64,000 nucleotides of DNA from Eledone cirrhosa. Lineage: Eukaryota. The translations under genes were made by a program, and so were the position numbers. Under the pieces are notes generated by a model that worked only from the letters and a program-made list of their open reading frames with translations, did not search any database and was not told the origin of the DNA. Location: assembly GCA_964016885.1 (NCBI GenBank), contig OZ024743.1, forward strand, positions 363,506,001 through 363,570,000. Reading direction: 5' to 3'. Every line of letters begins with the position of its first letter. Position 1 is the first letter of the stretch. Shown in pieces: positions 1 to 64,000 of this stretch.

Positions 1-199
1 CTCTGCTAAGAGTATTGCAATCGCTTGTCAGATTACAGAAAAAAGTGCACCATTAGGCTACGGCCAGCCACACGAACTTGTAACAGGTCTTGAACAAACA
101 ATGCCTGTATGCTTTAAAGATTTTTTAAGCGGGGAAAGGCCTTGCACTCGACCAATCCCACTCTCTGAGCATCGAAAACACTACCCGAAATGGAGAATA

Positions 200-262
<63 letters not shown>

Positions 263-267
<5 letters not shown>

Positions 268-1077
268 TTTATTTTGTTTGACCTGTTTAGCTTGACTTGT
301 TTTTTGGCTTAGGTGGTTAATGCCTTCTTGACCACTTTTCAGTTTGTATGGCGTTTTAAAATATCGTTTAGCTCTAGTTTTTCTTAACTATTGAAGCGCT
401 TGCCACCATTTCTACGATTTTGCGTTTCGTTTCGCTTTTTCTACCGGCCGAAATACGATTCTCGCTGAATATATATTTATATTAAACTCCCGAGTTTTAC
501 AATTAACCTGTTAATAATTCTATTGACAGATTAATTGCATAAGTTTATTTTAAAAACTACCCGGTGGAGTGCTTATTCGATTTGTGCTATCTATGCAATT
601 TTTTGTATGATATACACTTACTGAATTCATTTGCCAAAATCTGGGAATTTTTCCCCTCGTGACTTATGCATGTGCCTTTTCAAGGTTCTGCGTCACTCAC
701 AAAGTTGGTTAAAGAGCAAAATACCTATTGATAACGTAATATTCCTTGTTCGATCTTTATGCTGAAAGTTTCTAGTTTTAAGCAGACAGTATTATTGATT
801 TAGGTGTCATAGAAACCCTGCATTTGGATTTTACCATCAATTCCATTTGGGTCCAGGTCTGTTTATATCATTTATTTTGTTTGACCTGTTTAGCTTGACT
901 TGTTTTTTGGCTTAGGTGGTTAATGCCTTCTTGACCACTTTTTCAGTTTGTATGGCGTTTTAACATATTGTTTAGCTCTAGTTTTTCTTAACTATTGGAG
1001 CGCTTGCCAGCATTTCTACGATTTTGCGTTTCGTTTCGCTTTTTCCACCGGGCGAAATACGATTCTCGCTGAATATT

Positions 1078-1080
<3 letters not shown>
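263..1080. repeat. Pair of ~215-bp direct repeats (263-480, 865-1080) around a ~385-bp spacer, bounded by (TA)n; pLTR/TRIM-like remnant
   Basis: Both copies run tatcatttattttgtttgacctgtttagc...gaaatacgattctcgctgaata with few substitutions. Confidence 0.8.
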
Positions 1081-1161
<81 letters not shown>

Positions 1162-1492
1162 TATATATACATAAATATATATATATATACATAAATATAT
1201 GCACACACACATATACCAATAAACAGGCGATGAATTCATAAGCTCTGCCCGAATCACACGGCACGTAGCATTAAACATTCACTTCATTTTGATTACCAGA
1301 GCTTAGCAAAGGACCTAACCCATTCCTATAAACTAGCGGAATACCCAGGATAACAACATTCCCTTCTCCCCTGCTGCACACAAACTGGCAGACCAGAGGA
1401 AGTTTCTCTACGAACACTATGAACTCTATCCCAACTCCTATCTTAACGTTATTCTCCATATTTTCCCCCTATCTATCTTCCCAGTCCTCATT

Positions 1493-1624
1493 GTATGGCA
1501 GTATCGATAGAGGGTCGGGCGCCATGATTTGCAATCTTAGAGTTACGCCCCTTTACGGGGTCGATAAAGTATCTGTAATGCACTGGGATAATTGCTGGCC
1601 TTGTGCCAAAAATAGAAACAATTA
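1493..1624 (+). mobile_element. tRNA-derived SINE (family A), internally deleted copy
   Basis: tggcagtatcgatagag head and acggggtcgataaa...gctggccttgtgccaaaa tail shared with other copies in the window. Confidence 0.7.
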
Positions 1625-2280
1625 TATATTTAGACACATTTGTACCTGTTAGGAGACCTTTACGCGGATCCCAGACCATATTTCCTTGCCTTTATATATA
1701 TATATATATATTTAAAAATAAGACTCCAGTTGCATTTTCGATTTCATCTTCTTTTTTTTTATACTTTCACTCGTGTAGGACACCTCGGTTATTTTTCATT
1801 TTGTTAAAAAAAAAACAAAAAAACCCTCACTTTTTAATATATATATATATATATTATACATACACACACATACACACATACATATGAACGCCCATATACA
1901 CGTACAAATGTGCGTACACATATAAACGTAAAATACGCGCAAACATGAATAAATACATGCCTACACACAGACATGCATATATACATTCATATATGAATAT
2001 GAATATACAAGCTCCAATGTATACATACATATATACGATGGGCGGGTAGGTGTATGGCTACTATGGTGGAGGGGGAGGATTGTGGGGAAGGTAGTGGTGA
2101 CAGTGTGGTGTTGGTGTAATGGAAATAGATAAAGAATACAAAGCAATGAAGTTTTAAATTAAAGAATTAAGTACGATGAAGATTATGGGAATATAAAATT
2201 ATAGAAGTTATGAAGGATGAATGAGTGAGTAGTGGCAGGGTGGTATTGGGGTTAAGTAAATATGTGAAATATATAAGATA

Positions 2281-2854
2281 CTAGCTGGCCCGTGATGTCA
2301 AAAATGACGGCTAATTGTAATATCTATACACAATATAAAAAGAGAAGTTTGTTGGTTTGCTGGTTGGTTTCTTCGCGCTCACTCACACAAGTAATACAAA
2401 CACACAGCAAATGTGTGTAACCAATTCGCTACACACACACACACACAAGTGTAATGAATCTTTTAACGCTGGGCTTCTATAGTTTCTCACCACTCACCTC
2501 CTTCCTCAGTCATCACATAGATGTATGAGTATGTAATAATTAGTTTTTCTAAGTGTGTCTGTTTATATATGTATGTGTGGATTCGTGTGTGTTTGTAATT
2601 CTATTGTCTATGTATCTTTCTACATAAACACACATATACACTCATACAAATATTATATATAAATAGAATTTACACAAACACTCATATAATCATAACAGCC
2701 AATGTGTGTAGTCAATTCGCTATACACATATACAGGTTTAGCGAATGTTAAACTATGCCACCCCTTCCTTCCTTAGTCGACGTTCTCATCCCTTCCTTCC
2801 TCAGTCATCTCTAGTGTGTGACGGTCAAATACACAAGGCTATTATATTAGTAGA
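2281..2854 (-). mobile_element. Non-autonomous Helitron
   Basis: Minus strand begins A|TCTACTAATATAATA and ends with a GC hairpin (gccgtc...acgggc) then CTAG|T, i.e. Helitron termini in an AT target. Confidence 0.75.
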
Positions 2855-3457
2855 TATGAATATAACTTATGGAGATATATATAGGAATTAACTACAATGA
2901 AGATTATGGAAATAAAAATATTATGAAATTATATATGATGACGGTAGTGGTGGTGGGGTGGGGTGGGTGTTAGGCACATATACGACATAAAGTATGAGGA
3001 ATAAAGTATGTAAGGGAAAAAATGAAAAAGCTGAAAAAATTGGAGGGGAAATGAAAAATAGAAAAATAAAAAGTTGAAAAGTTGGAAAGATGACAACAAA
3101 TGACAAAAATGACAGAACGACAAAATGGAAGAAAAGAAATTAAAAATTAAAAAATTAATTTTTTTTTTAATTTAAAAAAATCAAAAATTTAAGATATGAA
3201 AATAGAAAATTAAGAATTGAAGAATTATAATAATTATGAAGTAAACTAAAATATAAGGATTAAAATAATATAAGGATGGTGAATATATGGAATTATAGAG
3301 TATAAAGTATGGCATACGGCATATAACACATAAGATTGGTGAAATATATGAAACAGATTGTTTTTGATGCTGGGTTACTCGCAGATAGGAGGACAGTGGA
3401 TGCCGAGATATAGTCTAGACAGCGTGGTGGGACATTTACACAATCCGGTACACATCG

Positions 3458-4068
3458 TTATCTGGTGGTTAATTTCGTGGGGTAGTGTGTTATCCGGTGC
3501 ACTGTCCAGTGAGTAGATATGTTTGAAGTGACACAAGCAGAAGTTGTTTGTGTGGAGGACACCGTTTCCTCTCGAGAGTTCAAGATGTTAGTTGATGAGA
3601 CTAGGATATTTAGTTTTTCAGTAGTACATAAGTGGTATCTTGTGCTACGTCCGATGTAGGCTTTCACCGTTACCACAATACTTCATTTGATAGTAGGGTT
3701 TGTCATCTCGCTGCCTTTCAATTGCCAAATATATTTTAACAGAGATGTTGAATTCCTGATGTCGTCCGTTATTGAACGTATACATGTGTTGAGAAAAGCA
3801 GGATTTAAATGTATTTTCGGTCAGTCCAATGTAGATTTCTCCCTGTACTTCTGCTTTACATACAAGCTCCTGGACAGGCATTTATTTTCCAGTGGGAATC
3901 GAGTTTGTTCTCTACAATTATATTCCTGGTATGCTTGAGATGTGTTGTTAGTTTGCGTGGTATGCTTGTTCAAGATTTGTGATCCTATATTATTGAGGTA
4001 GCTGTATACATTCAATAACAGACGATTGCAAAATTCAACATCTCTGTCAAAATATATTTGACAATTGT
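3458..4068 (-). pseudogene. Penelope-like (Neptune-type) element, decayed Cys-linker + GIY-YIG endonuclease
   Basis: Frameshifted pieces YNCREQTRFPLENKCL / EIYIGLTENTFKS / HLCTTEKLNIL...LNSREE match the PLE endonuclease consensus. Confidence 0.8.
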
Positions 4069-4214
4069 GATTATGTCACAGGTGGCACAGTAATTGAGTT
4101 AGAACGTTAATGATCTTCATCAATGATCGGTAGCTTATATATAGATTTTGAAATAATACATTTTTGAACGTCCTCCGAGTTGGCGGAGTAGTATTAATTA
4201 GTAGTTGCATAAAT

Positions 4215-4349
4215 GTGGTTGGTATTAGGAAGGGCATCCAGCCGTAGAAAACCCGCCAGACAGTCCTATGCGAGCAAGACAACCACTCTTGCCTCAAGTG
4301 GGAAAACTCCCGTCCAAACCCATGCAAGCGTGGAATATGGACGTTAAAC

Positions 4350-4384
<35 letters not shown>

Positions 4385-4385
4385 C
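4215..4385 (+). mobile_element. 3' part of a SINE ending in a (GAT)n tail
   Basis: aggaagggcatccagccgtagaaa...ggacgttaaac followed by (gat)n. Confidence 0.6.
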
Positions 4386-4514
4386 TAACCAGCGTGATTC
4401 CTAATAGAGGCGTAAATGAAAGTATATACATTACGATTTATTTCAACATTGATAAATAATCCTTATAATAATATATGCTCTGAGAATGTTAAACACACAC
4501 TCAAACACACAAAT

Positions 4515-4665
<151 letters not shown>

Positions 4666-4899
4666 CGCGTGTGCACGCACACACACACACACACAGGCGC
4701 GCGTGCACGCACACACACACGCACTGACAAATACACAACCCCAACTACTGGACTTACAAATATATACAACGTACAGAAATAATACTACTTTCAAAACAAT
4801 GCAAACAACATTGGAAAGATATACACTGCAAATATCCAAGGCACACTAAGCAGTGCTCGGTAATGCAGTGACAATGCGCTATAAAGATAAGACTCATAA

Positions 4900-5605
4900 T
4901 AATAGTTTCTAATTTAGGCACAGGGCCAGCAATTTTAGGAGAGGGAGAGAAAGTTGATTAAATTGACCCCAGGACTTGACCAGTACTATATTTTATCGAT
5001 GCCGGAATGTTGAAAGTTAACCTCAGTGGGATTTGAACTTAAAACGTAACAAGCCAAAAGAAATATTGCAAATCAACTTTTCTGACGATCAGAAGATTAT
5101 GCAAACTCCCAATAATAATCATAACGATTTCTTTAGGCAAAAGGCCAGTTATTTGGGGAAGGGGAAAGTCAATTAGATCCACACAAGCACATGAATGGTA
5201 CTTTATGTTATCGACTCCGGAAGGATAAAAAGCAAATCTGACCTCGGCGGGATTTGAACTCAGAATAAAACTAAATAAAACAAAGCAAATTTTTTGAAGC
5301 TTTAATGGTTCTGCTAATAATAATAGTTTCAACTTTAAGCACAAGGTCAGTAATTTGAAGGGGAGGGAAAAATCGATAAAATCGACCCAGTGGTACTATG
5401 TTTTATCGACTTCAAAGGTAAATCCGGCTTCGGCGGGATTTGAACTCAGAATATAACTTAATGAAATAAAGCAAGTTTTCCGATTCTCTAACGATTCTGC
5501 TAATAATTGTTTCTACTATTCGTACAAGACAAGCAATTGTGGAAAGGAGAAAGCCGATTATATCGACCACAATACTTTACTGGTACTTTATTTATCGACC
5601 TTGAA
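4900..5605 (-). mobile_element. Four tandem copies of SINE family A
   Basis: Repeated ggcacaaggccagcaatt...tttatcgac...ggatttgaactcagaa units separated by (aat)n. Confidence 0.75.
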
Positions 5606-6082
5606 ATAACAACAACTAATATTAATGCCAGCCTAATAATTACCCTGTGTTTATCCCAAATAATAAATCACGCTATGATTAATATATAGTTAATATCATA
5701 ATGTAATGTAGATATTCATTAAGTTTAGCTGATAATGTGATGGTTCTAATTCACTGAAACACACACAAGCACAGAGACACACACATGGACACATACACAG
5801 TCTGTGTCCATGTGTGTGAGGGTGTGTACATGTATGTGTGTGTGTGTATGTTTATAGACATATATATATATATATATGGAGGGGGGGATGCATGTATAAT
5901 GCACACGCGGGAATACACGTTCATGTAAATGGGTGGATATATATGTATTATTTGTTAAATTGCTATTACAAATATATTTAGGAAATTATAATCACACACG
6001 CAGGCGCACAACACATACAAACGCGCCCATACGCACGCCGATTCAAACGCGCCCAAACTCACATACACACAGACGCATGCGC

Positions 6083-6445
<363 letters not shown>

Positions 6446-6738
6446 AAAGCAAAGATTTATGCAGATATATTTCAATATACCAATATGAAAATATCGATGC
6501 ATACACAAACATGCGTGCATACATTCATACATACTTACATATATACATACATACACACGCACAAATACATACATACATATATGGGTCCATATATATTACA
6601 TTTGTAATCAAATTTCTTTTGCACACAATCTGATTTCGTGTATATATTATATATGCATGAATATGAATATAAATGTGGACACAACCACTCATACACTTGT
6701 GTGTAAGTTAATGTGTGTATTTATGTATGCATAATCGC

Positions 6739-6834
<96 letters not shown>

Positions 6835-7266
6835 GTATCAATAAATATAGACAAATTGAAGTGGGTGTGTGTGCGTATATGTGTGCGTATATGTGTGCGT
6901 ATGAGTGCGTGTGTGTGTGTGTAGGCATGTGCATGTGTGTATGGAAGTGTGCACATATAATAGCGGCCATTTGTCAAAATTCAAGTGTCGGCAGTGATAG
7001 CCGAAACAAACGCTTGAATCACTGATTAATCGGTGAGGCTAAACTAATGAATCAGTGAGTCGAGTAGTTAATACTGACAGTGCAGTTTAGTTGCACCCGC
7101 GGGTGACAACAATCACCAGCCGTGACCAACACAACTATCCCTTAAGCTGAATCCATCTGTCTTTCTGGTCATCATTTCCTCGTTGAGCAACATCTATACA
7201 TTTCATCTGGAGAGTGGGTACAACATGTACATACACACACACATACATACAGTCATATATACTATA

Positions 7267-7320
<54 letters not shown>

Positions 7321-7351
7321 TATATAATATATATTCACACACATAGGCACG

Positions 7352-7422
<71 letters not shown>

Positions 7423-7453
7423 CTATTCTATTGTATATATATATATATATTAT

Positions 7454-7489
<36 letters not shown>

Positions 7490-7829
7490 ATATATTTATA
7501 TGTATATGGGTGTGTGTATATGTGTAATACAATATATGTACATATAACTTGTGTAAATCCTCATAAAGAAGAAAGGGGCCAGCAGTTTAATATAATATAT
7601 TTGTCCTTGTCTAAGTAAATAAGTTTGTGTGGTGTGTATATATGTATGTATATGTATGTCTGTGTCTGTGTGTGTGTGTCTGTGTGTGTCTGTGTGTGTC
7701 TGCGCGCGCACGTAGAACGATAAGATACAAATGTATTGGTGAGAGGAAAGTAATGAAAATAGTAGTAGGAGATGCAATAGTATGAAGAGAGTAAAGACGA
7801 ATGTGTATGAATCTATCTGTATATTTATA

Positions 7830-8468
7830 CAGTTGTCCCCAGGTATTCGCGGGGGTTACGTTCCTAGAACACGCGCGAAGAGTGGAAAACCGCGAATATC
7901 AGACGTGGTCCATAAAAATGCCTATAAACGTCAAAAAATAACGTAAAATATAGGCCAGCAAATACGGTATATTGTTCACGTTTTTTTTAAACGCTAAATT
8001 ATTAATTTTTTCTACTTTTGGCACAAGGCCAGCAATTAACCCAGTGAATTACTGGTCGTGGTCCATAAAAATGCCTATAAACGTCAAAAAATAACGTAAA
8101 ATATAGGCCAGCAAATACGGTATAGTGTTCACGTTTTTTTTAAACGCTAAATTATTAATTTTTTCTACTTTTGGCACAAGGCCAGCAATTAACCCAGTGA
8201 ATTACTGGTACTTTATTTTTCATCCTTACGGGGTCGATAAAATAAAGTACCAGTAATGCACTGGGATAATTGCTGGCCTTGTGCCAAAAGTGAAAACAAT
8301 TAATAATTTAACGTTTAAAAAAAAACGTGAAAAAAATCCATGCGGCCACGAAAAAAGCCTTAAAAAATCGCAGAAGATATTTACGATTCCACGAATATGC
8401 AGTGGTTTCCACGAACAATTATTAGTTAGGTTCTAAGGAAAATAACCGGGACCGCGAATGCCGGAGGT
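7830..8468. mobile_element. Tigger/pogo-like MITE with an internal ~152-bp tandem duplication and SINE-A insertion
   Basis: Left end ta|cagttgtccccaggtattcgcggggg; right end ccgcgaatgccggaggtac is its imperfect inverse; duplication 7905-8056 / 8057-8208. Confidence 0.55.
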
Positions 8469-8483
8469 ACACACACACACACA

Positions 8484-8537
<54 letters not shown>

Positions 8538-8589
8538 CTCTCTATATATATATGTGTGTATAAATATATATATATATATATGTCGGGTC

Positions 8590-9040
8590 ACTCTTGAGTG
8601 TTACTGGTAACATGTAACGCAGTACAACCTGTCGCATGGTCGGGTCGTCGGTGACTAAACCGGCAACCCCACCAAGTTTACTTGGTGAGGAAGGTGATTT
8701 TGGACACCCTGCAGGACAAAAAACAAAACCTGACAAAGGGCGGAAGAACTCATAAGGGTCAACGGCCATCCAAAAGTGTATAAATATGTATATACACATG
8801 TACATATATATGCATGGGTACATGTGTATGTATATGCGCGTGGACATAGAAATAGTCGGGCTGGACACCCGATCGCGCGGTAAAACCACTGGGAGTGAAG
8901 GATCCATAGCCTTTCTCAGGGCATTCTTCTAGGAGAAGGCAACTCAGGAAACTGGGATAACTCCGATATAAAACCTGCGGCTCAACAGTTACCGATGTTG
9001 ATCTTTTCGGGTTATAGCTACTGTCGCTCAGAGAGTGGGA
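8590..9040 (+). mobile_element. Repeat resembling an RTE-clade LINE 5' region
   Basis: Near-identical inverted copy at 18030-18383 and a diverged copy at 22995-23260; ctaggagaaggcaactc motif. Confidence 0.55.
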
Positions 9041-9198
9041 TTGGCTCAGTGTACAGTCTTTCCTCACTGTAAAAAATATCTTCACGCACAGGCATTGCAC
9101 GATAGAATTCATTAATAATTATTAATAATGGTATATCGTGCAATGGCCATACTCGATAACGAGGGGGCAACCATCATATATATATATATATATATATA

Positions 9199-9277
9199 TA
9201 GGGTGTCCCCAAAAATGTATACACACTTGAACAGCATTCTAATAAAAGTGTGTATATATCTTTTTTGGAGCACACCG
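9199..9277. mobile_element. ~80-bp Tc1/mariner-type MITE
   Basis: agggtgtccccaaaaatgtatacacactt ... aagtgtgtatatatcttttttggagcacaccg, flanked by TA. Confidence 0.6.
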
Positions 9278-9976
9278 TATATTTTAAAATTTAGTTTCGG
9301 CATAGCTGAATTTCGTATATCTAAAGATATACGCTATGTTTGGTAAATAAACATTTTGAAAGCGTAGCTATGAATACCGAAAGGCTGACGGACAGCGCCG
9401 TCTTCCGGATTCCATATATATATATGGGGCTTGGAGACATGAACCGAATGCTACCATTCTATTTTTTTATGTGAACTGCTATTTCTAATAGCCATCTTTT
9501 CACCCCTCGATAATGTGTGTGTGTGAGACACGTTGGCTGAACGCTTCTGACAGGAACTAAAAGATTGATTCTTTTTAGCTTCCCGTCCCCACGTAAAATG
9601 TATAAATCAGTGGCTAGTTGAGAGATAGAGTCCTATCGGTTGCCAGTTGCTAATCGCTTTACCGTGTCGGTTGTTACTAACAGTCATAACCGGCATGGGC
9701 CGGTGTTTGGATTCTGTCGATCGATTGGTTATTGATTAGACGTTACCCGCTGATGAAGCCGTATAAGCCGATTGTGCATTGTTACATAATATATGTAGAC
9801 AGATGGTGCAGTGCAGAAACTCGAGTCCGAGAACCTTATATGCACCCGTTTTACGTGTGTTGTGTTGAGGCAAATAACTATGTGTATACTCTGGTAATGT
9901 ATCTTACATTGCCCATTGAATGCGCTGAGATACATCCGGTACTGGCATTGATAAATATGCTGGGTCCGTCAACCCT

Positions 9977-10043
<67 letters not shown>

Positions 10044-10687
10044 AATATCTTTAAGTCGTTTGGAAGCCTCGACAATGCAAATGGGTAAATCTCCGGGTAA
10101 CAAGATAACAAGATCCGGTGGTGGAGAGAGAGATGTAAGTGGGTGTACGTTGAGATGCGTGGTGTGTATAAGATGTGTAGAAGAATGAAGGAAAGAGTAT
10201 AAAGGATAAAATAAAAATAACAACACGAGAGAGAGTTACCTTGGGAGAGATTTAATTGTCCCTATATATTTCGTATTCACATCCATCAACTGGGGGTTTT
10301 TTCCGGGGTGGGGGAAAGGTTGTCTGTCGGAAAGGTTCGAAACGCGTCCTCCACTGTTTGTTGTTTTGAATATCTGAGGTATTCAGCAGAGCGCGCGTGC
10401 GCGTGAAATGGGGTCGGTCGGGCAGAGGTCAGCGGCCGAATGAGGGAGTGGGGTGGCGTTAGCTGTCAGTCCATTCTCTGCCTGTTTGTTAAATGTTACT
10501 GTGTGTGTGTGTGCGTGTGTTGTTGTCTCTCTTGAGTGTGTGTGTGTGTGTGCGTGTGTTGTTGCCTTGTTCCTCTGTATTGGCAGTGTAGTATGTTCGT
10601 ATGGTGGAATGCTACTGTGTGTGTGTGTGTAGTTGTCTCGTTTGTGTGTGTGTGTGTGTGTGCGTGTGTTGCTGCATCGTTTGTTAA

Positions 10688-12830
10688 CTTAAACCAGCCA
10701 TCCCATTTCGCTTCTCTCGGATCGATTGTTTATTTGCGGTTGCAGGCGTTTGATAAAAAGCGCTTCCTTGATACGTAACTGCCGACGTTTCATTCAGTCG
10801 CTAGAATTGTGACAATGGGCCTTCCATCTTTGTTTCCGCATTTGTCTATGTGTTTCCGGAAAGACGAGGTCCTGGTTTTAGTGTGTTCCTTGATCCGGAT
10901 GTGCAAAGGTCGGATTGTGCTACCTATGTAGTATTGGTTGCACCTGTCACATTCTATCTTATACACGACGCATGTGCGTAGGCAACAGTTCGCATGGTGT
11001 ATCGGGCAGTCTCTGAGGGAGCATGCGTCAGTAGATTTCCCGGGTTTCCTGGAGAGGCATCTTCGCAGGGAGGGGCCCGAGTGGGCCAGGTGGATGTCGA
11101 GGCCCTCCCTCCGTATAGCCTTGTGGATAGCGTTGGTGGTATTCTCGCCCAGGTGTGGAATTTTAAGGAAGCACTTGCCTTGGGTGTATCTCTGTCTCTT
11201 GTGTCTGGTGTCTCCTATTCTGTCTGTGAGCGAGGTAGGGTACCCGTTCGTCTCCAGCACCTCGAGGAATCGCTTGGTATGAGTGACACCACTCGCGGGA
11301 TCGCTGCATCTGTTTTTGATTCGCGCGATCTCGTTCGTGATGTATCCTCTTTTGGCACTGTTAGGGAGGGCGGACTTGTAGTGAACGAACAGGTCCCTGC
11401 AGGCTGCCTTTCGGTAGAAGTTGCAGTGGATCCTTCCCTGTTCCGTGATGTTGATTCGGAAGTCGAGGAGGGCAAGTGACCCGTCTTCGTTGGGGTGTTC
11501 AACCCTGAAGTCAATGTTCTCGTCCGTGTTGTTGAACGCCTCATAGATTCTGTTCGCCGTGTTTTGGGAAGATGTGAGGATGAGGATATCGTCCACGTAC
11601 CTTGAGAAAAAGGCTACGGCGTTGGGGTGGCAGGCGTTGAGTGCCTTGCGTTCGAGGTTGTCCATGTAAGAGATCGCTAGCACAGTTGATAGGCTTGATC
11701 CCATGGGCAATCCCATGGTTTGTTGGTATGTTTGGTCAAGGAATCCGAAGTAGGTGTTGTCGACGACGATGGATAGGAGTTGGTGGATGTCAGTGGTGGT
11801 GAGCCCGAAGCAGTGTAGGTCGGTGGATTGGAGGCGTTCCATCAGTATATTGACGGCTGGGAGTGCCGGGACCGAGGTGTAGAGAGCGACTACATCAAGG
11901 CTGAAGGCATATCTGTTATTCCTTCTGGTGTCGGGATCCATTTGGTGCAGGCGCTTCAACACCTCCTCGGAGCTGTTAACGTGTCCCGGCAAGGTGTCTA
12001 AGATGGGTTTGAGTATTCTGGCTAGGAGCCATGAAATTTTGTAGAGTGGTCCCTCCACGCTCGATACGATGGGCCTGATCTTCAGGTCGGGTCCCTGTTT
12101 GTGTGTTTTCACGAGGTGGTAGAAGGCGGGTAGTCTGCTGTTCCTCGTGAGGAGGTTGTATCTCAGCTTCTTCGGGAGCTTCCGCCGGTCGCACATGTTG
12201 GTTCAGGCGGCGTTGATGTGCTCTTCTATCTGCGCGGGAGTGATTCCCGTGACCTTGGAGTAGAGGTTGTCATCGTCAAGGTGTTGGAGGGCCAGGGTGT
12301 TGTAGGCCTCTCTGCTGATGACGCAGAATTCTTTTCCCTTGTCGGAGGGGAGATAGATGAGGTGCTTCGATTTTAGAGTGGTGAGTTGAAATTTGGTGAG
12401 GTTATGTGTTGTGCGTGTGTGTGTGTGTTTGTGAAGTATATCCGAGATGGAGTGTTTTAGCCTGATGAGTTTAGTGTCGAGTTCGTGGTTGGTGGGTGGG
12501 GGGGGGTGGAGTGGGTTGCCGGGGTGGTAAGTGGGGAACTTGGGGTGGGTTGCGTGGGCGCTGTTATTTTCTGTGGCGCTGTTGATGGCGGTCACCCATT
12601 TAAGTTGGTAAGCGGCTCGACAAAAAGTTGGCCTCGATGTTGTGATTGAGTCTGTCGTCGAGACGTTGTGAGACGATGAACTAGGGTCCGAGGTGTAGGA
12701 GTTTCAGCTCGTCGCTCGTGAGAGTGCCGGTTAGGTCGGTGACCAGGTGCGTCGCATCGTTGAGGTATGGCTCGTTGTTGGTGGATGCGGCGGTGGCGGT
12801 TGTTAAGTTGTTGCTTCAAGCAAACTTCAA
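10688..12830 (-). pseudogene. Penelope-like retroelement ORF: reverse transcriptase + GIY-YIG endonuclease, lightly disrupted
   Basis: IRPIVS, SLDVVALYT, GLPMGS, RYVDD, then VVYKIECDRCNQYYIGST...RIKEH; in-frame TGA at 12203-5 and 10790-2; frameshifted tail LRIKEALFIKRLQPQIN. Confidence 0.95.
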
Positions 12831-12832
12831 TA

Positions 12833-12909
<77 letters not shown>

Positions 12910-12910
<1 letters not shown>

Positions 12911-13125
12911 TATGTATACGTACATACATATATGTATACAGACGTACAGTAGTATGTATATATATATACATACATGCACACATATATATATGTACGTATG
13001 GGTTCACCGAGCATTATAATAAATGTTCGGTGAACCCATACGTAGATAGATATATGTGTGCATGTATGTATATATATATACATACTACTGTACGTCTGTA
13101 TACATATATGTATGTACGTATACAT
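12910..13125. repeat. Palindrome with ~105-bp arms and a few-nt spacer
   Basis: ...tacgtatgggttcaccgagcatt ataat aaatgttcggtgaacccatacgta... Confidence 0.85.
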
Positions 13126-13189
13126 ATTTATATTTAAGTAACAGCCGTACTAAGAGTGGGAAATTAAATTTCGTTTCATTTTTTCCGTT

Positions 13190-13220
<31 letters not shown>

Positions 13221-13237
13221 GTTTATATATATGCATT

Positions 13238-13336
<99 letters not shown>

Positions 13337-13504
13337 AGAGAGGGGGTGAAATTGGAAATAGGACGGAAAATATATTTAATGGTCTGTTTTTCTTCTTTTT
13401 TTTTTTCTTTCTTTGATTCGTCAAAGTGACATTATTGAAAAAATGAGAGGGACAATTCTTTTAAAAAAGAGTTTTATAATGTATATAAAGTATTAAAGTA
13501 TTTA

Positions 13505-13552
13505 AAGTAAAACTGGTTTCGATGTATTAGTAAAATTCATCTCATCAAATGT
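13505..13552 (-). ncRNA. Degenerate type-I hammerhead motif at the end of a decayed PLE
   Basis: UUGAUGA-GAUG-(13 nt)-CAUC-GAAAC-CA-GUU; C3 mutated. Confidence 0.45.
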
Positions 13553-15274
13553 TGAGTATTACAATCAAAAAGAATTAATAAGAATTAAAAACTAAAAATT
13601 TAAGATTTAAAATTAAGAGGGAAGCTTTTTTCATCTTCCTTGTTGAGAATATATATATTCCTTTTTCAATTTGAAAAAAACACGCCTCCATATATATATA
13701 ATAGTTGTAAATCGAAGTTTTAGTTGTTGTACAACAAGTACTATTCGAATTGTTTATATATATATGGCTAGCACAGGACGGAGTTAAACATGATAATACA
13801 ATATGAAGGCTGTATTTCATAACTTCTTTAATTATACAATGGTCATGATACTTATTTCTGTGGTGAAAGGTTTACATCATGATACCATGATGCAGTCCAT
13901 GATAAGCCGTCTTCAGATGACCATATGTAATCCATATCCAAGGCCGCGCATTGTATTGATATGGAGGCAGATTGCATTTGATGTTATTTCACAGGCCTGT
14001 CTCCATATATGTAGTAAATAATAAACCAAGGTTTATAGGTGGAATTAAGATAGTTTATTCATTTACGCGCAGTCTTTGAATCTTTTTGTTTATTTCGTAA
14101 TAAAGTAGATCGTATTAAAGTATATATATATATATATATATACAGAGAGAGAGAGAGAAGAGAGAGAGAGGGAGAGGGAGAGTATATAATCCCCATCGCC
14201 ATCAGCATAGGCTAGTATTACAAATAGATCACTCCTTAGTCTGTTGTGCTCTAGTTGTGACTATCAACAGTTATATTTAATCACTTTCTTATTGAAGTTT
14301 TTATTACACCAATATTTCTGGAATAGTCTGCTCCTTACACGTTAGATTTTATCAATAGACCATTCCGTTGATCGAAAAACTAGATACCTCATCGTCGAAA
14401 CCGATGAAAATCCATTACAGAACCAGTTTCATATCACAGTAAACATCAATAAAAAATGGCAAATGTTGTGTAATATATACTTGCAAAGTATTTAAGTACT
14501 TTTCAATAACAATATTAAAAACCATCATTTTGTCAGCCAGTGCTCAAAATAGATAAATTGACTTTCATGAGTTTCGACTATGAGTTAACGTAACGGCCTA
14601 CTCATTAAATTGACGTCTAAGTTGCTGAGTATTCCACAGACACGAGTACCTTTAATGTAGTTCTCAGGGAGATTCAGCATGACACAGTGTGAAGTGAATT
14701 ACAACTACAGTACATCTGACAGGTTTCCACATAGCTTTCGTTTACCCAATGTCCTTTACAAGGCTTGGGCCGAACTGGTGCTCAGAAAAAGACACTTCAC
14801 CAAGATGCCACAAGTGGAACCGAACCCGTAACTTCGTGGCTTCAAGGTGAACTTCTTAACTATTAAATCATGTTCTATTCATCAACTAGTTCTTATGGCA
14901 CTCTCAAAAGACAATCCAGTCGTGTAAATCTTAAGTGTAAGATGAAAATAATCTTTTAATGTCCTAGTCATAGCGTTCTTTCTGGTGTTGTATTGCACTC
15001 AGGATCTACAGCTTATTTATCAGGAATTCTTTAAAATGACCTTAAATGCCCCTTGTTTCCGTTTGTTTGCTCATTAGTAAATTTTTTATGAGGTTCACAT
15101 TCATGCTAGACAATCTGATTAACACAACTCATACATGACGTCAAGACATGCAATTGGGCCATAATCGTGTTTGTTTTAGTATTCAACGAGTCAGTGCAGG
15201 GTGTGTATTGGAAGAATGAATATATGTGTGTGTGTGAGTTTGGCATTTACACACACACACTCACACACACACAT

Positions 15275-15413
<139 letters not shown>

Positions 15414-17109
15414 GAGAGAGAAAGAGAGAGGTGAGAGGTTGATAGATATGTATGTATGTTGGTATGTATGCATATATATGGTTGTCAGAGTTTATAACAT
15501 ATATATATATATATACAAACATGTTTGTGTAAATATATATATACATATATATAAACATATATATACATGGGGGAGTGTATCTATGCATATGTGAGCGAGC
15601 GTGTGTGTCTGTGTGTGAGTGTGCGCGCGTGAATGAGTTTGTGTATAATGTATGTATTTATATGAATATGTTTGTATGTATTTATGTAAACATCAATATG
15701 TCCGCGTGTGCTACCTAGGGTATTCAGGTGTACTATGAGACATATTCGTGTGTGCATACATGACGGGCATATTTACCAATTACAAGTAGCTGTCGTTTAA
15801 TTCTATCGTATACACTTATACAACGTATTTAGTTGATAGTTACTGTATCATATATCAAACTCTCGTGTTACCTCTCTGTGTGTTTAGCACCCCTGACATG
15901 AAAGTTCATAGTGAATAAACAAAAGCTGGGAAAGTTGAATCTAAATATAAACAGAAGATTCTATCAAACAAGTATTTATAGATGACAGCATTTCATCTAC
16001 AGGAGGAAAGCCGAGTATACCCCAACTGATCACTTTAATGAGCTATAAATGGTTAGAAGTGACTTGTTAGAAAAGGTAGATGTCACTGGAAAAATTAATT
16101 ATGCGACAGTGTCTATTCAGAGAGGATGCAAGTATGGCTGGGTGGTTAAGACGTGTCAATCACAATATCACGGTTCCTGTTTTGGTCCCATTGAATGGCA
16201 TTTTGGGCAAATGTCTTTAGCATAGCCATGCGTGGATCCATGCTTTGTGATTTAAATCAGGTAGACAGAAACTGTTTGGACTGCCCTTGTAATTCAAAGT
16301 ACCAGTCTTGTTACATATTGTGACACATTGAATCTTCCTGAAAATGATGTACCACTTGTCCATTTATCTTTTTTCTATTCAGAGGAAATATACTTAATTG
16401 GTTCAGAATGCAGACTACCACCCGAAGGGTCATGAGCTCGTATCTCCTGGTTGAGGATATCTCCACACTCCCTTTCACAAGTCGGAGGGGGGCTCAAAAA
16501 CCTCACGAATAAAAAAAAAAAGCTAATGAATTAATGATACATGTATCGTAAGTTCAAACCTTGCTATTTGCATTTCCTTCTATACATAAGTATAAATTGA
16601 CATTTTTAAAAATAGTGTTTTAGTTAGTGAAGGAAAGACAGTACCCATAACGCTTTTAAGAGTCTCACAGACTGGAGATGGGAAGAGAAAGGTATCCTAA
16701 AAGGCCTGGTTCGAATGCTTGCAGCAGAGTATACTCAGTTAAAGATGAAACTCAAATTTGAGCTGGTTTGAATTGAACACAGAACGCAAAAAGCAGGAAT
16801 GGCATTTTGTACAACTTTCTAAAAAATCAGTAGACTGGTATATTATTTTATCCACATCGAAAGGATGAAAGGCAAATTTGACTTCGGCGTGATTAGAACT
16901 CAGAACACAAAACGCTAAGACAAATATGCCTGAATTTTGAAAATAGGTGAAACTATTCTTCATGTGTCACATATAATACATTCGCGTTCGATTCAGGAAA
17001 AGTGGGATCATTTTATTAACACTAAGGTTATATTAGAAGATATACACCTAACAAACAGGGGATAAATATAACAAAGTTTAAAACCATAACAAAATAAATA
17101 TGTAAATAG

Positions 17110-17304
17110 TTATTTCTACTTTTGGCACAAGGCCAGCAATTAGGCCAGTGCATTACTGGTACTTTATTTGATCGACCCTGTAAGGATGAAAGGCAAAGTT
17201 AACCTCGGTGGGATTTGAACTCAGAACTCAGAACGAAAAGGGCCATAACTCTGTGTTCCAAAGCATGGTGTCTGACGCTCTACCGATACTGCCAATCCAC
17301 CGCC
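17110..17304 (-). mobile_element. Full-length SINE family A
   Basis: A-box-like tggcagtatcggtagagc, B-box gagttcaaatcc, central gcctttcatcctta..ggtcga domain, AT-rich tail. Confidence 0.85.
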
Positions 17305-17719
17305 AATTCGCCGTTATAATAATGACCAATAGTGACAGTGGTAATTGTTGTGGTGATGTTAGTGGTGATGAATTTTATCTCATTATCGTTCTCTCGTCTT
17401 TTTCTCTAACCTTTTGTATATCCCTTTATCTCTCAACCTTGGTAGGTAGCAGACCTATTTTTTTCAGCTCCGCAATCCAATCACATTTTTATAATGAAAG
17501 TCAAATTTTCCAATTGTTTCAATTTTTCCAGTGTTGGCTTGTTGCACAGTGTATATGCTAAGTCCATTATCTATTTATTTCTGGAATTTCTTTACGTATT
17601 TTGTTTTATCGGAACACATCCTCTCCATTTTTGTTGTGTTGTCGTCTGACATGCATCTTACCAACGGAATGGTTCTTCAATCTGTTGTACAAACTGGCAG
17701 TATAACTGCAATACCACTT

Positions 17720-18383
17720 TCTTCTTTTTCACCCATCTATTTATGGAAGGGTTATGGGGGCAGAGTCCTCAGACACGCCTTCAAGAGGATCCTATCAAAT
17801 GCAACCATCTCCAATTTGATCCGACTGGATCCCAAGTGAAAACTGCTGAGCTCATGAATGTTATCCAGCCATCTTGCTTGTGAACTACCATTGGATCTTT
17901 TGCCGGTTGGCCTTGCCCGTACAATCTATCCAGCTTTTCTTTCCTTAGAGATTCTAATCACATGCCCATAGTTTGTACATATACTACGACACTGACTTCG
18001 ATTCTACTTTCTCTCTCCCTTTATAACTACTCTCTGAGCGACAGTAGTTATAACCCTAAAAGAAGAACAGATCAACAACATCGGTTACTACTGAGCCGCA
18101 GGTTTTATATCGGAGTTATCCCAGTCTCCAGAGTTACCTTCTCCTAGAAGAATGCCCTGACAAAGGCTAGGGGTCATTCACTCCCAGTGGTTTAACCGCG
18201 CGATCAGGTGTCCAGCCCGATTATTTCTATGTCCCCGCGCATATACATACACATGCACCCTGTATATACACATATACATATACATACATATGTACATGTG
18301 TGTATACATATTTACACACTTTGGGATGGCCGTTGACTCTTATGAGTTCTTCCACCCTTTGTCAGGTTTTGGTTTTAGTCCTG
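17720..18383 (-). mobile_element. Internally deleted RTE-like element (5' region joined to ORF C-terminus)
   Basis: 18030-18383 is the reverse complement of 8710-9035; 17740-17975 resembles the decayed GHV.R...RW.D RTE C-terminal region. Confidence 0.45.
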
Positions 18384-18879
18384 CATACATACATACATAC
18401 ATACATACATACATACATACATACATACATACATACATACATACATACACAATTCCTCATTCACACTCAATCACGCACCAATTCAGAAAATCTGAGATCA
18501 TTAATGTATATTTAATGTGTGTGCAGCATGTGCAATGTGCGTATGTGTGTGCGTGTGTGTGTGTGCATATGTGTGTCGTGTGAGTGGATGTGGGAGAGAG
18601 TTTTTATGAACGCACGTGTGCGATATCTTGACTATGTTTTATGTACCTTGTGTATGTTCGTATGTATGTGTCTGTTTACATGCATGTGTCTGTGTGGATA
18701 TTGTTTGTGTGTATGCCTGTGTGAGTATATGTTTCTTTGGTTGCACGTGTTTTTCTCTGTGTGCGCAGGCGCGAATTTGTTTGGGGAAGTATGTGTTAGT
18801 TTGTATGCACGTGTTTGTATGCATACGTGCGTCTGTGTGTTCGTCTATGTGTTTGTGTATGTGTGTGTGTCAATGTATG

Positions 18880-18928
<49 letters not shown>

Positions 18929-19312
18929 TTTAGTGTATGTGTGTCTGTGTGAGTATTTATATGTGCGTTTGTGTATGTGTGTGTGTATGTGTCTGTGTGT
19001 GTGAGTGTATGTGTGTGAGTGTGTGATCTGTTGATTTAATCGTTCCCCGTGATATAGTTTTGTCCCTGTGTTCTCTTCCCCCAAAAGAGGTCGTTAATAG
19101 ATCAAGGGAGGCGGTGCCTATCAATAAGGTCCTCTGAAGCCGTTTTATAAAAGGTTAAGTGGGTGTTCGGTAGTGGGGGATCGCCGACTTTCATCTTGCT
19201 AAGTAATCGCCGAACATTATCACCTTGATTTTGTAGTGAGTGTAACATCCCACTGGAGGGCGTCTAATGGCAGTTAATACAGTTGTCATTGACTACTTAT
19301 TGATCAATCTAA

Positions 19313-19763
19313 CATAGGGGTCTCAAACGCGTGGTGCAAGGCCCGCAAGCTACTTTTCTATGACCCGCGGCAGAATAATTTTCTTAAAGCAAGGTAAGTT
19401 GTCCATGGCTCCTTCCATACCTTTGCAATTTGCCCGTGAAATACAATAAAATGGGGGAAGGGGGCGGAATTTATGTAAAGCGGAAACGAAAAACAAAAAA
19501 GGAATTTTTCAAAAGTAAAAAAGTAATTAAGGAAAAATTGAAACGGAAAATTTGTCCCATTACGTTTTGTACTTATTTACATATTCCACTTGATATGATA
19601 TGCATATTCATTATGCTGAGAAAAAAAAAAAAAATCCTAACCGCTGCATTGCAGATTAGAGCTATAACAGATAGAAATTACTCCCCCTTCATCTCAATTT
19701 TGGCACTGTGCTTCTTCCCCAGGACGTAACGGCCATTCTGAGTCATTGAACTTCAGACCCATG
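19313..19763. mobile_element. hAT-type MITE
   Basis: taggggtctcaaac ... cttcagacccatg ends, subterminal ggcccgc motifs, tctaac/tctagc flanks. Confidence 0.55.
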
Positions 19764-20449
19764 GTCTAGCACATGTTACTCATTCTACCCCATAGCATTT
19801 TAAAATACTGCTTACCGTTACATAATTTGGAAGAGAGGTATAGATGCAGTTAGTAATGTTAGTTGTTATTTTCTCTTTTTAATGTGAACATTGCATAGCC
19901 GAAGGGTGAAGGGGTTCGCTTAGCGATCATAAGTTCCTGGGTTCAATCTCGTTGCATGACATCTGAAGCAAGTGTCATTTGCCATAACATTGTATATTGC
20001 ATATGGGCATACTGATGATTTTGTGTATGTGCCTGCATAAGTAAGAATTGTTCTGTCTGCACGTGCTTTCTGCATGTCCAAATATGTGTGGGGACGTATC
20101 TGTGCGTGTGTATGCACGTGTTTGTATGCATATGTATATGTGAATAAGGAATTGGGTACAACTGTGTATATGTAAGTTGACGGAAGCTGTTTGAAAGCCT
20201 ATAGAGTGGACTACATATGCAATTCGCGCAATGTCGGGTTGAATTACGTTAAGTATACGCGCATCATCTTGAATGTTAATTTCATGAGCAAGCTGTCCAG
20301 TTGATCGCACAATGGAAAATACCGGAACAATAATCGTCGAAACCGATGGAAATCCATACCACTCCCTTTCCAGTTGATCTTAACACTTTTTTTCTTCGCC
20401 GTCCACTTCAATGACCTTACATCGAACTCTTCCATCTGTCTTCTGTTGT

Positions 20450-20850
20450 CTTCCGTTTATAGAAAGGGCTAAACATATAGATATACAAGAGCTAAGGACA
20501 ACAAAAACAAAACACGGGAAAATGTTTTACCATATGTGTCAACATTCAACCCCCAAAATATTGAAATTTTTAGCTACCTCTTCAAAAATGTTACTATTCT
20601 ATATGAAGATGAAAAAATTCAAAAAATTCTAGAAACACATAAAATCATTAAAAGTGAAAGACAGCCCAAATCCCTAATACATTTCCTTACTGGGGCAAAA
20701 ACTCACAAACAAATCTCCAACATCGTTGTTACAAAATATGGAAGAAAAGATTGTGGTACCTGCCTATACCTAATTGAAGGAATAGAATTCAAATTTCAGG
20801 AGGGAAAACCCTTCAGAATAAAAGAAACTCCTGCAACTCAGAAAAACTAA
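20450..20850 (+). pseudogene. Penelope-like element fragment (RT thumb to Cys-rich linker)
   Basis: STFNPQN...KSERQPKSL...KYGRKDCGTCLYL. Confidence 0.65.
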
Positions 20851-20969
20851 ACATATATAGAAATATATGTTTATACATATATTTGTATTTATATTTTTAT
20901 CTTTACTTCCCTTATTCTGGATTTTACCTGCAAACCCTAAAAATAATCTCGATCTATTGACACAATGGA

Positions 20970-21112
<143 letters not shown>

Positions 21113-21129
21113 AAACACACACACATACA

Positions 21130-21169
<40 letters not shown>

Positions 21170-21310
21170 GACAGACGAAACATTTTATATCCATTCTTAG
21201 CTATTTTTAACTATTTTTCCTTACTTTCACAAACTATGATAATACCTTTGACACAAACGTTTGACTCAATTGAACCCCACGTAAATGCGCATACACAAGA
21301 ACATGCTATC

Positions 21311-21492
21311 TGGGCCGGCAGTATTGGTAGAGGGTCAGACATGCTTTCCAGCGTAGTTACGTCCCTTTACGATCTGAATTCAAATGCCGCCGAGGTTAAC
21401 TTTGCCTTTCATCCTTACGGGGTCGATAAAATAAAGTACCAGTAATGTACTGGTGAATTGCTGGCCTTGTGCCAAAAGTAGAAACAATTATT
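21311..21492 (+). mobile_element. SINE family A
   Basis: Same head, central and tail motifs as 17110-17304. Confidence 0.85.
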
Positions 21493-22106
21493 ATGAATAT
21501 AAAAGAATATTCTATTTTAATCAAGTGAATTCAATTAAATCCTGATCTGTTGAATCTCATTTGACCACCTTATATAAAGAACTTATATATAAGAATACAT
21601 TTTTGACAGAAAATTCACATATGTTCTAATTGCTCACAGAATATGAGAACAAACCTTTTCAAATATTTAATAAGATTGATATACAAATCGAAACCGCTAA
21701 TATTTGACGACATTTAAATCCACTTAAAGAGACCAAACATGCAGATTTGTCCCCAATGGCTGCGCCCTAGGCTCAGAGTCCAATCATCCTCACCATTTTT
21801 CTGTGACACTAGAGCCCTTGCCTTTTCCTTCCTTTTCCATTTTAAAAAATATTTTCTTATTTTATATTCCATTCATTATATAAGATATCAGATATCCTAT
21901 TATCTTTATAAATAAAACTCGAATGGTGAACAAATTTAACACTTATAAAATTATTCATTCTGTTGGAATAAATAAAAACAATCTTTGAATATACTTCTGT
22001 ACTCTTTCACTGTTAATTTTTACCTATAACGTTTGATTTGTATGGAAACTTATCCCTCTTTTCAACAGTGTATATATATATATATACACTGTTGAAAAGA
22101 GGGATA

Positions 22107-22143
<37 letters not shown>

Positions 22144-22153
22144 TGTTGAAAAG

Positions 22154-22199
<46 letters not shown>

Positions 22200-22411
22200 T
22201 GTTGAAAAGAGGGATATATATATATATATATACACTGTTGAAAAGAGGGATATATATATATATATATATATATGTATAGTAAATGAGTGAAGAATAACGT
22301 GGTCAGCTGTACAATAGGGTTTATTTAAAGTATTAACAATTGTTTCATATGTCCGGTGTGTCTAAACGATCTCCCCTCACTCCCTCTCGGAGTTCCTCCT
22401 CCTACCCACCA

Positions 22412-22450
22412 CTCTCCTGGTGAAGGGCTTATGCCCGAAACGTCGTACCC
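22412..22450 (+). ncRNA. Minimal PLE-type hammerhead motif, core mutated (CUGGUGA)
   Basis: CUGGUGA-A-GGGC-UUAU-GCCC-GAAAC-GUC. Confidence 0.55.
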
Positions 22451-22521
22451 CCACTCTCAATAAGCGTGAACATAATACCGTTCGTAACTCGTACTCCTGT
22501 GTTGTTGTTTTTTTACTTTCC

Positions 22522-22661
<140 letters not shown>

Positions 22662-23815
22662 GTTCTGTCGGTGAGGATGGGCCTTGCGGTACTTGGCATT
22701 CCAAACAAGTGGAATTTCAGCGCCCACAAAGACTGATGAATGCCATGGCTGATGACTCCGGCTCTCGAAGTCTTACATACCGCTGTAATTCGGCGTAAGC
22801 TAGTGACTACTGATGATGAGTAATAACCCTGAAATACCTGTATGCAGCGGGGAAGCTGTGATCATATCACAGCTTAAAATACTCGCAGTGAGACTATAAA
22901 TATATGTTTATTTTATATAAACATATTGTATGTAAGACTATATACGCCTTTATTCTGTGTTAGTACTATCCTAAATGCCAGGTCGCTCTCGATCTCTACT
23001 GGTAACATGTAAACCAGTACAATCTGTCACATAGTTTGGTCATTGGTATTACACTGGCAACCCCGCCAAGTGCTTGCATGCCGAGGCGATTGGTTTTGGA
23101 GGCCGTGCGGAATGAAAGACAAAATCCGTCATAGGGTGGTGGAACTTATGAGGGACAACGGCTATCCAGTAGTGTGCAAAATCAAAATGAGATAGACAGA
23201 GCTCGTTTTGCCTTGGTAGGCAGTCTGTCTATGAGAAGTGTCTCTTTGATTTCAAATGGTCAATGGCTGCATCCTTGTGATGAAGACAGATGAGCTTCGT
23301 CTTGGTAACTAGCTGCTGAATAATGAACGGACGAGGAATCGGGACCCACCAACGTCACGTTTTTTCTGGATGAGAATCATAGACATACACCTTCATATAG
23401 ATGAGCATTAGTGTAATTGTCCATTGTCCCCAACCCTCAACAATGAGGTTGAGAAGATACCAGCCCAGCCATCACTAAATAGAATAATTTATTGTCTTTG
23501 TATTTGGTAGATCGCAAATACATAGTGTGGCGCTCCCTACCAAGTTGTTGACATCATCGCATTGGGCCCTAGAAACTGATCTTTGATATTTGATCTTAAT
23601 CAGGCGAACGACAACAACCCGAGATAGTTTCATGCGCAAGAAGAAGATAAAGGGCAACTGTTCCAGTTGTCAGTTTCTTTCACTTGGCTCTGATAGAAGT
23701 AAAGGGAAAGAAACCCCAGTATTTATGAAACGGCATTAGACTATGAGAAAATGTGAAAGTTGTGTATGTTGTGATCGAAGTGAAAGTGACTTCTGCTGGA
23801 ATTTAACCTATAAAC

Positions 23816-24102
23816 CAGGCATGAGCAACCTTTTTCGAAAAGCGGGCCGCATGAGATATGGCTCGTCGTCAGGTGGGCCGCAAGCGCTAATTTACATTCG
23901 TCCGCACATAAAAAAGGGCGGTAACTCAGGTTGTTTTGATTTGTTTCTTCAGACTTCGTACACGTTGTTTTCCTAGATCGTTAAAATGATAGAAAGATAA
24001 ATTACAACTGAAAAATTGGGGTAAAAAATCAGAAAGATTTCACTTAGGTGACTTGGGGGAGCCATTCAGAAAGCTTCGCAGGCCGCAGGTTGCCCATGAC
24101 TG
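23816..24102. mobile_element. hAT-type MITE
   Basis: TIRs CAGGCATGAGCAACC / GGTTGCCCATGACTG; 8-bp TSD ctataaac / ctgtagac. Confidence 0.8.
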
Positions 24103-24411
24103 CTGTAGACATTGATTTCTACTATAGTGCCACGGTTCCACGTCTAGAATAATAAAGATCATGTTGTGAAGTTCAGCCTTTTTTCAAAACTTAGTACCAC
24201 TTTGATAGTGTAGAGTATTTCCTTTATTTTTCATACACAAGCATACATTTACATGCAAGCACGTAATACCCCCCCCCCCCAACCATCTGCCACACACACA
24301 CTACGACATGTACAGCTAACCATGTTTGAATATTTACAGAAATATAAAAAAGGCACACACACACACACATACACACGCACACATACACACACATACGTGT
24401 GTGTATATATT

Positions 24412-25090
24412 CACCAACACTACAACCATCACTAACACCACAACTACCACTGCCACCATCATTACGGCTACCAACACTATCACCACCACTAACACCACCA
24501 TCACCACCACAGCCATCACCACCACCACTAACACCACCATCACCACCACCAAAACCACCACCACAACCACCACCACCACCACCACCGCTAGCACCACCAC
24601 CAACAGCACTAACACCACCACCACAGCCATCACCACCACCACCACCACCACCACCACCACCACCAACACCACCACTACCGCCACCACCACCACCACCACC
24701 ACCGCTAGCACCACCACCAACAGCACCAACACCACCACAGCCATCACCACCAACACCACCACCAATACCACCACCACCACAACCATCACCATCACCACCA
24801 CCACCATCACCACCACCACCACCACCACCACCACCACCACCACAGCCATCACCACCACCACCACCACCACCACCACCACCACCACCACTACCACCAACAA
24901 CAACAACACCACCACCACCACCACAACCATCACCACCACCACCACCACCACCACAGCCATCACCACCATCACCACCATCACCACCATCACCACCAACACC
25001 ACCACCACCACCACAACCATCACCACCACCACCACCACCACAGCCATCACCCCCACCAATAACAACAACAACAACAACAGCAGCAACAGT
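24412..25090. repeat. ~680-bp compound (ACC/CAC)n trinucleotide tract
   Basis: Direct reading; explains the poly-P/T/G/V ORFs. Confidence 0.95.
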
Positions 25091-25800
25091 AGTCACAGAT
25101 ACTATCATCACTGCCAACCAAATTCCCTGACCTAAACTAAGGGCAAAAGTAAATGAAGCCCTTAATAGTTTAGTGCGAACACAATGTAAGATCGTTAAAT
25201 GTGTCAAGCATGATGACCTATGAGAGAGCCTAGCTTAATAATCCATCATGGCAGCCTTAGTCTTAACTAATTAGTCAACATTTTACAGATATTGCTAGTA
25301 TCCCCCCCCCCCCCCCCAGTTTAGTGATGTCTTTAGTGTAAATCTTACTTCTGTTCTCTTCACTCAGCCCACTCCTACTACCTAATGTACTAAGTATGTG
25401 AGGAGTCGCATGAGAAATAAGTCTATCTGTAAAATCTGATACCAGCGTGGGAGGTTAACTTGCTTCCCACGTAACAAGGGTTGAAAGAAGGGTGACGTTT
25501 GTTGAAATACTATATCTTCGACCATTATATAGGATTGATAGTCAAACAATTGATTAAAAACATTAGAACTAGAAATAAACATGAGAGAGAAAGCGATGTC
25601 TCTTGTCTCTGTTACGGTAAGCAAAAGACAGTAAATAAGATTTGTAAAACAAGATAAGTTGGTATCTCGTGAGGAGAGGTCAGTTTTGGGGTTTCGCGTT
25701 AAGGGCTTTACGAGGCCTCACGGTACACTAACTTATATCATTTTACGAACTAAATCGGTTCGATATATGTGCGCACGTGAGTGAGTGAGTGAGTGCATGG

Positions 25801-25898
<98 letters not shown>

Positions 25899-26271
25899 TT
25901 GTGTCAAATTGGTTGTGAAATTATCCCACGCACTCGTGTGATACCACTAGAGAGATATCACTGGATTGGCTATATTGTGATCAGTTGTAACCACCATGCT
26001 GGCTTCAAAAGCAGTGAAATGCATACAATAAGAAACCGGCAGAGAATTGACCTGTAGACTCGTAAGATCGTATGCCAAAATTGCCTTGTGGTATTTGCTC
26101 CGACTCTCTATGCTCTGTTCCAAAATTCCAACGGGGTCAACTTTGTCTTTCGTCTATGTGGGGTCGGTTAAATAAAGTACAATTGAACTTTACTCTGTCC
26201 ACTGTAACAAGTTGCTTTATTCATGGCCTTACGCTTACACACTACATACAAATACATACAAAAACACATAT

Positions 26272-26314
26272 GTATATTTATATATGTGTATATATGTATT
26301 TATGTGTATATATG

Positions 26315-26345
<31 letters not shown>

Positions 26346-27048
26346 ATGAATGAATGCAAGCATGAATATATGCATGCATGCATATGTATGTACGTACGTA
26401 CGTATGTATGTATGTATGTATGTATGTATGTATGTATGTATGTATGTATGTATGTTCGTATGCTTGTTTGTATGTATATGCATGTAGCATGTATGTATGC
26501 GTGTGTGCGTGCATAAACTAGAAATGAAACAAATATTTATATATGTTTATATATGTATTTATATGTATATATGTATATATATATATGTGTGTGTGTGATT
26601 GTGTGTGTGTGTGTATGAATGAATGCAAGCATGAATATATGCATGCATACATATGTATGTACGTACGTACGTATGTATGTATGTATGTATGTATGTATGT
26701 ATGTATGTATGTATGTATGTATGTATGTATGTATGTTCGTATGCTTGTTTGTATGTATATGCATGTAGCATGTATGTATGCGTGTGTGCGTGCATAAACT
26801 AGAAATGAAACAAATATTTATATATGTTTATATATGTATTTATATGTATATATGTATATATATATATGTGTGTGTGTGATTGTGTGTGTGTGTGTATGAA
26901 TGAATGCAAGCATGAATATATGCATGCATACATATGTATGTACGTACGTACGTATGTATGTATGTATGTATGTATGTATGTATGTATGTATGTATGTATG
27001 TATGTATGTATGTATGTACGTACGTACGTATGTATATATGTATGTATG

Positions 27049-27082
<34 letters not shown>

Positions 27083-27183
27083 TGTATGTATGTATGTATG
27101 TATGTTCGTATGCTTGTTTGTATGTATATGCATGTAGCATGTATGTATCCGTGTGTGCGTGCATAAACTAGAAATGAAACAAA
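26272..27183. repeat. Three tandem ~281-370-bp units built of TATG microsatellite plus unique linkers
   Basis: gcataaactagaaatgaaacaaa recurs at ~26511, ~26792 and ~27161. Confidence 0.85.
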
Positions 27184-27384
27184 CGTTTGAAATAAGTCTC
27201 AGTGGGATTCTGTGAATGCTATATTCATCAAAGTCATACTGAGTGTACGATGACATGATCTAATGCACGGATTAGTAAGTACACAACTACCATAATGATG
27301 GTAGAATACAATAATATATTTACAATATTGTCTATAGCACAGCTAAATTGCATTATAGTTAATTCAATTGAGATAGGTGTAGAA

Positions 27385-27735
27385 GGGCGATGGATTTGCA
27401 GATATTAAGCGTAGAATAAAATACTTTGCGGTATACAGTTACGATGTCAACGTTGCTTTTCATCTTTCGGGGTCAATGAAATAAAGTACCAGTAAAGTAC
27501 TGGGGTGGATTTGATCGACTAGCCTCTCTCTCCAAATTTTTGGACTTATGTTTATGATGTGGATTGGCAGAGCCGCTTGTCAGAAAAACATGCGTTAAGT
27601 AGTTAGTTACCGAGGTCAATTTTGCCTCTCTGTGGTCGATAAAATAAAGTATCAGTCAAGTACTGAAATCTATTTCATTGACTTTCCCTTCCCCTAAAAT
27701 AATAGATAATATACTTTTAATTAGAAACCATTATT
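27385..27735 (+). mobile_element. Two old SINE family A copies
   Basis: Diverged gtggattggcag heads and ggtcgataaaataaagtaccag cores. Confidence 0.6.
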
Positions 27736-28369
27736 ATAATTTGCTTTCACTGTTGTCGAACGAGTTTTCGATTCTCTCTCAACATTTAAGAAACTACATA
27801 GGAATTAGTTTTTATGCGCATCTTTTATGAAAAGATGTTGACAGCTATTTCTTGCTTTACTTTCCCCGTTTAGAAAATAAAAGACAACAAACTAACAATA
27901 ACCTTCTGGATAAAGTTTTTCTGCCTCTAGTAAATTAACAATGCAGAAATGCCCATAAAAACAAATTGTTTTTACAGGGATAAACAGAAAAAAAGGCACA
28001 CAAATTCAATTCTGCAGAAGAATATAGATTTAAGGAGGGACTGCATAGATTTAAGGAGGGACTGAGAAAGTGTCCATATTTAAATGTTAGCTGCGAAATA
28101 AAAAATATATTTGTTAAACAATTTAATTTTCTTAATGAATTTATTTTATTCAATGTGTTGTTGCTGATGATAATTATGATGGCGCTGCTGCTGTTGATGA
28201 TGGTGATAAGGAGAAAAAAGTGTAGGAGGAGGAAAAGCGGGAGTGAGGAAGAGGAGAGCGAAGCGTAGAATAGTGATGAGGATGAGAGTAGTGCTGAGAA
28301 TGATGGTCATCATAACGATGTCTAATTTTAGTCTAAAAAGTCTAAAGTCTGTCTTAGGCCAGAAGGCAC

Positions 28370-28620
28370 ATTTGGCCGGTGCTTATCCCGGTTTCATGGC
28401 GTGAAGCGACTGAGAGTACAAGACTCCCCCCCCCCCCTGGACAGGACGCCAGTCCATCGCAGGGTTAAACCTCCAGCTATTACTAGTACTCATTTTCAGC
28501 TGAGTAAACTGGAGCAACGTGAAATGAAGTGTTTTGCTCAAGAACACAACACGCAACCCAGGAATCGAACCCACGACATTATGATCGTAAGTCCAACACT
28601 CTTACCACTAGGCCTCCACC
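28370..28620 (-). mobile_element. tRNA-derived SINE family B
   Basis: ggcctagtggtaagagtg...gggttcgattcc head, ttcttgagcaaaacactt core, gatggactggcgtcctgtccag tail. Confidence 0.8.
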
Positions 28621-29300
28621 TAATTTTAGTAGTGAGTCACATATGCAGTTGCTGACGTATCATCCCAGTTGAATGCAAACACCGCTTTCGTTTTGTTAAC
28701 AACATAACGCACACACATACACACACACACAATATATATATATATATACACGTATACACACACACACACACTCACACAAACGTACATCAGCAGTAACAAC
28801 AACAATGCTAACAACAATAAAAACATCTAAGTAAAACTAGAAATGACGAACAAAACCATCAGAGCGACAGGACAGTCTCATTAAAATGTTAGTTTTTAAT
28901 TAATCATGTGATTCACAGAGGCAAGCAGCAGCAGCAGCAATATCATGCTCTAGAAGTTTCTCTCCTCATTCTATGACCACAAAACAGAGATCTTATGTGA
29001 CAGAATATCTCCAATGTACATCAAAACTGTCGACTCTCACACGACCACAATACGAGTAAATTTAATCTCGTACGGCGATTAATTTACGTTATAATGTCCA
29101 TTAACTTACACAATTAGTAGCCACATTTGCAAAGCACACATAGACAGATTTATGTATATATAGGTAACATTAAAGTTCATACCTATAACAGCATAAAGAG
29201 ACAGAAAACATCTTCAATTTGGTGTAAGGTTTCATTACGTTAATAATCAACAACTGTTAGTGTTATACAACACACACAGACACAGACACACACACACACA

Positions 29301-29337
<37 letters not shown>

Positions 29338-29342
29338 GCACA

Positions 29343-29423
<81 letters not shown>

Positions 29424-29519
29424 CTATATATATATATACAGTACATATGCGTGTGATGTTGACGGACATAAGAATGAGTACACAATGACGAAGTAGAGTT
29501 TCTTTAGCCCTATTAAAGA

Positions 29520-29578
<59 letters not shown>

Positions 29579-29884
29579 TACATACACACACACACACACA
29601 TATATATATATACATATATAAGTAGGCTACTCAATACATAGCAGAGTATAAATATTTAATATAGAAATGTCTTCACAGGATTAGAACTGTGATTTCCTTT
29701 GAATGAAACAGTTCTAGTCCTGTATATATATATAGAGATTTTGAGTTTATGTTGGTTGTATACCAACACCCCAGTATGCAGGCTGGAGCACTCGACGAAG
29801 TGCGCAGGTTGGTTTGGTTACTCCGGAGTAGTGTAAAATAAAGTTAAATAAAAGTCAAATGATTAAAATTTAGCTTCGTTTATT

Positions 29885-29939
29885 ACTGCTATATATATTT
29901 CAGTGACAGCCATCTTTGGCTGTGACCTCTTCAGGCAGT
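29885..29939 (-). ncRNA. Type-I hammerhead ribozyme with intact core
   Basis: ACUGC-CUGAAGA-GGUCACAGCC-AAAGAU-GGCUGUCACU-GAAA-UAUAUA-UA-GCAGU; 5-bp stem I, ~10-bp stem II, palindromic stem III. Confidence 0.8.
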
Positions 29940-30523
29940 TTGAATTAGTATGGTATAGACAAGTACATATGTTGTTTAGGTGTATAATATTGTTAATACT
30001 CTGAGATGCCCAGTTCCTTGTTGGGTTGTTATTTCATTGAGGAATTGGAGTCATATGAATTCAAACAAACGAATTTCAGTGTCAAAGGTCCCCTTCTCCT
30101 CTCATTGGTCAGTTATTAGAACATTCCTCATTCTAAGTGTTGTTATTGTTGGAGTTAGCTGAAAAATTGATAAAATGGTAGAAGGGACAAGGTGTTAAAG
30201 GAACAAAATAACAAAAAAAGTGTCAAACTTCCCACTGGTCAGTTCTGAGAGCATTCCTCAGTCAGAAGTCTATAGAATTCTTTCTGGGGTGAGGCTCCCT
30301 GTAGTGTTTTTGCCTGCTATTGTTCAGTACATTTGACCTCCACCATTATTTTGGTACTGTTGTTGGTGTAGTGGTCAGCTTATATCTTGCTGCTAACAAT
30401 TTAGAAGTATCTAGTTTGTGTTTTTTCTTCATCCCTCCTGCCACCATCGTAGTAGTGGGGTGGGGGGGTTCTTCCATGTATATTTCTTCATATACATGGA
30501 AGACCCCCCCCCCCACCCACCCG

Positions 30524-30575
<52 letters not shown>

Positions 30576-30605
30576 CCCGATAATATATATATATATATTA
30601 GCCCG

Positions 30606-30707
<102 letters not shown>

Positions 30708-31539
30708 TATCGGGCTAAAATTTGTTTAGTCAAAATTACGGTGAAAAAAAAAAAATTATATATATATATATAAGGGCAGTGCCCCAGCATGGCCTCAGCC
30801 GGATGGCTGAAACAGGTAAAAGAGTAAAAGAGTAATATATATAGGTTTAGTGAATGAAACAAATAGAGCAAGCAACCAACAGACTAAGTGACAGACAGAT
30901 AGATAAATAGATATATGGATAGACACATTGATATTCAGTGTGACAGACTGACAAGACAGTAAGATAAGCAGATCTAATTGCCAACTGCATGGTTTAAGGC
31001 TGTTAATAAAGCCGACACATTATGAATATATTTATAACTTATATCAATTAGTTTTCACCAACAGTTCCAATTGTTTCTTTAATGTTGTTATTGTTGTTGC
31101 TGTGATTAATGGCTACATTCGGGTGATCATGAATCATATTAAATCAGTTAATCAACTCATTTTTCTCACCTCTTCGCTACCAAACTATTATAAAAGACAT
31201 GCTACTCATCAACATTCATGATCACCATATAAATTCGTCATAACTTACACGTGCCTGATCACTGATTTGATCAACTTTTTATTTCACCTAACCAAACGTT
31301 GATTTATAAAGTGGTCTTTTTCTACTATATGAGATATATAACCCTTAAAATTGAGAATAGAATGAATACATATACTTTTATTCTTTTATTCTTTTACTTC
31401 TTTCAATCAGTTGACTGCAATCATGCTGGGGCATCACTTTAGGTTAGTAGATTACATCAACCTCAATACTTATTATTTTCAAGTGTGGTACATGTTTTAT
31501 AAACACTACCACAAACGTAAAGAGTCACGGTCAAATACT

Positions 31540-31570
<31 letters not shown>

Positions 31571-31596
31571 GGATGGCTGAAACAGGTAAAAGAATA

Positions 31597-31885
31597 TATA
31601 AAGAAAAAAAGATGAAATCGAAAATGCTACTGGAGTCTTATTTTTTAAAATATATATATATTTATTTGGTTCCTTTACCGGTGTTTCGCAGTTCTTCTGC
31701 TTTTCAAAAGTAGAGTTGAGATGGAGGATCTGTGGTTTTTTGAGGAAAGCCACAGACCCTCCATCTCAACTCTACTTTTGAAAAGCAGAAGAACTGCGAA
31801 CCGGTAAAGGAACCAAATAAATATATATATATTTTTTTAAATAAGACTCCAGTTGCATTTTCGATTTCATCTTTTTTTCTTTATA
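31597..31885. repeat. Fold-back palindrome (~140-bp arms) of a PLE terminal repeat
   Basis: Arms match around the centre tgtggtttttt-gag-gaaagccaca; the right-arm tail also occurs at ~1715-1835. Confidence 0.9.
31671..31711 (-). ncRNA. U3-A8 variant minimal hammerhead motif
   Basis: CUU-UUGAAAA-GCAG-AAGAA-CUGC-GAAAC-ACCGGU-A-AAG. Confidence 0.55.
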
Positions 31886-32470
31886 CTTTCACTCGTGTAG
31901 GACACCTCGGTTATTTTTCATGTTGTAAAAAACCTCACTTTCTAATATATATATATGAAAAAATGGGGAGAAGAATACTGCAGGCTGCACATGGATAACA
32001 TGTAATAAAATGAGTCCCTCATCAGTGATTTGCCGACGATCATAGATATTTCATTGCATTAAAAATCATATACCTCACGTCGGTGCAATAATAACTAAAT
32101 TAAGTTATTAGGACAATTAAAACGCGTAAAGCGAGTGAGACAAGTAAACAACAAAGAGGAGAGCTAACCGTAGAGAGGAAGGGAACAAGCTACATAGTTA
32201 TTCTGTTAGCATAAGCTAGGTGAATATATGAGCGCTTAGAAAAAAGAACTTTCGAGATGAATCCAAATGTGAGAAAGAAAGAAAATGTATTCGTCGCGAA
32301 CGGGGTGAAGTGAGAAGGGGAGAAACAGTGAGTGAGTGAGTGGAAGTGTGAGGAAGAGTTAACTGACATGACAGAGGGGGCGAAAGAAAGTAGGAGAAAC
32401 AGAGAGAACGAGGGAGCAGTAAGAGAGAGAGAGAGAAAAAAACAGAATCGCAGTTTAGGTAAATATATAA

Positions 32471-33530
<1,060 letters not shown>

Positions 33531-34179
33531 TATATATATATATATACGTAGGTCCCGGGTTGAGTCGGGGATAACCACAGTAAGTAAGGTACTCAATACA
33601 TGGCAGAGTAAAAAAAATTTTTATTGTATAGAAGGAGCTTCTACAGGACTAGCTCCTTCTATACAAAGAAATATATATATATATATATATATAATTATAT
33701 ATTCGTGTACATATATTTTTGCATACACAAAAACAAAATATGAACAAACGTATTTATTTCACGAAAGCACAAACGGCTTATCGTCATTGTTACTGCCGAT
33801 ATGCCACCCAAAAAGTCCCACTACTTTTGGCACAAGGCCAGCAATTACATAGTCAACGGTTCGGAAATCACATGCATCTCTGACGAGTTTACTCCTTACG
33901 CTACCAATTAGTCTTAGTGTACTCCGTCTTGCTTTTTAGGTCATGCCTCGAAGGAAGAGATACTCTATTGGCCGAAATACTGCGAAAGCGGCAAGAAAAA
34001 GGACAAGGCGGGCAAACGAATCGTCAGTGGAATCTGCTATTCGACGGTCTCAAGGCCGAGGTATTCCGTACGTCTCTGTACTGTTTTGGAAAGGCGGGAT
34101 AAACATGCCAATCTATGTTTAGAATTCCGAGCAACGCCGGGCCATTCTGCTAGTACATACTTAAGATGAGATTAATAAT

Positions 34180-34552
34180 AATTCCTTCTACATTTGGCAC
34201 GGGGCCAGCAATTTGAAAGGAAGGGGAAATCGATTATATTGACCGCAGTACGTTACTCGTACTTTATTTCATCGACACCGTAAGGATGATAGACAAAGAT
34301 AACCTCGGCAGGTTTGAACTCAAATCTTAAAGAGACGCAATGTCATGACACAAAGCACGGTGTCCGACGTTCCACCGAAATTACCAATCTACTCGTTTAG
34401 TGAAGAGAGGGCCATTATAATGACCACAGCGCTTGACTTCGGAAAGATTAAAGGCGAAATTAATTTCAGCGGGAATTGATCTCAAAACGTAAAGAACGTA
34501 ATTAAATACCGTAAAGCATTCTGTCCAAAGCTCTAACGTTCTGCCAATCCAC
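34180..34552 (-). mobile_element. Two SINE family A copies
   Basis: Family motifs on the minus strand. Confidence 0.65.
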
Positions 34553-35849
34553 CTTTCATATATTTAGCTATTGAGGACAATTACATTGAATTTCATTTAT
34601 ATATACAATTATATGAAATCTCGAAACGACGGGGGTTTATAAAAATGTCTATTTTATACGAGACAAAATTATGTAAAACCGAGATATGTGGGTCAGAGAC
34701 GTCATACAAAGAAGACTCTTTAAAAAATAATGGATATATAATAAATAAATAAATAAATAAATAAATATCTATAAAGTATACAATAAACACAAATATAAAA
34801 AAATACATAGACATAGGATTTGCCTATCACACACGAATGAGAATCCTTTAGATAGGTTGGGCTAGTGCACACTATTACATTGCTCTTCCCACATTGCTCG
34901 AATTCGAAGATTTGTGCACCCGAATTTACCCGTAAACATTCTTTATGTGGAACCAGACACATAAGCGACCACGTCCTCCGCATACTCGTGTTTTAGTTCG
35001 TGATAATAACTTGTTATTGCATATAAAAAAGGTATGTCGTTTAAATGTCAGCTGTATGCTAGGTCTAACTTCTGTCTAGTAATCTATGCAACCAGGCAAT
35101 ATCTGTAGCATCACGTCTATGATATTTTCGTCATGGCATACTGGTTTGCCTTTCGAACAACAGAGAATTTTATATCTTCCTTATCACCATCCTGTTGCAT
35201 TTTACACGCTTTTAGGTTGAGTCTGTCTTTCTTTTCTCTAATGGGTCTTCTTTCCTTTATTTTCGGCAATGCTCTGCTTTCTGTGCCTTTGTTGTTCTTC
35301 GAGTAGCTTTTACTGCCACACGTATAACAGCTGGGCTTTTTTTCTCGTGTCAGTAGTCTCTCTTAGTCCCTATCTATAGTTGTTCTTTACTCTCTAGTTT
35401 ATATTCTTTATTTAAATTTCTCTGAGAAAGTGGTGCCTATGCATATGTAAATTACACACACCTCATTACTCATCTCTCTCACCTGAATATCACCATCAAA
35501 GACTTCCAGCTGATCTAGTTCAAAATATCCCGCCCCAATACCTCCAAATGCATCTGCTTCTTCAATTACTTCGAACTCCTCCAACCACCAACTATCCCTG
35601 CATCGGGAACACCTATCTCACAAAATCCTCATTCTCGCTGGTTTCAATACTCACAACTTTTTTTTTATGTTCACATTCATCCCATACTGATGCATCAGGT
35701 GTAGAAATTGAATATTTCGCAATCCTCAACCTTCTACATCAATTAGTTTCATCTTCTACTAGCATCCTCGACAAAATAACTGACACGCCAAACATTCCTT
35801 TCTTACTTCTACCGGCTCTGACAATTTTCCATCCATTATTACACTCAAA

Positions 35850-36038
35850 CGGTGGATTGGCAGTATCAGTAGAGAGTCGGACGCCATGCTTTACAGCATA
35901 GTTACATCCCTTTACGATCTGAGTTCAAATCCCACCGAGGTTGACTTTGCCTTTCATCCTTACGGGGTCGATAAAATAAAGTACCAGTAATGCCACTGGG
36001 TAATTTCTGGCCTTGTGCCTAAAGTAGAAACAATTATT
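35850..36038 (+). mobile_element. SINE family A
   Basis: Full head, core and tail; ttattacactcaaac duplicated on both flanks (TSD-like). Confidence 0.9.
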
Positions 36039-36567
36039 ACACTCAAACAATGCATCCTAGTGCACGCCAAACTCGCCAAACTCACCAATCTGTTTATATA
36101 TACTTCGCTTTTGTATTTGTTTTGCAAAATATTTTATGTGAAAACGTGCTGCCAATACTGGTGCATGTAATTTTATTGGCAGCGTGATCCCCCAAAGTAT
36201 AACAACATGTATACACACACACACATGTGTAGAGAGAAAGAAATGTGTGCATGAGACAGTAAACTAGTGGCCTGGGTGTTTCTTTCCATACACTAATCTT
36301 TTGGCGAAACAAATCTCTTTGAGTTTGTACGTGTGTGATATATAGTTATAAAGGTGGGTAAATTCATTCTGATTTATATTTTTAAATATTATGCCTCTAC
36401 CTCACCTTTCTTAGTTTATAGATTCCATACACTGGTGGTTTTCCCTGTACATTGATAAACACACACTCTCTCTCGTCTGTTATCTTTTCTACATATTATA
36501 TATATATATATATATAATAATGAAATGACAGGAGGCTGGATTTGTGTAAATCCTTGAAAGGTTTATT

Positions 36568-36625
36568 ATACTATGATCATTTCAATGACCGGGTTCCGTA
36601 TGAATCCGGTGATATCATCAGGTAT
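36568..36625 (-). ncRNA. Type-I hammerhead motif (left arm)
   Basis: AUAC-CUGAUGA-stem II (AUCACCGG...CCGGUCAU, U.U at base)-GAAA-UGAUCA-UA-GUAU. Confidence 0.65.
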
Positions 36626-36775
36626 TCGAAATATAATACGTGAATGTAATAGATAAAATCCATGGGGCTGAAAATCGAGGACCCGAGGGCGACCGCTATT
36701 CTGCTCCTTCAACCTCAGCCGGTGGCCCTCGAGCCTCATGGATTTTATCTATTACATTCACATATTATGTTTCGA

Positions 36776-36833
36776 ATACCTGATGATATCACCGGATTCA
36801 TACGCAACTCGGTCATTGAAATGATCATAGTCT
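36776..36833 (+). ncRNA. Type-I hammerhead motif (right arm, more mutated)
   Basis: atac-ctgatga-tatcaccgg...cggtcatt-gaaa-tgatca-ta-gtct. Confidence 0.55.
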
Positions 36834-37024
36834 AATAAACCTTTAAAGGATTTACCCAAATCCAGCCTCCTGTCATTTCATTATAATATTTAACTCCGTA
36901 ATAGCACCACCAACTACAAAAACAAACACGGTTGAACTGCTTTACGTTGAGTAGACTCTATATTATTACATTACGATTGACCATACGGAATAGACCAGCT
37001 CTATACAGTGGTGAACCTCAAACC

Positions 37025-37141
<117 letters not shown>

Positions 37142-38390
37142 AGAGAGAGGAAGGTAAATGCTTTTGTTCCTGTTATAGCTGTTGTTGTTTACCCTTAGGA
37201 TAGCCTTACTCGTCGAATTCCAGTAGGCATCATCCGATGTTTCATTTGTTCTTCAGACATGCTGTATCCTTACAATATCTCATTTTTGATTTTAAGACGA
37301 TAGGCAGTGATTTGAGAGAGAACCGTTTGTTATTGCTAGAATGTCGTGTGGCTGTTTAGAGACTTCTTCATTGGTATGCTCCTTCTATTGTTATTAAAAT
37401 AACTGGTATTGACATCAACAACAACGACGAAAACAGCGACCACAACAACGATAAGGGTAACAACAACGACGCCAAAAACGACGACAGAACTGCTTCAACG
37501 ATGACAACGACAACAACGACGACAACAACGGCAACAACACAAATGGCGATGATATTGATGAGGATTTAAGTATCTATTATTGTTGTTTGTTTTTGTTGTT
37601 TTTTTGGCTGTTGTTACTGTTAAATGTTTGTTAATATTTTAAATATTGTTCCAGTTTCAGATCGTCTCTTGAACCGAATTATACTATTTACACGGTGTCT
37701 TAACACAGCTAATTACTTATATAGGTGCCGGATGTTAAGGTAGATATTGTTGTGATATGTTTATTATAAATTATATCGTCAGATTAGGACTTTCATTCTT
37801 TCTTGCTCTATTTACCCACAATCGCTTACTTTCGTTCCATTCATCTGGTGGTATTCAACAGACATGTTTATCCATTGATCCAAATACTCTCTCGCCCCAA
37901 GTTACCTCTCAACCCACAATTGAACGATATTTTGAGATATTACACTGTAAACACTGTAACTTCCTTTTGTCGTGACATTCCTTTGTTGAAGAACTCCCAT
38001 AAATCACTCAGTACACCTACGAAATTTAAGCTCTTATGATTTATCATTAACGCTGTCACAGATTTATGAGTTAATAATGATTTCTTACATTGGCATGTAT
38101 AGCTGATTGACATAACTTCCAGAATATTACTGGTACTTATTTTTTTAGCTAATGTATGATATCCTGATAAAATACGTTGTATAGAGCATATTATACAGTC
38201 CTTCATGTGTACAGTGGAGGTATATTTTGTCTATATCAGCTTTAGGGTAGATGCTTTGAAATGGTGTTAATAGTTTCCTGTATTCTTCCAGGTTATTATG
38301 TTAATGTTAAAGGTGTGGTTTTTACCTGGCGTAGCATTTGCTATTGATAAAAAACATTTTTTGTTTCACTTTTACTCACAGAATGCTTTC

Positions 38391-38429
<39 letters not shown>

Positions 38430-38515
38430 TTGTAATCCATTATCTGAGTTACAAACATTTATCCTTAGACATTTTTAACTGTCTGCATAGTTTTGGCAAA
38501 TAGCCACTTGCATCG

Positions 38516-38539
38516 TTATTTTAATTTCAATATCCCAAT
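38516..38539 (-). CDS. Candidate terminal coding exon of an unidentified host gene (IGILKLK*)
   Basis: Strong acceptor cttttcctgtttcttttcag; phase 0 fits the upstream exon. Confidence 0.35.
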   Translation of the reverse strand: MGILKLK

Positions 38540-38840
38540 CTGAAAAGAAACAGGAAAAGTTCTGGTCACCGTGATGTACACATCTTCAAGTATTTTTAAA
38601 CACGAAAATATAAGTTTAAACAAACAAGAAACGTACTAACAACAATAGCACAAATCTGTGTGATATTAACAATAGTGCTAACAATGAATCCTTTGCTAGT
38701 ATTACAAACTAACGGGAGCTTCTAGATACGGGTATCGTATCCAGCCAAAGAAAGAAGCTTGGTATCACTATATCACAAAAGAATGTGCCGCTAAGCCTGA
38801 GGAACCTATCAAAGAGCTGGCAAGGAGGACGTTGACATAC

Positions 38841-38964
38841 CTTTACATCTTGAAGACACCATTTTCCGTTGTTTTCTATTAAATAAACCTTCTTTGGACC
38901 AGCTATTCTCTGTTTTTCGATATCATGCTCTTCCAGAGGATTGATTTTATTATTCTTTGGCAAC
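38841..38964 (-). CDS. Candidate host exon LPKNNKINPLEEHDIEKQRIAGPKKVYLIENNGKWCLQDVK
   Basis: cacag| acceptor, AAG|gtatgt donor, open frame, non-repetitive sequence. Confidence 0.5.
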
Positions 38965-39095
38965 CTGTGATCTAAACTTTAGTATAACTCAAAATTCCGT
39001 TGTTTTGATCAATTTTACAGTCAACAAATGATTTAGAATGTCTGCAAAATGTTTCAAAATTAGAAACTTTTTGTAAAATTTTTTTTACAGACATA

Positions 39096-39915
39096 ATGGA
39101 ACGTTATATTATTCGGCAAACAAGAACGACGAAAGAAAAGAAACAGTGGACATCAGAAAATACAACTTTCACAAAGAAAAATGATAACTTTAGTCAGCAG
39201 TGTGTGAATTCAAATAAAAACAACAGGCCTCGGTGTTTAATGTGTAATGATATTCTTGCCAATATTAGTTTAAAACTTTCAAAAGTATGAAGGTTTTTGG
39301 TAAAACCGATCTTGGAGATAATCCTTGGAATATTTTCAACGGAGGAAAAACGGTTTACAGTCATCAGTAAAAGTGCTGCATTGTTTTGAGAACTGCTAAT
39401 GATAAAGTTATATTGTCGTTATATCTCACATGTGCACATTATGCTTGATGAAAAATTTTGTGAAAAATTAACAGTAGTACCTATCAGTGACAATATAATA
39501 TCATATGGAATTAATTCTTTTGCAGAATATTTAGAATTGCTTATTATATAACTACAATCTGAGGTAGACTTTGAAATATAACTAGGCGAAAGCATTGTTA
39601 TCGCAAATTGTGCTACACTTTTACTTTATGTCAGATACGAATGGTAAAATGATTTGTTGAAGGATTTGCCGTTTTCTTTTTTTTAAGATTAACTTGATAT
39701 GCAATTGGCGAAGATATATCTGCTGCATTAGAAAAGTATCTTGTTAGACGGTATAAATTAATCTTTTAAGAGCTGCAATATAAGTGTTGGAGCCATGAAT
39801 ATGGTTGGACATTAGCATTATTATTCAGAGATTTTCGGAGGCAACTGATAATAATGCTATTTTAAATCACAGTTTTATATATTGACAAGATCTGGTATCA
39901 AAGGGAATTTTGGAT
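39096..39915 (+). pseudogene. Decayed hAT (Buster/Charlie, ZBED5/8-like) transposase
   Basis: RPRCLMCNDILANISLKLSK; VPISDNIIS; QLGESIVIANCATLLLYVRY (~QLDESTD...LLVFVRY); NHSFIY*Q (~HCFIHRQ). Confidence 0.85.
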
Positions 39916-40103
39916 ATTATTGTCGTTTTGGCTCGCTCAGAGACGACGAGCCAAAATGACAACAGGCTACCATGATCGTCTCAGACTCAAAAAACAAAAA
40001 CACTTTTTTCTTCTGTTTTTTTTTTTTTTCGTTGTGCGTTTTCTTAAAGCCTCTTGGAATGTGTTTACCATCATTCCTTTGGTATAAAACTATTATGCAA
40101 TAT

Positions 40104-40159
40104 ACATCTGATGATGTCACCAGGTACACAACCTGGCCTCTCTGAAATGTGCATAGTGT
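40104..40159 (+). ncRNA. Degenerate type-I hammerhead in a PLE terminal repeat
   Basis: acat-CTGATGA-...ccagg-tacacaa-cctgg...-GAAA-tgtgca-TA-gtgt; downstream gcctcctgtcattt shared with the 36.8-kb repeat. Confidence 0.5.
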
Positions 40160-40219
40160 TTGCATAAATAAATAATTAAGGGAATTCAACTGCCCGGCCT
40201 CCTGTCATTTTACTTACTT

Positions 40220-40275
<56 letters not shown>

Positions 40276-40916
40276 GTTTATATATGTATATCTGTGTGTG
40301 TGTGTGTGCGTGTGTGTGTGTGTATATGTCTGTGTTTGGGTGTGTGTGTGTGTATCTGTGTTTGTGTGTGTGGTGTGTGCGTGTTTGTGTATGTGTGTAT
40401 GTCGAATCATACCTGATCAGTGAATCCGTAATCAAATCGTGTCTTCCAATCGTGACGATCCAGTTTCTTTTTTGTCTGAATAACTGTGACTACACTGTCC
40501 GATGTGTTGATCTTTTTAAATAATAGGGAATGACTTCAGTAAAACTTTACTGCTAGCAGATTGAGTGACCGTGTCTATAGAGGCTACCTCATTGGCTATA
40601 TATTATTGACTCTGCAGCTCGAAGTAGATTGAAATCGAACATCATCTGGCATAGAATGCCAATCCATAAAATATTATATTCCAGTTAGGTGACTTGATGC
40701 AATATAGCAATGACCTACAAATGTGTCGTTCAATACTATACCTATGTAGTCATTTCGTCTTTTCGAACATCATTACATGAGCAAATATATACAGAAGTAT
40801 ATAGATATATAGATTTAAACATACAAACACATATATACAGGCAGGAGCCTCGTTTGCCTTTAAAATGTGAGGGAGACAAACCAGTATTTGTTGATTCTTA
40901 AAGAAGCATAAATTAC

Positions 40917-40961
40917 TTATGGTGCCTTTCCCGGACCCTATCACATAAGTAAAATTTTCCA
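40917..40961 (-). CDS. Candidate 45-nt microexon (GKFYLCDRVRERHH)
   Basis: ttag| ... AA|gtaatt, phase 2-2, shares YLCDR with the 42104-42152 exon. Confidence 0.35.
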
Positions 40962-41220
40962 CTAATTAAATTTTATATATTCAAATGAAATTCAGATATA
41001 AAAAATAAGCTTAAAAAGAATTTATTATATCAAATATACAGAAAATAAAATATAGACGTTTGAAAAAGTGTGTGTGTGTGGTTGGGGGTGCCTTGTCCCC
41101 TGGTACTCCCCTGAAACAAGGCCCTTGTATAGAGGGGTATATAGTTATATACATGCAAATGTACACACCCATATCGAGAGAGATGAATCGGTATATTCAT
41201 GCAGGCAGACACGCATATAA

Positions 41221-41585
41221 TTGATATTTCGAGAGCTAGGTAAATCCTTCATCTGTGATATCACGTACTGCCACTCATTCTTCGCTTCCAACCTTGTCGC
41301 CTCGGCCGTAAATCCAGGCACTGTCGCCCACAATGCAGAGGAGAGGAAAATTGCAAAATACCGAGGTTTGACAGACCGCTTCCTTTTCACGCCGGTTGCC
41401 GTCGTGGCTTCAAGTGTCCTAGGTTCCCGAACTGCCATTTCCCTTCGTAAAATCGGAAGAGCAGCAGCCCGCTTAAAGAAGGAGTTCCATGAGTTGCAGC
41501 AGGTGTCGCTGGCCATTCTCCGTGGCAATGCCTTCGTCATTTTGTTCGCAGAACGCAGCTGAGAAATACCGCTCAGACTGTCACC
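41221..41585 (+). pseudogene. CRE-clade non-LTR retrotransposon 3' end (restriction-like endonuclease)
   Basis: GKSFICDITY...AEERKIAKY..L...F.FTPVAV...SLAILRGNA. Confidence 0.8.
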
Positions 41586-42103
41586 CCCAACACATTTTTC
41601 ATTCCTCTATTTTTTCTTCGTTCTAATCCCTTTGGAACTACTTAGTTGGTAGATTTCATCTGCCACCTAGTTTAACAGCACCACCACATGGACCTTGGGT
41701 TCGGTTTGTGGAGTCCAGTCTATTGCAGGCATTCTGAACGGGCTTGGTTTGAGGATACCTTTCTCCCTCCTTTCCACCATTCTTGGAGGCAATGATAAGG
41801 GACATGGATACAACTCTTCCCTCTCAGACCTTTAACAGTAAAAAAAATGGAGGAATTTGAATTACAGACCAACTGACATTGCAGTTTCAGCAGTTTTACT
41901 CTCAATCCTCTTATCCACACAAATGCACACTATCATGTACCCCCATGCAGTTATGTTAAAACACACACCAATCTGTCATTTGAAGTAAAATGTTAAGAAT
42001 CTACACTCAAGTACAATCAATCAATTTCATTTTTCTTTTAACATCCGACCGACAATTGCCGTCTACTTTTTTCCACTGGTTTATGACGGACGATTACACT
42101 TAC

Positions 42104-42152
42104 TTGGTGCTTACTACATCTCTATCACACAAATAGTTTTGTATGTTTAAAT
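42104..42152 (-). CDS. Candidate 49-nt microexon (LNIQNYLCDRDVVST)
   Basis: tttgttcgtag| acceptor and AA|gtaagt donor. Confidence 0.4.
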
Positions 42153-42987
42153 CTACGAACAAATACAGTTGATACAAAACAAAATCAACAGTATCAGCAG
42201 CAATTACAATAGTATGGAAATAAGTATTAATTTTAATCATGAAAAAGTAATCACTTGTGGTTTTGTTCGTCTTGTTGTTTCCATAAGCTGAAAGATATGG
42301 AATAAATTTCACGGGGGCTCACCCCATATATCGGATTATTCCCTACATAGCAACGAGTTCTTAATACCTTTTGTATATTGTTAGTCTTTATGATTTATTA
42401 ACATTCTCTAATGCCTCATTCTTTAAAGGAAAAATATATAAAAATATATTAAGTCGTCATTTTGTCCGAGATTTGAGTGGGCCAACAATTCTATTAACCT
42501 TTGGGATAACAATATTTTACACATATCTGACTCCTTAAATCAAGCGAAAACAATAAAAACGAATTATTAGAACTAGAAGAATAATTCACTTATAAAAAAA
42601 ATAAAGAAAGAAAAGTATAGCCGTCCACCCTCTGATTGTAATAAAAGTGTCGTATTGCTACAATGAGTCAACTGTTAAGAGAAGACATTAGCAACGAACG
42701 CCGTTTTCGTGAACGCAAAAGAGTTACACATCCATCAAAACTTAACAAAACATTTCATTTTGTAAGGTAAAAGAAAGACAAATGTATGAAAATGATTAAT
42801 CCAGAAAATAAATAGTGTAATATAATATAAAATACAGAGTAAAGATGAGGATATGATTACTATTGTGACAAATAATAACATTTAATCTAAAGGGTGGTAG
42901 TTGTGTCTCTTTCCAACATTATACCCTCATAACAATAGTATGATGTTAAGCAGGATATCGTATTGTATCAGTATGTATTGTGTACTG

Positions 42988-43064
<77 letters not shown>

Positions 43065-43224
43065 TGTGTGTGTGTGTCTGTGTGGGTGTGGGTGTGGGGG
43101 GGGGGGGGGGGTGTATGTATGTGTATGTATGTGTGTGTGCATATGTATGTGTATGAGTTTAAGCAGGATATCGTATTGTATCAGTATGTATGTATGTATG
43201 TATGTATGTATGTATGTATGTATG

Positions 43225-44300
43225 TTTTCCCTTTCTCTTAATTTCGAGTATATTTTTTTGACCGGCCACCTTCCTGGTGGCAATGTTGTAAAAGAAAAGA
43301 AATTGTCATCCCTTGAATCGCAAGAATGTTTTGCAAATTTTGAAGGTGCCAGCTATCGCAGCCATTTGTAGACTATGAATTAGGGAGCTGCGCTTTTTGT
43401 CCGCAAATCCAAGTTCAGTCATACTTTGGTCCAAGCGGGTTGGTATATAACCCGTAGCACCAATAATGATGGGTATGAAGCTAAAGGTGTATCTTGGATA
43501 CTGGATTTGTAAACTCCTCATCAATGGTCCGTAGATGTCCTCCTTCTCCTGTATTTTTCTGACAACGTTTACATCAAGTGGGCAGCTGATCTCCACAACA
43601 GAACACGTTTTCAATGTGTGGTCCCAAACTACAATATCAGGCCGGTTGTGCTTTAATTTGGTGGCAGTTTTTATTTTCAGGTTCCACCAGTATTCCTTAG
43701 TGCCATCTGTCTCAATATATTCTTCCTCGTTTGTTTTTAATTTTGTTTTCCGAAGTGCGTTCCAGATGGTTCTAGCTATCCCATCGTGTCTCATGGGGAG
43801 GTAGTAGCGAGATGACATTCTTTCGCAGCTGGCAACAATGTGGCTTACATCCTCGATCTTTGTTTTACATAGCCTACATTTATTGTCAGCTGCTGGCCCT
43901 CCTCTTTTGTGCAGCAGATATTTGGTAGGGAGTTCTTGTTCCTGTATTGCATAGAGATATCCCTCAAGGTGTGATGTCATAAACTTGTCGGAACTCCATG
44001 CCAGGCTTTTTGAGTGGTTTATCCCCTCTATGGTCTGTGTTTTACGCCTCAAGTATCCATGCACAACTTTTTCTGTAAATTGGTCAATTTTTTTTATCTT
44101 GTTTGAACATTGAATAGGATCTTCCGATTTCTCTGGGTGAGAGATTTATATCAGGCTTTATTCCATATCTCTCCTCCAGATCAGTCGCTATTCTAATGAT
44201 ATTTCTTTTTTCATGGTCATAAACCTGGGCAAGATGGTTGCCAACCTTTTTCCTCTGTTGAAGGTGTTGCTTCAGTGTTACTATCCGGGTCTCATATGTT
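43225..44300 (-). mobile_element. 5'-truncated R4/Dong-like non-LTR retrotransposon (CCHC knuckle + PD-(D/E)xK endonuclease; ORF 43306-44064)
   Basis: AIQEQEL, CRLC...E..SHIVASC, RHD, NRPDIVV, VEISCP, IPIIIGATG; sits in a (TATG)n tract. Confidence 0.9.
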
Positions 44301-44360
44301 GTTAATATTGATTGTATGTATGTATGTATGTATGTATGTATGTATGTATGTATGTATGTA

Positions 44361-44436
<76 letters not shown>

Positions 44437-45142
44437 GTTTGTGTGTATGTGCATATGTACGTGCGTGAGCGTGTGTATTATTTGAAATCGTTTCAGCTTA
44501 TATATCCTATTAATAATACAACCGCACGATTGCGGTGCCCTAGCTTGGCCATGTTCCGTAAACTGAAACTAGTATAAGAATACTATTGTTGGTACTGCTG
44601 TTGTTTTTAACATGAAGTGCTTTTAAAACATGATTTAAATATAGAAACTGTGATTTGGGTAGGTTGAATCATTAAACGAATGCCCGACCTACCCATATGA
44701 TTAACAACTTATTTCTAAATTATTCTTTTAATATATTAGCTGAACGTAATCTCTTTGAAATTTCCAGCAGAAAGAAGATATGTGGACAGAAAGGGGAGTT
44801 TGGGGAAAGAGGGGGGAAGAGAGTTAGAAAGAGAAATGTTAATGAAAGAGAGAAAAGGAAAACAAGGGAGATAAAATGAAAGAAGAATGAAAGAAAAAAG
44901 AATAATCAATTGTTGAATAGTTTGGCGGAAATAGTATTTGCTCGAGTGATTTCCCCAAATGTTTGACTGTAAATGAGGCACAATTGAATAGGGATCAGTA
45001 ACAAAGGCCTTATATCCGATCCCATCAAACGCACATCTAACACCTTTATTACTGACCATATCTATACACACACCACAACTAACCACTTTATTTCTAACCA
45101 TTTCCACACATGATCTGCAGCTATCCATTTCTATTCCGGACT

Positions 45143-45603
45143 ATAGCTCACACAATCCACTACTAAACCTTTTATGTTCGAGTTTGTTATGTTGTGTTAA
45201 TATAACCACTTCTTTCTCGGGACCATCATTTTCAATAGCTCACACAATCCACTGCTAAACCTGTTATGTTCGAGTTTGTTATGTTGTGTTAATATAACCA
45301 CTTCTTTCTCGGGACCATCATTTTCAATAGCTCACACAATCCACTGCTAAACCTGTTATGTTCGAGTTTGTTATGTTGTGTTAATATAACCACTTCTTTC
45401 TCGGGACCATCATTTTCAATAGCTCACACAATCCACTGCTAAACCTGTTATGTTCGAGTTTGTTATGTTGTGTTAATATAACCACTTCTTTCTCGGGACC
45501 ATCATTTTCAATAGCTCACACAATCCACTGCTAAACCTTTTATGTTCGAGTTTGTTATGTTGTGTTAATATAACCACTTCTTTCTCGGGACCATCATTTT
45601 CAA
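45143..45603. repeat. Minisatellite, 5 x 92 bp, near-identical units
   Basis: atagctcacacaatccac starts at 45143, 45235, 45327, 45419 and 45511. Confidence 0.95.
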
Positions 45604-46100
45604 TGCCTACGCAATCTGAACTTTGTAAATCCATCTAGATATTTTTCTCGGGAGCAGTGCATTACTACATTAACAAATGTGTATTTCTGAAGACAGCATA
45701 ATGTCATTTGAAAAAGATCTGACTGTTATTTCTAGCTCATCGAGGGATCATATATAGGCTCCCTTATTTGATCGTTGATATGTGCATTGAATGAATGTTT
45801 TAATCTAAATCAGGCTATATTCTTATTTTCTATGTTAAGATCAGCCAATCTTCAAAGCTGAAGTGTTTTCTGAGTCTGATGAAGAATTCTTTGCAATTCA
45901 ATCTTTAGTATGCTATAGAAGGTTTAAGTGTTAGCTCAATCACTTAATATTCAACTTCACATTCTAATTAATGCATTATTTTAACGATGTTTAACACCAT
46001 ATTAAATGATCTGTTGGTGCTATGGCAATAACCTTTCCGTAATAAATCTGAGGCCTCATATTTACGTCGGGAATGATCAATATTATTATCATAATCATTA

Positions 46101-46327
46101 GGGTGGTGGATTGGCAGTATCGGTAGAGCGCCGGACACCATGCTTTGCAGCATAGAGTTACATACACCTCTTTACGATCTCAGTTCAGATGCCGCTGAGG
46201 TTAGCTTTGCCTTTCATCCTTACGGGGTCGATAAAATAAAGCACCAGTAATGTACTGGGGTCGATTTAATCGACTTTCCCCTCCTCCAAAATTGCTGGCC
46301 TTGTGCCTATAGTAGAAATCATTATTA
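46101..46327 (+). mobile_element. SINE family A (long variant)
   Basis: Family motifs; attattatcataatcatta duplicated on both flanks. Confidence 0.9.
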
Positions 46328-46824
46328 TCATAATCATTACATGAATTGAGCAATACTTTCAGCGTTTCCAATGTTAAAAGAATCATCTTGGAAAACATGC
46401 TCTAGATTAGCAAATATGTTTAAGGTTAACAAAAAGTGCGTTAGAGGTACCCTAACGATATTTACTGATCCCTGTATTGCTATTTTCTGTGTGCCTATAT
46501 ATAAAATAAGTGCCAATACAGGTACCGTATGGGATTTAACTAACTACACCCTCACGCTCAAATATCTCACTTTGTGTCTATGTTAGAAACCAGCATCAAT
46601 ATTCGCTGTTGTTGTCACTGTTGTTGTTGTTATTGCTGTTGTTGTCACTGTTGTTGTCGTACTAAAATTGTTTTGGTTTTTGGTCAAGGTTGTAGATATA
46701 GGCCATCAGTACGAAGTTGGTATTATGTCAAACGCAAGATTACTCTAGCAAAAGAAGTAATTATTAGCCGTGACTCTTGGGGAACAAACCTACAATAGAA
46801 GTGTTTGAACTATCCTTCTTTTAC

Positions 46825-47221
<397 letters not shown>

Positions 47222-47914
47222 TTTGAAGGAGAAGGAGGAGAAAAATATTGTAATTTAGTTGGTGTTTTCAAGATCAAAAGAGAAAGCATAAAGAAAGCTA
47301 AAATGAAAAGTTATTAGGGGTATATGATTGAATACGGGTAGAGAGAAAGACTTAGGTTAAATGGTGTGTGTGAGGTGGCGGTTTACCACACCATACACAC
47401 ACATACATGCACATATGTATATACATATATATACATGCATACATACATACGTATTTTACTGGTGGAGTTTCTTTATCACTTTCACCTGAAGAATTTATAA
47501 TTAGTAAACAGGAAATATCTTGCTTTTGATGTTGATTATACTGGAAATAACGTATTACTACTATTAACATTGCATACCAGTGTGTGGAAAAGACTGACGT
47601 AGATCAATAACTATTGACACGGTAGAGTACTATAAAGAAAGGACTGCCAGAGATCAATACTATTGACACGGTTGCTGGAGATCAAACATATGTGAAGAAA
47701 TAACAACTTACACTTATTCATTCTGCTTGAGAGCAATCCGTCCTATTTGTTCGGTTCATGGGCTAAATAGATGATGCATATGACGTCGGCATTACCTGCT
47801 TGCAAGGGACGGCATATTAGGCGACACTGTTCATTTTTTAAAGATGACATGGTCAACAAGATTTAGTGTAGCTAGTGTCCACTTAGTTATATTATTATAA
47901 TTATCATTGTTAAA

Positions 47915-47990
47915 GATTTTATGTAAAACCCCCGCCGTCACGTCTTGTATGTCCCATTTTTGTGCGCCCCTGTGGCAAATAAAGAAAGAT
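47915..47990 (+). mobile_element. Short 3'-UTR remnant related to the Tx1-like LINEs
   Basis: gtaaaacccccg...tgtccc...tgtgc..ccctgtggcaaataaagaa parallels 59826-59892. Confidence 0.6.
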
Positions 47991-48010
47991 ATATTAGTAT
48001 ATTACTTTAG

Positions 48011-48453
48011 AGCGGTGGATTGGCAGAACTAGTATAACGTCGGATAAACTGCTATAAGGCATTTGTTCTGATTCATTACATTCTGAGTTTAAATCCTGCC
48101 GAGATCAACTTTGCCTTTGATCCTTCCGAGGTCGATCAAATAAAGTACCTGTTAGTACTGGGGGTTGATTTAATCAACTTTGCACTTCTTAAAATATGCT
48201 GGCTTTGGTGGATTGGTAGTATTGTTAGAGGTTCGGACGCCATGCTTTGCAGCAAAGAGTTACGTCCCTTTATGGTCTGAGTTCAAATCCCGCCGAGGTT
48301 AACTTTGCCTTTCATCCTTACGGGGTCGATAAAATAAAGTACCAGTAATGCACTGGGTAATTGCTGGCCTTGTGCCAAAAGTAGAAACAATTATTATCAT
48401 ACTACTTAGGGCGGTGGATTGGCAGTATCGGTAGAACGTTGGATGCCATGCTT
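48011..48453 (+). mobile_element. Tandem SINE family A copies (two, plus a head)
   Basis: ggtggattggcag heads at ~48014, ~48207 and ~48413. Confidence 0.8.
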
Positions 48454-49019
48454 CGTCTCTCTAAGAAGAATATATATCAATAAACTATTTCATCAATTCC
48501 CCCACCTAAATCTAAACTTATCAGTCCACAAATAATTATCCTCCTTTATATCTTTACACTAATTCTATCCAACCAGCCATTTACATAAAATGGTTCCCTC
48601 TTATTTTACTCTTTGAATGATTTTAGTCATTAGGCTGCGGATACACGAGAACACCGTTTTGAAGGAATTTAGTCGATTAATCAATCCTAGTAGGTATTTT
48701 TTCAAGTCTGATACAAATTTTATCGACCTTTTTTTCTAATCGCTAGAATACTGAACATAAAACTTCCCAGAAAACATAAACACTATTTCTGAACTATGTG
48801 AGTATAGTTAACATCATATTTATATCATTATAATTATATTCTTGCTATTATTACGAAATACTCATTCACTCTTTCCCGCATGTGAACAGCCTCATTGTCC
48901 ATCGAAGAGTAGGTTTATTTGGATGGACAGCAAGGAATTTTTATTTCAACATTGTTTAACGATTAATCATATTTATTAATTTTCATACATACATACGCAC
49001 ATATATATGTATATATAAA

Positions 49020-49130
49020 TAGAAGCTTTCGCCGTATATTTTGACTAAAGAAATTTTAGCCTGATAGTTTCTAAACCCCACTATCAGGCTAAAATTTCTT
49101 TAGTCAAAGAAATACGGCGAAAGCTTCTAG
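49020..49130. repeat. Hairpin with ~48-bp arms
   Basis: tagaagctttcgccgtat...ttagcctgatag / ctatcaggctaa...atacggcgaaagcttcta. Confidence 0.85.
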
Positions 49131-49207
49131 TTCTAATTTCAAACTCGCTCGCTGTTTCAAAAACAAACTTATATGTATATATATATTATACATATATGTG
49201 TGTGAGT

Positions 49208-49290
<83 letters not shown>

Positions 49291-49689
49291 GCCAAGTAAT
49301 CAGTATCGGGTTATTTTGCTGATTAATCGATTTTAATAATCGGCCATAATTGTGTTATATTATTATTGATGGGCACGTATGGCAGAGCGAAAAATAACAC
49401 GAGGAAAACAGAAAAATTCGAAAATACATTGTATTTAGAAAGACATTAAAAATAAACTTTATTTCCTAAGACACACACAGAATCTAAGCCTACCAGCGCA
49501 ATGTAACTCTATTCCTAGTGCTCGAACGATCTGATATGGAAATTACTAGGGACTTCCCTGGTGGAGGTAACATCATGAAGGTTAAATGGTGTCAAAGTAG
49601 AAGGGGGACGCTCCAAACACACTGAAAGGATATTTGTTTACTTGATTTTTTTTAAAGGAATAAATTAAAGAATTATTTAAAAGGCCCCA

Positions 49690-50016
49690 CTCGGTCATGA
49701 ATAACCATGGTTTAGCACCTAGAAAGTTTCCCTCCGAGGCACAAGCTTGGACAAGGTTTGTTTTGTGGAACACCTGTAGTCACCCATGCATACCGGTCTC
49801 CTCTCTCCACGCCACCGATGTTGTCCAAGGGAAAGCCAATGACCGATACAGCTTGGCACCAGTGACGTCACAACTCATTTCTACAGCTGAGTAAACTGGA
49901 GCAACGTTAAATAAAGTGTCTTGCTCAAGGACATAACGTATCACCCGGTCCGAGAATCGAACTCACAACCTCTCAATGCACGCTCAATGTTCTAACCACT
50001 AAGCCATGCACCTTCA
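49690..50016 (-). mobile_element. SINE with a family-B head/core and a different tail
   Basis: cagctgagtaaactggagcaacg shared with the copy at ~28497; tRNA-like head ggcttagtggttagaac...gagttcgattc. Confidence 0.7.
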
Positions 50017-50107
50017 CATAAAGAATTATAATGATTCCGATTACAACCTTATTTAAAGTTATTTAAAAACAGCAGACACTCTACTCTTCAAAAAACCACA
50101 GCCAATT

Positions 50108-50252
50108 CAAATCGGAAAGACAGCAGCCTGTCTGAGGAAGGAGCCCTGTGAGGTGGAGTAGCTGCTGCAGCGGGTGACACTGGCCATTTTCCGTGACATT
50201 ACCTTTACCATTTCATTCGCAGGGTGCAGCTGAAACACCTCTTAGACTGGAG
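50108..50252 (+). pseudogene. Second CRE-like 3' remnant
   Basis: Nucleotide similarity to 41449-41580. Confidence 0.65.
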
Positions 50253-50841
50253 TGTAGAGTATGTTGTCCCCCCTTCCTGTGCCTTTCTTTCATTGCTTAA
50301 TTCTTTTTTTTATTTTCTTACTTTTTTCTTATTTTCCTCCTTTTTTTGTTTCCTTATTGCCATGTACATTGTACAATTTTTTTGCGACTTGATATTTTGT
50401 ATAGCAATAAACCAAATTAGATTCACTAACAGTTTTCTTACTAACAAGATTGGAATCGCACCACTCTTTGGGGATCCAGTTTTACTGAATCCACTATACT
50501 AAAACGACGTCATGACACATGAGTACAGGAGAATGAACAGGCGAAGTTTTAGATAGCTAACAACAAATAGATAGCCAAGTTAGGCATGTTTAGTTGATTA
50601 TATCTTTTTTTTTTACTTTTGGATTTATGACAATATAACTACTCCGTCTACACATGTTAGCGTTGCAGTCACTCAGTGATTAAACAAAACAGAAACCTAA
50701 CTGTAGGTACAAAATCTAGAACGTGTTCTGAAGAAAGGTTGCGCTTTTAAACGACACAGATCAATGGCAATAACAGTAGAAACTACATAGTACAATGAAG
50801 AAATATATTATTAGTTTAATGCTTGATATAGTAGGAAAGGA

Positions 50842-50878
50842 GTCTTAACGTTTCAGACGCTAGTCCTTCATCAGAAAA
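50842..50878 (-). ncRNA. Minimal PLE-type hammerhead, core intact
   Basis: UUU-CUGAUGA-A-GGAC-UAGC-GUCU-GAAAC-GUUA-AGA. Confidence 0.65.
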
Positions 50879-51169
50879 TAGAACGCAATGTTAAAAAAGA
50901 AATAGAAAGATTGAGGTGACGGCCAATGGCAGAAGCGAAAAGAAATTTAATAAATCCTTCTTGATTCTCACGTTCTAGGCAAAGATGCTTCAGGATTTTC
51001 CTACCTCTTCTAACTTCCCGCCATTGTCGTATTTTATCTTATATTCATTAAAATCAATTACAATATTCTTCCATATATTCCTTAATCATTATCAAATATT
51101 ATATCGACATATTTCGTTGATTTTGTTCTATCTAGCTATTTATCTATCTAACTAACTATATATATCTAT

Positions 51170-54100
51170 TTGCGGCAACTCAACGAATGAGACCATCATC
51201 ACCACCAACAACAACAATAACAACATTTCATTTGCAGCAACCGTTGCTAAGCAACAGAATTTTAAATATTACCTTTTAAAAAGTCCCAATATTTGGAAAA
51301 AGCTTCCAACTATGTGACGTTTGAGGGAGACACCACACACATACACATACCCCCACAAGTAAGAGAGATGACACAGAAAAAGAAACTAATCTATAGAACA
51401 GTTGACATCATTACCAAAAAAACCATAACGCTCCCAACAAGCGCTATTGAAGCTGCACTAAAAGATATCAAGCCAGACGTGGCATACCTCCGAAGAGCTA
51501 AACAGTATGGAAGTGTGTCAGTGCTCTTTAAGGGTGAAACTCTGGCTCAAAAACACTCGGTTCACCCAATAAAAACGGATCAACACATCTTCTTCCCCAC
51601 ATACATGGGAAGAAGATCCTGCAAAATAAAAATAACCAGGATCCCAGCAGAAGTCAACATATGGTGGATCCTACACTGCATCCTGTAGAAGGATGAGGAC
51701 ACCCTCCTATCTGTAGACAGGACAGATCGGAATAACTGGTTTGGAACCTGTATCGAGGTTCTGGTATAAATGAGGCCAGAGAAAGTTGAGAAAATCCCGG
51801 ACAGGATCGTCCTTGAGGAAGATGTCATCTCCATTTTAGGGGAGGGGAAAAGACCTCAGTGCCATAAGTGTGGTGTGGGAAAACCACACACTTAAAGGCC
51901 TTTTCCCCTCTCTTAAACAAACCGAGGACAAACAAGGTGTTATTACCAACACCAAAACCCCAACATCAACACCCCAAACCAAACCAAACACAACACAAAA
52001 ACCTGCAACATCCACTCCCACACCACCACAGACCAGAGACAACCACACACACAAAATCCAACTAAAAAACCCTCCATTGCCTCCTCCCTCCCTGTCAAAT
52101 ACTTCTACAAACACCAGCACAAACACTCTACCACACAACATACACCTCCCATCTACCCTCTGATTCAGAAGTCCCAGACACGGGAACCTCTACATCTCCA
52201 AGTGAGAATGAAGGGGAACGCCAAAAATCCAAAAAACAAAAAAGAGACAAAAAACACAAAAACAAAAACAGCTACAGAAAACACGCACACACCAACCCCA
52301 CCATAAACACACCGCCACAAACGACAAACACACCAACAACACAATCACCACCAACACAACCAAACACTTCACCAAGAAAACAAACACCCACACCACCACA
52401 ATCACAAACCCCAACCAAAAAAAAAACAAACAAAAACAGCACACATAAAAAACAAAACACATTACACATGCATAAAAACAACAAAAAAAGAATTGGTAGA
52501 CACTGTCCGAAAGGACCCCACTATCCAAACGGAAGGGAAAACCTTCCCCACCAACGACCCATCCCCAAACCTCAAACTGATCAGGGTAACAACCCTACAA
52601 CATGAAACATTGAAAGGGACCTTCCCATATGATGTGAGGCCCCCTTGCCAAAAACACCTTAACCGTGTCCTGCTACAAGGATTCCCTCCCTCCCCAAACA
52701 CCTCCAATCTGGACATGGAGATCGAACAACCCGACCTCTAGGAAACAAAAAGGTAAGTGTTCCTGCCTTTTCTCTCCCTAACTCTTCTTCACCAACATGG
52801 GGACTATACAAGTTGGATGTTTGAATGTAAGTGGCCTGGGCATGCCCTGGAAACAGGGCCAGATTTTAAATGATCTCAGGTCAAATTGTATAGATGAGAT
52901 AGCCATCACGGAGTCCAGGATTCACGACAGGCAGCAACTTTGAGATCTACGCATCTTTCTGTCATCCAGGAGGTGGAGGGGGACATACTGTTCTGTTTCG
53001 AAAAATCTTGGATCTCAAAGCACAAACGATTCACTTGGACCCGGAGCGCAGCTTGCTGGTCCTGGACGTGAATGGTAGTGAAGGTGGAGCTTTCAGACTG
53101 GTTGCCGTATATGCCCCGACTGGGACATCGCAACCAGAGTTCTTCAAGCGTCTGGAGCCATTCCTGGGAACGTCCCGCTCATTAATGTTAGCGGGGGACT
53201 GGAATGGCATCTTAGATGCACGTTGGGACTATGTAGGAGCTTGTGATAATAGAAGGGGGTGTAATAGCCTAAAAAATCTCATCAGCCAATTCCAACTGGC
53301 TGATAGATATCGACTAGACTTCTCAAGTGTACCACTGTGGACGTGGAGCAACCGCACTGGGTCTTCTAGATCATATTTAGATCGATTTTTAATTAGACAG
53401 AAAGATAAGGAAACATTAAGCTGTCCACAAATGCACATGGTTCCCTATTCAGACCACAAATTAGTCATCTGCGTAGTCAACCTTGATAGAACACATAGAC
53501 AGGGATCCGGATACTGGAAGCTAGACATGTTGCTTCCGGCGCGTAAGGCCTACAGTAAACGGATTAGCACCTTAGCTAAGTGCCAGTTGACGGGGCGATC
53601 GTCAACAACAGGTGGTGGAGCTCTCTCAAGAGAGAAATTAGAATAGAATCGATAGCATTTAGCAAGGAAGTAGCTTTAGAAAAAAACAAAACCGAAAAGG
53701 AACTGGTAGCTAAAGTAGAAGAGGCCCTTAGGAATGGCAGTACAGTTGACGTGCTAGCGGCGAGAACGGCCCTAGACCAGTTCTTCAACGTGAAACACGA
53801 AAGTTATATTGTCAGAAGTAGAAAACGTGCTCCAAGAAACGAGGGGGCCAAAGCTGTTAACTGGGTCCGAGTGGCAGAGGGGAAAAGTGGCAACAAATCC
53901 ACAATTCGGTCCTTGCAAGACAAAGGACACACTCTACTTGAATCCAAGCAGATGTGCACGGCCTTCCAGCAGCATTTTGCACAACTGTTGGGGCAAAGCG
54001 GTACGTCAAGGGAGGTGATAGACTTCAGCTCCTACCTCGACGGCGTACCACGACTCTCGAACACGGATGCCGAGAGCTGCGAAAAGCCGATCATAGCGAG

Positions 54101-56152
54101 CGAAATAGAAGATGCCCTAGGCCGCTGTGGGAAACGCAAGTCACCCGGTTTAGATGGTCTACCCTATGTGTTTTACATAGGCATGCCAGACTTGTTCTCT
54201 GGCGTCATCGAAGCGGTCTACTGCAACTGGCAGCAGAATGGGAGAATTCCCAGTTCTGTAGGCAGAGGCGTAGTAACGCTGATCAGGAAAGATGAGAACA
54301 AGGGGGATGAGATAAGCAATTTCAGGCCCATAACTCTGCTCAACACAGAGTTAAAGATTTTGGCCAAGTTGTAGGCAGCGAGGCTGGCGCTTGTCGTCGA
54401 GAATCTGGTAGGGGAAGCGCAAACGTGTACAATCCCGACCAGGTCCATACACGACAACCTCCACCTCATGCGATACATCATAGAGAGGGTAGGGTGTAAG
54501 CCTGGCTTTGGTGGGGCTCTGATCAACTTAGATCAGTCTAAGGCATTTGATAGGGTCGACCATCAATACTTGGAAGCGGTTCTCAAGGCGGCCAGCTTCG
54601 GTCCCGTCTTCAGAGGCTGGGTCGCTGCCATGCTTACCAGCATCTGCTCAGCAGTCAAGGTGAATGGCTACCTATCGGAGCCATTCCAAATTATGAGTTC
54701 CATCCGTCAGGGGTGCCCTCTCTCCTCCATTCTGTATGTACTGACTCTCGAGCCGTTACTGCGGAAGTTGGAGCTGTTGCAGGGCATCCCGATCGAACCA
54801 GGATTGCGGAAAGCAGCGTCGGCCTATGGCGACGACATAACCGTAATGGTGTGGGAAACCTCGGACATCGGGGTAATCGGCAACCTATTACAGGAATACG
54901 AAACGTTGACAAGAGCAAGACTAAACCCAAACAAGTCTGTCGGTTTGCAACTCGGCACATGGAGAGGCAAACCCATACCTTCTGACAGTGTGGTTGGACG
55001 CTGGACGGAAGGACCGGTGAAATTTCTCGGGGTCCGGTCTGGTCCAGACATCCAGGTGGACAAGAACTGTAACGAGGTCACGGCGAAGGTTTTTGCACTC
55101 ACCCAGAAGTGGGCTCAGTGCAAACTCTCCTTGAAAGGTCGAGCGGAGTTGGCGAACACTTACATAGCGTCCGTCATCTACTACTGCTTGACAGTCGTGC
55201 CTTCTCCCCCGCGAATACCTCACCAAAATGGAACGCCTACTCTTCAAGTTCCTCTGGAAGAAACAGGCTCCATTGGTGAGGAGATCCATCTGCTGTCAAC
55301 CCTTCTAACAGAGGGCTGGGCATGCTGTGGCTGATGATGTGCAAACACGCACTGAGGCTATGCCATCTCCAGGTGTTCCTGACCGGTGAACCGGCGTGGC
55401 TGTCGTTTGTGAGACTAGCTCTTCCACAACTCGTCTCACTAACAGAGCTGCAGTCCCGGGTCAAGCGAAGACCGAATATGGGTGCCTGGAACCTCGAGTG
55501 CCTTCAGGCGCTCACAGTCCTCTACCAAGCGGAAACGTCAATCAGCGGAAACTCCACTTCGACATTCTATAGGGGATTAGTGGAGGATAAGTGCGATGAC
55601 GTTCTCGGGGAAACTCTAGGCATCGAGGAAGACGAACTGACCAGTCTGTTCGGAAGGACTTTCCGTCCAGGGCCTATGGATAACTTCCAGAGGTCTCTGG
55701 CCTGGCAGTACTACCGAGGAGCTCTACCAGTTCGAGACAAAATCTACAGGAACGGACGCCCTGGCAGAGATCCTGCCAAAAGGACGTGTCCAAGATGCGA
55801 GCAGGACATCGAAACCGTTCTGCACGCAATTGTTCAGTACACAGGGGTAACCAACCTTTGGAATTATGTCGAACAACTACTGTCACGTGTGGGACGCAAC
55901 CAGTTGTCAGCCGAGTCCATCGTGAGGATCACCCTGCCGCTATCATTTAAGAATGAAGGAGAGGAGGTCTTCCTCTGTCTTGGTGGCTATGGCGAAAGAG
56001 GTAATATGGTGGACGAGGTTAAAAGGACTGAGGGCAAGCACCTTTCTCTCCGGACAACAACTTATCCCCTTCTTTATGTACCACTTCAGAAGGAAGGTGA
56101 GAGTAGAGAGAGAGGCGCTACACCCCAGTAAATTCGCTGAACGGTGGGTGAA
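51170..56152 (+). mobile_element. L1/Tx1-like LINE copy 1: disrupted ORF1 (~51170-52756) and ORF2 (52797-56152), 3' end missing
   Basis: APE motifs GDWN, YLDRF, SDH; RT motifs KSPGLDG, FRPITLLN, DQSKAFDRV, RQGCPLS, YGDD; CPRC..E...H; multiple stops and frameshifts. Confidence 0.95.
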
Positions 56153-59100
56153 AGAACAGTTTTCACAGGACGTTTGCAACCCCTGCCAAAAACCAACAAA
56201 CCGTGTCCTGTTGAAATGTTTCCCCACCCCACTCAACACCCCCACCAGCACTCAAATGGAGATTGAATAACCCGATCTCCAGGAAACGAAAAAGTAAATG
56301 CACCTTTTCATCCTTTTCGCCAACTCTTCTCCACCAACATGGCTGACTTACAAGTTGGAAGCGTGAATATGCGTGGCCTAGAGATGCCTTGGAAACAGGG
56401 CCAACTTTTAAACGACCTTAGGTCACACGGTATAGATGTAATAGCCATCACCGAGTCCAGGATCCACCACAGGCAGCAACTAACCCCCATCTTCAATGAC
56501 TTTGAGATCAACGCATCTCTCTGTCAGTCGGGAGGTGGAGGGGGGGGGGGGGGTGACTGTCATGTTTCGGAAAAACTTGAAGCATTCAGCCTGGTGGCCG
56601 TTTATTCCCCGACCGGGCAATCACAATCGCGGCCAGACTTCTTTAAGCGTCTAGAGTCTTTTCTGGGAATGTCTCGCTCCTTGCTTTTAGTGGGGGACTG
56701 GAATGGTATCCTAGATGCACGATGGGACTATGTGGGAGCATGTCCCAGTAGAGGGGGTGTGCAACAGCCTCAAAAATCTAATCGGCCAATTCCAACTGGC
56801 TGATAGATATCGACTAGATTTCCCTACTGCACCACAGTGGACGTGGGCAAACCGCAGCGGGACATCTAGATCGTATCTAGATAGGTTTTTCATTAGAGAG
56901 AAGATGTTAAGCTGTCCAAAAATGCACATTGTTGCCTATTCAGCTCACAAACTAGTCGTCTGCATAGTCAACCGTGATAGAATACATAGACAAGGACCCG
57001 GATACTGGAAGCTCAACGTGTCGTTGCCGGCACGAAAAGCCTACAGTGAATGGATAAGTAGATTAGTTAAGCAAGAGTTGAGGGAGCCATGGTGGTACTC
57101 TCTCAAGAGAGCAATTAGAGTAGAATCGATAGGGTTTAGAAGAGAATTAGCTTTAGAGAAATAAAAATCAGAAACAGAACTAGTAGCCAAGGTAGAAGAG
57201 GCGCTTAAGAGTGGCAACGCAGCTAGAGTGCAAGCATCGAGAACGGCACTGGACCAGTTCTTCGACGCGAAACACGAAGGCTGCGTGATCAGAAGTAAAT
57301 CACGTGCTCTAGGAAACGAGGGAGCAAAAGCTGTTGGCTGGGCCGGCGTGGCGGAAGCGAAAAGTGGCAACAAGTCCACGATTCGGTCTTTGAAAGACCA
57401 AAACGGACGCTTGCTACTTGACCCCAGGCAGATGTGCGCGGCCTTTCAGCGGCACTTTGCGCGACTGTTTGAGCAGAACGACGGTGCACCGAACGGGGCA
57501 ATGGACTTTGGTTCATACCTCGACGGCCTGCCACGTCTCTCGAGCATGGACGCCGAGTTCTGCGAAAGACCGATCACAGCCACTGAGATACGGGAAGCTC
57601 TGGGCCGCTGCAGGAAACGCAAATCATCCAGTCTAGATGGTCTACCCTATGAGTTTTACATAGGCATGCCGGACTTCTTCAGTGGCGTCCTCGAAGCCGT
57701 CTACAACAATTGGCAGCAGAACGGGAGAATTCCCAGGCAAGGGCGTAGTAACGCTGATCAGGAAAGATGAGAACAAGAGAGATGAAATAAACAATTTCAG
57801 GCCCATAATTCTGTTCAACACAGAGTGAAAGATTTTGGCGAAGGTGCTAGCAACGAGGCTGGCGCTTGTCGAAAACCTGGTAGGGAAAGCGCAAACGTGT
57901 GCAATCCCGACCAGGTCCATACACGACAACCTCAACCTCATGCGATATATCATAGAGAGGATGGGATGTAAACCCGGCTTCGGTGGTGGTCTGATCAATT
58001 TAGATCAGTCTAAGGTATTTGATAGGGTCGACCATCGATATTTGGAAGCGGTTCTCAAGGCGGCCGGTTTCGGTCCCGTTTTCAGAGGCTGGATCAAGGC
58101 GATGCATACCAGCATATACTCAAAGGTCAAGGTGAGCGGCTACCTATCGGATCCGTTCGCAATCACGCGTTCCTTTTGACAGGGATGCCCTCTCTCCTAC
58201 ATTCTGTACGTTTTGACTCTAGATTCACTACAGTGGAAGTTGGAGCTTTTGCAGGGCATCCTTTTAGAACCGGGACTGCGAAGAGCGACGTGACGGTAAT
58301 AGCGTCGAAAACCTCGGAAATCGAGGTAATCGGCAACCTACTACAGGAATACAAAAGGTTCACAGGAGCAAAACTGAACCGGGACAAGTCTGTCGGTTTG
58401 CAACTCGGAACGTGCAGAGGCAAACCGATGCCGTCCGACAGCGTCGTCGGACGCTGGACGGAAGGACCGGTGAAATTGCTCGGGGTCTGGTTCGGTCCAG
58501 ACCTCCAGGTGGAGAAAAACTGGAACGAGGTCCTGGCCAAGGTATTTGCGCTCACCCAGAAGTGGGCAGAGTGCAAGCTGTCTTTGAAAGATCGAGCGGA
58601 GGTGGCGAACACTTTCATAGCATCCGTCATCTACTACCGCTTGACTGTCGTGCCTTTCCCCGTGAATACCTCACCAAGATGGAACGCATGCTCTTCCAGT
58701 TCCTGTGGAAGAAACAGGCTCCACTGGTGAGGAGATCCGTCTGCTTTTAACACCCTTCCGATGGAGGGCTGGGCATGCCGTGGCTAATGATGCGCAAACA
58801 TGCGCTGAGGCTACGGCATCTCCAGGTATTCCTCACCGCCCAACCGGTGTGGGCACCGTTTGTGAAACAGGCTTTCCCACAACCGAGCTGCAGTCCTGGG
58901 TCAAGCGAAGACTGAAGAATACTGAAGAAGATGGGGGCCTGGCACATTGAATGCACCCAGGCGCTCACAGACCTCCGTCATGTGGGCACAGCAATCAGTG
59001 GAGACTCCACTTCGACATTCTATAGGGGGTTAGTACTTTAAAAGTGCGACGACGTGCTCGGGGAGAATCTAGGCGTCGAAGACGACGAGATCACCAGTCT

Positions 59101-59893
59101 GTTCGGTAGGACTTTCCGCCCGAGACCTATGGATAACTTCCAGAAGTCCCTGGCCTGGCAGTGCTACCGAGGAGTTCTACCCGTTCGAGATAAGATCTAC
59201 AGGCACGGACAACCCGGCAGGGATCCTTCCAAGAGGACGTGTCCAAGATGCGAGCAGGACATTGAAACTGTCTTGCACGCAATTGTACACTGCCCGGGCG
59301 TAAGCGATCTGTGGAACTATGCAAACAACTGCTGTTGCGTATGGGACAAATGCAGTTCACTGCCGACGAATCCATAGTAAGGATCAAACTGCTAGCCTCT
59401 TTCAAAAATGAAAGAGAGGCGGTTTTCCTCTGTACAGTGGCTATGGTGAAAGCTGTTATATGGTGGACGAGATTGAGAGGACTGAGGACAGATGCCTTTA
59501 TCTCCGGACAACAATTGATTCCCTTCTTTAAGTATCACTTTAGAAGGAGAATCAGAGTGGAGAGAGAGGCATGGCACCCCAGTAAGTTTACTGAAAGGTG
59601 TGTGAATGAAGCGAAAATGGCCCGAGTGATTGTGCCTTCTCTGTTTATAAACCTGTAGGTTAAAGAAGAGAGCAAAAAGAAGAAAGGAGCACTTGCACAA
59701 CACGCTCCTCAAGTTGAGGGTTGTTCTATCGATGGGGTATTAAACAACCCATTTGTGGTGCCTCCCCCCTATTGGGGATTTCGATTGTTATAATTGTTTG
59801 TTTCAATATTTTTACACGACTGTTGGTAAAAGCCCCGGCATGTGTCTTTGTATTGTCCCCTTTTCTTGTGCATCCTTGTGGCATATAAAGAAG
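56148..59893 (+). mobile_element. L1/Tx1-like LINE copy 2: ORF1 tail + disrupted ORF2 (56339-59658) + 3' UTR
   Basis: Collinear with copy 1; YxDD removed by a deletion near 58280; CPRC...H...C knuckle; ends tataaagaag + (tatc)n. Confidence 0.95.
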
Positions 59894-60138
59894 TATATCT
59901 ATCTATCTGTCTATCTGTCTATCTATCTATCTATCTTGATAGAGTAAGACACGCTTCGCATCGGCTCCGCTATTCCATCGGGATTTACCCTTACTATTGT
60001 AAGTACCGGATAAATTTTTTAGTGCAACACATTTGGAACACTAACCCCTGTTATTTAGGGAAACATTTTTGCATTTACCCCCTTTTTAGGGGGTAAAATA
60101 AATATCTATTTTTGCCGAAAAATTTCTTTCTTGGCAGC

Positions 60139-61974
60139 ATGGCGGAAAAGATGGCAGACATGTCTGCCATTAGCTCTGCCACGCCCCCCAAGTCTGAAGA
60201 ACAAAAAATAATTACAACAAAATTAGACATTGAAACAAACAAACAAAATGAAAAAACAAATGTTAAGGAAAATGAGCAAACAGAAAACAAACAAACAGAA
60301 AATAATACAAATAACGACAGGGCAACTTTCGCCCAGAAAACAAAGCAATCCATTACATACACATCAATTGACCTAACTGCCGCCAGAGAAAAACTGGCCG
60401 AAGCAAAGAAACATATTGTTTTGGGGGAAAACGGAATGTTTTCCATTAACTCCCCCCCAGAATTCAAGAAAGCCAGAGCAGAAAACACAGTTATATACAG
60501 AACTATACTAAACCAGTCAAGAAAGCCAGCACAGCCCAGCCAAATGGAAATAGAGTTAGTCCTAAAAGACTATATGAAGAATATTCTCTTCATACGAAAG
60601 GACCGACTCTATGGCAGCATTTCGGTCCTAACAAGAGACAAAGAAACGGCGGTTCAGCTTTCCCTAAGCCCACTCTCGTCGACAACATATAGCTTCTATC
60701 CCTCCTACATGGGTAGAAGAACTCAGAGAATAAAAGTAAAAACAATGCTGCCCACAATGGACTTCTGGTGGGCTATTGCTGGCTTCATTGATATGGGCGA
60801 AGACACTATGCTGTCAATGGGGAAGGCAACTGGAGATGCGTTCCTGGGAATGGGCCTCGACATACTAGTCCAAATGAGGCCCGAAAGAATAGCACAAATC
60901 CCGGATCGCATCTGGCTGGATGACCTTACCCCAATAGACATAATTGTAGAGGGGAGAAGACCAGCATGCTATTTATGCATGGAAAGGGGACACGTTAAGG
61001 CTAACTGCCCGAAACGTATCCCCCAAAAAGGACTATTGCCCACACCCACCACAAACAGTACACCAGCACCACCCACCTCCAAAAATACACTAATACCACA
61101 CACAGCAAACAAAATACAGACACCACCAACCACAAACACAACACAAACATCACCACCACCAGCACCAAACACAAGCACGACACAAAAATCACCACCACCA
61201 ACCACAACACAAACATCACCACCACCATTACCAACCACAAGCACGACACAAACATTACCACCACCACCACCACAAAACCCATTCCAAACAAATAATAAAA
61301 AAAACAGTAACAAATCTACCCCTCCCGCAAAAAAAAAACAACCACACAACACGTCCCTCCCACCTAGCGCTGAAGAGTTTCCCCCAACTTCTGAAGAAGA
61401 AGGAGGAGAAGCCTTCAGACAAGTTAAAAGAAAAAAAAGAAAACACACACCCAGCACACCACAAATAACCCACACACAAACACCAACTCCAATCAAAAAC
61501 ACCCCACCCTCAACAAACAAAAATAAATCTGCGCCTCCCCTCTCCGAAACATTGACAGCATCACAAAAAAAGACGTTGCAATACACATATATAAATAAAG
61601 AAAACAAAAAACTGGTTAAATTAATAAACAATAACCCTATGGTGCAGACCGAAGGGCCAAACTTTATCTCAACAGAGAACTTCACCCATTTAAAAATGAT
61701 AAAGGTCCCTCTGGACCTTTATCGTTCCTTAAAAGAACAATTTAGACGGGACGTGAGCCCCCCCTGTTTAAAACCGTTGAATCGCGTCCTCTTGAAAGAT
61801 TTCCCCATAACCGCCCCTCTCCCTGACACAACTCCAAATACCCCAACCCCACCACACACGTGTACCCCCACACCACCACAAAACATCCCTCCACCCAACA
61901 CACCTGATGCCATGGAAATTACGCCACCCGGAGAGGTAAGTGCTTTTCTTTCTTCACTTTCAACACCAAAATAG
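60139..61974 (+). CDS. LINE ORF1 protein (~611 aa; RRM-like region, CCHC knuckle, Thr/Pro-rich linker, conserved C-terminal block)
   Basis: gcagcATGG start; CYLCMERGHVKANC; DVSPPCLKPLNRVLLKDFP conserved in copies 1 and 2. Confidence 0.9.
   Translation: MAEKMADMSAISSATPPKSEEQKIITTKLDIETNKQNEKTNVKENEQTENKQTENNTNNDRATFAQKTKQSITYTSIDLTAAREKLAEAKKHIVLGENGMFSINSPPEFKKARAENTVIYRTILNQSRKPAQPSQMEIELVLKDYMKNILFIRKDRLYGSISVLTRDKETAVQLSLSPLSSTTYSFYPSYMGRRTQRIKVKTMLPTMDFWWAIAGFIDMGEDTMLSMGKATGDAFLGMGLDILVQMRPERIAQIPDRIWLDDLTPIDIIVEGRRPACYLCMERGHVKANCPKRIPQKGLLPTPTTNSTPAPPTSKNTLIPHTANKIQTPPTTNTTQTSPPPAPNTSTTQKSPPPTTTQTSPPPLPTTSTTQTLPPPPPQNPFQTNNKKNSNKSTPPAKKKQPHNTSLPPSAEEFPPTSEEEGGEAFRQVKRKKRKHTPSTPQITHTQTPTPIKNTPPSTNKNKSAPPLSETLTASQKKTLQYTYINKENKKLVKLINNNPMVQTEGPNFISTENFTHLKMIKVPLDLYRSLKEQFRRDVSPPCLKPLNRVLLKDFPITAPLPDTTPNTPTPPHTCTPTPPQNIPPPNTPDAMEITPPGEVSAFLSSLSTPK
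61934..61941 (+). promoter_or_regulatory. Consensus 5' splice donor at the ORF1 end (homologues at 52753 and 56294)
   Basis: AG|GTAAGT in copies 1 and 3, AA|GTAAAT in copy 2. Confidence 0.5.
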
Positions 61975-64000
61975 ATCAATTGAGAGTTGGCTGTTTGAAC
62001 GCGCGTGGCCTGAGCTCAGCTTGGAAGCAAGCAAAGCTTCTAAGTGACCTCAGGTCACAAAGTATAGATGTGATGGTTGTTTGCGAGAGTCGGATCAGCA
62101 GCGTGAGACAGCTGGCGCCCGCCTTCGATGACTTTGAGATGCACGCATCTCTCTGTCAACCCGGAGGCGGGGGGGGAGTTGCCGTACTGCTGGATAAACG
62201 TCTGACTCTCGACGTACAGATTGTTCACTCGGACCCGGGGGGTCGATTACTGGTGCTGGACGTCGGAGGTGGTGAAGGCGGGGCTTTCAGACTGGTCGGT
62301 CTTTATGCTCCCTTCGGGGCGGAGAGAGCCGACTTCTTCCAACGTCTGGAGACTTTTCTAGGAACGTCGCGTTCCCTGCTTTTAGTGGGGGACTGGAATG
62401 GAATCCTAGATGCGCGTTGGGACTATGCAGGGGCATGTCCCGATAGAGGGGGGTGTAGCAGCCTCAAGGGGTTACTCGATCGATTCGACCTGGTCGATAG
62501 ATTTCGACTAGATTGTCCAACTGCGCCAACCTGGACCTGGGCAAACCGCAGTGGACAATCTAGATCGTACCTAGATAGGTTTTTGGTTAGGAGTAAGGAT
62601 AGGGACGTATTTAGTTGTCCAGAACTGATCATGGTTGGCTATTCAGATCACAAATTAGTGACCTGCGTGGTCAACCTTGATAGAACGCATAGACAGGGTC
62701 CCGGTTACTGGAAGATGAACTTGTCCTTACCGACAAAGAAAGATTACAGAAACCGGATTAGTAGATTAGTTAAGATGCGGTTGACGGGAGCGATCGTCAA
62801 CAGTAGGTGGTGGATATCTCTAAAGAGAGAGATTAGAGTAAGTTCGATAGGTTACAGTAAGGAACTAGCGGCGAATAGAAATAGGAGGGAAAGGGAGTTA
62901 ACAGATAAACTAGAAGAGGCGATTAGGAGCGGAGACGTAGCCAGAGTGTTAGCGACGAGAACGGCATTGAGCCAGTTCTTTGACGCGAAGCACGAAGGCT
63001 GCGTTGTCCGAAGTAAAATACGTGCTTTAGGAAACGAGGGGACCAAAGCTGTTAGCTGGGCCCGCGTGACAGAAGCCAAGAGTGGGATTAAATCCACCAT
63101 TCGGTCTTTGCGAGACCAGGATGGACGGGTGATCCTTGAACCTGAGCGAATGTGCGAGACCTTTCAAAGGCACTTTGCTCGACTGTTCGGAGGTGGCGGG
63201 GGGCCGGACGGGGATGTGGACTTCGGTCCATACCTCGACGGTCTACCGCGTCTTTCGAGCGGCGAAGCGGAGTGCTGCGAAGGGCCAATCACAGCCACTG
63301 AAATCGGGGAAGCGCTCAGCCAATGCAGCAGACGCAAATCCCCGGGTCTCGATGGTCTACCATACGAACTTTATTTAGCTATGCCGGTCTTGTTCTCCGA
63401 ACTCCTCGAGGCTGTCTATTGCAACTGGCAACAGAACGGGAGAATTCCCTGTTCTGTGACCAAGGGCGTGGTCACGCTAGTGAGGAAGGACGAGAGCAAG
63501 GGGGACGACTTAAGTAACTTTAGGCCCATAACTCTGCTGAATGCAGAGTTACAGATTTTGGCCAAGGTGTTGACGAAGAGGTTGGCGCTTGTGGTGGGTG
63601 GTTTGGTGGGAGACGCGCAGACATGCGCTATCCCGTCCAGGTCCATTCACGACAACCTCCACCTCATGCGATACATCATAGAGAGGGTTGGCTACGAACC
63701 CGGCTTTGGTGGGGCCCTGATCAACTTGGATCAATCTAAGGCGTTCGATAGGGTCGACCATGGTTACCTGGATGCGGTGCTAGCGGCGGCGGGCTTCGGA
63801 CCCGTTTTCAGGGGCTGGATTTCTGCCATGCACAGTGGCAACATCTACTCTAGGATTAAAGTAAACGGCTACCTCTCGGAGCCGTTTCAAATCACCCGAT
63901 CCATCAGACAGGGGTGCCCCCTCTCCTCCCTTCTGTACGTATTGACTCTCGAGCCACTGCTGCGGAAGTTGGAGTTGCTGCGGGGCATACCCCTGGAACC
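61971..64000 (+). CDS. LINE ORF2 (APE endonuclease + reverse transcriptase), 3'-partial; missed by the ORF track
   Basis: Hand translation is open for 676 codons: IDQLRVGCLNARG...CESR...GDWN...YLDRF...SDH...KSPGLDG...FRPITLLN...DQSKAFDRV...RQGCPLS. Confidence 0.93.
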   Translation, partial: MDQLRVGCLNARGLSSAWKQAKLLSDLRSQSIDVMVVCESRISSVRQLAPAFDDFEMHASLCQPGGGGGVAVLLDKRLTLDVQIVHSDPGGRLLVLDVGGGEGGAFRLVGLYAPFGAERADFFQRLETFLGTSRSLLLVGDWNGILDARWDYAGACPDRGGCSSLKGLLDRFDLVDRFRLDCPTAPTWTWANRSGQSRSYLDRFLVRSKDRDVFSCPELIMVGYSDHKLVTCVVNLDRTHRQGPGYWKMNLSLPTKKDYRNRISRLVKMRLTGAIVNSRWWISLKREIRVSSIGYSKELAANRNRRERELTDKLEEAIRSGDVARVLATRTALSQFFDAKHEGCVVRSKIRALGNEGTKAVSWARVTEAKSGIKSTIRSLRDQDGRVILEPERMCETFQRHFARLFGGGGGPDGDVDFGPYLDGLPRLSSGEAECCEGPITATEIGEALSQCSRRKSPGLDGLPYELYLAMPVLFSELLEAVYCNWQQNGRIPCSVTKGVVTLVRKDESKGDDLSNFRPITLLNAELQILAKVLTKRLALVVGGLVGDAQTCAIPSRSIHDNLHLMRYIIERVGYEPGFGGALINLDQSKAFDRVDHGYLDAVLAAAGFGPVFRGWISAMHSGNIYSRIKVNGYLSEPFQITRSIRQGCPLSSLLYVLTLEPLLRKLELLRGIPLE

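Follow-up and report, generated by a model that had tools for sequence, protein, structure and literature searches.

The LINEs in the stretch of DNA analyzed here belong to families in which ORF1 ends on a retained splice donor and the start of the 3′UTR is complementary to the region around that donor. The donor, its independence of the reading frame, the complementarity and the family specificity of the pairing are demonstrated. We favor, at a probability of roughly 45%, a reading in which the complementary segment is a clamp that gates splicing: joining the donor to an acceptor on the ORF2 stop codon would yield an ORF1-only mRNA, and clamped RNA would stay unspliced and be copied.

The elements and their classification

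Judged by domains and layout, the three copies in the window (the whole 64,000-nt stretch of Eledone cirrhosa DNA) are L1-group APE non-LTR retrotransposons (Table 1). ORF2 has the Pfam domains Exo_endo_phos, RVT_1 and a weak zf-RVT, its best PDB match is human L1 ORF2p (E 5e-47; R2 reaches only 2e-23), and the L1-group traits seen are a separate upstream ORF1, no LTRs, 5′-truncated copies and a simple-repeat or A-rich tail. The copies are Tx1-like LINEs, a clade label that we base on their architecture. A CCHC zinc knuckle in ORF1 is a Tx1 feature; ORF1 of copy 3, which has no Pfam match, contains one (C-x2-C-x4-H-x4-C) at 60967–61008.

The 3′ end of the copy 1 ORF2 has been displaced by copy 2, and most copy 2-type elements have AATAAA at their 3′ end. 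The copy 3 ORF2 continues intact beyond the window and ends in CTGTAG/G (the slash marks the putative splice position), followed by the 3′ arm of the predicted clamp. Family A inserts at a tract of TATC (or CTAT), found at the start of 40/40 copies, and family G at (ATT)n, found at all three 5′ ends examined. Searches of Rfam across 51000–64000 and of viral contigs gave zero matches.

Table 1. Positions of elements, open reading frames, donors and predicted clamp arms in the window.
Feature	Position	Strand	Remark
Copy 1, subfamily S1	51170..56152	+	Decayed LINE, 5′ end incomplete; boundaries approximate
Copy 1 donor	52750..52758	+	AAG/GTAAGT, ORF1 stop TAA within it (phase 2)
Copy 1 ORF2	52797..56152	+	Endonuclease, RT, zf-RVT; broken
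Copy 2 5′ arm	56280..56338	+	ORF1 end, donor 56294 (decayed), pyrimidine-rich spacer
Copy 2 ORF2, subfamily S2	56339..59658	+	Broken; TAG 59656–59658 at acceptor-like site
Copy 2 3′ arm	59659..59712	+	3′UTR start, complementary to donor region
Copy 2 3′ end and (TATC)n tract	59878..59934	+	Insertion point of copy 3
Copy 3 second donor-like GTAAGT	59999..60004	+	5′UTR
Copy 3 ORF1, subfamily A (young)	60139..61974	+	Intact, 611 aa
Copy 3 5′ arm of predicted clamp	61922..61970	+	Donor 61936 (phase 0)
Copy 3 ORF2	61971..64000	+	Intact, no AUG, ATA overlapping ORF1 stop; runs past window

A conserved donor at the end of ORF1

The original prediction had placed a splice donor shortly before ORF2 in all three copies, and its coordinates hold: AG/GTAAGT at 52753, AA/GTAAAT at 56294 and AG/GTAAGT at 61936, lying 44, 45 and 35 nt ahead of the ORF2 start, respectively. 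The copy 2 site is a decayed AG/GTAAGT. Stop decay, proposed to account for earlier in-frame stops, was borne out in copy 2, where the earlier TAA reads CAA in most related copies. The TAA of the donor is the ORF1 stop in S1, S2 and E, and the ORF1 frame of copy 3 crosses the donor (phase 0) and closes on a stop at 61972–61974.

Positions −1 to +6 read G/GTRAGT in all seven families compared, while the flanks vary. The motif ends ORF1 in eight of the nine subfamily junction types of this genome, the ninth type having GTAGGT, and it occurs in all ORF1 phases (0, 1 and 2); parsimony on the tree requires no fewer than four changes of phase. By comparison, the ORF2 sense strand, 17,157 nt in all, has GGTRAGT twice, and of 322 columns with 4-fold sites just 112 are invariant among five intact families. 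A relative with 41% ORF2 identity has the donor 1 nt past the ORF1 stop in 19/19 distinct contexts. Retention across junction types, in all three frames and in this relative marks the donor as a selected RNA signal.

Donors of the form GTRAG(T) are also present near the 5′ end in families A, D, E, G and S2. The stretch behind the 5′UTR GTAAGT was unspliced in 40/40 family A copies fetched; donors that are kept in this way suit non-splicing U1 sites. An ORF2-only RNA made from a 5′ donor was rejected as the copied form, the ORF1 end being kept in 30/30 A, 9/9 G and 12/12 D copies selected by their ORF2. A mini-intron fusing ORF1 to ORF2 was likewise rejected: the phase varies from family to family, and in S1, S2 and E the ORF2 AUG is not preceded by any AG. 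The ORF2 codon at 61971 is ATA, not ATG, in 32/32 junctions of subfamily A.

The ORF2 stop as a candidate acceptor

As predicted, the TAG stop of the copy 2 ORF2 is followed by G. The stop lies on CTRTAG/G in 10 of 11 end types, and one decayed end type has a TAA stop instead. This AG ranked 1–2 among ~260 AGs in five of six families, by an acceptor score that, like our donor score, is crude, our own, and defined after the sites had been seen. Of 80 columns with 2-fold A/G sites, 34 show no variation, so that the acceptor by itself does not clearly exceed chance. Coding and descent account for much of the CTRTAG/G conservation. Two further observations count against a splice: pyrimidine richness exceeds the level dictated by the amino acids in only one of five families, and in families D and E a CAG precedes the acceptor by 7 nt. 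In the 41% relative, the AG at the ORF2 stop ranks 30/249 and is lost in 3/30 copies, the region shortly past the stop holds two of the three acceptors with the highest scores, a candidate acceptor lying about 264 nt past it, and a second donor is found 13 nt past the stop in 30/30 copies. Of the GT and the AG, both of which had been expected to be conserved beyond their flanks, the GT is so by far; conservation of the AG is largely explained by coding, and the AG is weak in the 41% relative.

A splice from the donor to this AG would leave ORF1 almost whole. The basic tail that such a splice had been proposed to append is indeed the window's own frame after the ORF2 stop, but it is not conserved: it has 28 residues only in the subfamilies of copies 1 and 2, 42 in one more and 1–3 in six others, and a functional basic tail was rejected. 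An in-frame stop follows within three codons of the putative join in six of nine families (P 0.08).

Complementarity between the 3′UTR and the donor region

The donor region finds its complement in the first ~60 nt past the ORF2 stop, a long-range feature that the original prediction had missed. The duplex had z-scores of −2.3 to −6.2 relative to dinucleotide shuffles in 7/7 families. Cognate arm pairing ranked first of 5040 permutations, although the cognate arm was row-best in only five of seven families. Among whole elements, the clamp was the best pairing site in seven of eight (family H included); in family J it was absent from the top three sites. The sense strand was more stable than the antisense in six of seven families, and 33 of 254 clamp pairs are G-U.

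In all seven families, the helix ends 0–7 nt before the ORF2 start and begins 1–5 nt after the ORF2 stop. It extends over the donor into ORF1 with family-specific pairing; when the exon side is left out, the shortened clamp is weak in families E and F. A local 3′UTR hairpin, at 59686–59708 within the 3′ arm of copy 2, shares a strand with the clamp and competes with it. The 3′ arm appears to co-evolve with the donor region and is predicted to fold over the donor. A clamp was looked for in the 41% relative and not found.

Among distant L1-like elements from metagenomes (80 loci, 54 long ORFs, 28 with a locatable N-terminus), a donor matching at 8 of 9 positions lay within 130 nt in 3/28, with about one expected by our arithmetic, and 4 of 42 closed ORFs had a TAG stop. 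The arrangement of donor and TAG is therefore not general.

Search for spliced products

Processed ORF1-only copies, which the splicing proposal had led one to look for, were not found: there were none against 399 unspliced junctions in subfamily A, and no exact joins against 720 in S1 and S2 together. Completing such short copies should be easy, and their absence weighs against splicing. In one S2 copy (L219), the 127 nt that follow the donor are missing; the join misses a precise splice by one base and fits a microhomology deletion equally well. The donor–acceptor joint did not occur among the joints listed from contigs (15 out of 344, and seven further ones), but these contigs, three runs of one sample of unrecorded kind, behave like DNA, so their joints say nothing on splicing. 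Two word-index protein searches with ORF1, aimed at spliced C-termini, had zero matches. HMMER with ORF1 gave 111 matches, ten of which were examined and were too distant (about 25–33%) for judging C-termini.

Proposed mechanism and alternatives

In the mechanism that we favor, U1 would bind the donor while transcription runs. With the start of the 3′UTR in its local hairpin, the donor would be open and could be spliced to the AG within the ORF2 stop, and the resulting RNA would provide surplus ORF1 protein with a trivial C-terminal change. With the start of the 3′UTR paired to the donor region, U1 would be displaced, and the unspliced RNA would proceed to export, ORF2 translation and reverse transcription. 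Spliced RNA would rarely be copied because it lacks ORF2 and the clamp. More tentatively, the whole of ORF2 may lie within a regulated intron, a riboswitch-like 3′UTR choosing between hairpin and clamp and thereby between ORF1-only mRNA and genomic RNA; this would be retrovirus-like splicing in a non-LTR element, with an old donor, shared at 41% ORF2 identity. We count the donor, the clamp statistics, the acceptor rank and the early stops past the join for a splice, and the missing spliced retrocopies, the decayed TAA end type, the weak AG without a clamp in the 41% relative, and family J against it.

The main rival, rather unlikely in our estimate, is that the donor serves as a U1 docking site without productive splicing. 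U1 would guard the transcript from early termination or mimic intron-containing RNA, the clamp would later evict it so that only full-length RNA is 3′-processed and exported, and the acceptor would arise incidentally from the TAG stop together with C-terminal codons for hydrophobic residues. The lack of spliced copies fits this, as do the extra donors near the 5′ end of several families and past the ORF2 stop in the 41% relative, and the several AATAAA motifs inside family A ORF1. In the portions of the literature used here, U1 blocks premature termination in EVD (PMC5580714), and an unspliced 5′ splice-site motif stops export and 3′ processing (PMC4380460), which would give the clamp a role. 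However, docking leaves unexplained both the top rank of the ORF2-stop AG in most families and the lean to phase-matched early stops, there are merely 0–2 AATAAA in the ORF2 sense strand to protect, and docking and splicing coexist in EVD, according to the same portion of that source (PMC5580714).

It is distinctly unlikely that the clamp is mainly translational, hiding the ORF2 start until a ribosome ending ORF1 opens it and setting the ORF2 start beside the ORF2 stop, with the donor, if used, joining weak early-ORF2 acceptors and merely dampening ORF2. The helix boundaries near the ORF2 start and stop in 7/7 families agree with such a device, and so does family A, which has no AUG and in which the ATA and the ORF1 stop overlap; in SART1, initiation at ORF2 is influenced by RNA structure (PMC3894237, in the part considered). 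The L219 join would suit it too, but that join is one base off. Moreover, the helix crosses the donor into ORF1 with pairing specific to each family, and the 41% relative has the donor and no clamp.

Very improbable is that everything is a by-product of a G-TAA context at the stop, of inherited sequence and of a compositional contrast between pyrimidine-rich and purine-rich stretches: the use of the TAA as ORF1 stop in three families, the common ancestry of the subfamilies and the weak short clamp in E and F would agree, but the motif is kept where TAA is not the stop, with GTRAGT or GTAGGT as its sole variation, the donor persists at 41% identity, and composition was controlled via dinucleotide shuffles and cognate permutations, leaving this view largely refuted for donor and clamp and standing for the acceptor.

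Significance and comparison with known systems

The excess of ORF1 over ORF2 protein in LINEs, and the choice of full-length RNA for copying, are usually explained by reinitiation being inefficient on a single, unspliced RNA. The selected donor and the antisense mask that co-evolves with it would suggest a nuclear step, and a young family, present in hundreds of nearly identical copies, lets the exact bases for compensatory tests be named. Should no splicing occur, the clamp would still amount to an RNA checkpoint for full-length transcripts; no such checkpoint was found in the literature searched. The repeat library of PMC13282606 may contain these families.

Kibi and Koshi, microsatellite-targeting Tx1-clade elements of the L1 group (PMC4494074), resemble the present elements in their CCHC ORF1, endonuclease/RT/zf-RVT ORF2 and insertion into simple repeats, although the targets differ, being (TATC)n and (ATT)n here. 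The part of that paper used here describes neither a donor at the ORF1 end nor pairing of the 3′UTR with the ORF junction. SART1 shares with family A the overlap of ORF1 stop and ORF2 start and an influence of structure on ORF2 initiation, but as far as that part of the source goes (PMC3894237), it uses UAAUG and local downstream structure, in contrast to a long-range helix that would bridge 3.4 kb and cover a donor.

Human L1 and its SpIREs, in the portion of the study considered (PMC5860796), offer a case in which a LINE conserves donor and acceptor sites and yet its RNA largely evades splicing, and structure was suggested as a possible shield of the donor from U1. There, the donor lies in the 5′UTR and is retained for a RUNX3 site, splicing is harmful, and spliced retrocopies exist at about 2% of full-length copies, and no such splice removes ORF2. 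A further parallel is the short gag mRNA of Arabidopsis EVD (Ty1/Copia), where, in the part of the report drawn on (PMC5580714), a conserved U1 site at the structural ORF yields a structural-protein-only mRNA and protects the full-length RNA. EVD is an LTR element with a short intron around the protease and coupled early termination, experimentally shown, whereas in the present elements ORF2 in its full 3.4 kb would form the intron, the usual 3′ end is retained, and an antisense clamp is predicted.

Element Identity and Genomic Setting

The host of the window is an animal with a genome of 3.0 Gb. Three related LINE copies lie in series in the window, and two more follow beyond it. Their ORF2 contains endonuclease and RT domains and a weak zf-RVT match, with human L1 ORF2p as the best solved relative, while ORF1 carries a CCHC knuckle. 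The insertion sites are (TATC)n tracts, which an earlier copy has often supplied as its tail. In domains and target sites the copies fit a Tx1-like element.

Copy 3 represents family A, which is young, since its 1166-codon ORF2 frame is open in most of 150 scored matches and its junction is matched by 399 copies. ORF2 of this family has no AUG; an ATA overlaps the ORF1 stop in the window and in L063–L092 (32/32 junctions), and its translation would require reinitiation at a non-AUG codon or a −1 slip on the stop. Each of 40 family A copies reaching the ORF junction (L230–L269) had a complete 5' end; older copies of the S1 (copy 1) and S2 (copy 2) types were often cut inside ORF1.

Locations of the features discussed (window positions unless a locus is named)
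Feature	Location	Strand
Penelope-like element fragment, RT plus GIY-YIG frames	10790–12703	minus
Other non-LTR element fragment bearing zf-RVT	43306–44145	minus
Three related LINE copies	51170 to window end	
Intron-like stretch in copy 3 5'UTR	59999–60090	
ATA overlapping ORF1 stop, copy 3	61966–61977	
L219, S2 copy lacking 128 nt from the donor onward	G000:C2:135301199-135304230	

The Donor at the End of ORF1

Every motif quoted in the original prediction, in which ORF2 was bracketed as an intron, was found where it had been placed. The copy 2 donor is a decayed AG|GTAAGT, and the 3' end of copy 3, beyond the window, also has CTGTAG|G as its ORF2 stop. Nine junction types were collected from the same genome (A, S1, S2 and the further families D, E, F, G, H and J), and G|GTRAGT was present 28–45 nt upstream of the ORF2 start in eight of them; the J junction, from one decayed copy only, has GTAGGT instead. 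Relative to the ORF1 frame, the donor lies in phase 0 in A and F, in phase 1 in D and G, and in phase 2 in the remaining types; by parsimony, the tree requires four or more phase changes. The intact families are as little as 69% identical in ORF2, and their four-fold sites are invariant in 112 of 322 columns. The donor motif occurs elsewhere twice in 17,157 nt of ORF2, and the donor ranks first among GT sites in four of six families, with a joint top score in the other two. In a relative with 41% ORF2 identity, AAG|GTAAGT immediately follows the ORF1 stop in all 19 distinct contexts; more distant L1-like elements have the donor in just 3 of 28 cases. These comparisons mark the donor as an RNA signal under selection.

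The relative forms tandem arrays on contigs filed as a bacterial MAG (CAXXMW01; L290–L334), where eukaryotic LINE arrays are likely host contamination. Donors occur in its 5'UTR, directly behind its ORF1 stop, and again behind its ORF2 stop, the last in 30/30 copies. The 5'UTR of copy 3 likewise holds an intron-like stretch with GTAAGT, CTAAC, a pyrimidine tract and AG, and donor-like GTAAG/GTGAG sites lie close to the 5' ends of D, E, G and S2 as well. No spliced form of this stretch was found among the family A copies fetched (40/40 unspliced).

Three similar-looking distant metagenome L1-like elements (L112, L114 and L118) carry an 8-of-9 donor 77–117 nt upstream of the ORF2 N-terminal motif. 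Among 30 old S2 copies (L001–L030), five have an altered donor +1 G, where columns diverge by 0.03 on average; the cause may be a mutation hotspot behind an A run, or selection that removes live donors from dead copies. Five of the 100 listed family A matches carry the GTAGGT variant, as does the copy adjoining the window (L061 5660); it has therefore been copied as a sublineage.

The Acceptor and the Search for Spliced Copies

The predicted conservation of GT and AG held for the donor, which is selected across families, but less so for the acceptor, much of which is explained by coding and descent. CTRTAG|G is the ORF2 stop in 10 of 11 end types, and its AG ranks first or second among ≈260 AGs in five of six families by a crude in-house score. 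The acceptor evidence is nevertheless the weaker of the two, because sites of the TAG/TAA kind are often invariant (34 of 80 two-fold columns) and the pyrimidine tract exceeds the amino-acid expectation in only one of five families. In the relative, a hairpin loop holds the ORF2-stop AG, which scores 30th of 249 and is missing from 3 of 30 copies; better-scoring acceptors lie 51 and 264 nt beyond it, the one 264 nt into the 3'UTR being conserved. Joining donor to acceptor would stop ORF1 within three codons in six of nine families (P 0.08), and the basic tail that was expected to be appended to ORF1 is confined to S1 and S2.

The expected ORF1-only copies did not appear: the genome yielded no donor-to-3'UTR joins versus 399 unspliced junctions for family A, and none versus 720 for S1 and S2 together. 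Open-ended patterns, each able to catch about 4 in 10 arbitrary joins, turned up small local mutants together with one S2 copy, L219. Its donor is fused to a TTAG lying 127 nt downstream, a junction that falls one base short of an exact splice; the absent 128 nt run from the donor to just beyond this TTAG, early in ORF2. L219 is a candidate spliced retrocopy or a microhomology deletion. The absence of retrocopies lowers the probability of splicing without refuting it, because a spliced RNA lacking ORF2 needs mobilisation in trans.

A Predicted Clamp Over the Donor

In copy 3, the best duplex of the whole element begins at the ORF2 stop (−36.3 kcal/mol; next best, −26.7). This predicted clamp pairs the donor region with the start of the 3'UTR, spans both sides of the donor and closes at the ORF2 start and stop. 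With a long arm from 14 nt upstream of the donor to the ORF2 start, chosen post hoc once the co-fold had been seen, the 60 nt behind the stop were the top partner in 6/6 whole elements, z-scores against dinucleotide shuffles were −2.3 to −6.2 in seven families, and cognate pairing ranked first of 5040 permutations. With a shorter arm the permutation result was 2 of 5040, and pairing in E and F was weak. Family H agreed; J, a single decayed copy, did not, and the clamp was searched for and not found in the relative. The predicted helix contains G-U pairs, and the sense strand is favoured in six of seven families. A local hairpin is also predicted from the same 3'UTR strand, so that the two folds would be mutually exclusive.

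Interpretation and Comparison with Known Systems

A near-perfect donor is kept while its predicted mask co-evolves, which implies that the open and hidden states both matter. Splicing at the donor is plausible, and the reading we tentatively favour (probability ≈0.45) is that the clamp would gate a splice producing an ORF1-only mRNA. U1 docking at the same donor without splicing is a less probable account, and a role of the clamp in translation only is considerably less so. Chance is the least probable, and very unlikely. The element class is ordinary; the RNA architecture is real, conserved and apparently undescribed.

In the literature searched, which covered few subscription papers, no LINE turned up whose ORF2 is described as an intron or for which a clamp of this kind is reported. 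A repeat annotation of Octopus vulgaris reports 13 L1-Tx1 families with recent activity, and neither "splic" nor "intron" appears in its main text (PMC13282606). Precedents exist for an export block (PMC4380460) and for coupling in SART1 (PMC3894237), Tx1 targeting is covered in PMC4494074, and the introns of TART belong to antisense transcripts (PMC1636488). Human L1 is spliced from a donor in the 5'UTR, to harmful effect (PMC5860796), whereas the donor here lies at the ORF1 end. The working analogue is the short gag mRNA of EVD, which, unlike the LINEs here, is an LTR element; in EVD, U1 docking and splicing occur together (PMC5580714), and by analogy clamp-gated splicing and docking may coexist here.
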